64,000 nucleotides of DNA from NCBI RefSeq assembly GCF_963506605.1, contig NC_083276.1, forward strand, positions 128,340,001-128,404,000, written 5' to 3'. Below, piece after piece: positions 1 to 64,000 of this stretch (position 1 is its first letter; each line of letters begins with the position of its first letter). A program made the translations under genes and the position numbers. The DNA is from Zootoca vivipara (taxonomy: Eukaryota). The notes beneath the pieces are model-generated. The model made no database searches. It saw only the letters and a list, made by a program, of their open reading frames with translations, and had not been told where the DNA came from.

Positions 1-2682
1 GACCGAGGCAGAGGGCAGTCAGTCCTTCCTTCCCCCTAACCAAAAATCCCTGAGCACTGAACCACTGCTTCCATCAGCCGCAAATTTGCACATTGCAGGG
101 AACATACTAAGATAATAACAACGCTAAGGTAAAATTGTTGCAGCCAGTTTATGGGCTACACGTGCATGCATTATACACAATTCCAGACCTATCAGAAGAT
201 TTTCAAATGCCAATATGCAAGAATGATGGCATGACTGGTCGAGCATGGAAAATGGCCCTTCACCAAAGCATTCTGAAGGCAAAAAGCCCCACACACCTTC
301 ATGCATATGAATTGAACACATGCAAACAATCTCACTTTATTTTGAGGTCTGGTGAAACATAGTGCCCAAGAGTGCCAGTCAAGACCAGGACAATGACAGG
401 GTATATCTGGCTCATGGGCCCATAAGGCAATTTTTAACCAGCCTTCCTTCATGCAAGTGACTTTGCTAAATGTGGCATGCAGAGGGTTGACTGCTTTCTG
501 ATCCAGCCCGTCAGATGAAAGTGGCTTCCTACCCCTAGACTAGGATCAAAGAGACCAAAACTTAAAACGCAGCTGCAAAGCTCATTTGGTGACGTTGGCC
601 CACTCACAGCCTCTCATTTGAACATATCTCATGGGGTTGTTGGGTGGGGGAGAACCACAAATGCCATCTTGGAGAAAAGGTGGGATACAAATGAAATAAT
701 AAGGCTGCAAAGTCCCTGGTTCAGTCCTCATGCCAGCCATGAACAGTCACATACAAACACTTCTGCAATATAGAAATACTGATTTTGGCCTCTGACAAGG
801 TGGGAGTCAGAGTCCAAATATATATATGGAAGGCGTTTTGTTCCCCACTCCTGGTCTATGGAATCACCGTGAAGTTTACTGTACTTAAACGTATATGAAG
901 TTGTTTGAATTCTCTAACACATTATATAAATTATGATTATGATTCCAAGCGTCCTATCTGGGTTTGTCGCAGACATTTGCCCGCATTCTCCCTACCCTGG
1001 AATTGTTTGCTTTTCTCTTACAGCTGCTTGACTTCCCACTTAAGTCTTTCCTATTGCAATGTGTGTGTGGGAATCGGAAGTTTAGCATCCAAACACTTGA
1101 GCAATAAGAAAAGCCATGTAAAAATAGTAAATGAACTATATAACAATTGGGTCCATAGGATGAGGTTGCCATGAACCAAACAGGGTGGGAACAAGCTTCC
1201 TTAATATGTTTATACAGCACAAACTATAATGGGATCCCTGCCTGAGCTAAGCATATATACCCATTTCCTATTGCAATGCTTAGGCTGCAATCCTCTGCGC
1301 TGTTACCTACCGTAAAAGCAGGCCCCAGTAAACTCAAGAGGTGATGCAAAGGATCGCACTATTAGGCTGCAATCTTATTGCAAGCTTAGTAGGAGGCAAC
1401 CCCAGTGGACTTCCTTCCGAGTAAAGGAGATTAGGAGCACGGTGCACACCCTAACCATGGCGTAATTACTAGCATTATTCTAGTCCTGCAATAGTTTCAA
1501 ATGGCTTCAGTCTCTCCTGAGCAATTTTATTACATTCCCTTAATGCATAGCATAGGTAAGGGCAATTGTTTTTACTTCGTATTCAAAGGATACCCTGCCA
1601 CCAAAACAAAACAAAACAAGACAGCAACCACCAAAACAACATTGCTGTATTAATAAAAAAAAGGGCTTTAAGATAAACTAATTCATGAAAGACAGGATTG
1701 CAATCAACAACTGGGAAAGATGCCTTGATGGTCCCTTTGAAACACTGGAGGTGATGCAATTCTTTGGCCACTTGGCATAGCACCATGGGCAGTTTTTGGG
1801 ATCTGACCACTGATGCAGAGAAGATCCTAGGTGCTGAAAAGGACCTCACAGCAAATGCACTTTGCTGGTGAGGTCAGAATCAGACACACTTATTCTGGTG
1901 GAAAGAGCTAAATGCAAATGGACAGAGTAAAACCTCTTCTCTTCCCAGGCCGAGTGAAGGCATCCGTTCCTGAAGGAAAAACTTTTCCCCTCCGTTTTTG
2001 TTTCTTTAATCTGCCCTCCTGACCCTGGTACACGGACAATCCATTTCCCCCCTTCCTCTTCTCCTTCTGCCACATCCCCAGGCCTGATATGGCTGCCCTG
2101 GCTTCTATCCGTGGTTGGAAAAATGCTAGCTGGCGCCCAAGATAAACTTTTCTAAAGCTACATTCTTCCTTACCCACTTCTGAGTGTCAGCTGTTTGTCT
2201 GGAAGCTTTTGCTGCAAAAGCTTTTAACAAGGAGGATAGGAAAGGGGGGGGAATGTAGAGTGCAATTCAAACAAAACCAACTCTGGCCCCAACAACCATC
2301 CCCCAAAAATCCCTGACACAAGAAAAAACAAAGAAAGAAATGGGGAAAGGATGGGGGGAACCTTCTCCCCAGGAAATCTTTCCAACAAACTCCTCTATCA
2401 GAGGTTCATTGTCAATCAATTAGTCAAAGCAGTGGGACTTAGTCGGTTGGGGGGCAGTTGGAGAGACAATGGGTCACTCCGCTGTATTACTATTTAATCA
2501 CTTTTACTAAATAAATAAAGCAGCCCTAAGGTGCTGTCATGTCAAGGGAATTTACAGCAAAACAAAAAACCCCAAAGAAAGAAAAAGCCTAATTTTTCCA
2601 TTACTTTTTCCTTCCCCTGAAGAACAAGAGAGGGTTATTACTGTAGCCTCAAGTCTCATCTTTGTGCAGCTCCTCTTTGATT

Positions 2683-2878
2683 NNNNNNNNNNNNNNNNNN
2701 NNNNNNNNNNNNNNNNNNNNNNNNNNNNNNNNNNNNNNNNNNNNNNNNNNNNNNNNNNNNNNNNNNNNNNNNNNNNNNNNNNNNNNNNNNNNNNNNNNNN
2801 NNNNNNNNNNNNNNNNNNNNNNNNNNNNNNNNNNNNNNNNNNNNNNNNNNNNNNNNNNNNNNNNNNNNNNNNNNNNNN
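2683..2878. other. Assembly gap (N run)
   Basis: 196 consecutive n bases. Confidence 0.99.
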
Positions 2879-3904
2879 CCACAAAGCTTGCCCCTCTTTT
2901 GCAGCTGTGGGGGAATTAGATGAGGGTAGGGGGGTGGAAAGAATGGAAGGGTGGGCCTGATGCCTACAAGATGCAATTACCAGCAGTATTCCTATTCAGT
3001 TAAACAGCCACCCCGCAAAGTTAAGACAGCAGACATCTTTCCAAGTGGGAAAAGACAAATGGCTACCTTCAACAAGGACTTTCAACAGACAAGCCTGGTT
3101 CAGCCCAGTTTCCATAGCACGGCCTTTCCACTCCTTAGTTTTAATGCATTTATTATGTCGTTAAATTAAAATAAATGAATAATAACAATGCATCTTTTTG
3201 TTCTTCCCTTCAGGAACCCCAGGGCTCTTTTCATGGGATTATGTGATCCATCTAGATGTTGCAAGATTGCACGTGCACACCTCAATCCATACCCAAGTTC
3301 ACCTTTCCTGGGGAGAAATTTCGGTGTGAGCTAGGAAATCACAGTTAACTTTAACAGTGCATGAACCTCTATAAGCTTCCCCAGCTGGTAGTTTTTTCTG
3401 AGGCACGGATCCTGCCAGAATGGCTCAGTAAAAACAGTAAGGTGCACTCGCAGGGCCACCTTTCAGCCAATGCACAGCTGGAAACCACTAGCATAATTTG
3501 CTAGTGCAATGCTGCATACAGAAAACTGGTTTTGAGCATACAAGGCCCAGGTTAAAAGCCCTGCTCAATGACAAAACTTACCGGATCGCCTTGAGCTACT
3601 CACTAGATCTCAGGTCACAAATAGAGGTCCCTGGACAGTTTCTGTTCAGAATGTGCCCATGCCCCGGATGAAGAAGGCTACAAGGCTTCTCTACAACCTT
3701 CTGCTGCGACCTGGATGGCAAAACACCGGGACCCTGCCCCCACCTACATCACCTCCAAAGTGAGGTGAGACTGGAGAGAGAAAGGGCTACAAGAGGGCTG
3801 CTGAAACACTAGTGAGCAACCTGGTTCCACAGATGCAACCGACAGTGTCCAGCTTCAATATTTGCTAACATTTTGCCTTGCCTTCACTGGCTGCAATTGT
3901 GTTT

Positions 3905-4298
3905 ATCCAATACCTCAAGGGCCATTGCTCCCCATATGAACTGACCCGGACCCTGCAATCATCATCTGATGCCTTTCTTCGTGTGCCTCCTCCACAAGAG
4001 GTCTGGAGGGTGGCAACATGAGAAAGGGCCTTTTCTGCAGTGGCTCCCTGTTTGTAGAATGCGCTCCCCAGGGAGGCTCACTTGGTACGTTCACTGCGTA
4101 TCTTTAATCGCCAGGCTTTAACGTTTCTCTTTAACATACTATGGCTTTTTAAAGCTGTTTGTAGGAGCAGGGTTATTGGGTTTGTTTTTGTTCTTGGCTT
4201 TATTATTTATTTTGTGTTCTCATTTTGTATCTTTATGTTGTGAACCGCCCCATGATCTTTGGATGGAGGGCAGTATGCTAATTTAATAATAAATAAAT
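3905..4298 (+). mobile_element. L2-type LINE, 3' end fragment
   Basis: Typical squamate L2 3' sequence (agggccttttctgcagtggctccc...tccccagggag...tgttgtgaaccgccc...agggcagtat) ending in an aataataaataaat tail. Boundaries approximate. Confidence 0.6.
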
Positions 4299-5451
4299 GT
4301 GCTCCTGCTTTCACACTGACCTTCTTCATAGGAGGACTTAGGGAAAGCTCCACTAGGAATTTGCCTGAACTCCTTCTGCTCTCCCAGATGAGAGCAAAGG
4401 CAGCTGATCTTCCACCCACTTTCAATATGAATGGGGAGAAAGTGAATCGGGAGTAATAACTGTGGCTTAAGGGAAAAGGTTTTTTTGTTTTTGCAGAGAA
4501 GTCACCAGAAATGGAATATTGGGTGTGATGCAATAAAGGGGAAACAAACACAGTGAGCAGCCTCTCTCAAACTGTTTGGGACTACAACTCCCATCAGTCA
4601 GCATGGGATGGGAGTTGTAGTCTAAGTGTCCGGGTGTTGCTAAACTGAGGAAGGCAGGGAGAGAGAAAATGGCTGGTTTATTTTAAAGCTAAATGTTCCA
4701 TTTTTAAAAGAATAATGATTATTATTTACAGAACAAGCACATCAGTCTCACACTTCTATAGGATCTGTATAAATAACCAAATAAGACATTCGGCCTGCCA
4801 GAAAGAGGAAACCCACATTTCACCAGCCAAATACTTCCCAAATACTACATAACACCACTTTTCAATTAAAATCCGTGAAATATAGTTGTATTTCCGGGCT
4901 TTGACCCTAAACGTACTAATGCCAAATAGCTAAATCTCTCCTTAACATGCAGGAACAGAATGATGGCAATAAAAGGATTTTTTTTAAAAAAAAAAAACAA
5001 CTTTCAAAACAAGGATGGCTGACTAAAAATATAAAGACAATTTGCTGTCACTGCCCCCTGCTGGAAAGACTAATTGCTGCATTCCTGGGCATCAGCAATC
5101 AGGTGTGTTACTGCCACAAGATCCCTTCCAAAACCTTTCTCCAGCACGCGACCCTGTTCAGGAGCAGGGGAGGCACAGATAAGGATAGGCTGTGCCCAGT
5201 GGGGCTTAAATTTTTATTATTTATTAAATTTGAATACTGCTCTTCATCCGAAGTTCACAGTGTGGTTTGCAATATAAAAATACAAAATGAAAACACAACG
5301 TGATGATGACCTCCAACGGAGAAGCATGGCCCATGCTTCTCTGTTGGAGAAATAAGTTCTCTCTATGGAGGCACCTTATTTAGGCAGCCAGGTTGCCCAG
5401 CCTGTTCCCCAAGTCTCCACTTGGATTCCTGCTGGTGCAAATCAGGACCTA

Positions 5452-6195
5452 CGTATTTTTTGTTCCATAAGACACACTTTTTTCCTCCTTAAAAGTAAGA
5501 GGAAATATCTGTGCGTCTTATGGAGCGAATGCGTGATCCCTGGAGCTGAATTGCCCAGGGGCTAAAGGCAGATGGTGCTTTTTTGTTTTTAAAGAAAGAG
5601 CTCAAGGCTAACAAGAGGGAATGAGCTGAAAGGAACCCACTCAGCAGCTGATTGCAAGAGATGGGGAGGGAGATAAGAGAGCTAGCTCCCTTCCCGGCCC
5701 CTTGCCTAGGCCTCAATTGTTGTCTGCAGAGGGAGACATGTGACTAGCTGATTAGATTATCTGTCAGGAAACTGTAGAAATTGGTCCCTTTCCTTTCCTA
5801 TAGAAGAAGCTGCAGAACTGTGAGTTGAACCCCATAAAAACAGGATTTTTTCCCTTTGCAAGGAAACTCAGCAACTTTGAGCTGATCCTAAAAAATGGAG
5901 CTTTCCCCCCTTTGCAAAAAAAACCTGCACAACTCTGAGCTGACACCCCCCCCCCATGGGGCTTTTCCCATTTGCAAAAAAGGCTGCACAACTTTGAGCT
6001 GATCCTTAAAAAAATGGAGCTTTCCCCCTTTGCAAAATAAGCTTCCTCAAATATTTAATGGGCACCTAGGCCTCTAGGAGTTGGCTGCTATGCCTAGGAC
6101 AATTCAAGAAAGCAAAATATTTTTTTCTTGTTTTCCTCCTCTAAAAACTAGGTGCGTTCTATGGTCAGGTGCGTCCTATGGCGCAAAAATTATGG
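5452..6195. mobile_element. Non-autonomous Tc1/mariner-type DNA transposon with an internal ~58-bp tandem repeat
   Basis: Imperfect terminal inverted repeats (cgtatttttgttccataagacac / gtgcgtcctatggcgcaaaaattatgg), TA on the left flank, and repeated units resembling gctttccccctttgcaaaa...caactttgagctga at ~5800-6040. Confidence 0.6.
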
Positions 6196-6433
6196 TGCTT
6201 AAAGAACCAGGTGCCAGCAGAAGTCTTGTAAGCCCTGGCAGCTCATCACAAGCGCATGCATTCGTGAACCATGTCAGCACAGCTAAGGACACACAGAAAG
6301 ATCGCCCAAGTCATAGAAATTGCAACAGAAAGCTGTGCAAAACGCAGCAGAAAGCCCTTATACCTTGGGAAAGCATGTCAAGTAGTAAAGGCAGGCAGAA
6401 CAAGTACAAAACGTCCGATATTTATTTGCTTAC

Positions 6434-7360
6434 CTGCACACTTGAAACTCTGGGCAGTCAGTCCTCTTTCCAACGACAAGGTAGTCAGGATGCTCAGAAA
6501 GCTGGTGGTTACCGACTGGCGTTTGATCTTCCTATGCTCTTTTCCGCACAACAGGCCTTGGGTTTTGTTTCTGAGCGTCACTTGCAGATTCTGACCCAAG
6601 CTCCTGGTTGCATTGGCGGCAGACTTCAAGGCCTCCATCCATTCCTGAGCTCTTTGACGGGTTTCTGCCCGCAGACGAAGCACATCTTGAGGAAAGATAA
6701 CCTGAAAGCAAGAGTCACAATCATCCAGAATATCAGTCTGGACAGACAGGCACACGTCAATGTTGTAGCTCAACAGAGGGTCTTCGTCAAGCCCACCGGT
6801 CTGAAACGCCATGAGGAGAGACCGGCTGAGTACAAAATGGAATGCTTTCCAGTTATTCTGGAGCGTCAGTCTGTAAAGAGTCCCTGATTTGAGAATGTTT
6901 TGGTAGTCCTTGATGTTTTGGGTCAACGATGCCGACTGGAAAAATTGGGTAGGTTCCTTCTGTAAACCACGATTTTGGATGATGCCGCTCTCATCGTTGT
7001 CTAATTTCTGCGAGCGCCCCAGATCTCCCTGGGGCCTCATGAAAGATGGCACTGAGGAATGAACAGCTTCCCAAAGTTTCTGCCCCCAGTCCAAGGCCTC
7101 CCATGGAGACTCTGCCTTAAGCTGCAGGTGCGAGTTATTGAACAGCACTGCATCAACCACATTCGTTTCCACGTTGATGCTTTGGAAATGCAAAAGCAGG
7201 TAGACAGTAGGAAGGTTCTGGTTCCCACTGTTGTCAAGCCAATACAGGTACAGTTTGTATGGAGTGAGTTCTGCGCAGCACGTCTGCCAATAGCTGTCAT
7301 GGTTGTTCTTAATTTCCAAGTATCCTTTCTTCAGGATATTTGAGAACGTCGGCTTGTGTT
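6434..7360 (-). CDS. PLEKHM3: PLEKHM3 second coding exon (927 nt, two PH domains)
   Basis: Acceptor ctgctag| before 7360, donor |gtaagc after 6434, phase 1 at both ends. Translates (E)[25 protein letters not shown]...[19 protein letters not shown]...[19 protein letters not shown]...[29 protein letters not shown], recognisable as PLEKHM3. Confidence 0.96.
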
Positions 7361-8510
7361 CTAGCAGAGAGTTGGAAAAAATGTTAACTACAAATATTTT
7401 AAACTTCTCTTTTGCAGTTTCTCAAACAGTGGGCCTCAGGTCACTTTCAAGTGGGACTCAGGGCCACAGCCCAGCCAGGGCCTTCTCACTCTCCTGCCAT
7501 GTCCACTTACCATGCTCTAGTCTTCTGGTTGGACCAATGGCACTTCCAGCATACCTCCCCATGCAAAATTAAGATGACAGGAAGAAGAGAGAAGGGAGAT
7601 TTCCCCCAGTGTTATCAGACAGCAACAGCAAGAACTGAAATGTGCCCACTGGTCCAACAAGGTTGGCAACCCATCTGCTAGGGGTTCTTTAGCTGCAATC
7701 CCTGCATTGCAGGGGGTTGGACTAGATGTCCCTTCTAACTCTAGCTATATGATTCTTTGTCATACGATTGTAACCCATCCTGGGAACTTACGCTGAAGGG
7801 CAACTAAGAAATCTAATAAATGAGTAATTGTCATCTGCACAACAGTTTTTCAAGTTTGCAGATGGGTCCATTGGCCCAAAAAGATTGGCAACCCCTGATC
7901 AAATCACTCTGGAAGTTAGTTTTCAAATACAATGAACAAACAATAGGATTTGAGGTGTCAATGAAATGTTTCCTTTGACTACGTGGAAACTATTGTCAAA
8001 AATTCAGATTTAGAGTCTTCTGATGGCAACAAAGATGTCTGTTGCATTTTGTTGGGAAAGGGACCCACACCAGCACCCCAAACTGGCGAAATGGCTCCAC
8101 TACATTCGGGTCAGAGTTATGATGATTCAAGTGATTTAATCAGATGTACATTCATGAAAATAGGGTGACTGAAAACTGCAAGTGGAGGAACTTGGCTTGT
8201 AGCTTTGTCAGTTTCTGCCCACTGGGGAGTCAAAGCACTTAACTGGACTAGGACAATAGAGACTAACAATTCAAAATAATCATTCCTTTTTACTGAGCCG
8301 TAAAAACTCAGGAGTTGATTTCAAGAATCTGAACATTATTGGCAGCCATCTACATGACACATAGGTGCTTTTAGGAAATTAAGTGAATCTAACAGCAAAG
8401 AGTATGACAGATTTACAGGATTTCAACCTTAAGTTGTCATAGCAGGCGAGAAAGGTGAGAAACTCTGAAGAAACAATAACTGAAATTTCTTTGGTTACAT
8501 CATGAGTAGG

Positions 8511-8888
8511 TAGGGCTGAGTGATATCTGGTTTTCAATATTGCAATGTATCACCAGCTAAACACTGCAATATACTGATACATCACAATGTCTGAAATGAT
8601 GGAACTATGTAGAGGCGAACAGTAGGGCTGGGCGATAACTGCTTTTCAACATTGTGATATGTCACCAGCTAAACATCACAATATAATGATATATCACCAT
8701 GTACGAAATAAGGATGGAACTACCGGTATGTAGAGGTATTGGCTGGTTTTCCCCACATTGCGATTTTTGCATAGCACATGCACATACACACATCACGATT
8801 TGCAATATATTGCCAGGTCAAAAGTTATGAAACCGATATCACAATATGGACTTCAAACCGGTTTTGGACGATATATCACCCAGCCCTA
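8511..8888. mobile_element. Non-autonomous hAT-like element with a duplicated 5' end; related inverted fragment at ~9157-9535
   Basis: TIRs tagggctg / cagcccta, many gatatatc/cgatat subterminal motifs, second tagggctgggcgata start near 8623. Confidence 0.55.
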
Positions 8889-10241
8889 GCAGGAGTTCCA
8901 TTTTAGTTCTGCATAACTTGCTTCTCCTGCACATACCTGACATCACAGAATGAAGTGAATCCCTCCCGGTGGCTCTACTCCCTCTTCTCTCTCGCAAAGG
9001 CCTAGCACCCATGTTCAGGGACTATGTGCTCCCACTGGTTTCTCCTCCCTTCTCTTTTGTGTGCTGTGCTTCAAAACAGCGGTTTAAAGAGCGCAAAGGG
9101 ATTTGATCCCTGCCTATAGGGATGCCTGGGGATCTGCAGGGCTGGCTATGCCAGTGGTGGGCTGGGCAATGTATCGATACATCGCCCAAAATTGGTTTGA
9201 AGCCCACATCATGGTAACGGTTTCGTAATATTCAACATGGTGATATATTGTGAATCATGATGTGTGTGTGGGCTATGTAAAAAAATGTGGGGAAAACCAT
9301 GAAGCCAGTTGTTGCTTCTCTTATGATTCCTGCTGCCCCTGTTGTACTATAAAATAACAGATGTAACAATATGTTAAAGATGAGTAAAAATGCATCAGTT
9401 TTAGAACCCTAAGTTGCCAGGACATTACCCCGTTTGTCTCTGCATTGTTGCATCCTTATTTCAGACACTTTGATATATCAGTATATCATGATGTTTAGTG
9501 GGTGATATACAGTATCGTGATGTTGAAATTCAGACAAAGGAGGGGGTGCTATGGCACTGCCTTGCACGCTGAGTGTGCAGTGACACAGAGTTTTTCGAGA
9601 TGCGTTGCCGCCATTGCGAGTTCATTGGCTCCCTCCACATTTGGGTGTTGCCATTGATAAAGAATTTCTGATTGGTGGGGAATGGCAAAACTTCCAGGGG
9701 TGCTGGGGGGAGTGCCAGTCACTTTTGCATTTCCTGGATATGTATGTGTCTCCCTCCCAGGCTGAGAATGCATCAGATTTGGTGCTTGTGTAGTAACAAT
9801 GCATCTTCATGCCTGCCATAACGCAAGTGCATAACATCCAAAACACAGCTTCCAAAAAGGAGCTTTATTTCACATAAACTGCTGGGGGGGGGGAATAATT
9901 AAATTCAATCTAAACTGGAAAAAGAAAAGGTCTTTAAAAAAAAAGGTGTTGATAAGGCAAGGGTATAAGGAAGAAACCAATTTGATTTGCCTTCCCTCTC
10001 TGGTCCTATCCCTTTGTAGTACTGATCATGTGTATATATTCCACATTTATCTTCCCTTTCTGTTAATCATCCAATAAGAGAAACACAGCTACTGCAGACC
10101 CAAAGTGAAACTTCAGCCCATTGTTCCTGTTTCCATCAAGCACAGGTGACTCTTCTAAGCTTCTCCCACGTTTTTATGCCACACTCACCACTGTTTTCCC
10201 TCCCTCCTGCCTTTAGCTACCACACAGACTTGCTTGTCTTT

Positions 10242-10244
<3 letters not shown>

Positions 10245-10298
<54 letters not shown>
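10245..10298. repeat. (GA)n microsatellite
   Basis: Directly visible. Confidence 0.97.
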
Positions 10299-10304
<6 letters not shown>

Positions 10305-12697
10305 TGTCTCTCCTCCCCATCTTTCACAGCCAGACAGCCTCTCTGCCAGCTTTTTCTCTCCAGCTCCTGTGATCTGGCTTCATCCGCTCCCACTTAAACT
10401 GGGACAATGACAGTGGACGGCTTGATTAAAATTCAAATGCAGCAGACCCTTCTGGTTTGAGAAGTGGCTGGCTCCTGACATAGACAGGCGGAATCACAGC
10501 TGCCCCCCCCAATCTCTCACTCTGGTTCCTTCCCTCCTGCCACCTCACCTTCTTGGTGTACAAAAGCTGCATAATACCTTTCCGCTGAGTGCTTTCTGTC
10601 CACCCTCTAAAATAGAAGCACCATTTCTCTTCACTCTTTCCCCAAACAAGGAAATTAAATCAAGGCAGAGCGAATCAGAGCCCATCATAGTAAATAGGAG
10701 ATAATCACACCAAATAGCCTACATCTGGGGTGCCTTCCTTTTTTCTAAAAAAAATGTAATTTCTTGAGAAATAAGGACCAAAAGAAGAAAACAGCGAAGA
10801 AAACAACCTGCTGAGAGCCGTATAAGATTCCTCTTATCTACAGATTATATCCCTTTTCTTGCTGTATTAGGTCTCATTACAATCTTTTTTTGCATACGCT
10901 GTGTTTCAAAAACGGTTGCTCACAGAGGCCAACATTTCTCTCCTTTTGTGCTCAAATAGTCTCCCCGGGTACTAGAAGAAGAAAAATTTGAAAGTGGCAT
11001 GAGCAAAACCTGGGATGTTTATCACGGATACATAATCTTGTATTGGTGGTCTAGTCTGCAAACAATAGAAGAACTGTCTGATGGAATCAGCCCCAAAATC
11101 CATCTAGTACAGCCTTGTAAGGGATCCCACAAAAGATACCTGCAAAAGAAGGATAAAAATGCAGCTAGCCTGTCTAGGACTGGCAGCTGTGGGAACTGAG
11201 AGCTCCAGCCCCCTGCAAAACTGCCCCGTCCCTGCTGAGCAGAGAGGAAAGGACTTTGCCCCTCAGGCAGCCGGCTTGGTTTCTATACTGGGTGCCAAGG
11301 ATGGATGGAGAGCACCGTGTTGGCATGCAGTCCCTTGTTGCCCATGGCTATCAGGTGAGTGCTTCAATATAAGGCTGAACAGGTGCCTTGAAGAAGCTTG
11401 CACACATGGCATGGAGGGGCATCCATGATTCTTCATTGGCTTCCCATCCCCAGTGGCAGACTGCCTTGTAATGCAGATGTTTCATTTAGCTCTTATGCCT
11501 AATCTCCATTGATAGGCCTGTCTTCCATGAATCGTCTGCCTTGGTCAGGCCATCCCTGGAGTACTGCTGTGTTCAGATCTACGGAATTCTCTCCCTTCAA
11601 AGGCGCTCATCATATCCAACCTACACTTTGGATTTTTAAACTGGTTTTTAAAAAAACAACATCTTTTCCAAGTCGCCCTTTCCTAGTGGCCTCTTCCATG
11701 TTACAAAATATACAGTTGGGCCGCCACTTAGGCAAGGGTTCGGTTCTAGGGGCACATGTGCCAAGGCAAAATCACACAATATCAGGAACCCCCAGAACCA
11801 GAAACCACCACACACACACACACACACACTCCCAGAGGCCCCCCCCCCAAAAGCCTGGCAAGTGAAGCACCCCTGGGAGCATTCCAGAGACCTCTTGCAA
11901 CCTTCCAGATCCCAGTAAGCAAGGAAAACCCACTGGGTGCATAGGTGGGGGGGGGGATAAATAAATGGAGAGTGGGTAACGTGAATTTCTCCTGCTCTCC
12001 ATTTATTTATTTAACACCCCCCCCACATATATATAAGGTTGCGATCGCATATGTAAAATGAGCAAAGGTTGCAGCCCCACTGTAGTATGATTTCCTCTTT
12101 TAGCAGCCTTTCTACTAAAAAACCCCCCAACGCTTGGCCTTTCTATAATTGATAATGCTTTCACCTTTATTAATTTTTATTATTTTAGGTCACTGCGTTT
12201 ACAGTGCTTTCCTTACACTGTGATGCACCTTGGGCCAAATATAAATAATTTGATAAATTAAAGTGCTAAAAACTAGCCATAGTGTCAGGACTGCACAGGC
12301 TGACCATCCTGGGATTCAAAGTCACTACCTTTGTCCTCATAGAAAGAACCAGCAACTAGAGCATCTTCCAGTTTCTCTCCCTTACTTCCAGATACTGTAG
12401 TGAGCTGGGTAGCATAATTTAGACAGGCTGCAGAATCAAAGTCTTCTACTGCCAAATGTGTCACAGAAATATTTATATTTACAACCGTAACTCAAGTTGT
12501 GTTCCTTTGCTTTTAAGGTTGAGACAATCTTTGCAACCCATGGTGGGAGCTGAGAACTGAATTTTCGAGGTTCACAGCTCCAAATCCAACCTGGGATTGT
12601 GTTGTCTCACCGAACCTGTCACTTTCCGCTTTCAATAAGAGATAGGCACTAAAAGAAGAAGAAGGAAGCCTGGTGCAGCAAAGTATCAAGCACTCAC

Positions 12698-13286
12698 CAG
12701 AATTCCCTTGAATGTCCTCTCCCTTTTCAAATCCAGTTGGTGCAAATGAAAGTTTAGGACATCGATTGTCTTGATTAGACGGCTGCTGTGAAGAGGCATC
12801 AGCTAAGATGACACCCCAGTCTATGTGGCTGACGTCTGAGCGTGACCGGTTGTGGCCTGGCTTGAAAGTGGCCGTTTCCTCACTCTGCACTATAATATCG
12901 TTCACAGAACGGGGCCGACCCCGCCTCCTCTGGCAGATGTTAAAAGCCGAGGCCTCCCCCCATTCCACCCAAGAGAGGTTGTCTGGAACCATTCCCCTTT
13001 GTACTCCAAACTGTTCTTTGGCAGGAATTGCAGTCTGCACTTTGGTTTCCAAGAGTCCGTTTTTGCAGTGCTCCCAAACGAGGTTGGTCTTCCCCAAAGT
13101 GATGTTCCTCAGGTCTCCGCAGGCTGCAATCCTATTAAACACCTCGTGGCCGACCAGCTCAGGGACTTCCTGGACCCCAAAAACCTCTGGTGGGTGAACA
13201 TTCTCTTGTTTAGCATCAAAGGTGCTAAAGAAATCTTCCGTCACTTCCAAGGCTGGACTGATGTCATCGACCTCCAATGCCTCCAT
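12698..13286 (-). CDS. PLEKHM3: PLEKHM3 first coding exon (589 coding nt); 5' UTR portion probably extends to 13585
   Basis: ATG at 13286 gives MEALEVDDISPALEVTEDFF...RPRSVND...GHNRSRSD, the PLEKHM3 N-terminus. Donor |gtgagt after 12698 is phase 1 and matches the next exon. Candidate acceptor ttttacag| before 13585. Confidence 0.96.
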
Positions 13287-15478
13287 TTTATTGGCAGTCA
13301 GACCAGAAACTTTGGGGAAATTTTGTCAAAAAAAACAACATAAAAATTCCAGGTGCAGAAGAGGAAGGTGCCTCTGGAAAGATTCTGACACTGCTTGAAC
13401 AAGGAGGTGATGGGAGCTAAATGATTAGGGTTGCAACTGGCATTGGCCTTCAGATGTTTGGCTTGATTTCCCTTTGTGAACGTGCTGCTGAAGAATAACC
13501 TGCCCTCTGTCTTACCAGTCTGGATGGTAGGATAGGATGGGAGGGTATTGGCTGTGCAGTAGAAGTCCACAGAATCTGGATTTTCCTGTAAAACATGTTA
13601 CAAAACCATGTTAGTGAAGTTGCTCTCTCACCAGAGACAGGGTGAGTGGAACACCAGCAGAGAGATGCTGTTCTGCATGTCTTATCTGCAAAACGCCTGT
13701 CAGCACTCAAATGTTATAGGGTTCTTCGAGTATGGGCCATAGCTTCACTAGACTAACTAAAGGACGATAGCAAGTCCCTGGTTCAAGTGCTTCGAGTTCC
13801 CTCAGGCTGTAGAAAAAGTGGTGCAAAGGGAACAGAGGTTAGGAGTCTGGGGGGGGGGGGAGAGAGATGCAAGGCGACAAGGCAGATAGCTCATGGGGTA
13901 ACCAACATTCACAGACACTGGGTTTCTGAAGCTCTGGGGAGAGGAGAAGAATCAATGGGGCAACAACCATATTTTCCGCCTTAGGCTTTTTGGTCCCAAG
14001 AACAAATACTTCAGAGATGTCTCTATCTTAATAGCTCTCACAGATATTTTTCCTTTACAACTGATCACACTTTTTTTGTTTAAGATATACTTGCACTTGA
14101 TTGTGTTTTCTTGACCTAAGAAGCCCTTTGTGGCAAAGTCCAAGTACATACATATTTATCACTCAGCACTGTTAATTAATATACGTTGCAGAACATTTCC
14201 TGGGCAGGTATATCCCCTGTTTGTTATTCTTTAACTTGAGTGGCTGCCTGTGAAAAGGGTTTCAGTGCCAATGGCACTGTGACAAACAACCTGTTTGTAT
14301 CTCTTGATTCAGTCAAAGCAATTGACCCCATTTTCTAGTTAAACAACTCTTGTGTTCTTCAGACCAAAACACATCTAGTAACTTAAATAGCCACAAATTA
14401 ACACCCACCAGCCCATAAATGCTGTGATTTATTTTCATAATTTAAGCTAGCAATTAAACTGCCTAGACATTGAACAATTTATTATACTCTGTGCAAGGTT
14501 AACTGACTAAAATGCTTTGATCGGCTGCTACTTTTACATGGCAATCTTATACAGGTCTACTCACAATCAAGCCCCGTGGAGATCCACCAGGTAAAATGCA
14601 GCCTTGGAGATCACTTTTTGTTAGACTGGCATTGTAAGCGTTTTCTGCCACATCACTTGGGTACATCCAAAACTATTTTACTGCCAAAATATTTATCAGT
14701 TGCAAATCGCAAGTCCTGTGATGGGAAGAAATGACTCAAGCATCATTGCACAACAGTGGAGAAACCACGATGCAGCGCGATTTCCACTGGCCGGTTACAA
14801 TCAAAGGAGATTCCCAGAAGTAACTCGGTTTTCAAATAAAGGATAAGGCAGACCAAGAAAAAGAAAGAAAGAAACCTATCATCTTTGTTATTATTACTGA
14901 CAAAATGTCCAACATAATGACAGGCAGAGTGAGAGCCTGTATACTGCAAGGACCTCTCTGGGGAAATGCAATACATCTTTGTGTGCTCTGGGCCAGAAAT
15001 ATGCTCTATCCCCTTGTGAGAGCTCTGTCTGTGGAAGGCCACCCAGTGTCACCGCTGGCTTTGCCCTCACCACAGTAGTGTGTCCTCCCACCCACCATAC
15101 AAATGCAGCACTGTTCTCGTCCCCATAAGAGAGAGAGGCAGTGTTTAGAAACTCAAATATATAAGCTAATCACCAAATGGCACCTTAAATCTAGGTTACG
15201 GCCGCTACAACAGTATAACTAGCTGCCACATCCACATCCCCCCCGCGGGGTTTGTTGTTGTTGTTTATTTCATTTCTATACCACTTTATGTTTTAAAGAA
15301 AAAAATCTCAAAGCAGTTTACAACACATGTAAACATCAAAAGAAACAATCCAGGATAAAACTAAGCCAAGCTTCAAGGAAAATATTTCAGATCCTTCTCT
15401 AAGTGGCAGTTTGCTTTCCCCATATTTATTTTCCTACTTAATTTATAGAGCTGCCTCATAGCAGAAGGACCCTAGGAA

Positions 15479-15933
15479 GCCAGTGGGGTGTAGTGGTTAG
15501 TGTCGGACAAGAACCTGGGACAGGGCCCCCAAACTAAGGCCCAGGGGCCAGATGTGGCCCAAACGCCTTCTAAATCCGGCCCTCGGACGGTCCAGGAATC
15601 AGCATGTTTTTACATGAGTAGAACGTGTCCTTTTATTTAAAATGCATCTCTGGGTTATTTGTGGGGCATAGGAATTTGTTCATGTTTTTTTTCAAAATAT
15701 AGTCCGGCCCCCCCACAAGGTCTGAGGGACAGTGGACCGGCCCCCTGCTGAAAAAGTTTGCTGACCCCTGACGTGGGAGATCAGGGTTCAAATTCCCACT
15801 CAGTCATGAAGCTCACTTGGAGTCAGTCACAGCCTCCCAACCTACCTCACAGGGTCACTGAAGGGATTGACTAAAGAGGGGGTGAACCGTGTACCCCTTG
15901 GAGAAAAATGTGAAAAATTGATGCAATAAATAA
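15479..15933 (+). mobile_element. tRNA-derived CORE-type SINE (Squam3/MIR-like) interrupted by a hAT element
   Basis: A-box-like gtgtagtggttag, B-box-like ggttcaaattccc, cctacctcacagggt body and aataaata tail. Confidence 0.6.
15521..15770. mobile_element. Non-autonomous hAT (Charlie/OC1-like) element
   Basis: TIRs cagggcccccaaact / agtttgctgacccctg; 8-bp TSD acctggga (15513-15520) / acgtggga (15771-15778). Confidence 0.8.
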
Positions 15934-17732
15934 GATCTTCAGCTTACCTGCTTAAGAAAGCTGGAGGGGCCTGCCAGATGGAGATGTCAGTCGCCAACCT
16001 TGCATCCAGATATCTGCACCTGATCACAATTTGATCCATGCAAGTCGCAAAACGCGCCTGGCACCTGGCTGATTTCTAACACTGGAGAGTGGCAACTGTT
16101 TGCTGATGACAGTGAAAATAAAGACAGGCACTTGTGGATAACGCTGGAGTGTGTGAAGTAAATACCCCCACACCTGAGTGATATCACTGTCTTGGCAAAT
16201 GGTAGTTTTCTCCATCTGTGAACTAAGGAGGAGGCTGCAACCTGCTTATTTTGTCCCTTGGCATCAAGCCTGCTACCTCCATGGCTCTATCCAAGGTTCT
16301 GCTTCTCAGTCAAGTAGTAGAGTTCACTTTTAAGGACACAAGAGAAGCCTGGAAACTGGCATGGGCAGATTAAACCAGGTGTGGGGAACCTTAGGTCTCC
16401 ATATGCTGCTGAACTACAACTCCCATCATCCCTGGCCATTGGCCATGCTTGCTGGGGCTGATGGGGGTTATAATGCAGTCCTAAGGCTCCCCACACCTGG
16501 TTTAGGTAGCTCATAACAGAAGCCCCCGGATTCTTGTTGCCAACTTCGGTTTCAGCAGTTCAGAAAGAGGGCTACCAGATTCAGACCCAGAGACTGCCTG
16601 AAGCTTTAAGAGCTGCAGGGCAGAAATAATGCAGCAGCAGTAGTCTATCTGACCCTCAGTGTTTTAACTGTTTATCCATCCATTCCACAGGGTACAGCGA
16701 GAGTCCTAAAGAAGAGAAAGGCCTGTTTCTCAAAAGCAAATTCCTATTCCTCAGTGCCTGAAAGACATGCTGAAAAAATGTGTTGGCAGTTTCTGTTGTA
16801 GGACTGAGTGGAAGCTTCGGGCGTTATGGGACATTTCACTTTATTCAGCCTAACAGTTTTCCCTCTAGTTTCCATTCCCCTGAACTAGCAAACCTGTCTA
16901 AATACATATTAGGGCAATGCCTTTATTGGGCCAATCAAAATGTCATAAAATACTGTGCAATTTTGGTTGGCCTAATAAAAGTAGTGCCCTAATATTTGGC
17001 ATTTTTCTTATAGGTCAACTCAGCTATCTGTATATTTTTTACATAGAATTGCATTGCACACATCTAAAAGCCGAAGTCTGAATTCAGCACGGCTTCATAC
17101 AGCATATCTATATGCAGGGAAAACCAGAGTGATCTTAGCACTACGGAGACAACAAACCCATTCTGAATTAAACCAGTGAGAAATGATCTAAGATAAAAGG
17201 AGCCTGAGAAAATCTTTCAATGGGGTGTGCTAGTCAGCTAAAGATTATCCATCACTCTCCATGGTGATAGATCTAGCAACAATAACACAGCAGCAATTTA
17301 AGCAATTTCAGACTCTCTCACATGCATGACTTTAAATGCAGAAAATGAAAAAAAGAAACAGAACTGTTTGCCATATACAGGAGCACTTCTCTAAAGCTCT
17401 GTTAGAGCAGCTACTGGTAAGCAGGGCTGACTATCCAGGCACTGCCCTCTGTGTTACTGTCAGTCTGACTTCCAGTCTGAAACCACTCAGGAGCAGGTGA
17501 CAAGGAAAAGAAGTGGCTCAGTTCAGGGGTTGAATACAAAGCAAAACACTGACTCACCAGGGAAATCATGTCATGCAGTGACCTTTCCCAAGCATTCTGC
17601 ATGTCGTCACCCAGAGGAAACATTTATACCCAAGGCTCAAGGTATTGAATCTTCCTATCAACACAGCAACACTCAGAAGCAGTCAGAGAACTTCCTAGAA
17701 ACTCTTGTTTTTCTTGACAACGCTATTTAGCA

Positions 17733-18003
17733 CAGGTGTCAGCAAGATTTACCGCACCTGGGCCGGTTCACTCTAGCGGAGATCCCTCTGTGGGCTGGAT
17801 TGTGTGCGCGCCTGAGCGCGCCCGCCTGCGACTTCTGGCGTCTGCGCAGACGCAATTTCCGGTGCCGCAAAAGCGAGTCCCCACGCTGCGCCGGTTTAGC
17901 ACAGTACACAGGGACTCACCGAGCGGGTGGCTCAGTTCGGGGGCCGGTTAAACAATCCCCGTGGGCCGCTTTTGGCCCATGGCCCTTAGGTTGCCTACCC
18001 CTG
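17733..18003. mobile_element. Non-autonomous hAT element, CpG-rich
   Basis: TIRs caggtgtcagcaa / ttgcctacccctg; perfect 8-bp TSD atttagca (17725-17732 and 18004-18011). Confidence 0.85.
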
Positions 18004-18185
18004 ATTTAGCACAACTGCTGCTGCTGGCTTCTAAAAAACCTTCCTCACACACACACACCCAAAACACTTCTGATTTAACTATCAGTAGCAGGGGCCCCCA
18101 CAAAGCAAGAAACATCACTAGGGTTGAATGAAATTACAGTATATCTGAAAGGTTGTGGCAAGAATAAGGAGGCATTCGACTAAAT

Positions 18186-18317
18186 CAGAGTTTCCCAAAC
18201 TTGGGTCTCCAGCTGCTTTTGGACTACAACTTCCATCATCCTTAGCTAGCAGGACCAGTGGTGGTCAGGGATGATGGGAACTGTAGTCCAAAAACAAAGT
18301 AAGTTTGGGAAACTTTG
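18186..18317. mobile_element. Palindromic hAT MITE (ggactacaactcccatcat family); related copies near 4560-4650, 16377-16499, 43753-43850 and 45019-45120
   Basis: Fold-back structure cagagtttcccaaactt...aagtttgggaaactttg; near-identical 8-bp flanks gactaaat / aactaaat. Confidence 0.75.
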
Positions 18318-20531
18318 AACTAAATAAACACACAAGTGCAGCTAGTTCTGCTTGAATGATGGGACTTCCCCCTGTCCCCTCCCCAGACATTATCAACATC
18401 ATACATTCAGAAATATTTCATCATCTAGCTGAATCAAGCCATAGAATGTGTCCAGACTGGCAGCTTGTTGTGCCCATTATTACATACAGTATTACATACA
18501 TTATTACATATTTTGACTCTCCTCCACCTCTTTCAGCGGTTCCTTATGTTTATAATATTTTTACTGCATTTCCAAATTAAGCCTATTTATTATTTATCAC
18601 ATATAGTCAATATTTGTTTTATATCACTGCACATTTTTGTAATTAATCCTGCTAATGTCTTAATCTGTTCACAATATTTTTGAAAGTATATAAAAAAAGA
18701 TTTCAACTCTATATTAAAAACTTTGTTGTCTTGAACGTACCGGGGTTACGTTCCTGACCCTTGCATGCATCAGAGGAGCACGCATAAGCTGTTATGCCCT
18801 ATTTTCTGGCCACTTCTAGGTTGTCGCAATGCACGCATGCACAGTCACACGTCAATTGGATGTGCATAAATTGGTCACTGCCTGTATGTCAAAATCAGCA
18901 CTTTGAATTGAGCCCAGAATCTTATCAGTAGTCAGTGCAATTGTGCCAGAATCAGTGTAATATGAACATACCTTCTAGTCTCACTCAGCAATCTGGCTGC
19001 TGAATTCTGCACTAGCTATAGTCTCCAAATTGTCTTCAAAAGCAGCTCCACATGGTCATCTGGCCCAGACATGATCAGAGCATAGACAACTGAAGCTAGG
19101 TTATCCTTGTCCAGAGAGGGTCACACAGCTGGGTTCTCAGCAGAAGGTTCATGCCACCAAAGCAATTTGTGCCTCCGATAACAGAGGCGGATCCAGAAGT
19201 CCCACTAAATTGTGCACCTGCCTCTTTAGGGGGAATGCAACTCCTTCCAGAACAGGATGAACCCCACCCATTCGGTGAGAAGTAGTAGAAACCAAGGAGA
19301 ACACTCAACAGCCCAATTCCTGGCCCAAGCAAAGGGCACTCAGAATTTGAGGTGGATGAAGAAGAAACTCATCCCCACTGTCCCTGGCATAATGCTGAAG
19401 GTTTATACTTAGTCATCAATGTTTTCTCCAACAGGCTGCATGTTTCAGTTCTGGATAAACAGACCCTGTTTCACTCTCAGACAGTTTGAGTACTCAGTAC
19501 AAAAATACATTGACCTTGGAATTCTAGTACTAACAGAACAAAGCCATGCATATGTGTGCATTTTCTTTTTGCCATGGAGGCAACTCTGAAGCATCATCTA
19601 TGCTCAGCACAAACAAAAGCAAGTCATACAGACACTGCTAGAGATGAGGTCATTAAGCAGGGAGGCTGATGATGAGATGGCTGTTTATAACCATACTCAA
19701 TTTTTCTATACTTCCAGTTCCTGTAACTGAACCAGGAAGGAAGAGAACCAGGAAGGAAGAGAAGGGGAGTCTGTTATATTGCTTCACGTGAGAGAATTTG
19801 TGGCAGCAAAAATAAATAAATCAGGTAATTTCAAAAGATGCTGCAGCACTGTCTTTTGGATGCTAGGGGCATGCCTGTGCATGATTTAAGCAAAAGGAAG
19901 CCTCTGTGTATTCAACAGAACTTAGACCCTAACTAAAAGGAAATTATGCTATTGAGAATATCATCACCAAAACAGGAAAATATTTCATATATTTGCCAGC
20001 ATCAAAACCCAGGAGGATTATTCCAACCCCCCATTTTCAGGGCAGTTTTAAAGACGAATATGTAACATTTCAATGGTCTTATTTTTTCTCTCTTTCTGCA
20101 GAATAGCCATGTGCAGCCCAGGAAAAGAGAAGATAAATAGACTCTACTGAATCCAATTTGCAACTGTTGAATCCTTCACTTTCATCTGAATTATTCCATG
20201 GCCTGCATCCTAGACTGGATATATTCCTCTGCTCCAACCCAATCTTGGAGGAAGTTCTATCCCTGGCTACCCTAAAGAGCATTATTAAATGACAGGTGAA
20301 TGTACTGTCTCCTATAAAATATCTCCTATTAACATCTCCACAGTAGAAAAGTTGGCTTTTTATTGGCAAGTTGATCAAACTGGCTCACTCCATCTCTAGT
20401 CAATATCAATCCACAGGGATGGAGTTTTGTTACAGTTTACTTTAGATTCAGTCATTCTGAGAATGGTGTATGTTATAGTTTATGGTTATTATCATCAATT
20501 AGATATATGTATGGGTGTGTGTTTATGTATA

Positions 20532-20535
<4 letters not shown>

Positions 20536-20590
<55 letters not shown>
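20536..20590. repeat. Compound (CT)n(CA)n microsatellite
   Basis: Directly visible. Confidence 0.95.
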
Positions 20591-20593
<3 letters not shown>

Positions 20594-21649
20594 AAAATTA
20601 GCCAGGCACCAGGCACATTTTGCACCTGCCTACTGGCCACTTGTTACCAAGTGAAGATGCATGACATCATTTGGAGGGCATATCTGGGGATCATTGGACC
20701 TTTACTATTTTCACACACTAATACCACATCCTGTAGGAACAGGCCAATATATATGTAGACTGTCCCTGGATAAATTGACTTTCTTTCAGTTCTCAAAGTT
20801 CTTAACCTAGCTCAAGGTTGCCTTCTGAACTAGCCAAATGTTTAACAGATAATCACAGTCAGTCCATTATTTGGGGGGGGGGAGACTTTCAAACCATCTT
20901 GCCCCAAAATGGCAACTATAACCTCCTTTTTCACACTTTGCACTCTGGAGTAAAAATATGTGCATTCTCAAGGAAGCCTGGGTAGCATGGTACACTCAGA
21001 ACACACCTAGCAAACTATTTCCCACAATGCTTTAAAAAAATTAATCAAAGAGAACATTAATATACTTTTAACTCTGACTCAACAATTTGCATGCCTTCGG
21101 AGGGCACCACATATGTGGTGCACATGTAATGTGCTAGAGAGCTATTCTGGTAGAGTCTTGCGTGAAACAGGGAGACCCAGCCTCAACACTGCACCACAAA
21201 GTTCACTGAGTGATTTTGAGGCACCCGCTATCATTCAGGGTTAACGGAATTCAATTTATTCCATAGGGTTGTTGCAATGATACAAGTAGGGTGGTGGGTG
21301 GTGGTGGGAATGGGAATGGGATGCTCTTACACACCACCTTGGAAAAAGGGCAGGTTAAACACTACATAGAGAAGAGAACAAATATATATTAGACACAGCC
21401 AGATGCTGCAACAACAACGAAACACAGTTTACATAAAACGCTTAAGCCGACTGCACAGCTTTGCGCTTGTCCTGCAGTTACTGCCTGGGTTCTTTGGTGA
21501 AAGTGGCACGCAGTTATAACTGCATCTATGGGATGACCTAATATTGCATAATGTAAGGAGCTGGGGACGGAGGGAGACAGAGAATGAGTATAGATTCAGG
21601 CACAAGAAATTGCACAACAACAACAACAACAAACCCCCAAGCTGCTTGA

Positions 21650-22185
21650 TTTTATAAGGATGCGCGCCTCATAAAAGTCGCAGAAGAGCTGGCAAGATGC
21701 TGCAGAGCAAAGAGGGCAACTGGCACAATAAGGAAGGCGCCATAAACGCCCAGGCTGGACCTTCGGGGTGGTCAGGGGCAGAGCCGGCCTTTCCACTCAC
21801 AGCTGCGGAGCCTCCATGGATTCAGCCGCAAAGGCAGAGAGGCTCAAGCCACAAGCAGCCTCGACCCGGACTCCGCACGAGCCGTTCACGCGCCGCCCGG
21901 GGGTCCCGCGTTTACTGCCACCCCCACCCCCCGCCGCCGGCCGGTTTCCCTTGCCTTCTCTTCCCTTCCTCCTCGTTCCCTCCGCCGCCGGCCACAGGCA
22001 CCGGCAACCTCCCTCAGCCTCAGCCTCAGTCGCTGCCGCAGCCGCCGCCTCGGCTCTCTCTGTTTACAACCTGCCCTGGCCCCGGTGCTCGCCTCAAACG
22101 CTTCCCCGCAGCAGCCAGGGAACCGGGAACCGGCAAGAAGGTTCCGGCCGGCAGCCTGTCCCGCACTCCTCAGCCCCGCCCAACA
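21650..22185 (-). promoter_or_regulatory. CpG island, probable PLEKHM3 promoter and non-coding first exon
   Basis: High GC and CpG density with (gcc)n tracts about 8 kb upstream of the first coding exon; GC-box-like ggggcggggc on the minus strand near 22172-22181. Confidence 0.75.
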
Positions 22186-22756
22186 TAAAGATGACGATTA
22201 TTATTATTATTATACCGCCCTACCCGGGGGGGAGGGTGTCTCAGGGCGGTTCACAAAATACAATCAAGATACAAAACCACAATATACATAATGAAAATTA
22301 AAACAAAAACCTAATAATAATAATAATAAACAACCCTCCAACATGGGCATAGCCAGGATTTTTGTTAGGGGGAACAGAATCTCAGTTACTTAAGTATTTT
22401 TTATTGATTTACTTGATTTAGAGGGGGGCAGGTGCCCCCTTGCCCCCCCAATATGTCCCTATTTTCCAGGGACAGACCGGGATTTACAGAAGCCAACCCG
22501 GTTTCTGACTTGATCCCGGAATGCTCCGCTTTTCCTTAGGACATCCCTATTTTTACTGGAGAAATGTTGAAGGGTAAGGAGTTATGTGACACCCCCCCCC
22601 CCCCCAAGCAAAGATAAGTAACCATACAACCTTTAGAAGACAATGGGGGTATAAACATTATTGTTGTTATCATTATTATGGAATAGGGTGTCCCTATTTT
22701 CATCGGAGAAATGTTGGAGGGTATGGAACAGGAATAAACAACTCGTGATGACTGGT

Positions 22757-22824
<68 letters not shown>
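22757..22824. repeat. (AAC)n microsatellite
   Basis: Directly visible; it produces the spurious poly-C and poly-L ORFs. Confidence 0.97.
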
Positions 22825-22825
<1 letters not shown>

Positions 22826-22999
22826 AGTAGTAGTGTGTGAAGTGATCGCAGGTAACAGCCAGAGGCCCTAGCATTATGAGAATGAATCTCAACATTGTGG
22901 GTACTTTTCAAAAGAAAAAGCCCATTGGTTATTTTATTCCCCCCACCTCACACACACAATTGGCTTTTCTGGGATTTCGAGATGTTCACCAGGGCTAGC

Positions 23000-23255
23000 A
23001 TAGTTATCTAGTCCAACCCTCTGCAAAGCATCCAAGACAGATGGCCATCCAACCTCTACTTAAAAACCTCCAAGGAAGGAGAGTCCACAATCTCCCGAGG
23101 AAGGAACAGCTCTTACTGTTAGAAAGCTCTTTCTGATGTTTAGTCGGAATCACCTTTCTTGCAACTTAAATCCATTGGTTCGGGTCCTTCCCTCCAGAGC
23201 AGGAGAAAGCAAGCTTGCTCCATCATCCACGTGACAGCCCTTTAGATATATGAAT
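23000..23255 (-). mobile_element. CR1 LINE 3' fragment
   Basis: Reverse complement of a CR1 3' end (tctagtccaaccc...aaaacctccaaggaaggagagtccac...aacagctcttactgttagaaag...ctgatgtttagtcggaat). Confidence 0.75.
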
Positions 23256-23310
23256 GGGAGGAGCTCCTGTCCTGTTTTTTGATGCCTGCTATCTGTAGGC
23301 ATCCAGGTGG

Positions 23311-23668
23311 CAACCCAGGTGGCGCTGTGGTTAAACCACTGAGCCTAGGGCTTGCTGATCAGAAGGTCGGCGGTTCGAATCCCTGTGACGGGGTGAGCTC
23401 CCGTTGCTCGGTCCCAGCTCCTGCCAACCTAGCAGTTCGAAAGAACGTCAAAATGCAAGTACAGTAGGTAAATAGGAACCGCTACAGCGGGAAGGTAAAC
23501 GGCGTTTCCATGTGCTGCTCTGGTTTGCCAGAAGCGGCTTTGTCATGCTGGCCACATGACCTGGAAGCTATACGCCGGCTCCCTCGGCCAATAATGCGAG
23601 ATGAGCGTGCAACCCCAGAGTTGGTCACAACTGGACCTAATGGTCAGGGGTCCCTTTACCTTTACCTT
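23311..23668 (+). mobile_element. Sauria SINE, full length
   Basis: ccaggtggcgctgtggttaaaccactgagcc...ggttcgaatccc (B box)...gtcccttt(acc)ttt tail; candidate TSD tctgtag; near-identical to the copy at 51647. Confidence 0.9.
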
Positions 23669-24392
23669 TTCTGTAGTTTTATAAGTACTCATATTAGAAA
23701 CATATTTTTGTAAATGTGTTGTTCAATTAATAAAGGATGCTATTATGTATTTAATTGCCAGCAGAATACTATGCCTGCCTGCTCAGCAGCAAGTGCCATC
23801 GAGTTAAATGAGGTTTATTCACAAGTAAAGGGTTATAGGATTGCAACCTTAAAAAGAAACTTTCAGAGCAATCCTGCCAGGTTAGGGGATGGAGCCAGTG
23901 GGGCAGACAAACCAACAATTAATCAAAGTTTGTGACAACATTTAAAATCGAACTAAATTATTTTAATACCAGTATGTGTGTTGCTCCTAAGATAGTGTTT
24001 AGTGTTTTATAAGTAAAAATAGTATAGACCAGGGCTTTCTTTAGCCAGAACTTAACGGAACTCTCAGCATCTCTCAGGTGGGCGCCATTACCATTCTAAC
24101 AGAATGTTGGAGAAGTTCATGGTGAGTTCCGGCACCTCTTTTTCTAGAAAAATAGCACTGGTATTGCTTTAAGGCTGCAGGATGCCTGCATTAGGTTCTG
24201 CTGATCAGGGAAAGGGGTGGCCTGGCTAGAATTTGGACTTTGGCCATCTTTGTTTATATTTACAGAAATCCTGATTCGACCCAAATGATTTCCTTCCACC
24301 AGAGTGCTTTGCTGTATTCCTGAGTCAGGAATGCAGGTGAAAAATTCTGCCTTGGAATGGGAAATATGCTTCAGTTTTTGCATGAAAGATCT

Positions 24393-24430
<38 letters not shown>

Positions 24431-25944
24431 CAACAACAATATATTAAATTTATATACCGCCCTATACCCTCAGGGTATACTTGGAGCCAGTAGGAATTCT
24501 GCTCTTCCCTGCTTCGGATTTCAAGCAAATTAATATAACAATAATATTTATTTCCTGCATGGATCCGTTTTGCTTTATGCTTACATATTTCACAAGCAAT
24601 TTCTTCACAGCAGTCCATGGGGCGGGGGGGGGGGGAATGTAACATCAGAGCTGACCCTTGGAGGCAGAGGAAAAGCTGCTCACTGGAATTCAACACTGTA
24701 GCAATTACCTTTTCTTTAACATTCAATAAGCTATGTTTTACTTCTCCTTTTGATGAGAGATGTTCCCATCCGTGAGCCCTTCTGCCAGCCAGCTCCTTCT
24801 TTCCCAAGCCACTTAGCTCAGGTCTTTTTAAAGAGTGAGATTGTTTTTGAACAAGCTTTTCCTGGCACCGCTCCTTCGCCTCGCAGAAGCGATCAGCCAG
24901 TGGGCATAGTTCATTCCCACTGCAAGGCCACCGCTACCACCACAAACAAACATCCACGTCCCTAGAAAGGGGGCTGCTTTTCTTCTGCTAATGGGATTGG
25001 CACCGTTTAGAGCAGTCTGCTAGGACATTGTCTGCAGCCACAGCAAGAGAAACATTATTCAAAGGCCATTCAGGCCCCAAAAGAAGCGGCAGAGCCGAGT
25101 AATTATCGGAGGCTCTCCATTAAGGAGGGCATCTCTGCTCTTTGTCTGCAAGGCTTTAATAAAGCTCACTAATAGGGTTGGTGGGGGAGGGGCCCCCTAA
25201 TGGCTCCAAACAAACCCCTTTTTCTTTTCTCCCCCCTGCCCACCCCACCCCACCTCACCCCATCGCCCCCTTGTTTGAAGAAGTGGCTTTATGGAAACTG
25301 ACAGCAAAGCCATAAGTTACCATACTGAATAATGACCTTCAGGAAAACTTTGTGTGAACCCAAATGCTTTCGAGACGCACGTCTTCAGTGCCATCGGAAT
25401 ATCTCTTGCACCCCTTCATGTTTAGGTGTTTCTCTCCTCGCCTCTTCCCTCCTGCATGTGGTGACTGAGGACCCTGTTGCAACAGTTTAGGCTTACTAGC
25501 TGCTTTGCTTCTCAATATTATCTGGATGGCCTCTGTTATTTTCTGCTACCGATAGGGAACCCACTTAAGGACTCTCTGCGGGGTCTTGGATACCCCACAA
25601 GGGAAAAGGAGCAGGTTTTTTTCTACATCACTTGCATGAGGGAATCTCAACATATAGCATAGTTAACAGGAGGAAGAAGCTTAATGTGAGCTGCCCAAGT
25701 CAAACAATGATCGATGGAGCAGTCATCAGATTTGCTGCTCTGATCCCTTGGGCGAGGTGGACAGACAACTGTGCAAGTCCCTGCTCAGTGGTGCAGTTAG
25801 GAAGATAATTTTAGGTCCTGGACTTAATGGTCTTTTGTGGGAGGTACCTCTTTAGAAAGTGCTGGACTTTGTAACTATGACTATGGCAGAAAAAGTTAAT
25901 TCTTTCAGTGGAAAATATTCTATTGAACTATATACTTGCAATAT

Positions 25945-26283
25945 ATAGTCCCATGGACTGCAAGAAGATCAAACCTCTCCATTCTGAAGGAAATCAGCCC
26001 TGAGGGCTCACTGGAAGGACAGATCCTGAAGCTGAGGCTCCAATACTTTGGCCACGTCATGAGAAGAGAAGACTCCCTGGAAAAGACCCTGATGTTGGGA
26101 AAGATGGAGGGCACTAGGAGAAGGGGACGACAGAGGACGAGATGGTTGAACAGTGTTTTCGAAGCCACCAACATGAGTCTGACCAAACTGCGGGAGGCAG
26201 TAGAAGACAGGCGTGCCTGGCGTGCTCTGCTCCATGGGGTCACGAAGAGTCGGACACGACTAAACGACTAAAAAACAACAACC
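25945..26283 (+). mobile_element. RTE-BovB LINE, 5'-truncated 3' end
   Basis: ORF end VPWTARRSNLSILKEISPEGSLEGQILKLRLQYFGHVMRREDSLEKTLMLGKMEGTRRRGRQRTRW...GVTKSRTRLND*, (caa)n tail, TSD tgcaatat (25937-25944 and 26284-26291). Confidence 0.92.
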
Positions 26284-26396
26284 TGCAATATGGAAATGAT
26301 CAACAGGACAGCAGAAATGGATTTTGCGTGCCCTAATGGTGGCCAAGAGACTGATACTGATGAATTGGAAAATAAAGATATGATGTTTAGGCTCAG

Positions 26397-26703
26397 TGCT
26401 GATCAGAAGGTCGGCGGTTCGAATCCCTGTGACGGGGTGAGCTCCCGTTGCTTGGTCCCAGCTCCTGCCAACCTAGCAGTTCAAAAGCACGTCAAAATGC
26501 AAGTAGATAAATAGGAACCGCTACAGCGGGAAGGTAAACGGCATTTCCATGTGCTGCTCTGGTTTGCAGGAAGCGGCTTTGTCATGCTGGCCAGCCACAT
26601 GACTTGGAAGCTATACGCCGGCTCCCTCGGCCAATAATGCGAGATGAGCGTGCAACCCCAGAGTCGGTCACGACTGGACCTAATGGTCAGGGGTCCCTTT
26701 TTT
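26397..26703 (+). mobile_element. Sauria SINE, 5'-truncated
   Basis: Near-identical to 23354-23657. Confidence 0.9.
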
Positions 26704-27423
26704 TACTTCCAAATATTATCATATTTATCCAAGCAAAGTCTGCGCCTGTAAGCAGTCTGTTCATAGGTTGCGAGTGATGTCATATTGTCAATCCATTGAT
26801 TAAAGGGCATCATATCTTTATTTTCCAATTCCAATGAACAGACTGCTTACAGGCGCAGACTTTGCTTGGATAAATATGATAATATTTGGAAGTACTATAT
26901 ACAATATGTAGTAGGCTATTAACATTTACATAAGTAATAGCATAATAACACTATACCAATTTCTATAAGAATGTATGGGAATATCGTATATTGCATTTTT
27001 GCATGCATATATATGTATATTCTTTTTCTATTTGTATCTTTGTTGCTCTTCCCCCCTTACCTTACCTTTCCTTCTTCTTTTTTTGTACAGTGGTGCCTCG
27101 CTAGACGAATTTAATTCGTTCCACGGGTCTTTTCTTATAACGAAAAATTCGTCTAGCGAATCCCATAGGAATGCATTGATTTTTTTTTTTGCCCATAGGA
27201 ACGCATTAATTGAATTTCAATGCATTCCTATGGGAAACCGCGATTCGCTAGACAAATTTTTCGTAAAACAAATTCGTCTAGCGAGGCAACCTCCACTAGA
27301 AAAAAATCTTCCGTTAAGCGGAAATTTCGTTAAGCAGGGCATTCGTTAAGCGAGGCACCACTGTATCACTATATTTCTTTTAATTGAAATCACTTCAATA
27401 AACTATAACAAACAAACAAAAAT
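26704..27423 (+). mobile_element. L1/Tx1-like LINE 3' end with an inverted duplication
   Basis: Reconstructed peptide NWKNKDMMPFNQWIDNMTSLATYEQTAYRRRLCLDKYDNIWKYYIQYVVGY* resembles an L1 ORF2 C-terminus. Followed by an AT-rich 3' UTR, aataaa near 27398 and an A-rich tail. Confidence 0.6.
27088..27363. mobile_element. Tc1/mariner (pogo/Tigger-like) MITE, 276 bp
   Basis: TIR cagtggtgcctcgct / agcgaggcaccactg, TA duplication on both sides, internal palindrome cccataggaatgcattga / tcaatgcattcctatggg. Confidence 0.9.
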
Positions 27424-29302
27424 TCACTGTTCTGATCCCTTGGGTGAGGCAGACAGACAGTTGCAAGGAAAATGGTCCCTGCTCAATGGTGCAGTTAGGA
27501 AGATAATTTTAGGTGCCGGATGTAATGGTATTTTGTGGGAGGCACCTCTTTAGAAGTTCAGGTGCACTAACTTCACTTACTTCCCTACATGGTCACTAAA
27601 CCAACCCTGCTGTGTTGAGGTGCCCTCCTGCTCATTCTGCTAAATTGGGCCTTGGGTGCATGCCCTGCATCATTGGGTTTCTCACATGAGCTGTATGTCA
27701 CAGCATTGCCCATCTGGATGGCAGCTGCATCCATCTCATAGGTCCAGAGAGGCCCAGGACACTTCTAGTTTAATAAAAGCAAAACAAACAAACAAGCAAA
27801 AAGGGGATGACAGCACACAAAAACATAACAAGGCACCAGTGGCGTAGCATGGGGTGTGTGAGGGGGCATGGCCCTGGGTGCAAAATTCCCCACCTACTTG
27901 GGGAGGATAGATGGAAACAGTTGGCCAATTCTGAACAGTTGTGCAAGTGGACTTTATTCCCTGTGCACATACCCCACTTAGCCAAGGCTGGCCCAAGACA
28001 TTTTGATGCCTGAGGCAGACCCCAAAATGGTACCCTCCCCAGGGAATATGGGGTGAGGAAAGATCTCCATCTGGAACAAGAGGAGAAGAAAGATCAACAT
28101 CAGAATCTGCTGCCTCGGGGAGTGTGACGCCTGAGGCAGTCACCTCACCTTGTCTCATGGGTGGGCCAGCCCTGTACTTAGCCATACATTAAATCCCACT
28201 CTTTGTAAATAAATATCAAAACCACCACACAATGATATCAAAGTAAACACCCCAAACACCTAGCGTTTATAATACTCTCCCCTCCTAAGGAAACTGATAC
28301 TCTCCAAGAATGTCCTAGGTACTTCTGATTGCTTAGGAAAGTGCAGGGTACAAATGCTTATAAGACTTGGCTGAATATTTTGAGTGTCCCAATAATGTTG
28401 GGTTTTGAAATAACAAGTATTTTTGTGTGTGCCTCAAAACACACTTCTCACTGGAATTTAAGAACTACCAGCGAGAAGGAAAAAAGAACTTATCCCATAA
28501 GACGCAAACCAAAAGGAATGCCTTCCGCAGACCTTGCTGAATTCTGCCTAGGAATCTATAAGGATTGTGGCAGAAGTTCATTAAACGTTACACAAAACAG
28601 GGTGGATTACCCTCCCCTGTTGCTTTTATTCACTGAAACCCAGCAAAAGGAAACAGTGCCAAGGAATGCCATTTAGCAAATCAGCAATGTGTGTTGTTTG
28701 CAAGCTATTGTGAATGAATGAATGAATGAAATATTGGATAGGAAAAGGCCATTAAGCTTTGCAAGAGTTATTTAGTTTAGTAAACACGTGCTTACCATCT
28801 TTGTCCCTGTACTTTCTCAGCTTTTGTCTAGCTACATGACATGCAGCAGCCTTGACAAATTATTGATGTTCTTTAGTTCATTGACATTGTTTGGTTACTT
28901 ACACACAGCTATTTTTCCTTTGAATGCAGCATGCCCCAGCATGCAGTCGTAAGAGTTATTCAGCCAAAGCACCATCTCTAGGCTGAAGGAGAAAAGCTGG
29001 TGTTATGGTTAAGATTTAAAGTCTGGTTCTTCTAGAGGACAACTTCACCGCTGCTGTGTGGACATGGCTGCCAACTTTGGATTTCAGTGCCATCCCTTGT
29101 GAATTGAATTGGCACAATGGATTTTTATCACATTATCTGTGCCAATTGGTTTACCAGTGCCATAATATTTGTGTTATTAACACGACTGACTTTTGTGAAT
29201 GGCTACTCTTAATAATGTAATTATCTCCACCTGTACTTTTTTGGGGCATTTGATTTATTTCTGACTTCACTTATTACAACCCCCCTCCCCGCTGCAACGC
29301 AA

Positions 29303-29758
29303 CTCTGAACGTGTCCAGAGGAGGGCAACCAAAATGGTCAAAGGCCTGGAAACAATGCCTTACAAGGAATGGCTTAGGGAGCTGGGTATGTTTAGCCTGG
29401 AGAAGAGAAGACAAAGGGGTGATATGATAGCCATGTTCAAATATATTAAAGGATGCCATATAGAGGAGGGTGAAAGGTTGTTTTCTGCTGCTCCAGAGAA
29501 GCGGACACGGAGCAATGGATTCAAACTACAAGAATGAAGATTCCACCTAAACATTAGGAAGAACTTCCTGACAGTAAGAGCTGTTCAACAGTGGAATTTG
29601 CTGCCAAGAAGTGTGGTGGAGTCTCCTTCTTTGGAGGTCTTTAAGCAGAGGCTTGACAGCCATAGGTCAAGAATGCTTTGATGGTGTTTCCTGCTTGGCA
29701 GGGGGTTGGACTGGATGGCCCTTGTGGTCTCTTCCAACTCTATGATTCTATGATTCTA
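29303..29758 (+). mobile_element. CR1 LINE 3' end
   Basis: ERVQRRATKMVKGLETMPYKEWLRELGMFSLEKRR... ORF2 end and a (attctatg)n tail. Confidence 0.92.
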
Positions 29759-29965
29759 AGATAAGACTCAAGCATCTGATGAAGCAGAATGTAGCCCACA
29801 TAAGCTGATGCCACAATAAGTGTTTTGCTCTTTAAGATGCCATATTATACTTATTTCCTCCTTTCTGAACAGGTAGCTTCCGAGGCAGAATCTGGTGGCT
29901 CAAAGGCCTAGTACAACTAGGAAATAGTTAAGCTAAGCAAGCAAAATAAGTTATTTCCTTTTTCA

Positions 29966-30385
29966 TGTGGCTCTCAGGTTCTTTGGGGCTCCGTTGAGTT
30001 GTTTATGACTCAATTAGGAGCCTCTGATTATCGCCCGGCGCGCTTCCTCTCCGCTTCTCTGCTTCCGTAGAACCGGGCTGGCAGTAAAACACACACAGCA
30101 GAGTTCTTCTTCTCACACAGCGAAAGCTTGTATAGCCGTTGGATAAAAAGCCTCTTAAGAACACACAGAGTCCAAAGTGTTCTAATAACTACTTAAGTTT
30201 ATTCTAGAGAGAAAATAACAAACAACCTGGTGAGAGCGCAGACATCTTGCGACCGTCTCCCAGGCAGAAACGAAACCAACTGCAACATACAGAAACACTT
30301 CTGGTACATTCTGTAACATGATCTTCCTCAGTGGTCAGGTGCTACAGTACACAGTTAACTCTTTAGTTACTTGTTACTCATCACA
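29966..30385 (-). repeat. 3' LTR (420 bp)
   Basis: 29986-30385 is identical to 34537-34936; AATAAA on the minus strand at 30198-30203. Confidence 0.93.
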
Positions 30386-30397
30386 CCCCCTCTCACC
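30386..30397 (-). other. Polypurine tract
   Basis: Minus strand ggtgagaggggg immediately precedes TGTGA of the 3' LTR. Confidence 0.9.
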
Positions 30398-30426
30398 TGA
30401 ACACTGGGGATAGCGGGTATCCAAAC

Positions 30427-33400
30427 TTACCCCAAAACCAACCCTTCACAGAATTCCCCATGCCGTTGGAAACTCAAGGGTTTTGTGAACCCATCTGCTA
30501 GGTTCTTTTGGCTTGGACAATACCTCAACTTCACCAAGCCTACCTGTATGCTCTGACATACGTTTCGGAAGCGGATGTCTAAGTGTTTGGTTCTGGCCTT
30601 GAACTGTCCAGACTCCGCCAGTCTCAAAGATGGTTGATTGTCGCCCCAAACAGTGATGGGCTGGCTACAATCACCCCAGATTTCCTGGACCAAACATCTG
30701 TAGTACTCCAATTCAGTGCATGTCGCAGACAACGCACAGAATTCGGCTTCCGTGGAAGACATTGCTATTAGGCTTTGCCTGCGCGACCGCCAACCAATCA
30801 GGGCATTTCCAAACTTGACTACCAAACCAGTCACTGACTTCCTGTCTTCCTGATTGGCCCAATCAGCATCTGCAAAACAAGTGAGTTGTGGCTCACCTTG
30901 CGCTGACATCTCCAAACAATACTCTTTGGTCTCCTGCAAATACCTAAGCACTCTCTTAATGCCATTCCAAGCATGCACGCTAGGTTTCGATGCTTCTCTA
31001 CTGAGCAAATTGACTGCAAAAGCAATATCTGGTCTGCTCCATTGTGACAAATACAACAGACTCCCTAGCGCTGACTGAAACACTTCAGGACTCTCAAACG
31101 CTACTTTGTCCTTCACTTGTGACTCTTTCACAAAGTTTGTCTCCATGGGTGTTCTGACCCCTTTACAATCAGACATTCTGAACTTCTCAAGCAAATGTTC
31201 AATCTTGCCTTTCTGACTGAGCAAAAAACTTCCATCCTCAGTTCTGTCTATCTGCACACCTAGATAAACATTCACTGCACCTAGATTCTTGAGTTTGAAC
31301 CTCTTGCCTAGCTCTTTTGCAAACTTCTGCACTTGCATCTGGCTCTTTGCTAAGCAGATCAAGTCATCAACATAGACAAGCAACAGTTCTTGCTGTTCTC
31401 CTTCACCTCTGAGATACAGACAACTGTCAGCTAGACTCTTCCTGAAACCTAGGCTCTTCAAAACAGAATCAAGACATGAATTCCAATTTTTAGCTGATTG
31501 CTTCAGACCGTAGATCGACTTGTGCAGCTTCCACACCTGACCTGGCACGTCACTCTCAAACCCTGGAGGAGGTAACATGTACAACTCCTCCTGGAGGTCA
31601 GAGTTCAAATAAGCGGTGTCCACATCAAAGTGGTTGACCACTAGGCCTCTCTGCGCTGCAGTCGCTAAAAGCATCCTGAAAGATTCCGCTCTCGAAGTCG
31701 GACTAAAGACATCTGTATAGTGGATTCCTTTCTTCTGAGTAAAACCTCTAGCCACTAATCTAGCCTTGTACTGAGGCTCTCCAGTCACTGTGGGTTTCAG
31801 CCTGTAGACCCACCTACAACTGACTGCTTTCTTGCCTTCTGGCAACTGTGTTAGGCTATACACACCAAGAGATTGCATGGAGTTCAACTCTTTCTCCATT
31901 GCAACTTTCCACTTACTAGCTTCCTCCACTGACAACTGTTGCACCTCTTCAAAGCTTTCAGGCTCACACACTGCTAGGTTCGCCCATACACTGACAGCTG
32001 TAAACCTTTCAGGTGGTTTACCTTTCGTGGTGCGTTTTGAACGCCTTGGTCCCACATCTTCCCCCTCTAAATCCGAACTGCTTGTCTCTGACTGTGGCTC
32101 TCTCGGACTAGCAGCACTGTCAAGAGACCTACTACGCTTTGCAGCCCCCTCTGGGCTTGCTTTGGGTGAAGTGGGTGACCTACCACGTTTGCTGTACTTC
32201 CCAGGCTTGACCTGGGGTGAAGTCGGTGCGCTTCTGACTACTTGCTTCACTTCCCTAGGAGCTACACCACTTGGACCAGCTGCCTGACCTGGATCTGGTC
32301 CTGCAGCACCTGGAACTCCAGCATCAGCTACCTGAGTTTCCTCTTCCTGGTCAAAACCTGAAGACCAGTCAAGAAGAACTTCGGGGTTAGCATGAATGCG
32401 TCTCCAGCCCTCTTGTTCACAGAACGTAGCACTCCTGCTAATGTGAACGCGGGTTTGGTCCCCCTCTGCTGGTACAAACCTCCAAGCCTTTGAGTTTGGT
32501 TCGTAACCACAGAAGATCATTTTTCTGGATCTTGATCCTCCCTTTCTGCGCTTCTGCTTTGGAATTAGAACCCAAGCCTCACACCCAAAAGTTCTGAAAT
32601 AGTGCACCTTCGGAACTTTACCATACAACATGTAGTAGGGTGTGTTGTCCACAACTGAATTAAAAGCGCGGTTGGAACAAAAATTCACAAATTTATAGCA
32701 TTCCCCCCAAAACTTCTGGGGTAGTCCTGCATCAAACAACGTTGCCTCCACCAGTTCAGACAGCGTTCTAAATTTCCTTTCAGCTAAACCATTCTCCTGT
32801 GGACTAAAAGGAGCGGTTTTTCTGTGCCTAATTCCCTTGCTGCGGAAAAACCCTTGTAGTTCTGCACTCAAAAACTCTCCCGCTCTGTCACTCTGAAAAC
32901 ACTGGACAGTGACGGAGAACTGTAGTTCTACTTCGGCTACCCACTCTTTTATCACTTTGGCAGCCTCCCCCTTCTCTTTCAGTGTTATGACCCAGGAAAA
33001 ATGGCTGAAATCATCCAGAAGACACAAAACATATTTTGAACCACCTAAACTTAACGTTGACAAAGGCCCAGAAATATCCATGTGAACTAACTGAAATGGT
33101 TTTGTGCTCTTCCTCTCAGACCTAGGATAAGAGCATCTCTTCGTCTTCGCTTTCGCACATGCGCGGCATTGCAGGTGTTTTTGACATGGCTTGAACCTGC
33201 AACCTTTGACTAAATCAGGGGCTTTTTCCACATAAGGAAAAGACATGTGACAATATCTTCTGTGCCAAGCATGAATACAATCCTTATGGATGGCGCCCTC
33301 TGTGCCCTTTGGGGTATTGGCACTTTTAGCCTGAGCATCACCAGTGTTACTTCCACCTGCTTGCCCCCTCCCATCTAGGACAAACAGACCATCAGACCCA

Positions 33401-34275
33401 ACAGTAACACTTACCAGCTCAGCCCCATCTCTGGCAATTTTGCAAACACCATTGGCAAAACTTATTTCAAAGCCCTCACGCAATAAGCAAGACACACTTA
33501 AAAGAGCATTCTCCATGCCTGGTACAACATAAACATCAAGGTTAATGTCTAAGCATTGCATATAAAAAACACCCTTGCTTTTAATTGTTCCAGAAGAACC
33601 ATCAGCAAGATGCAGGCTTTTTTCATCTTCAAGTGGCCTGCAGTTCAGGATCTGTCCTGAAGGCGGTACAAGATGATGGCTGCTGCCTGAGTCGATAATA
33701 AAAGTGAAACTGTCCTGTCCTCTGTTTCGAACCGTTGCTAAGGCAGCAGAAAGACGGCTGACAGGCTTATCTGGAGTTTTCCCACGTCCTCTGCCTCGGC
33801 GCTGCTGGCTGGTCCCATGACCACGTCCGCTGGGTTGCCTGGCACCTGGCTGAGTGACCTTGGCTGCTTCCGGAGCTGGGCAGAATCTCGCTACGTGCCC
33901 CGGCTCCTGGCACCGAAAACAAAGCCTTGTTGCGCACGCACTCACAGTGGATTCCTCAGTGCTTTTTACTGCACCCCCACTGGCTTCTCTGCGCCCACGG
34001 CCCCCCTTCTCAGCCGATTCTTTCTGGCGTCTCAGTTCCTCATCACAGCTCCTGGCAATGGCACATAGAGCCTTATTGTCTTTCCTGGTTTCTGCTGCAA
34101 ACCTCTGTGCTTCAGCTGCTGAATTATCAGCGACAGGGGTTGGAGGATTTAACACACAAGTCCACAAATCCTTTCCTAGCAACCACATTCTGGCCCTTTC
34201 TCTCCACTCTGCATAGTTGTCGCCATTCAACCTCTGGAACGGCACGACAAATGACTCCTGTAGCTGCTCCGCCAT
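30427..34275 (-). CDS. Copia Gag-Pol polyprotein (1282 aa from the first ATG)
   Basis: aagATGg start at 34275. Motifs: LNGDNYAEW (Gag N-terminus), CFRCQEPGHVARFC (CCHC knuckle), FIIDSGSSHH (protease), WHRRYCH..CRAC (integrase zinc finger), HMDISG / SDRAGEF / NGLAER (D,D35E), YKARLVARGF, SIYGLKQS, YVDD (RT), ADADWA, SSTEAEF, KHLDIR, ADGFTK (RNase H). No stops or frameshifts. Confidence 0.97.
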   Translation of the reverse strand: MAEQLQESFVVPFQRLNGDNYAEWRERARMWLLGKDLWTCVLNPPTPVADNSAAEAQRFAAETRKDNKALCAIARSCDEELRRQKESAEKGGRGRREASGGAVKSTEESTVSACATRLCFRCQEPGHVARFCPAPEAAKVTQPGARQPSGRGHGTSQQRRGRGRGKTPDKPVSRLSAALATVRNRGQDSFTFIIDSGSSHHLVPPSGQILNCRPLEDEKSLHLADGSSGTIKSKGVFYMQCLDINLDVYVVPGMENALLSVSCLLREGFEISFANGVCKIARDGAELVSVTVGSDGLFVLDGRGQAGGSNTGDAQAKSANTPKGTEGAIHKDCIHAWHRRYCHMSFPYVEKAPDLVKGCRFKPCQKHLQCRACAKAKTKRCSYPRSERKSTKPFQLVHMDISGPLSTLSLGGSKYVLCLLDDFSHFSWVITLKEKGEAAKVIKEWVAEVELQFSVTVQCFQSDRAGEFLSAELQGFFRSKGIRHRKTAPFSPQENGLAERKFRTLSELVEATLFDAGLPQKFWGECYKFVNFCSNRAFNSVVDNTPYYMLYGKVPKVHYFRTFGCEAWVLIPKQKRRKGGSRSRKMIFCGYEPNSKAWRFVPAEGDQTRVHISRSATFCEQEGWRRIHANPEVLLDWSSGFDQEEETQVADAGVPGAAGPDPGQAAGPSGVAPREVKQVVRSAPTSPQVKPGKYSKRGRSPTSPKASPEGAAKRSRSLDSAASPREPQSETSSSDLEGEDVGPRRSKRTTKGKPPERFTAVSVWANLAVCEPESFEEVQQLSVEEASKWKVAMEKELNSMQSLGVYSLTQLPEGKKAVSCRWVYRLKPTVTGEPQYKARLVARGFTQKKGIHYTDVFSPTSRAESFRMLLATAAQRGLVVNHFDVDTAYLNSDLQEELYMLPPPGFESDVPGQVWKLHKSIYGLKQSAKNWNSCLDSVLKSLGFRKSLADSCLYLRGEGEQQELLLVYVDDLICLAKSQMQVQKFAKELGKRFKLKNLGAVNVYLGVQIDRTEDGSFLLSQKGKIEHLLEKFRMSDCKGVRTPMETNFVKESQVKDKVAFESPEVFQSALGSLLYLSQWSRPDIAFAVNLLSREASKPSVHAWNGIKRVLRYLQETKEYCLEMSAQGEPQLTCFADADWANQEDRKSVTGLVVKFGNALIGWRSRRQSLIAMSSTEAEFCALSATCTELEYYRCLVQEIWGDCSQPITVWGDNQPSLRLAESGQFKARTKHLDIRFRNVCQSIQVGLVKLRYCPSQKNLADGFTKPLSFQRHGEFCEGLVLG

Positions 34276-34508
34276 CTTGTCCACCCCCGGGCTCCGTGTC
34301 TGTGTACTCACTCAGAATAGCTCACGTTGCTCCTCCGGGTAGACTGCGGATCCCAGCCTTCTGGTACAGGGTCTTTCTGCTAGCGAGTGCATCTATTGAT
34401 TGCCGACTGCAAAACAACAGGTTTCTCCCAGCTAGCTCTTTACACCGGCTTTCTCCAAGGCTTTTACAGCTGCAATCACCTTTTATTGCTTTGGTGATTG
34501 ATTAGGTT

Positions 34509-34523
34509 CTATGACCCATAACC
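34509..34523 (-). other. Primer-binding site, half-tRNA-iMet type
   Basis: GGTTATGGGTCATAG directly after the 5' LTR; the first 9 nt match the GGTTATGGGCCCAG PBS of Drosophila copia-type elements. Confidence 0.8.
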
Positions 34524-34936
34524 TGTGACGGGTATAGGGCTCCGTTGAGTTGTTTATGACTCAATTAGGAGCCTCTGATTATCGCCCGGCGCGCTTCCTC
34601 TCCGCTTCTCTGCTTCCGTAGAACCGGGCTGGCAGTAAAACACACACAGCAGAGTTCTTCTTCTCACACAGCGAAAGCTTGTATAGCCGTTGGATAAAAA
34701 GCCTCTTAAGAACACACAGAGTCCAAAGTGTTCTAATAACTACTTAAGTTTATTCTAGAGAGAAAATAACAAACAACCTGGTGAGAGCGCAGACATCTTG
34801 CGACCGTCTCCCAGGCAGAAACGAAACCAACTGCAACATACAGAAACACTTCTGGTACATTCTGTAACATGATCTTCCTCAGTGGTCAGGTGCTACAGTA
34901 CACAGTTAACTCTTTAGTTACTTGTTACTCATCACA
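34524..34936 (-). repeat. 5' LTR (413 bp)
   Basis: Perfect TGTGA...TCACA terminal inverted repeat; abuts the PBS. Confidence 0.95.
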
Positions 34937-35479
34937 TTTCAGACCCTGACACTAGTAAGTCACCAGGCAGTGGCTGCAGTTTTATTGGTTGTAAAATTGA
35001 GCTGGCAGCACCCTTGCAGAAACCCTCTGCTGGTCCGCCGGCCAGAAGAATTGTGGGAGAGTCATAGTGACAGGTTACCAAACTCCACACAACATAATGG
35101 TCACTTCAGTTCATACAGAGTCTAGTTTTAGTACATCTTGTTTCCTTCTGCCTTGCCATATCTGTACTTTCCAAGTTTCCACATTTTAAATTATAGTGAT
35201 TTGTCATTTTCTGGCACACTCCTTCACTTCCAAGTTGAAATGTCCAATAGTAAAATGCCCAGTGGTAATAATTTAAGCACTGCCCATGGTTACACTGATT
35301 GGCTAGTACTACTGGCAATTGTCATGGTCAGATTCTATACAGGTCCCTGCCTTTCAATATCCCCATTGAGAGATAGTACTACTATTTTTACTTTCCTTTG
35401 GATTGGTACCGTGCCCCAGACAAAGATTCATCTGTGACAACCCAAAGCATTCAACTACGGCTAGGCTTGTCCTAGAGGT

Positions 35480-35836
35480 CTAAACCACGGAGCCTCTTGG
35501 GCTTGCTGATCAGAAGGTTGGCGGTTCGAATTTGTGTGATGGGGTGAGCTCCTGTTGTTCTGTCCCAGCTCCTGCCAACCTAGCAGTTCGAAAACACAGC
35601 AGTGCAAGTAGATAAACAGGTAGCACTGCAGAGGGAAGGTAAATGGCATTTCTGTGCGCTATGGTTTCTATCATGGTGTTCCGTTGCTCCAGAAGCGGTT
35701 TAGTTATGCTGCCCACATGACCTGGAAAGCTGTCTGTGGACAAACGCTGGCTCCCTCGGCCTAAAAGCGAGATGAGCACCGCAACCCCATAGTTGCATTT
35801 GACTGGACTTAACAGTCTAGGGGTCCTTTACTTTTT
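35480..35836 (+). mobile_element. Sauria SINE, more diverged subfamily
   Basis: ctaaaccacggagcc...gctgatcagaaggttggcggttcgaat...ctcctgccaacctagcagttcgaaa...ggggtcctttactttt. Confidence 0.85.
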
Positions 35837-36362
35837 ATTCCCAAGGACTCAGGACCATTCTGTCAGTTCATGCACCTTGGGCCCATCCTCTACCGGCCAT
35901 GCCTCTGCTCCCTGGCATTTCAGGCCCCCTGATCACCCAAATATAAATGTATGCCCAAGTTAGTAAGAAGATGGGAAACTGCCTTATCAATCTGACGGTG
36001 CAACCATTGGCCCATCTCCTGTTTTGTCTATGCTGCCAGTAGCTCTGAGGTTTTCAGATTTCCTAGCCCTACCTGGAGAATTTGGGCACTTGAGCCCGGG
36101 GCCAGGGTCTGACCATTTCGGCTGCCACACTCGCACCTTCAAGATGCAGCATGCAAACTGATTCTCTCCCACGCTGGGAGAGGTGGGTGGGGTTGGCAAA
36201 AATTGTAGTCCCCTGCCTAGAACCATCAGCAAGCAAAGCTCATACTCTCTCACTACATCACTACAGTTGAACTTGCAAAAATGTAGAGATATGGTAATGA
36301 GGCACAAGGGGTGAAAAGATAATTATTCAATGTCTCTGGCCCCGGGGAGGCATTAGATAAAT

Positions 36363-36418
36363 GATAGATAGATAGATGATAGATAGATAGATAGATAGAT
36401 AGATGATAGATAGATAGA
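36363..36418. repeat. (GATA)n microsatellite
   Basis: Directly visible. Confidence 0.95.
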
Positions 36419-37638
36419 ATCCTCCCACATTCAGTTTTCGTCGTGGATTTGGAGATAAAAATTACTTCCATAGAGCTTTCCCTCAGAAACCCATGCATGT
36501 CAGTTTTCTTTCAGCAATGTGGCATAATAAGGAAAGGCAATTCATGCTGTTTCCTGCTGCCGAATATCATGATTAAATGACTGTCACCCCAGCACTATGC
36601 TGGGCAATCTGGGAAGAAAGCAGACGAAAAGCAGAGCACTGCATGTCCAAATGCACTCCACACCTGGCTGCTAGAAACCTTTTGTGCTTGTATTTGTTGT
36701 GCCGTATCTTCGGGCTGGAGGCTTTCAAGGGACCTTTATTCCTCTGATTACAAAATTAGTGTTGGGTTTAATGAGATTTCTCCTTTTATTTGTGTCTTCT
36801 CCTGGCTTTCTTCCTTCCGTTTGATGGTACAGCCATTTGCTCTTATCTATCTCCATGGTGATGTGCCTTGTCCCAAGCCTGCGTCTCCCTCCCTCCCTCC
36901 CTCTCTGTACCCCCCCCCCCAACTACTTGTGATACTGCGGGGATTAAGGTTGCCTGCTTAAAACCCTCTAAAGTAATACATGGAAACAAATTGGTTCTGT
37001 AAATAGATCTCATCTTCAAAGTAAGATGGTTTTCTAAAAAATCTGGCCTCTGCCTCTTTGCTTGGAAAGCAACTGTTTTACAGTCATTACAATGAACATC
37101 TCCATGAATACAGAGGACATACAGGAACTCTGCATAGAAGTCCTATTAAGGACCTTCTACAGGACTTAAAGCCTGTAAACCTAGGCTACTTTTTATGCTC
37201 TTCTTTTAACTATTATTTATAAGCATTTATAATCCGAAGGCCCCAGGGCAGGAAATAAAGGTAAAGGTCCAGTCGTGAGGGAAAAGGTAAAATTGTTCAG
37301 ACCCATGCCTAGAAAGCGTGGGGCAAATGGAAAACTTTTTGGACCTCTGCTGTCTAGGACGAGTGTGGACGAGCTCTCAATTTTCAAAAATATGTGGGGC
37401 TTTGGATGTCTCCCCCCCCCCCATACTAAACTGCAGGAACATAAGCAGAACCAGCTGGATCAGGCCAATGGCCCCTCTAGCCCAGCATCCTGTTCTCTCA
37501 CTGGCTAACCAGATGCCTGCGGGAAACCAGCAAAGCAGAATTCGAGCACAAGAGCACTCTCCCCTCCTGTGGTTTCCAACAGTTGGTATTCAGAAGCATT
37601 GCTGATTCATAAGTAAAACAGCAGCAGTGGGCTAGGGA

Positions 37639-37818
37639 AGGGCTGTAGCTCAGAGAGGCATGTAGAAGCTCCCAGGTTCAGTTTCTGGCATCTCCAAGTA
37701 CAGCTAGGAGATACTCTTGTCGGAAACCATGGGCAGCTTCTGCCAGTCAATGTAGACAATCGAGACCTAGGTTGGCCAAGAGTTTGACTCAGTATAAGGC
37801 AGATTCCTGTGTCCTATG
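37639..37818 (+). mobile_element. tRNA-derived SINE (Squam2-like); degraded minus-strand copies near 44950-45170 and 48890-49090
   Basis: gggctgtagctcag...cccaggttca...ggcatctcca...tgccagtcaatgtagacaat...tgactcagtataaggcagattcct. Confidence 0.6.
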
Positions 37819-40800
37819 TATTCATTGTTGAAAAAGCAATCACAGCTTCGTATTGGTAATGAAAGGGAAACACCCTCCCAATCTTAACTTTTTTCATTAG
37901 ACTTTCTATTTAACTGTGAGTGAGTGCCCTGGTTCTCACACAGCGCTGAGCCAAAACCATGTGGTGAAAAATCACAGATTTGCTCCTCACCAATCCAGGT
38001 GCTGTTGTGCTTCTTGGAGCTAAGCCATGGTTTGGTTTTGTGTTATGTGTGAACTCAGGCTCATGGCCTGCCTTGGTCCAAACAAACCATGAGCTGTAGC
38101 CAAGGGCCAGTGATAATCCAGGCTAATAGGCACAACAATTCCTTATGAGCTGAAGTCAGTAAAAGTTAATTTTCAAACCAAATTGGCACCTGAGGGGCTG
38201 GTATTTTGAATGGTTCAAAACACTGGCCACAATATCTCGATTCAATCCATTCTCTGGCGGATTTGTGGGCACAATCAAGAATTTGAAAGAGCAATTTAGT
38301 ACATGCAAATCTAATGAAATCTGCACTATCCAGTTCAAAATATATGAACTACTGTACCTGACAAAGGAGGCACTTTCACTTCCCCAGTCAGACTGGTTCT
38401 CCCTTATAAGCAAGTGTTTCAGTGGCCTCTAGTGATCATAATGGAAACTGCAGAGTATCACAAGGGTCCAGAATGAACACATGAGATTACTGGTAAATAG
38501 TCTGGTTTGAATGGTTTAGTTATGTGAACAAGCAGCAACAAGACTTGCAGCTCATCCACACCATCTCAAAAACTGCATTGTGGGTCACTAGCACCTTCAT
38601 TTTTAAAGCAGGAAGCAGATGACATCCACTTTTCAACTAACTAGTAGCAATATGAGGTTTTAAAAATTGATAATATGGCACTTTTGCGGGTTGATGTGCA
38701 AGCACATATCCTGATTTTTTTTTTTGTTATCCCATTTCCCCTCTCTCTTAATTCTTTGCCTGTGCTGTTGCCCCTTTTCTCTCCAGTCAACCTCAACCCT
38801 CTTTGCCTCGTTTCTTTTTCATTGTAGGGGCTGTTCATTTCTGGGTTTCTCTCCTTTCTGGGTGGACTTACATGGGAGGAAGTCCCTCTGCATGCAGTAG
38901 GGCTTATTTCTGAGTAAAAGTGCCTGACAAATGTGGGTTTTAAACCATGGGCAGTATTCTACCATTGAATCCCATCAGCACAAGGATTGCTGTTGCAGAA
39001 TGGGACTTTTCACTCTCTTTTATCCCTACATTCTATCGTATGGCTTCTTCAACAGGTCAGTCTCATAAATCAGGTTGATCCTGGTTTGTTTTTTTTAAAT
39101 AATATATAGTTCAAACTAACTACAACCTGTCCTTTCTGGATGCAATGACAAATCATAGTGAGATTAAACTAGGAAGTGGATGCTTCCAATTTCCTTGCAG
39201 TTGCACCAGAGGAGAAGAGGGGAAGGGAGAGCTTTTAACTGTGGTATAGCGTCAGGGTCTGAAACAGGCCAGTAGTTCGATTTGGACATCAGACCAAACT
39301 TACTTCTGATTGGCTTGTTATCCAGATGGACAACCATGTGATCAGTTGGCAAAATGGAATCCAGAACCATGGAATGATGAACATAGTTATAGTCACAGAT
39401 ACACCTCCAGAGGTGCCTGCATAATAGCAACTAGATTGCTGAGCAGATTGGAAATGGAAGCACATACGGTAAGCACATAAGTAAATCACAATTTGCTTGT
39501 TATGCTTGGAAGAGCAAACCACAATACTGGGTCCTAAACTATGGATTTATGAAAGCCATGGTTTGATATGACATCTGAATTGAGCTAGAATCTGATCTAT
39601 TATACTTTAAGATGCTTGAGCCTCACTCACTAATAGGTGTATCAAAACAGATGGAAAACTGTCATTTGGGGTGGTATTTAATGAAGTTTTACTCAGAGTA
39701 AACCCACTGAAATTAATAGACTAGCTTGGCCCTGCTTATTAATTTCAGTGGTCTGTTCTGAGTAAAGTATAGTTTAATACCACCCAGTTTTAATCGCCCA
39801 GTGATTGAAACCCTTGGTACACATGCAGACCTAAATATATTGACCCCTCGATTTAACTTTTCAGGGATATGGTTTCGGGAACAGGGCCTCCTCTCTAGAT
39901 CTTACTTGGCTGGAGGCTTCATATGGGATTGATTGAGCTGCTAGAGTATCAACCTTAATCTAATTTGTATCTCTCAAATTCACAGCAAATGTGAATCTTG
40001 CATAGTTCAATAGGGCTGTTAGTCTAGCCATCCAGAAATAGATTTGAATAGTTTGGAACAAAACAACATGAATGAGATAATCAAATTTATTTTTATTTGT
40101 GGCATACATTTGAGTACCACCAGAAAAAAGCACTGGAGTTGTGGAAAGAAAACAAAACTAAAAACTAAACTGCTACAACTGTTGTTAAAGCAATGTTGGA
40201 AACTCCCTGGCTCCTAGTGCTTGAAGCTCCCTTTTTTCTAACACATGAAACTGGTAGCCAATAGGGAAAAGCAACATGTGTATGCTGTGTTTACAGAAAT
40301 GAAACTTCTAAGGTTTAAATATGAGTAGAACAGAGAAGGCTAATTAAACTACTGTGACTGGGATTAGAAGCACTGGGACAACTTATCAGGGTCATGGATA
40401 GGAAGGACATCTGCAATCAAAAGGCTGCATTGGATAAATTATTGTTTTTATTTATGACATTCCCCTGCTTTTATCGACTGGAGAGAGGTTTCTGCCACAA
40501 TGGTGAAATTCCAAGAGGAGGCAGAGTGTAAGTGAGATGGAAAGCGATGGAGGGGCATCTCCATGGAGGAATTCTATCATTAACTACACAGGACTTTGGA
40601 AATCTGTGCCTAAAATATCTAAATAGAGGTGGGAGATAAACACCTGTAGGAATTCCTAAAGCAACAGTGAAGCCTGTTAAATGTAAGGTTCTGGGACAGC
40701 ACAGCTGTAACTTCCAACAGCACCTTAAGGCTGCAATTCTATCTGAAAGCCCACGAACTTAAGAGTAAACATGGATAGGACCAGGCTGCCTGAAACCAGA

Positions 40801-40897
40801 AGCTCTGTTGTTAGTGGGGTCTGGTCTCATTTGATTAATTTGAAAAACCTACTTTCTCATGATCTTCCTTTCTTTAAACTAAAAGTTCTGGTTGTTT

Positions 40898-40971
40898 CTA
40901 AATTGTGTCCATTGTTTTTCTTGAGTTGCTGGTGGCATTTCTGTTTGCTTCTGTCCTGTGGAACTTGACAC
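40898..40971 (-). CDS. C2orf80: C2orf80 orthologue, coding exon 7 (terminal)
   Basis: Polypyrimidine acceptor tttttaag|; (S)VKFHRTEANRNATSNSRKTMDTI*; phase 1 matches the preceding exon. Confidence 0.75.
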
Positions 40972-42079
40972 CTTAAAAAAGAGAAAAGAATAGATTGTCA
41001 TTCCCCCACCTCCTTTGTCATTTAACTTGAAATTGGCTGACATGTTCCTGAAAGATTCCTAAGATCAACAGTGAATGTGGATGAAATGTTTTGCTGAAAC
41101 TGCATACCAATCCTGGGTATTCCCTGTCTAATTTCACTACTGCCCAAGGCTGTCCTTTGATAATCTCCAAGAATTTCAAGGCGAGCAGAACTAAGAAGAG
41201 GATGCAAATTTGTCTGCTCTTGATAGCCAGCCAAAATACGGCAGTTCTTTCTCATGATCCTGTTCCCCCTGCAGACAGAGGTCCAGGTTCTTGTTTGAGG
41301 ACAGGTGTGATGAGGGAGGGAAGTCATTGTAACACCCATTCCCACCAGCTGTGAGCTGGGAAGGGAGGTGAGACTCATGCATGCTATGCAGAGCCTCAGA
41401 AAGCTGTCCCCTGTTTGGCAACAAATTGTGCCCATTTGACACAGAAACAGCCCTAAGCATAGCGATATCTGTCTGCTGGAAGTTTAGTAGCACATACTAA
41501 AATGAAGAATTGACTTTGAGCTAAAGGAGCCTTCAGCAGAAGCTGTGGGGAAAGTATCACAGGCTGTTTGAAAGGGCTCAGACTTCATAAAGGGAAAGAC
41601 TGTGTATGCCTTCACTTTGCATCCAGTGCACTCCCACCGTTGGTTTGTGAAGTTGTGTACCATGACATTAGCAACAGTCCGCACCTGCAACATCATTGGG
41701 GTTGGCATGAAGGTCTGGGGGGAAATGTACCATGCCTGAATGATGTCTAATGAGCTAAAAATGTTCGGCCAGAAACCCAAACTCATACAAATCAACAATA
41801 ATGAGCCACTACTGTATTACAATGTCATGTCTACATTGTTGTAGTTTATCCTATCAGTTCAATTGGTCTAGTTATCTCATCATCAATCCCACTTGGGGAA
41901 AATCTCAAAAAACTGGCAGGCTATTTTTAGTTATCTCCCAATTGTGGCAGAGAATGACTGATAGATAGGAGAGATTTGCTTGTTGGCAAAACTGAAGTAA
42001 CAAGTCTTCATCACTCTCCCCCCCCCCACTCCATAACAACCAGTACACAATTTTGTGAGAGAAAGTAATATCCACTTAC

Positions 42080-42167
42080 TCTGTTTCCTGGCATGTTCTG
42101 CAGCTTGGGGAGCTGTCAACATGGCAAAAGGATGCAGTGAGAGATTACAAGGATGAATTCGGTGACC
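42080..42167 (-). CDS. C2orf80: C2orf80 orthologue, coding exon 6
   Basis: ctgcag|GHRIHPCNLSLHPFAMLTAPQAAEHARKQ|gtaagt, 88 nt; LSLHPFAMLTAP motif. Confidence 0.9.
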
Positions 42168-44591
42168 CTGCAGGTTAAATAAAATCACACATAAACTGGT
42201 ACCTTACTTTCCCCCCATAACTTGTGGCAGCAAATATGTGACTACAGTATTATAGGCCATCATTTACATGCTGAGATTATTGGAAGAAACCATGGTGAAA
42301 ATGTTTGGTATCAGAATACCAGTAGGTTATTGCAATTAATAAGCTCTAATTATTTATCATTCTAGTTCACCATTTCTGACTTTCCTCTTTGCAATATCTC
42401 ATCAGGATTTATTTCTGCTGCTGCATTGGTCTTCTATTCTTTTCTTTAGGCACATAACAATGGAATCTTGTTAGGATTCAATTAACATCAGGACATAGAC
42501 TATGGGATCTTCTGAAATGTAGCCAAAGTTATTTTTCTACAGTCTATATAGCTTAGCACAGTAACATTATTTGCACACTAGATGGCATCCTATGGACAGC
42601 TCTTCCACTGTAAGACATAGCAGGGGATTTAAATATCATTTTGAAAATTAGTGTTATAACACTTATTTAAGCACTTCTTTTTGGCATTCATCTCGAGAGA
42701 CAATGGAGTGCACCTCTGGGGGTGAAGTCAAAATGAAGTGACCTCCCTAGGGCGCAAGCCTGGGCAATGTATATGGAAGTTCTGGGCTGGCCAGACAACA
42801 AGACCCCCCACTTGGCCTCACTGATGGGGTCCAAAGGAAAGCAGAGCAATACATTTGGCACCAGCTTGGCTGCAGGAGTTGTTGGAAGGAGGGGGACAAG
42901 GTGCCACCCCCTTAGGGACTCCATTCCAGATTTGTGTAGGGTTTACTCCTTAACACTTTCTTCTCCTGAAGAGATACCACAAGGCAGCAGAGGTTTAGGA
43001 TCAGAGTTTCTCATCTCCTAGATGGGCTACCTTTCCAGTTTGACAAGCCTTCTGGACCACTGGACCCACCATTGGTGTCATCTTTCTAGTCTGCCAAAGC
43101 CTGTCTTCACATGCAGGGGAAGTCCCTAACTCACTGAGGGTTTGAGACCCATTGGCTACCCTCATCTGGTTTAGCCGGCCAGTCTATTGTGCAGATATTT
43201 TAATATATTTTAAAATGTAGCTGGAAAGTGTTTCAGGTGAATAAAAAGGGTGCTAATACTGAAGGTGTGCTGAATGCTTGTAGGATTGCCTGCCTAATAC
43301 AGTACATCAAGACATACACACACTGATGTCAAAACCATGTCCATAGGGAGAAAGAGAGTAGCTATAATAGCATCCCAGAGCTGCAGAGATTACATTACTT
43401 TTTTTTTCTTTTTAAGAAGTCAGTGCACATGCTCTGAATGCTTAGGTTTAATTCCTATCATCTCTACTTAAAGGATTTTAAGTAGTTGGGCTGCAAAAGA
43501 TTATTCTGCCTGGGACCTTGGACAGCTGTTGCCAGCTGGGAGTAGATGGCAATAGGATAGTTGGACTAATCTCAGTACAACACAGGTTTATATGAATCAA
43601 ATTGTGAAAAGAAATGATTGCAAAGAGTCTAATACTGAAAATCCAACCCAAAGAATGGAACATGCATTCTCCTGTACTGTATTATACAAGAGGGCTGAGC
43701 TGCTAATTTGCCCTCTGTTGCAGTCTTGCAGATAATATGGGAAGTATCTAGACCAGGGATGGGAAACCTGCGGCCCTTCAGATGTTGGGACTTCCTATCA
43801 GCCACAGTCAGCATGCCCAGAGATGATGGGAGGGAGCTGTAATCCAACATATGATCTAGACACCTTTCATGTGTGTGTGTAATTCAGCATCACATTTAAG
43901 GCTCCTAAGTGTTATGAATAAAAACATTTTTAGAGGGCTGGGTTGAAAATACGTCTGGCAAGATTTTATAGATTTACAAAGGCAAGAAGGGCACCTCATT
44001 TTATCAATGACTTTCAGTTGAGCCAGATGACAAATGGTTTTTCTCTACAGAACACTCACTGATATAATATTCTTCTCCATATAGTGTCAGCTGGTATCAA
44101 GCTTTTTGTAAAGAAAAAGAAACAAAAAGAAAATAGAAAATTCTTTTCATTGCTTTTCCCCTTTTCTGCATTTTAGCCTGGGGAATATATCATATTATGC
44201 AGGAGAGAGAAATGCACAAAACATTCCCAAAAGATCAATTACACAAATATAAAAGGCTTTTATATATGCTTGTATACTAGTCTTACACAGACACTTTGTG
44301 GGTTTCTCCATGTCCCCCAGGAGCATAGAAAGATAGAAGCTAACTAATTAAAACTAGCTGCAAAGCCCAACATGACCAATGTAGAAGCCTAAGAGCCAAT
44401 AAGATTTCAGGTAATTGGCCCAAAATTAGTAAAAAGATGATATTATGATTTCACTTACACATACACACTTCACGCCACTTCGATATACGAAACAATACTT
44501 GCAATATTATCAGTTTTATTTTTAGCTGTACTTGTTGAAGTTATATTAAAAGTTAATGGTGTGTGTGTGTGTGTTTGTGTATCATTTAAGG

Positions 44592-44908
44592 CAGGGATGC
44601 ATAGCTGCCAAGTTATCCCTTTTTTAAAGGGATTTTCTTTTATGCTGAATAGGCTTCCTCGCGAGAAAAGGGAAAACTTGGCAGCTATGCAGGGATGTCC
44701 AAACTTTTTTCAAAGAGGGCCAGACTTGATGAAATGAACATGCATGAGGGCCGACCAAAGACCAAAGTTGTTGAGCTTTTTTTTAGGATTGAAGTTGTTG
44801 AGGGTTCTTTTTAGGATTTTACCCCAGGAAATAAACTGCTAGAGGGGCCAGAATAAACCAACTGGCGGGCTGGATTAGGCCCCCCCAAACAGACTTGGGA
44901 CATGCCTG
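44592..44908. mobile_element. Non-autonomous hAT element carrying a nested 90-bp hAT MITE (44600-44689)
   Basis: Outer TIR cagggatgtccaa / ttgggacatgcctg. Inner TIR catagctgccaagtt / aacttggcagctatg with a perfect 8-bp TSD cagggatg (44592-44599 and 44690-44697). Confidence 0.85.
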
Positions 44909-45388
44909 ATTAAAGCAGTGTGTGTGGCAACATCCACAGGAATAAAAGAAGCTGCCTTATATCATGAAGATTATAATTGTTCATTGTGCCCACTACTGAA
45001 GGCCAATGACTCTTTAGGGCAGGGATGATAAACCTGTGGTCCTCCAGATGTTGTTGTTTACAACCCCCATCACCCCGATCATTAGCCATGCTGGCTGGTA
45101 GTGATGGGAGTTGTAGTACAAACCTGATCCTTCCTTTCCTTGTTTAAGCTAGAGGTGCCGGGGATTGAATTGAAATTAACTGGAAAAACAGCCATACTAT
45201 AGGTAATTGCATTTGACTGCACTGATTCCTGAACTCCTTAATAGAAGCATGGGGTAAACATGGGATTAAATTTATAATGCAAGTAGGGAAGGTCAGTATC
45301 AGTAGATTAATGCCCCCAGAAGGAAAGGAAGCTTGTTTGTCACACGGCCTAAAACTGGTAACAGATTAATAATGTGCATGCAACTTAC

Positions 45389-45466
45389 TTTTGCAGAACT
45401 CTGCCAATGTGTTGCACAGGCTCCAGTGGTATAAATCCCAATGACATCTTCAACAGGAATGCTGTT
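45389..45466 (-). CDS. C2orf80: C2orf80 orthologue, coding exon 5
   Basis: tctgcag|NSIPVEDVIGIYTTGACATHWQSSAK|gtaagt, 78 nt, phase 0/0. Confidence 0.88.
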
Positions 45467-46031
45467 CTGCAGAAACAGTGGTACAGGCCAGTTTTAGTTT
45501 TAAATATCTTTCTGCTTTTTATCTAAAACTAACTACCAGTAAGGGCCCACCAAATTTGTAAGGCAGAAGAAGCAGATGGATTAAAAACTCATCCTTTCTC
45601 CAGTCCTACTGTTCCCCTCAGGCAGAGTAAGGGCACTGATTGAAAGCCAATGTTTTGCTCTACTCCAGTAAGAGTAGAAAAAAGAAAAAAGAAAAGAAGT
45701 TGTGAAGAAGTGTGCATGCAAATGAAAGCTGATACCAATGACAAACTTAGTTGGTCTCTCAGGTGCTACTGGAAATATTTTTTAATATATATTTTGTTTC
45801 GACTACGGCAGACCAACACGGCTACCTACCTGTAAAAAAGAAAAGAAAAAGGCATAGTGCTGAAATAGAGGGCAAATTTTGCAACCCTCAATTTAATAAA
45901 GAACAGTAACTTGCCTGCAAGAAAAATGCATATAAAATATTTTTTTATTCATTGATAAGATCTTTTTCCTCCTTGGGAGTCTTACACACAACCATTTGTA
46001 TTAAAACAATCAGTATTTAAACAAAGGATTA

Positions 46032-46136
<105 letters not shown>

Positions 46137-46583
46137 TCAAGAAAAAAGTAACAGGTAAATTTATCTAACAATTTATAAGTGATATGTACTGTGGTTTTCA
46201 CACCTGCATGATGAAATTGAAGAGGAGGGTATCAAAGCCCAAATCTTTCCTAGGTTTAGGGGGCAATGCTAAACTCAGCCACTGCCTGGTGGGCCTTAAC
46301 AATGATCAGGGCAGAATGTGGAGGACAGGTAGATTGCTGCCCCAGCCTGGAGCTGTTGCAGCAATCACACCCAGTCCTGTCACCTGACAGCAGCAGGGCT
46401 GACTTGGGATCCAATGGATCCAAAGGAGTTTTGGGTTGTTCTACCTGGGATCCCATTTAAGGCATTGAAAAAGTGTGACTGTTAATTGTGATTTACGCTC
46501 CATAGTGTTTTGGAACCTTCAAGCTATGTTTCTGTCTGGAGCTCTGGAATAAGGACTGTTCATTCTGTTTTATAGATCTAGAG

Positions 46584-46719
46584 CAGGCATCCCCAAACTT
46601 CGGCCCTCCAGATGTTTTGGACTACAATTCCCATCTTCCCCAACCACTGGTCCTGTTAGCTAGGGATCATGGGAGTTGTAGGCCAAAACATCTGGAGGGC
46701 CGCAGTTTGGGGATGCCTG
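46584..46719. mobile_element. Palindromic hAT MITE, 136 bp
   Basis: caggcatccccaaact...agtttggggatgcctg fold-back; perfect TSD atctagag (46576-46583 and 46720-46727). Confidence 0.92.
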
Positions 46720-47595
46720 ATCTAGAGGTTTGTGGAGTACAGGGCAATCCCTTTAAAGTCTTTTCTCCCTTTGGCCTCCCGATCCCATAAGGAATATCTG
46801 GCAAACTATGTGATGCACAAGTTCAGAGTCCTGTAGATATGTCACTCAGCACAATACAGGCCAGCTTCATGTACAAAGGATAATGTGAGGATAAATAAGA
46901 TAACCCTTATAGGTTAACACAAACCCAGATTAATCTATATTACCAACATTTGTGGGCATGTCTCCATTCAGATCAATAGAGTTAGGGTTCCTCCAGACTG
47001 GTGTTTTATTGTGGGTGCATTTTGCAACATATTTTTGATACAGTAATAATGTATTAGTGCTGAATTTATCCTGCTTTGGTTTGTTCTGTAATGCTTTCCC
47101 ATTGCCACCACATTATTGCTGTTTGGAGGGGCTATAGTGCAACAAAAGCAGAGTGTGAGAGAAATAAAAAGTTACAAGATTTCAGCAGAAAGTAACGGGA
47201 TATGCACTGATTGGAAGCGAAGCAGTGTGACTACCCCAAAGCTTTTGCAGATGCAAACAGTATTGAGAGTGGAATTTCGTGTGACCACTTGGATAGCATC
47301 ATGAGCACTATCAGCATGAATTTGCAATAAAAAGACCATCTGGAGGGCCCCATAAATGCAGGTTTTTAAATGGGTAGTGGATTAAACATACAGCTCAAGC
47401 CAGTGCTATTTTTCTAGAAAAAGAGGTGCCAAAACTCACCATGAACTCACTTATTCTCTTACAATAGCAATGGTGCCCACCTGAGAGGTTCCTCGGAACT
47501 GGGTTCTGGCGAGTTCCAGCTGGGGAAAAAACCCCGGCTACCGCTTTCCTATGCATATTAACAGCATCACTACAACAGTGAGACCTTACACTTGC

Positions 47596-47678
47596 CTTTT
47601 TTCTTTTCCCCAAGGCATTTGAGCTTCTGAATCATTGAGCCAAGGTAAAGCAACATTTATGGCCAGGTCATAGTGAGC
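47596..47678 (-). CDS. C2orf80: C2orf80 orthologue, coding exon 3
   Basis: cttctag|AHYDLAINVALPWLNDSEAQMPWGKEK; ends either at a GC donor (AG|gcaagt, 83 nt) or at an in-phase GT donor 6 nt further on. Confidence 0.88.
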
Positions 47679-49082
47679 CTAGAAGAGAAAAAAAGTTTGT
47701 GTGTGATGTCAAACTACATCACTTCTTTGCACAACAGCTTAGTGCAACTCAAATGTGTTACATGTGTGGCGCTGACCCACAAGGTTTGGATTGCTTTGGT
47801 CTACTTTTCGATTGCCTTGACCACCTACTCTTGAAAAGAGAACTTAGCACGGCTCAAACATGTGTGCTGTTGACTCACAGGGTCTGTGTTATCTCTGGTT
47901 ACGTTACACAGCCTATCCTGCAAATAAGAGTTCCCGATAGGCAGCACTAGTTGCTGCAATGGTTCAGTGCATTTGTGCAAAAGCTGGAAGTGTCTCGATT
48001 TTCCAGGGACAGCCCCTAATTTATGAAAGCCATCCCAGCTTCTGATTTGATCCTGAAATGTCCTGATTTCCCCTGCCTGTGCTGCTGCCGCTGAGCTCAG
48101 GGAGCCTGCGTTTGTCCTGAGTGACTGCAGTGGTGGCAGCGGTGGAGCATTCTGTTGTCTCTCCATGGCTTCCACTGCTGGCCCGCTCCCCCTGGGAGCA
48201 GAAATCCCTCAAAGAATTATTTGAGGGAAAGAATGTGTTTCAAATATGTTTTAAGGGTATAGTGTGTATGCAGCCAAAGCTGCAGTGCGCCATGAAAGTA
48301 TTTGTTTCCTTTACTCCTGACTCACTTCTGAATGGAAGATGCCACTTTTTGGCATGCTACAATTAAATGGCCACCTCTACTGGTGGCTGTGTCCAATGAG
48401 CGTGTCTGCCAGGAGCACAGAGCTGACACAATGAGCAAAAGGGTCCTCCTCCACAAGCAAGGAAATTACATCCTTTATACATCATTCCTTAGTGGGGGGA
48501 AAAAGTTTGTCTGATTGATAAAGACGTTAGATATGTTGTTGTTGTTGTTGTTGTTGTTTATTTCAGTTCTATACCGCTTTATATTTTAAAGAAAAATCTC
48601 AAAGCGGTTTACAGAATATTAAAACATCAATAAAGCAATCTGAAGAAAGTCAAATATAGAATATACAGTCAAAGCAACATAATTAACAGAAAACTAAAAT
48701 GTTATCTTAAAGATTTCAAAATAAAACATTACAAAGGAGGACAACTACAGAATACATATTTAATGCAAAGTTAACAAAAAAACTTAAACATTTCAATAAA
48801 TAAATAAATAAAAACATTGCTAAGGGAAGTCACATTTAAAACAGCATAATTAACAAGATAATAAAATATTATCATAGTTATTATGCATCACGTGGATTCT
48901 CCCTATTGCCTTATACTGTACTGTACTGTGTCAGTCAATTTCTAGCTCAGGATTGTCTGCACCGAATGACTGTCTACATTGCCCCTCCGTACTGCCAGGC
49001 AGGGAGCACTCCCAGTCCTACCTAGAGATGTCAGAGACTTAACCTGCAAGCGTCTGCATGCAAAGCAGATGCTGTACTACTA

Positions 49083-49268
<186 letters not shown>

Positions 49269-49419
49269 TCAGCCACTCAGTGCATTATTATTTATCTGTG
49301 TGTGCAGGGGTGGGAGAGGAAAGTGTGAGGTGCTATGCACATGGGGTATAAAATGCAGCTATTAGATGCAAATCTACTTTAAAGTACAGTATATAAAAAA
49401 GAAAGAAGGTGGTGCTTAC

Positions 49420-49460
49420 AAGAGCTTTTCAATCTCTTGTTTCAAACGTTTTCTCTCCAT
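49420..49460 (-). CDS. C2orf80: C2orf80 orthologue, coding exon 1
   Basis: ATG at 49460: MERKRLKQEIEKL(L)|gtaagc, 41 nt. The seven exons sum to 534 nt (177 aa plus stop) with consistent phases. Confidence 0.88.
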
Positions 49461-49779
49461 TAACATGTGTATTCTTTCTTCACGTGCCAGTTGCAAGGTC
49501 CAGTTAGGTATGAACTATGTACAATGAATGAACATAAGACATTAAGGATAGGTAAGTCAATAAAGGAAAATTAGAAGGTCATTAGATTGTAAGCTTCTCA
49601 GGGCATGTATTACAAGTTCTGCTCCTGTTAGTATGGTAATTTCAAGATACATAGCCAACTGTAGGCAGACCAGCCAGCTTCCTTGATTAGAGGCTACCAA
49701 AAGGAGCCCCTATCACATAATGTGACTCAGGTCTAGCAGCGGCTGCAGCAGCCACCATGTCTTTACAAAGCTAACAGCT

Positions 49780-50480
49780 GGTATCTGAGAAGTGTGCATG
49801 CATACGAAAGCTCATACCTACGACAAACTTAGTTGGTCTCTAAGGTTCTACTGGAAGGATTTTTTATTTTTATTTTAGCTGCATGCTATGCAACGAATGG
49901 AGCATTTACTGCTGCATGTAGACAAGCGTGGCATTGCAACTACTGCATTTGTCATTCTATCTACGGTCGTGATTTGGAAACTCTGCACAAGCAGCAATGC
50001 AAGACCAACAAGTAAAGTGAGGGAGCACAGTTGTAATAGGAGAACAAAGATTGTTGTGTGTTTAGAGCTGCAGATCTGGAGCTAAATAAAAAAATTCCTT
50101 CAGTAGCACCTTAAAGACCAACTAAGTTTTTATTTTGGTATGAGCTTTTGTGTGCATGCACACTTCTTCAGATACACTTGAAACAGAAGAGTCAGACCCT
50201 TATGTATATACAGAGGGTGGTGGGGGTGGGTGGGAATGGGTGATGGGCTGATAGGAGTGGTAAACCTGTTGATGGCTGTTAACGACTGCTGATGACTGCA
50301 ATTGGTCCTGCAGGGGGAAAGCAAGGGCTGAGGCGCTAAAGAAAGCTTGATCATGCATAATAAGATGAGAATCCTATGTCTTTGTTCATCCCAGGTGGCT
50401 CCATGGTTTTAAGCTTGGAACTCATTACCATTTTTTTATTTTGCTTCGACTCAGACCAACACAGCTACCTACCTGTAACT
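49780..50480. mobile_element. Penelope-like element terminal-repeat fragments in inverted orientation; another fragment at 45703-45833
   Basis: 49780-49868 and 50089-50175 are inverted copies containing ctgaagaagtgtgcatgcacac.aaagctcatacc and cttagttggtct.taaggtgctactg; cagaccaacac.gctacctacctgtaa occurs at ~45809 and ~50452. Confidence 0.7.
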
Positions 50481-50637
50481 AGATCTGGAGCTGAATGCTC
50501 AGAGCTATCAGGGACAAAGACACACATTTTAAGCTGGTTTAATGTAAGGTGTGGCTGTTAATTTTGTCCCAAGTACCCCATATACTGTTTTACTAGCATG
50601 ACATCTTCTGAAGTCTCCTGCAATGGTTCTTCTAAGT

Positions 50638-50971
50638 CAGGGGTGGCCAGCTCCCAAGAAACTGCGATCTACTCAGAGTTAAAGACTTGCAGTGATCTAC
50701 CCCTTTTTGGGGGGTTCAGGTCAAAGTTGTTGAGCTTTTTTTTAAGGAAGGAAACCCTGTTATGTGGGGTTCAGGTCAAACTTGTTGAGCTTCTTTTAGG
50801 GAAGAGGGAAGTCCCATTTTGGGGGGGGGGTGAAGGGTCAAAATGTAGAATTTTTTTAGGGGAGCCAAAGTTGTTCAGCTTCTTTGGGGGGAGCCACTGA
50901 TCTACCAGTGATCTACCACAGACGTCCAGTGATCTACCGGTAGATCAAGATCTACCTGTTGGATGTGCGTG
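50638..50971. mobile_element. Non-autonomous hAT element
   Basis: Starts caggggtggcca, repeated gatctac subterminal motifs, perfect TSD ttctaagt (50630-50637 and 50972-50979). Confidence 0.85.
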
Positions 50972-51646
50972 TTCTAAGTCTTCATTGCTCTATCCTTAAA
51001 AAGAAGCAAAAGTGCATTTTTACTGATAGCATTTACAGACTCCAATGAGCACGTGGAGAGAGAAGGCTTGCAATTATAAGTTGGAGAAGCACTGGAATCT
51101 AGGGGCAGCTCATTTTTATGTAATGACCATGATTTAATCAAATGAATAGTTTGTGGTTGGTCCTATAAGAAGTGTAAGAGTAAAAACATCTATACTTGAG
51201 ACTGAAATTACTTCATTAGCTAGACATTGTAGAATGAAATTTCTGTTTCACTGTGCATCCTACATTAATGAAATGTACTGTACATGTGGAACCAACAGCA
51301 TGCAAGTTGTGCTCCAAAATGCTTTTTGACATCATGTATGCAAATGGACTAACAGCGCAATCCTAACCATGTCCAGTCAGAACAGAAGTGAGTCCTATTG
51401 TATCCAACAGAACTAACACCCAGATAAGTGGGGTTAGAACTGCAGCCTTAGACAGTAAGGGTCCATCTAAAAGGCTGGTTCTGTGAAGTCAAAGGGGGCA
51501 AAAAGTGATGAGAGAATATGCATTCCTATAACACACAAAAGTACAAATCACTTACAAAAGGGGACAGATATAGGAACTCATGAAGAATGAACAATATGCA
51601 ATAAAGAAGAACAGCAAAATTATGCCTTCTGTCTTAAACTAAGACA

Positions 51647-52000
51647 GGGACCCAGGTGGCACTGTGGTTAAACCACTGAGCCTAGGGCTTGCCGATCAGA
51701 AGGTTGGCGGTTCGAATCCCTGTGACGGGGTGAGCTCCCGTTGCTTGGTCCAAGCTCCTGCCAACCTAGCAGTTCGAAAGCACGTCAAAATGCAAGTAGA
51801 TAAATAGGAACCGCTACAGTGGGAAGGTAAACGGCGTTTCCATGTGCTGCTCTGGTTTGCCAGAAGCGGCTTTGTCATGCTGGCCACATGACCTGGAAGC
51901 TATACGCCGGCTCCCTCGGCCAATAATGCGAGATGAGCGCACAACCCCAGAGTCGGTCACGACTGGACCTAATGGTCAGGGGTCCCTTTACCTTTACCTT
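51647..52000 (+). mobile_element. Sauria SINE, full length
   Basis: gggacccaggtggcactgtggttaaacc...ccctttacctttacc; TSD cttaaactaa (51633-51642 and 51998-52007). Confidence 0.92.
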
Positions 52001-55000
52001 AAACTAATACTTAAAACAAGAACTTATTTGGGTTTGACAGGGCAACCTGTGAAATTGCAGGTCTCACTTGTGACCTACAAAACCAAACATCAACCCTGGA
52101 TTGTGTTCTGCTATGTGTTTGACAAATCCTCTATGTTAAGATTTTAATTTGTTTCAGAAGATGGACTGATACCTCAGAGGGGCCAGGCAGGTAACAAAAA
52201 AATGAAGACTATTTAGTCCCTGGTAGGACACCATGCATGCATATTTGGGGGGCTCTCTTTGGCTTAGTAACTAGAAATTGCACATGTAATTCTTCCTTGG
52301 CAACCCCCTATTCCCTGTACACACCTTCCTCCAGGATCCAATACAGTAATATGAAAATCTTCCACTGTATATTAATGGTACATTTCCCTACTATACATGC
52401 ACATGTATAAGGATAAGAAACCACAGAAAAAATAGAGGTAATATATTCCGGTGGTGATATTTCACTATAAATACTGATAACATAAATGAATTCTATTAAC
52501 AACAAAAACCCACCCACAGATTCCCATAACTGAAACCTGAATGCTTAACATACTTGTAAACCATATTTTAAACATATCTGATGTGTGAAAGAAAGATAAT
52601 TATTTTGTGAGCAACTGTTGAGTTACAGTATTCTTATTGTTTCTTCTCCAAGATCCTAATTTTTTTTCTAACAGCCTAAATTGGCATGATAAGATCTACA
52701 CATTCTGTTCTAATGAAACTGCATTTCTATTAACAACAAAATAAATTTGGGGTTTCAAGGGAGATCCTGGGCTAAATCAAAAAGACATCAAAATAAATTT
52801 ACAAGTTACAAGCACTTAGTTTGGAAAGCAAAATTGCATGCTACCTTCTGTCCATTTAGCAGTAAAAGGTGAAAGATTTATACGATCTGAAGAGAAACCA
52901 GAGTATATTTAGCAGTGAGGTAAATGAATTGACTGTCAGCTGTGAAAAAATTGCAACATCTTAAATAGCATCTTAAAGATGATGCAGTGTGGTACTTCTA
53001 CATAAATGGATGAAAAATAAGCCATTACCTCTTCTCATGCAATGGTTATTAAAAAGATTCAGGTTCTGGATTTCGTTGACTCCGTATCATTAGAAAAGCC
53101 TTCTGTCCAGATGATGTTATTCTTTTCTTGCTTGTCCTGCTGAGCCTTAACAGAAATGAAAGCCTTGCTCGGGGAAAGCAAGAGAATGAACCATTTGTCT
53201 GTTGCTTAGAAACACAATATTGCTGAACTGAATTTTTAAGAAAAAGAACACAGTACTAGCAAGCAGCTTCCCGTGGGGCTGAGCTGCTGGGCCAGAGTGC
53301 AAGAGATCCTTTTACATGCCAAGGCATTGGATTTCAAAGCTAAATGTTTTATCTGAAACACTGACAGCTGGTTGATAAATGAGAACTGGTCCCTCTTCTG
53401 CCATGCACCTTATTGGATGTAACAGTTTGCGTCAACAATCACTTGCATCAAAAGGAAGCAAGGTGTCAAGAAAATAGAGAATTGACATGTTCCTAGGGAC
53501 ACTTGAAGCCTGATCCTGTGTGGATTGAAGCACACCTAAGGCCACTGAAATCAAATGGATGTTAAGTGTGTTTAATTTAATGCAGCGTTCAACTCAACAG
53601 TATTTGTTGCACGACACCCCAATCTCTGAGTGGTGCAAGATTCCAAGGGTTCCAGGTGTTTGTTTTTCCAGGGTTTGTTTTTCCTCAGAATGAGGGACAG
53701 TGGAGACTGTGATGTCTTTATGATATATGGTTTAGTTACACATATATACAAACTGAGCCCACGATGGAGGGGTTCACACCATTAACACTCCAAAAAGGTC
53801 TTGCTTCTCCCATAGCCACAACCTTGGATTCAAGCAGAAATCAGGCATTCTGTCTTTCTGGCTTCCCAGCCTGCCGCTTTACTCCCAGCTTTTAGCTCAC
53901 AATATAACTCAATTCTCCACTCTGGCACAGAGCAACTTCATTTGTTACCTTAATGACCCATACTCAGGCCACTACCTCACCAGGAAGCTGGCCTGTCTTA
54001 TTTCAAGAATTTGAATCCTTGTTTTACCACTTTTATCACTTGCTGGATCCAGGAATTAGAAGGGGCCCTTGCATACAAGCCTACCCCTGCCGCCCAAACT
54101 CCTAACAGTATTATCGTATACAGAATATGAAGACCAATTGCAATTTTTGTGTGTGTGAATGCAGGTGCAACAACGTGTTGAAATGTGTGACAGCCACTGC
54201 AAACTGACTAAAAGCTGCACTCTCTCCTGGGAGTTAAGTGCCATCAAATAGTAGTGCCATCAAATAGTAGGATTTGCTCAAACATGCATCGGATTATACC
54301 TTTAGAACATGAGCTGCAGCAGAAGTCTGCAGTGCTATTCAAAGCACTGAAGTTCTGTCCTCTATTGTAGGGATTTGCAGCTGGAAGTCCAAGGGCCAGA
54401 TCTATCCCCTAACTCGTCCTATTTGAACAATTTATTAGTTTGCCTGTAAAAATATGGAATGCTTCACCTCTTGCCAGCCCCAAGGAATACATGGCACATT
54501 CAGCGAACCGTGGCTGGGGCAGCAGAACCCACCAGAACTCAACTTTGAAGAATACGGGAGGGAGGCCTTGGAAAGAATTACCCTGTAGATAAAGCTAGTT
54601 GCTGACTAGAGATCCGTTACACACTTTCTTCCATTGGTTTTCTCAAAATGCTGCGTGCAAAGCTGTCCAAAATGCTGCAATGCTGGATCTGCTGCTTTTG
54701 TTTCTGAGGTACTGTCCTCTGTGGGATTTTTTTTTAAAAAAGTCCTAAATCTGAACATTAAAATTGCCAACAATTTTTGACACCTGAAAGAAGGTGTTTG
54801 GAAAATGACAGAAGTAAAGGTGGGACAATTTGCCCTGGGGAGCAGGGGTACCCCTAAACATTTTGTGAATCTAAGTTTAGCCTCATTGAGGGGCAGTATT
54901 TCAACATGAGTAGGAAAATGAGAGTACCCCAAACATTTTTTAGGGAAAAAAGCGCTGGTTTGGCCCAAGAGATTTTGGCACCTGAAAATGGCATTCTCTT

Positions 55001-55059
55001 GGTCCTCGCCAGGGAAAAGGGGGCGAGCGAAGGGAGGAAAGAAAAGGTCTACGTTGAGA

Positions 55060-55500
55060 TCTGCTGCCCCTGTGCATCCTGCCGCCTCACCTTGCCTCAC
55101 CGGCAGGCCAGCCCTCATCTCTGGGCAGAAGCTGCGCGGGTTTCCATGGCGACGCAGCCCGCTCACCTCGAGGGACTGTTAGGCCTCGCCCTTCCCTCAC
55201 ATGCGGGAGGCAGGCAAGCGGACCAAGGGCTGCCGGTGGAACAAAGCGGCCGCGCAGAGCGGCTCTTAAGAGCGCACAAACGACAACAACACGTTTTTAT
55301 TTACTTTGTTCCTTTTAAAATTTAGGACAGGAAACGCCCCAGCCCCTCCAGGAAATCCGGACGCCGTAGTTCGTGGAAGGTGAAGGGGGCGGAGTCAACG
55401 CAGCGGCCGACGGAAGAGCCAATCCCGTCGCTTGGAGCGGATCACATGATAAACTCCAAACCCAAACGCGGTTTTTGCTTACAGCGCTGAGCGCAGAACG
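55060..55500. promoter_or_regulatory. CpG island, probable bidirectional C2orf80/SGO2 promoter
   Basis: CpG-rich; GC box ggggcggagt near 55386, ETS-like cggaag near 55411, CCAAT near 55419, X-box-like gtttccatggcgac at 55140-55153; splice donors facing both ways (minus gag|gtgagc at 55166, plus ctg|gtaagt near 55746). Confidence 0.75.
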
Positions 55501-56755
55501 TTGCGAATAAATTAGATATTAGAAGAAAGGAAAGGAGAGAGAAAGAGCAAAAGCGGACTTTCTTTATCCAGGGCATCAAGGGGTACGGCAACCCTAGCGA
55601 ATCTTTGTTGCTGTTGTTTTCTTTCAAAATGAAGTACTGTACTAACTAAAGTCCCGCTTTTCGGAGGAGGCTGAGGCCACTTGGAGGATTGTACAGGGTT
55701 GCCTGAGCAAGGGTTATATTAAAAAAATATATTGAATGAATACTGGTAAGTATGTTTTCCCTATAATTTAATGGTTATGCTTCGGGGGCGGGGGGGGATG
55801 TATATATATATGCATGTACAACACTGCCACCTTAGCCTTAAGTCCTTTGCTTCCTCAGCCACTTTTCTTTGGCTTTATTCTGTTTAAAAATGCACTTATT
55901 ATTTATTAAACCTATGGGGCAACCTTCACCCGAAGACCCCGAAGGGCAGTTCACAACAGAAAAATACAGGATACAAAACACATAAAACACAAACAAGCCA
56001 GTAACCCCCCTCCCACAAACACATTTCAAAAGCCAAATGCCTGGTTGAAGGGAAACGTTTTAACCTGTCACCTGTCGCAAAAAATGTATTAGATACCGTT
56101 CTGGATTATGGAATGAAACAACATAAATCTGTGCAAGAGAATACAGTTAATATAAGCAGTATAATGAGAATGATTGGAAGTTATAGATTTTAATTTGTTA
56201 GTTGATTGTAATATGTCGTATGTTTCATGTTATTTTTATTTAATTTGTTGTTTATTGTATTGTTTTTGTGTTGTATGATTTGTTATGTATATATGTTTGT
56301 ATGGGAAATTAATAAATATTTATTTTAAAAAAAGATGTGGCATTGTGTCAGTGTGATAGCAAGGGAGAAACTGTTCTGACAGCCATTTCTTAATTATTAA
56401 TACCATTACTATTACTACTACTACTACTATTAATGTATTATGTTTATATTGTGCACAGTAACCAGGCTAATGTGTATTGTTCTCACCACCCTTTTAAGTC
56501 TCAAGGCAACCCTGTGAGGTAGGCTGCACTGGGAGATGATGGCCTGCCCAATGTCTTGCCCCCCCCCCGGAACCTCATGGAGGAATGAGGTTCTGAACGT
56601 GATTTTCCCTAGAACTGTTTTGACACTTCAACTGCTACCCCACTTTCAGTCTGCTTCTGAAAGATACGGTAATGATGGTAGAGTATCTTGTAAATATAAA
56701 GGATGATAATGGCAGACTTTTCTTTTTCTGAACAACTGGCAGGACTGCCTGAAAA

Positions 56756-56897
56756 ATGTTACTTCAGGCACTAGAAGAAACATCCATTTCCTTCACAAGT
56801 GGAGTCAGGGAACGGATGAAGGAAAAGAAAAATGGTGCTATGAAGACGGCAAAGCTGAATGCTTCTCTTGCATCAAAGATCAAAACAAAAACAATAA
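56756..56897 (+). CDS. SGO2: Shugoshin 2, first coding exon
   Basis: [47 protein letters not shown]|gtaagt, 142 nt; [13 protein letters not shown] is characteristic of vertebrate SGO2. Confidence 0.9.
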
Positions 56898-57182
56898 GTA
56901 AGTGGCAGTATTTAAAAATAATTTGTTATGCTTGAGCTCTGGCGACCTGGACTATTCTATTGGGGTGAGTTATAAGACAAGAGTTGCTGAGCTTTTACAG
57001 CCTAAGTGAATGTGACTAAAATGGTCATCAAACTCATGCATACATACCACACTTACATACAGAATCAGAATTGTAGAGAGTCCTCAGTCTAGTCCAACCC
57101 CCTGCAATGCAGGAATCTCAGCTAAAGCATCCATGATAGATGGCAATCCAACTCCTGCTGAAAAACCTCCAACAGGTTGGCG

Positions 57183-57214
<32 letters not shown>

Positions 57215-58082
57215 AAAACAAACAAACAAACAAACACAGATGCACACTCATCCCTGTCAGCAATGGGCCGAGGCAAGAGGTTTAAATCCATCACATGGCT
57301 GGACTATGGGGCGATTTCCCCATCACAGAGCTGAGCTTACATGCTAGAAAGGTTTAATCTTCAACCGCAAGCACAGCCAATATAGGGCATTATCAGAACA
57401 AAAGCCTTATAGGACCTATTCCCCCCCCCCACACACCTGTTCCGCACAGCAAAACCACAGATGGTGCAGCTTGAGTTGGTTATACAGATGGAGTGCTGTG
57501 TATTTGCATGAGTCTGGTTCAGGGAATGCCAGCCTTGATGCTGGTGCATATCCCTGCAATGTGGAGAAACACTAGGTTTTTGTAAATTGAGGGAGGAGGA
57601 GAGAAGATGATAACCCTGGTGTTAGCAGGATTGGGGAAGATTTGACCACTCAAGAAAAAATGGCACAGGAAGTGATTTATCAGTATCACCACTGGCCCTA
57701 GCTGTGTTTTCAGTCCCAGTGAAGTGGCATTTGACAGTTCCACTTTTTGTGTGTTCTTTGAAAAAGATGTCTGATTTATGGCACAGGTCTTACGGCTCTA
57801 AACAGCAGCATAATCATAGTGATTGAAACTGCCTTTGTTCAACCATGCCAAGCCACTGCTGATTGCCAAGGGGGAGACAAGTAAGAATTTGGTTCATAAT
57901 ATACAGCATAAGTCTGTGGCAGGGTACACAGGTTTCATAAGTTGATTGGAGTTTACCTACCAATTTTGGCTGCCGACTTCTGTTGTTCTTGTCTTGATAA
58001 GGCAAAGCTTTGGAAAGGGTTGGCCAGTAAAGCTAACAAAACCCACCCATTTCTCTCTCTCTCCCTCTTTTGAAAAATGCAG

Positions 58083-58258
58083 ATAACTCCTCTATAATTA
58101 AGTTCTCCCTAAAACAGAACAACAAAGCATTGGCTTTGGCTCTCAATGCTGCAAAGGGAGCTAGTCAAAGACTAATTGCTGAGAAGATGCTACTGCAGAA
58201 AGAAGTGGAGTTGTGTCACTTTGAAAATGCTTCCCTGCGCCGAAAGCTCTTCTCTGTG
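58083..58258 (+). CDS. SGO2: Shugoshin 2, N-terminal coiled-coil exon
   Basis: tgcag|(N)[20 protein letters not shown]...[26 protein letters not shown]|gtacgg, 176 nt; shugoshin NN..LA.AL motif. Confidence 0.93.
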
Positions 58259-58939
58259 GTACGGTATTTGCAGCCATGTTCTTTGTCTCTGTGGTAACTG
58301 GAGCCTTTTCTTCAATGGTGCTTAAACCAGGGGTGAAACTAGGCTTTATTTCACCCGGGTCAAAGACCTAGTTTGGCACACCCACCCAACTATTAGCATT
58401 TTGGAAGGGTGTAACGAGGAATTGGGTGTCTTGAGTCACAGAAGGCTGGATTAGGGAACCTTGGTCAAGGGTATCCACGCATTGGCATGGTATATCCTAT
58501 AAATGCTTGATAAGGTCCATGAGAACCAAAGTCATAAGAAACGAGAGGCAACTGTAGAGAAACATATTTTGTTAAATTTTGGAAGCTCTTGTTACTAATT
58601 TATGGATCAAGATTCATGGATTAATTAATAGATCAACATGCTTTACAACACAGAGATAAAATCATATTTAAAACTATTAAAAACCCATGGGGAAATTATT
58701 AGGAATGTTATTTAGGTTAATTTGTATACTGCTCCTCTTCCAAAGAGCTCAGGGCACTTCACAGCATTAAAATTCAAAATGAAAACACAAAATGCATAAT
58801 AAAAACAAGAACATTATTCTAACTGCTTCTGTAAAGAGTCTTCAACCTAAGCTTTCCAGTGCTTATTAGGCCTGGTTTGCTTGTTTTTTATTTAAACTCG
58901 ATAGGTTTAAAAAAGTTAACCTTTTTTGTTTATATGCAG

Positions 58940-59066
58940 AACAAATCTATTAATGAACTGCAGCAATATATGAATAGCCACTTGCAAATAGCAATCAAGC
59001 TGAGCAGACCTCAGGATGAAGAGGATGAAGCTGCATTGGCACCTGATCTGGACACGCCTTTTGGTG
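58940..59066 (+). CDS. SGO2: Shugoshin 2 exon, 3' boundary uncertain
   Basis: tgcag|NKSINELQQYMNSHLQIAIKLSRPQDEEDE...; the first GT donors follow 59063 or 59066, both phase 1. Confidence 0.7.
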
Positions 59067-60858
59067 GTATAAAAGAGCTTTTAACATATAATTACTTTGG
59101 CTGTATGCGGCAGACATCTGGCAGGCAACCCCAATAACCTTCAAACATCTATTGAAAACCTTTTTATGCTGACAAATCTATTTGTTGAATTTCTTTTTAG
59201 GTGAGCCACTCACTCTTGTGGTGATTTTGCATTGTTTTACGCTTTTTATTTTGTGCACCTCCTTGATATATTATGCGAGTGGTCGTATATAAATACATCC
59301 ATAAATTAAACATAGCACCCCCTGTATGAGTGAGACACACATGTAACTGGAAAGCCATATGCTTGGGACGGCCACAGCTGTGGTCTTGGGAGTAAGCCTA
59401 CTCAGTGGGATTTACTTCTGAGTAACCATGTATAAGATCAGGCTGCACATTTTATTCATGGCCTGAGCTTACGTGGCGCTGAGGTTCTCTCTTCCTTCTA
59501 TCTACAGATGTGGTACAGAATCATCGGGGAACTGTTTCCAGTTACTCCTGGCTCAACCTGACCCTGAAACTGCCCATATTCTGTACTCAGTGGTGCAAGA
59601 TGGGAATCTGCGTCACTTATGTATTTATTTACTGTGCTGTTGGGTGTTGGCAGTATACCAGTCAGGAATCCACAATTCTGTTCCTTTTCAGTACTGAGCA
59701 ATAGGTTCAGTGTGCATCATGCTTAATTATTCTCTTACAATCCTGTGAGCATTTGGGGGAAGAAAGAGGAGCCAAATTTCTATAACTTTGTCTTTAGGGT
59801 TTGTTAGGGTCCCAAGAGATGGTCCTTAAGTTAAAGTCAGTTGTGGGCTGTGGATAAGGAATGGCAAGCAGATTTGGCCAAGACTACATCGTGGAGGTCT
59901 GGATGGAAAACCACCTATTGCATCAGACTATGTTACACTAAATGTAGGCAACAATAAAAGGCATAGCTTTGCCTGTCTTCAGTACCAAATACCATTTTTC
60001 CTAAGCAGGCAAACTTTTTTTTTTCTGATGAGGGAATTATATGTCAGCTGGCAGAAGAGCTGAAGGTAGAGCTGAGTGGGGGCAAAGTGAAAAGTAGGCA
60101 GGGCTGCTTACCCCTTTTTCACTTAATGCTGCTGCCACCTTCCTTCTTCTCACCCCCCCTTCACGCAATGGGACCCACAGCTTGTTTTTGCCTGAGGTTT
60201 GATCAGATCACTTGCAGTGGGCTTTTGGAGTTAGGTCTAGAGTTGTATAAAATAATCCCTTGCTGTTTGGTGTGTGCTTTAAAGAATAGCAAAGACTTCA
60301 TGAAGTGCCATTTGACGGCTGCCACCGAAAAGCTTTTGTAATTACAGAATGGGCATAGACGTCAAAACACACACACACACACGGAAACAATTGTATGCAC
60401 ACTTATGTGGGTTAAAAAGCTGGCTTGTTGAAGCTAACTAGATTCACCACTAACTACAATTCCTGGTTCAGACAAAATGGGAAACCACAATTAACAGAAA
60501 ATGGAAACAAATTCTTCTGAACTCCTCGGTTGTGTGAGGGAAATGAAAAATGCACGAGTCCAGGAAGCAGCTAGGCTCATTTGCATACTAAACATTGCCA
60601 TTGTTTAGTATAATGTCTGAATATTGATTGTGGGGTGTGGCACGCAATGTGAAAGGGGGGGTGTTGCTTTAAAGCCCTATTTGTGGGCTCCCTGGAAGCA
60701 CCTGTCTGGTCTCTGTTGGAAATGAGATGGACCCTTGGTTAGACTGAGAACTATTTTTCTTGTTTTCTTACTGCACAAGCTTAATGGAATGTTAATGTTT
60801 TTTTTAAAAAAAAGCAAGTTTGTGTTCACCTACTAAATTAAGCTATTTGCCATTGTAG

Positions 60859-63048
60859 AAAACCTTTTGAGAACACCACGATGTCCCAGGAGCTGCCTGC
60901 AGTCCGTCCTGAGTAACAGTTCAGCTCTGCGGCACTGCGAGGCGACTACAGCACCATTCAGTGGTAGCGTGTTGTTATTAGGTGGTCACGTGACTCAGAG
61001 GAAGAAGCGCAGCTCATCAGCTGCACCTGGAGGTGATTCTCAAAAGAAGTCATCAGATACGCTTCAGTGGACAAAGGAATCGGAGCAGGTTGTTAAAGAG
61101 TATATTGAAGTCGGTCAGGTTGGTGAGCGTTTGGCACCGGACACCAATAATAAAAGCTATGAGATGATCAAAGCCAATGAAACCACAGCTGTAAAAAAAG
61201 TGAGTATGGGGAATGCGCACAGGAGCTCTTCTGCTTTCAGGCAGCTGAAAGGACACTTGGATAATGATAACAGTGGAAGGAGGAGTACTTTTGTGGTAGT
61301 ACCATACAAAACCTCCGAATCGAACAATAGCGTGATGACAATTCCTGAGCCTGCACGTCACACTGAAGAGTCAAGTCAAGTCGATTCTCTGGAAGAAAGA
61401 CTGCCACTGAACAGCTGCGGTCAGAAGGAGGCAGATAGTACCCAGCACCGTGATAAAGGCAGAAGTTGCAGGCTGACATGTGTAGTGCACCAGACTATTC
61501 CAAAGCAGGTAGATGACTGCAACACTTTGACTCGGGAAATTGAAAAAAGAACATTCTTGGAAAAAATGAAGAATTCAGAAAGTCAGTTCCAAAATCCAGA
61601 TACTATCTCATTAAGCAATAAACTACAAGATAAAAAGAGCAGTGCCTGCAATGTGAAACATACTCCCCAGTGTTCTGATAAAAACAGGGATTGCAGAAGG
61701 ACCTATGTAGTGGATCAGACTTCTCTAAGCAATGTAGATGAACGCAGTGCTTTGATCCAGGAAACAAAAAAAAGAACATTCTTGGAAAAAATGAAGAATC
61801 TAGAAAGTCAGTTCCAAAGTGTAGAGTCTAGCTCTATATTAGATGGAAAAAGCTATGCCTGCAATGTGAAGCATACTCCCCCATGTTCTGATAAAACCAG
61901 GAGTTGTAGAAGGACCTCTGTGTTAGAGCCAGGTCCTTTAGATTATCAGAACAATTGTGCTCCCATTGCACATGAAGGAAATGCACCCTCGGAAAACTTA
62001 GAGGATCGAGGAATTGTGTTCCGAAGTCCGGAGTTTAGCTTGTTAAGCAACAAAGCACCACTGCATGCTCTTGCTACAAAACAGTCGATTGGTTTCCAAA
62101 AGCAGATTCCTGGCGAAGAAGCAACACTGGATCTGAATGTGAAGCATAAAAAGCCCAGGAAGAAGACCCAGGAAATTTGTTTACAACAGGAGATCAATGA
62201 GATGGAGCTACTGCAGCCTCAAGAAACCAAGGCTAAAGGAGGCCACAAACACAAAACAGTTAAAGCGGGCAAGGATAATGCAGGGATCGAACATGGGGAA
62301 ACGGACATGGGTCTGAGTGCTCAAAGAGTCAATAAAAGGAAGAGAAAGAATTTGAGTCTCACTTCTCAATCGACAAGTCAAGCAGATGCAACCCCCGTTT
62401 TCTCTCCAGGAAATGCGCGTTCTGCATTTCGAGGTTCATTGACTGGTGATGCTCCTCCTAACAGTGACTGTAGGAACTCTGCTAACACAGTCCCAAAGGT
62501 TCAGGGTTCCTCGACTATTGAGAACATTTCTTCTTCAAGCAAAACAAAGAGTGGCTCCTCAGACAAGAAATCTTGGGGTGTCAACAGTCCTGTGGTTCCC
62601 TGGAAGAAAGACTTCACCCTGAAGTTAAACAAGAGAGCACACACGGTAAATGATATGTCAAAAGAGAATGTTGCTTCTGTTTTTGCCCTTCAGAACTCAG
62701 AGGAACGTGAAATCACTTCAGCAGATCAGGTAGGATGTCTGTCTCTCCACGTTTCAGGTTCCAGGACTCTGCAAGATTCCTTCCATAAGGATCTTCCTAA
62801 GGCTTCACCTCTGGCTGATTCTGTGGCTGTATGTCCCAAAACTCCTGAGTCTTCTGCAGTTGGTCTTTCTAAGACCACCTTACCTCGTTCTTGTAGTTCT
62901 GTTCAGTTACATTATGCACTTCAAAATCAGGTGCCCAAAGTCTCAACAGCCTTAAAAAATGATTCAAAGCAAGTGGCTTCTGGCAGATGTGAGAAAAAGA
63001 CAGCACATGCAATTCCTGAAACCTTGCAAAACACAGCACAAGGAAAAG
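60859..63048 (+). CDS. SGO2: Shugoshin 2, large central exon; the C-terminal SGO motif is not seen in the window
   Basis: 730-codon open frame, phase-1 acceptor ttgtag| (an in-phase alternative lies at 60982), HVTQRKKR motif, donor AAG|gtgagt after 63048. Confidence 0.85.
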
Positions 63049-64000
63049 GTGAGTGATGAAAAGGGGCTGTTGATGTTCAATAGGTGAATTGCGGTGGGGG
63101 GCATGAAGCCCTCCATCTAAATCTCAGCATTCACCTCTTTCTGTGTGCAAATCTCTGCACTCCTATTGGGTTCGCTTGATTAAGCTAATCTGCAGGTCCG
63201 GTTTTCTCTCCCAACCAGCCCAGAGCTTTTATTGCTCGGCACCTAAAATGAAAGCTAGACTGCAGTACAGTATAGTGGCAGCTCACTGTGAGAAAGCTCA
63301 GGAAAGCAAATGGCCTATGGTTGGATGGAAGTTTGCCCTATACATGTGCTAGACTTTTGTCAATGCAAAAAGTAAAGAAACAGGTGGTTTTTTACTTGTT
63401 TTCTTCGCCATGATTGGAGGGGGATGGAAGTCCAGCTAAGAAACCTGGTAGCTGCTTTGTGCTCCCTTACAATATCCATAAATTGCCCAAAGCCAAGAAT
63501 CAAAGATGCAAGCAAAGGATAGTGTGCTGGTTTTTTCTCCTGCTTTTTAAGCTTGCGTGAAGGGGGTGTTTCTTGAACATTATTAGGTATTAAGGCCATG
63601 TCCACAAAGGAGCTTCCTTTGCTGCTGTGCTTGTGCTTTAAGCAGAAGAGGAGAAGTATGGGAAGCAATATTTATGTTAAAGAGGTGTCCTGGAATCCAG
63701 GGATGTTTTGCACAAGTTGCATGTGTGCTGCATATGTGAATATCTGAATGATACCTTGTTTAGGAAATAAACCTGCACCTTTGGGAACAGGAGAACATTA
63801 GTAACCACTTGCTGTTGGGAACCATGTGGAATTTAAACTACTGCTTTTAAAATAAAACCCAATTTGGTAGCCAATCAGGCATAACATTTAACTCTCAATT
63901 GACTGGATATTCTGAGTTTATTTATTTTTAATAGGTTTAACATGGAGTCCCAGTGTAGCTTAAGCAGTGATCAATTCCTGACTCTTCACAGAGGACAAGG

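Follow-up and report, generated by a model that had tools for sequence, protein, structure and literature searches.

Layout of the element

The DNA analysed here, termed the window throughout, is a stretch of 64,000 nt from the forward strand of Zootoca vivipara contig NC_083276.1 (positions 128,340,001-128,404,000, assembly GCF_963506605.1). It harbours a complete LTR retrotransposon on the minus strand, which runs from window position 34936 to 29966 and is bounded by a 5-bp target-site duplication (34937..34941 on the 5' side and 29961..29965, intact, on the 3' side). All other parts given below lie on the minus strand. The element bears the hallmarks of Ty1/copia retrotransposons, namely TG...CA LTRs, a primer-binding site, a polypurine tract and the 5-bp target duplication. 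The 5' LTR (34524..34936, 413 bp, TG...CA) has the family-typical U5 end and is directly followed by a primer-binding-site-like sequence, GGTTATGGG (34515..34523), which probably matches the half-tRNA-Met primer of Drosophila copia. The polypurine tract (30386..30395) precedes the 3' LTR (29966..30385, 420 bp). The two LTR bodies (34537-34936 and 29986-30385) match at all 400 bp (100% identity), in agreement with the preliminary description of this locus. The final 20 nt of the 3' LTR (29966-29985) are unlike the family end and unique in the genome, but still end in CA. A second LTR subfamily as the donor of this end was rejected, as the genome holds no other match, either exact or with 3 mismatches.

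A single Gag-Pol ORF extends from 34275 to 30427 and encodes 1282 amino acids without a stop, compared with 1396 residues in full-length sister copies. It reads LNGDNYAEW...KDNKALCAIARSCDEELRR, and Pfam returned the copia order; the ORF as a whole reads Gag-PR-IN-RT-RH, with a reverse transcriptase of the RVT_2 type. The retained Gag N-terminus (34045..34275) covers residues 1-77, which correspond to the first three helices of the capsid N-domain in a model of the full protein. The CCHC zinc knuckle of the nucleocapsid is kept at residues 118-133 (33877..33924), confirming the short distance from the start codon to the knuckle noticed in the preliminary description. Downstream are the protease region (33469..33702; Pfam Pol_BBD at residues 192-269, IDSG motif), the integrase (32404..33294; gag_pre-integrs, rve and SH3) and the reverse transcriptase (31141..31863; RVT_2, YVDD). 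The RNase H region (30430..30900, approximate boundaries) has no listed Pfam match and is putatively assigned by its motifs. Copia elements of squamates are reported to belong to the Mtanga clade (PMC11889832).

The deletion and the lost part of the capsid

Aligned with the full-length copy L059 (1396 residues), the window copy shows one gap of 342 nt, or 114 codons, at ORF nt 231-573. The junction lies at 34045/34044 and slides over a 3-nt microhomology to 34042/34041 (34041..34045); its ends are not of the GT-AG type. The clean in-frame loss of the capsid core beside an intact Pol, as first proposed from the sequence, is thereby borne out by the gap against L059 and the open ORF of 1282 residues. 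The deletion had been placed near 34045-34055; it is indeed in frame, with its junction at the edge of that range.

In the capsid part of the window ORF, Pfam returned only an N-terminal Retrotran_gag_3/DUF4219 piece (residues 15-38, below cut-off). Retrotran_gag_2, the domain by which a complete Gag could be recognized, was not found by Pfam in the window ORF, and it covers residues 29-201 of the full-length sister L031 (E 5e-28). The two-domain copia capsid is therefore absent from the window copy and present in its full-length sisters.

Residues 16-200 of the full Gag align to the solved Drosophila Copia capsid (E 2e-10). We modelled the full Gag from 68 sequences (mean pLDDT 90). The model predicts five helices up to residue 102 and another five from residue 107, and it superposes on the Drosophila Copia capsid with a Z score of 15.1 (rmsd 4.9, 183 aligned). 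Residues 106-199 of the model superpose on the Ty1 p22 CA-CTD with a Z score of 11.6 (rmsd 2.3, 92 aligned). According to this model, the window copy lacks residues 78-191, comprising the last two helices of the N-domain and nearly the whole C-domain. It keeps the start codon, the first three helices, the linker, the knuckle, the protease and all pol motifs.

Recurrent in-frame capsid deletions in the family

A genome search with the gag region found seven places matching across the junction and many matching in two pieces. Exact anchors occurred at 96 places for the sequence next to the knuckle linker, 137 for the reverse transcriptase, 126 for the gag start and 113 for the integrase; 100 of the 137 reverse transcriptase matches and 100 of the 126 gag-start matches were taken. 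A word-indexed protein search gave 2 distant matches only. We collected 135 loci, of which 126 could be classified over gag and nine lacked that part or were too rearranged; the counts are lower bounds.

An in-frame capsid deletion is present in 44 of the 126 classified loci, about a third of the family. Seven loci carry the 342-nt deletion, 31 a 276-nt deletion, three a 219-nt deletion and three a 210-nt deletion, the last each with a different junction. The 31 loci of the 276-nt class represent 29 independent insertions, because the pairs L122/L166 and L046/L047 are DNA-level duplicates. The remaining 82 loci are without an in-frame capsid deletion; this group includes single out-of-frame deletions of 217 and 202 nt and some partial copies. 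All six in-frame deletions overlap at ORF nt 362-523, inside the C-domain. They remove residues 78-191, 98-189, 121-193 and about 105-178, respectively, by class, and every class loses the core of the C-domain because this domain spans residues 106-199. The 276-nt class is predicted from the model to retain almost all of the capsid N-domain. Microhomologies of 3-8 nt occur at all multi-copy junctions, and the 276-nt joint has GT..GC ends and six shared letters. We rejected splicing as the origin of the deletions, since the missing segments are bounded by microhomologies instead of GT-AG.

The seven 342-nt copies are distributed over three contigs, and the flanks and the 5-bp target duplication are different for every copy. 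A SNP 8 nt from the junction (34052..34052, M75R) is private to this class, being present in 7/7 deleted copies and 0/96 other young copies. Separate flanks together with a linked private SNP indicate one origin followed by repeated retrotransposition. Of the possibilities that the preliminary description had laid out, the data thus favour a deletion common to several independent insertions alongside copies with full Gag, which is neither unique to the locus nor family-wide.

The ORF is intact in 5/7 copies of the 342-nt class, 18/31 of the 276-nt class, 3/3 of the 219-nt class and 2/3 of the 210-nt deletions, and in 30/82 loci without such a deletion. Intact ORFs are more frequent in the multi-copy deleted classes than in the rest (26/41 vs 30/82, P=0.007), and capsid-deleted copies account for 28 of the 58 intact ORFs of the family. 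Each LTR pair differs on average by 0.59 substitutions in the multi-copy deleted classes and by 1.31 in the rest (P=0.01); for private differences, the values are 0.38 and 1.04 (P=0.01). By this measure, the multi-copy deleted classes inserted more recently than the other loci, and deleted forms are over-represented among the youngest insertions. Zero LTR divergence was found in 27 of the 72 full-length copies. Helpers also exist, as the 30 loci without an in-frame deletion that carry an intact ORF demonstrate. The defect has thus been propagated to numerous separate insertions, and autonomous partners are present in the same genome.

The deletion is an allele and not a subfamily

We defined a young set of 103 copies within 2.5% of the reference, obtained from 116 after the removal of 10 partial or rearranged loci. 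For 78 common SNPs in these copies, r2 averages 0.23 for pairs less than 15 nt apart, falls to 0.085 at 15-30 nt and is about 0.04 at distances above 120 nt, and all four gametes are found in 93-98% of the SNP pairs more than 15 nt apart. Helper and deleted copies are about 98.5% alike. The preliminary description had suggested a capsid-parasitic subfamily transposing in trans. Movement in trans is likely, but the deleted copies do not behave as a subfamily: the pol distance among the seven 342-nt copies is 0.0147, compared with 0.0150 for random young sets (P=0.46), and other deletions, above all the 276-nt one, are commoner. The nearest neighbour of a 342-nt copy is never another 342-nt copy. 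In pol, the distance among the 276-nt copies is slightly smaller (0.0126), but 11 of the 29 have a full copy as their nearest neighbour. Of two diagnostic alleles of this class, the one at 23 nt from the junction persists in only 22/29 copies and the one at 55 nt in only 16/29.

Between 342-nt copies, the LTRs differ by 1-12 substitutions, whereas the two LTRs of one copy are identical in 4/7 cases. Own LTRs that mostly match and LTRs that differ between copies imply that the mixing took place before insertion. Within-copy LTR differences fall on family-polymorphic sites in 22 of 93 cases. Mixing before insertion would fit template switching between two co-packaged RNAs, and it agrees with the mosaics described for Ty1 and ONSEN. 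We found no support for drive or a hotspot of recombination at the 3' breakpoint, as linkage is equally short along the whole element; the only feature in a folding scan was a GC step near ORF nt 540. The deletion is therefore an allele that recombines with helper RNAs, without a subfamily or a pol lineage of its own. With recombination this close to free, the intact pol of a deleted copy may come fresh from a helper and is, by itself, not evidence of selection.

Apparent constraint on the reading frame

Free recombination allows alleles to be judged one by one. Among the 103 young copies, all 38 frameshift alleles are singletons, and the 22 stop alleles occur once in 20 cases and twice in two, so that none of the 60 null alleles reaches three copies. 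Synonymous alleles do so in 160 of 441 cases (P=3e-11 against stop and frameshift alleles combined), a contrast that the frequency test overstates because many nulls arose after insertion and the shared synonymous alleles include old variation. Singletons and doubletons number 58:2 for null alleles and 209:72 for synonymous ones (P=3e-5). Three of the six in-frame capsid deletions reach three or more copies (P=4e-4 against the null alleles), and both in-frame pol deletions are singletons. Within the gag deletions alone, the contrast is weak, with 3 multi-copy to 3 single in frame and 0 to 6 out of frame (one-sided P=0.09); as the three 210-nt events have an offset in common, they are not independent for frame.

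In pol, missense alleles are likewise held at low frequency, with 424 singletons and 66 doubletons against 209:72 for synonymous alleles (P=4e-5). For shared variation, pN/pS is 0.16-0.19 in the capsid and 0.04-0.14 in the enzymes, a difference with P=0.29. Capsid missense changes are accordingly purged about as strongly as those in the enzymes, which would not be expected of a capsid acting as a pure public good. All of this purging could also result, without any cis effect, from selection among cells in which few loci are active. Continuity of the ORF seems to matter to the RNA carrying it, whether via RNA decay, a cis-acting Gag-Pol or selection at the level of cells.

Transcripts and splice sites

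The family is transcribed: reads of the raw RNA runs X23 and X24 map to a full-length copy (574 and 257 reads, respectively), mostly in sense. No junction reads were reported from these two runs, in which the low cover of gag is uninterpretable for deleted transcripts. The 276-nt junction is present in contigs of 5/8 independent runs. The 342-nt junction is not among the joints listed for the eight runs; contigs lose rare forms, so the missing joint is no proof of absence.

In two probable RNA runs (X1 and X10), contigs leave the element exactly at a splice-donor-like site in the leader (34306..34311). A contig of one probable RNA run leaves it at another donor-like site right after the protease (33409..33414), conserved across full as well as deleted copies and a candidate donor for a subgenomic Gag-PR RNA. 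No spliced Gag-PR joint or acceptor was seen in the run contigs. A loose end near the end of the ORF in X10 lies off the donor-like site there and was dropped. By analogy with Drosophila copia, a spliced Gag-PR RNA is plausible for the Zootoca family, with this site as the candidate donor.

Capsid-deleted alleles as probable users of helper shells

We observed a deletion that preserves the frame, occurs in multiple copies at independent target sites and sits on mosaic haplotypes, in a family where stop and frameshift alleles do not spread. The explanation that we prefer, with a probability of roughly two in three, is that the deleted copies are capsid-cheater alleles: their RNA would travel in shells made by full-length copies, and translation of their own ORF would probably still be required. 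The 342-nt deletion would have arisen once, by a template jump of the reverse transcriptase at the short microhomology. The deleted RNA would then share a particle with a second RNA from the family, and the reverse transcriptase, by changing templates again and again, would exchange everything except the junction and the nearest bases. Packaging in helper particles would agree with the genetic signs of co-packaging, and mobilisation in trans is the likely route for the deleted copies. Full-length copies would supply the shell in trans, probably through splicing to a Gag-protease RNA of the kind described for Drosophila copia.

The reading frame could be maintained in two ways, which may act together. 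RNA with a premature stop might be lost to nonsense-mediated decay. The shortened Gag-Pol, with its nucleocapsid and all enzymes, might also deliver its encoding RNA together with Pol to the particle, a mode of loading in cis modelled on what is reported for the IAP 1-delta-1 fusion. As a counterpoint, Ty1 is reported to be without cis preference, and a mini-Ty1 without gene products is reported to move in trans. Loss of the whole C-domain may be better tolerated than point changes, because a protein outside the lattice cannot spoil it. The deletions might conceivably have an advantage over neutrality. A tentative extension, which we regard as possible but would not favour, is that two interbreeding genome types exist, with full copies as suppliers of the shell and C-domain-deleted alleles, which arose repeatedly, as specialised donors of genome plus Pol, their shortened Gag-Pol bringing its encoding RNA into helper particles.

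Other accounts of the deleted copies

The deleted copies could instead be neutral passengers, that is, template-switch errors at microhomologies that rely on complementation in trans and became numerous by drift, starting from one or two active loci, their frame being due to chance or to the avoidance of decay and their short protein being inert. The microhomologies of 3-8 nt at all multi-copy junctions, the recurrence of the 210-nt offset on three occasions and the P=0.09 of the gag-only frame test all suit this account. We nevertheless consider it unlikely, since each of the three multi-copy classes preserves the frame and affects one and the same domain, large deletions in pol remain singletons whether in frame or not, the youngest insertions contain an excess of deleted classes, and RNA decay alone does not explain the rarity of pol missense alleles. 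Escape from a host repressor appears quite improbable. In that case, the deletions would remove a DNA or RNA target, such as a zinc-finger site or a small-RNA target, or a capsid surface recognised by a host factor, with loss of the shell as the price. The segment common to all six in-frame deletions (ORF nt 362-523) could hold such a target, and when young full copies are compared in 45-nt windows along the whole ORF, variability peaks at nt 495-540 (0.080 vs a median of 0.014, rank 1/277), with several residues at codons 175 and 179; this peak may, however, be a weakly constrained loop on old haplotype blocks. A heterochromatin-inducing gag segment has been described for IAP. In X1, which is probably RNA, contig depth is 27 for the 276-nt junction and 13 for the full form, the reverse of the order in three DNA-like runs, but contig depth is a poor measure and X10 shows the full form only. 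Repressor escape can also act together with the use of helper shells.

Restriction of the family by the shortened Gag, as by p22/p18 of Ty1, was raised in the preliminary description as a loose analogy with Ty1 copy-number control, and we regard it as very improbable. The donor-like site after the protease is kept in deleted copies, so that a short Gag-PR with N-domain helices and nucleocapsid could be produced and might bind RNA, and the 276-nt class keeps nearly the whole N-domain. The analogy itself is not supported, because residues 106-199, which are removed by all deletions and superpose on the p22 CA-CTD, are the very domain that p22 uses; p18 is reported to be the capsid C-domain, acting via its dimer interface. 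Interference of the truncated Gag with its own family also disagrees with the continued insertion of deleted copies, their enrichment among the youngest insertions and the full-length copies of zero LTR divergence (27/72) beside them. We give almost no credence to the idea that the deleted copies move autonomously, with the short Gag serving as a naturally minimal capsid. Their intact ORFs (5/7, 18/31 and 3/3) would allow it, but the family norm is a two-domain capsid like that of Drosophila Copia, and the deleted classes differ in their end points and exchange alleles with full copies throughout. Collapse in the assembly or gene conversion in the genome as the source of the shared junction and the mosaics is likewise extremely unlikely. 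The lack of the 342-nt junction among the joints listed for eight public runs and the two duplicated 276-nt pairs could be read in that direction. Against it, flanks and target duplications differ among the seven loci on three contigs, the two LTRs of one copy are much more alike than the LTRs of different copies, and the 276-nt junction is found in five independent runs.

Comparison with other defective retrotransposons

Saito et al. are said to have given the primary description of the mouse IAP 1-delta-1 element in 2008. IAP 1-delta-1 is described as non-autonomous and over-represented among new insertions, with an in-frame fusion ORF that is reported to help in cis (PMC6466679, PMC7411935). 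The Zootoca copia element resembles it in being internally deleted with an in-frame, single fused ORF. IAP is, however, an endogenous retrovirus that loses 1.9 kb of gag and pol and needs both in trans (PMC6466679, PMC7411935), whereas the Zootoca element loses the capsid C-domain only, keeps the nucleocapsid and the enzymes, and has done so several times.

Barley BARE2 is a copia element without a working Gag, packaged in BARE1 particles, that may still translate pol (PMC3735527), and rice Tos17 is an active copia element with a long pol ORF and no capsid (PMC3977881). As in BARE2 and Tos17, the deleted Zootoca copies have lost capsid coding and kept the pol ORF and the cis signals. BARE2 lost the start codon of gag through an 8-bp deletion, is without splice signals and forms a distinct subfamily (PMC3735527); the Zootoca element, in contrast, keeps the start codon, the N-terminus, the nucleocapsid and the candidate donor, and is an allele without a pol lineage. 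Tos17 lacks the whole of gag, the knuckle too, and at the DNA level it is only 57% alike to the helper proposed for it (PMC3977881), unlike the Zootoca helper and cheater copies, which are about 98.5% alike and recombining.

In the Ty1 and ONSEN/COPIA78 clans, new insertions are mosaics drawn from several members, defective ones among them, and heterologous LTR pairs occur (PMC6894440). The defective members described there are aged and randomly broken (PMC6894440), whereas the Zootoca deletions are domain-precise and together reach a third of the family. The Ty1 p22/p18 proteins are likewise truncated Gag products of a Ty1/copia element, in which the capsid C-domain exerts copy-number control (PMC8458377). 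The full Zootoca Gag shares the C-domain fold, but the deleted forms are without this domain. Drosophila copia forms its shell from a spliced Gag-PR RNA of a single ORF (bioRxiv 10.1101/2024.02.21.581285; PDB 8VVW, 8S41). The Zootoca family shares the capsid fold and the single ORF, and the position of its candidate donor would fit that used for the spliced Gag-PR isoform of Drosophila. The available part of the Drosophila work describes no capsid-deleted, spreading form of copia (bioRxiv 10.1101/2024.02.21.581285), and we found no description of spreading in-frame capsid deletions in vertebrate copia in the literature covered, which included only a minority of subscription papers.

Implications for the evolution of non-autonomous elements

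Copia elements that are without Gag but have a usable pol (BARE2, Tos17) and an in-frame deleted form that needs to be translated in cis (IAP 1-delta-1) are already known. The Zootoca element differs in the precise and repeated removal of one capsid domain, with nucleocapsid and enzymes kept, and in being an allele without a lineage of its own. Cis-acting and shared functions of retrotransposons are usually tested construct by construct, and a young recombining family offers a natural experiment. If two genome types do interbreed in this family, the capsid would be a shareable good and the continuity of the ORF a private good, both read from a single genome. If confirmed, our findings would carry the warning that the intact pol of a defective copy may reflect recombination instead of selection on that copy. 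They would extend the rule of translation in cis from IAP 1-delta-1 to vertebrate copia, and they would mean that non-autonomous LTR elements start as alleles within their parent family, before any subfamily exists.

LTR Termini and Leader of the Copia Copies

The copia element on the minus strand of the window (34936-29966) carries an atypical 3' LTR terminus, in which 20 nt (29966-29985) replace the 13-nt end typical of the family. A search of the animal's own genome found no other occurrence of this 20-nt terminus. Despite the atypical sequence, the LTR ends in CA with the correct target duplication directly beyond it, and the terminus is likely an aberrant cDNA end that was still accepted by the integrase. 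Among the sister copies, three of those with the 342-nt in-frame capsid deletion (L124, L125, and L126) show differences within their LTR pairs mainly at sites that are polymorphic in the family, the pattern that strand transfer between two distinct RNAs, rather than age, would produce.

Directly 3' of the 5' LTR (window 34490-34523), the leader varies in length from 245 to 310 nt among the loci L031-L126 due to nested repeats in which ACA precedes a PBS-like motif. It is the more diverged copies that carry the longer leaders, and every common leader length occurs in copies with a capsid deletion and in full copies alike.

Variation and Transcripts of the Coding Region

The most variable window of the Gag-Pol ORF, as seen in the full-length copy L059 and its sister copies, is located at nt 495-540, where the capsid C-domain ends (codons 175-179); at least 13 peptide variants occur there across 14 residues. 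In runs that are probably RNA, assembled contigs depart from the element at L031:1180 and L031:2420 (window 34311 and 33414), the donor-like sites in the leader and downstream of the protease, and then run into other sequence, which suggests splicing from the element to host exons.

Genomic Distribution of the Family

Among the matches listed, about 20 family copies lie clustered at 47-64 Mb of contig G000:C9, most of the more diverged ones among them; this stretch may recombine little or be sex-linked. Some copies are duplicates at the DNA level: L046 and L047 on C2 form a tandem pair with a common middle LTR and a single target duplication, and L122 and L166 on C18, whose flanks are identical, are a segmental duplicate. 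The copies L132, L133, L141, L157, L160, L161, and L163 are missing the 5' part, start within pol, and retain the 3' LTR; they were left out of the gag classification. The window also contains a SINE-like repeat at 35460-35830, probably of a kind found in squamate genomes, which together with the chromosome-scale 1.44-Gb assembly suggests that the host is a lizard.

The 276-nt deletion junction is also present in the public sequencing run X13, whose organism label differs from that of most runs with the junction. The 276-nt allele may therefore be older than a species split, or one species may have been deposited under differing labels.
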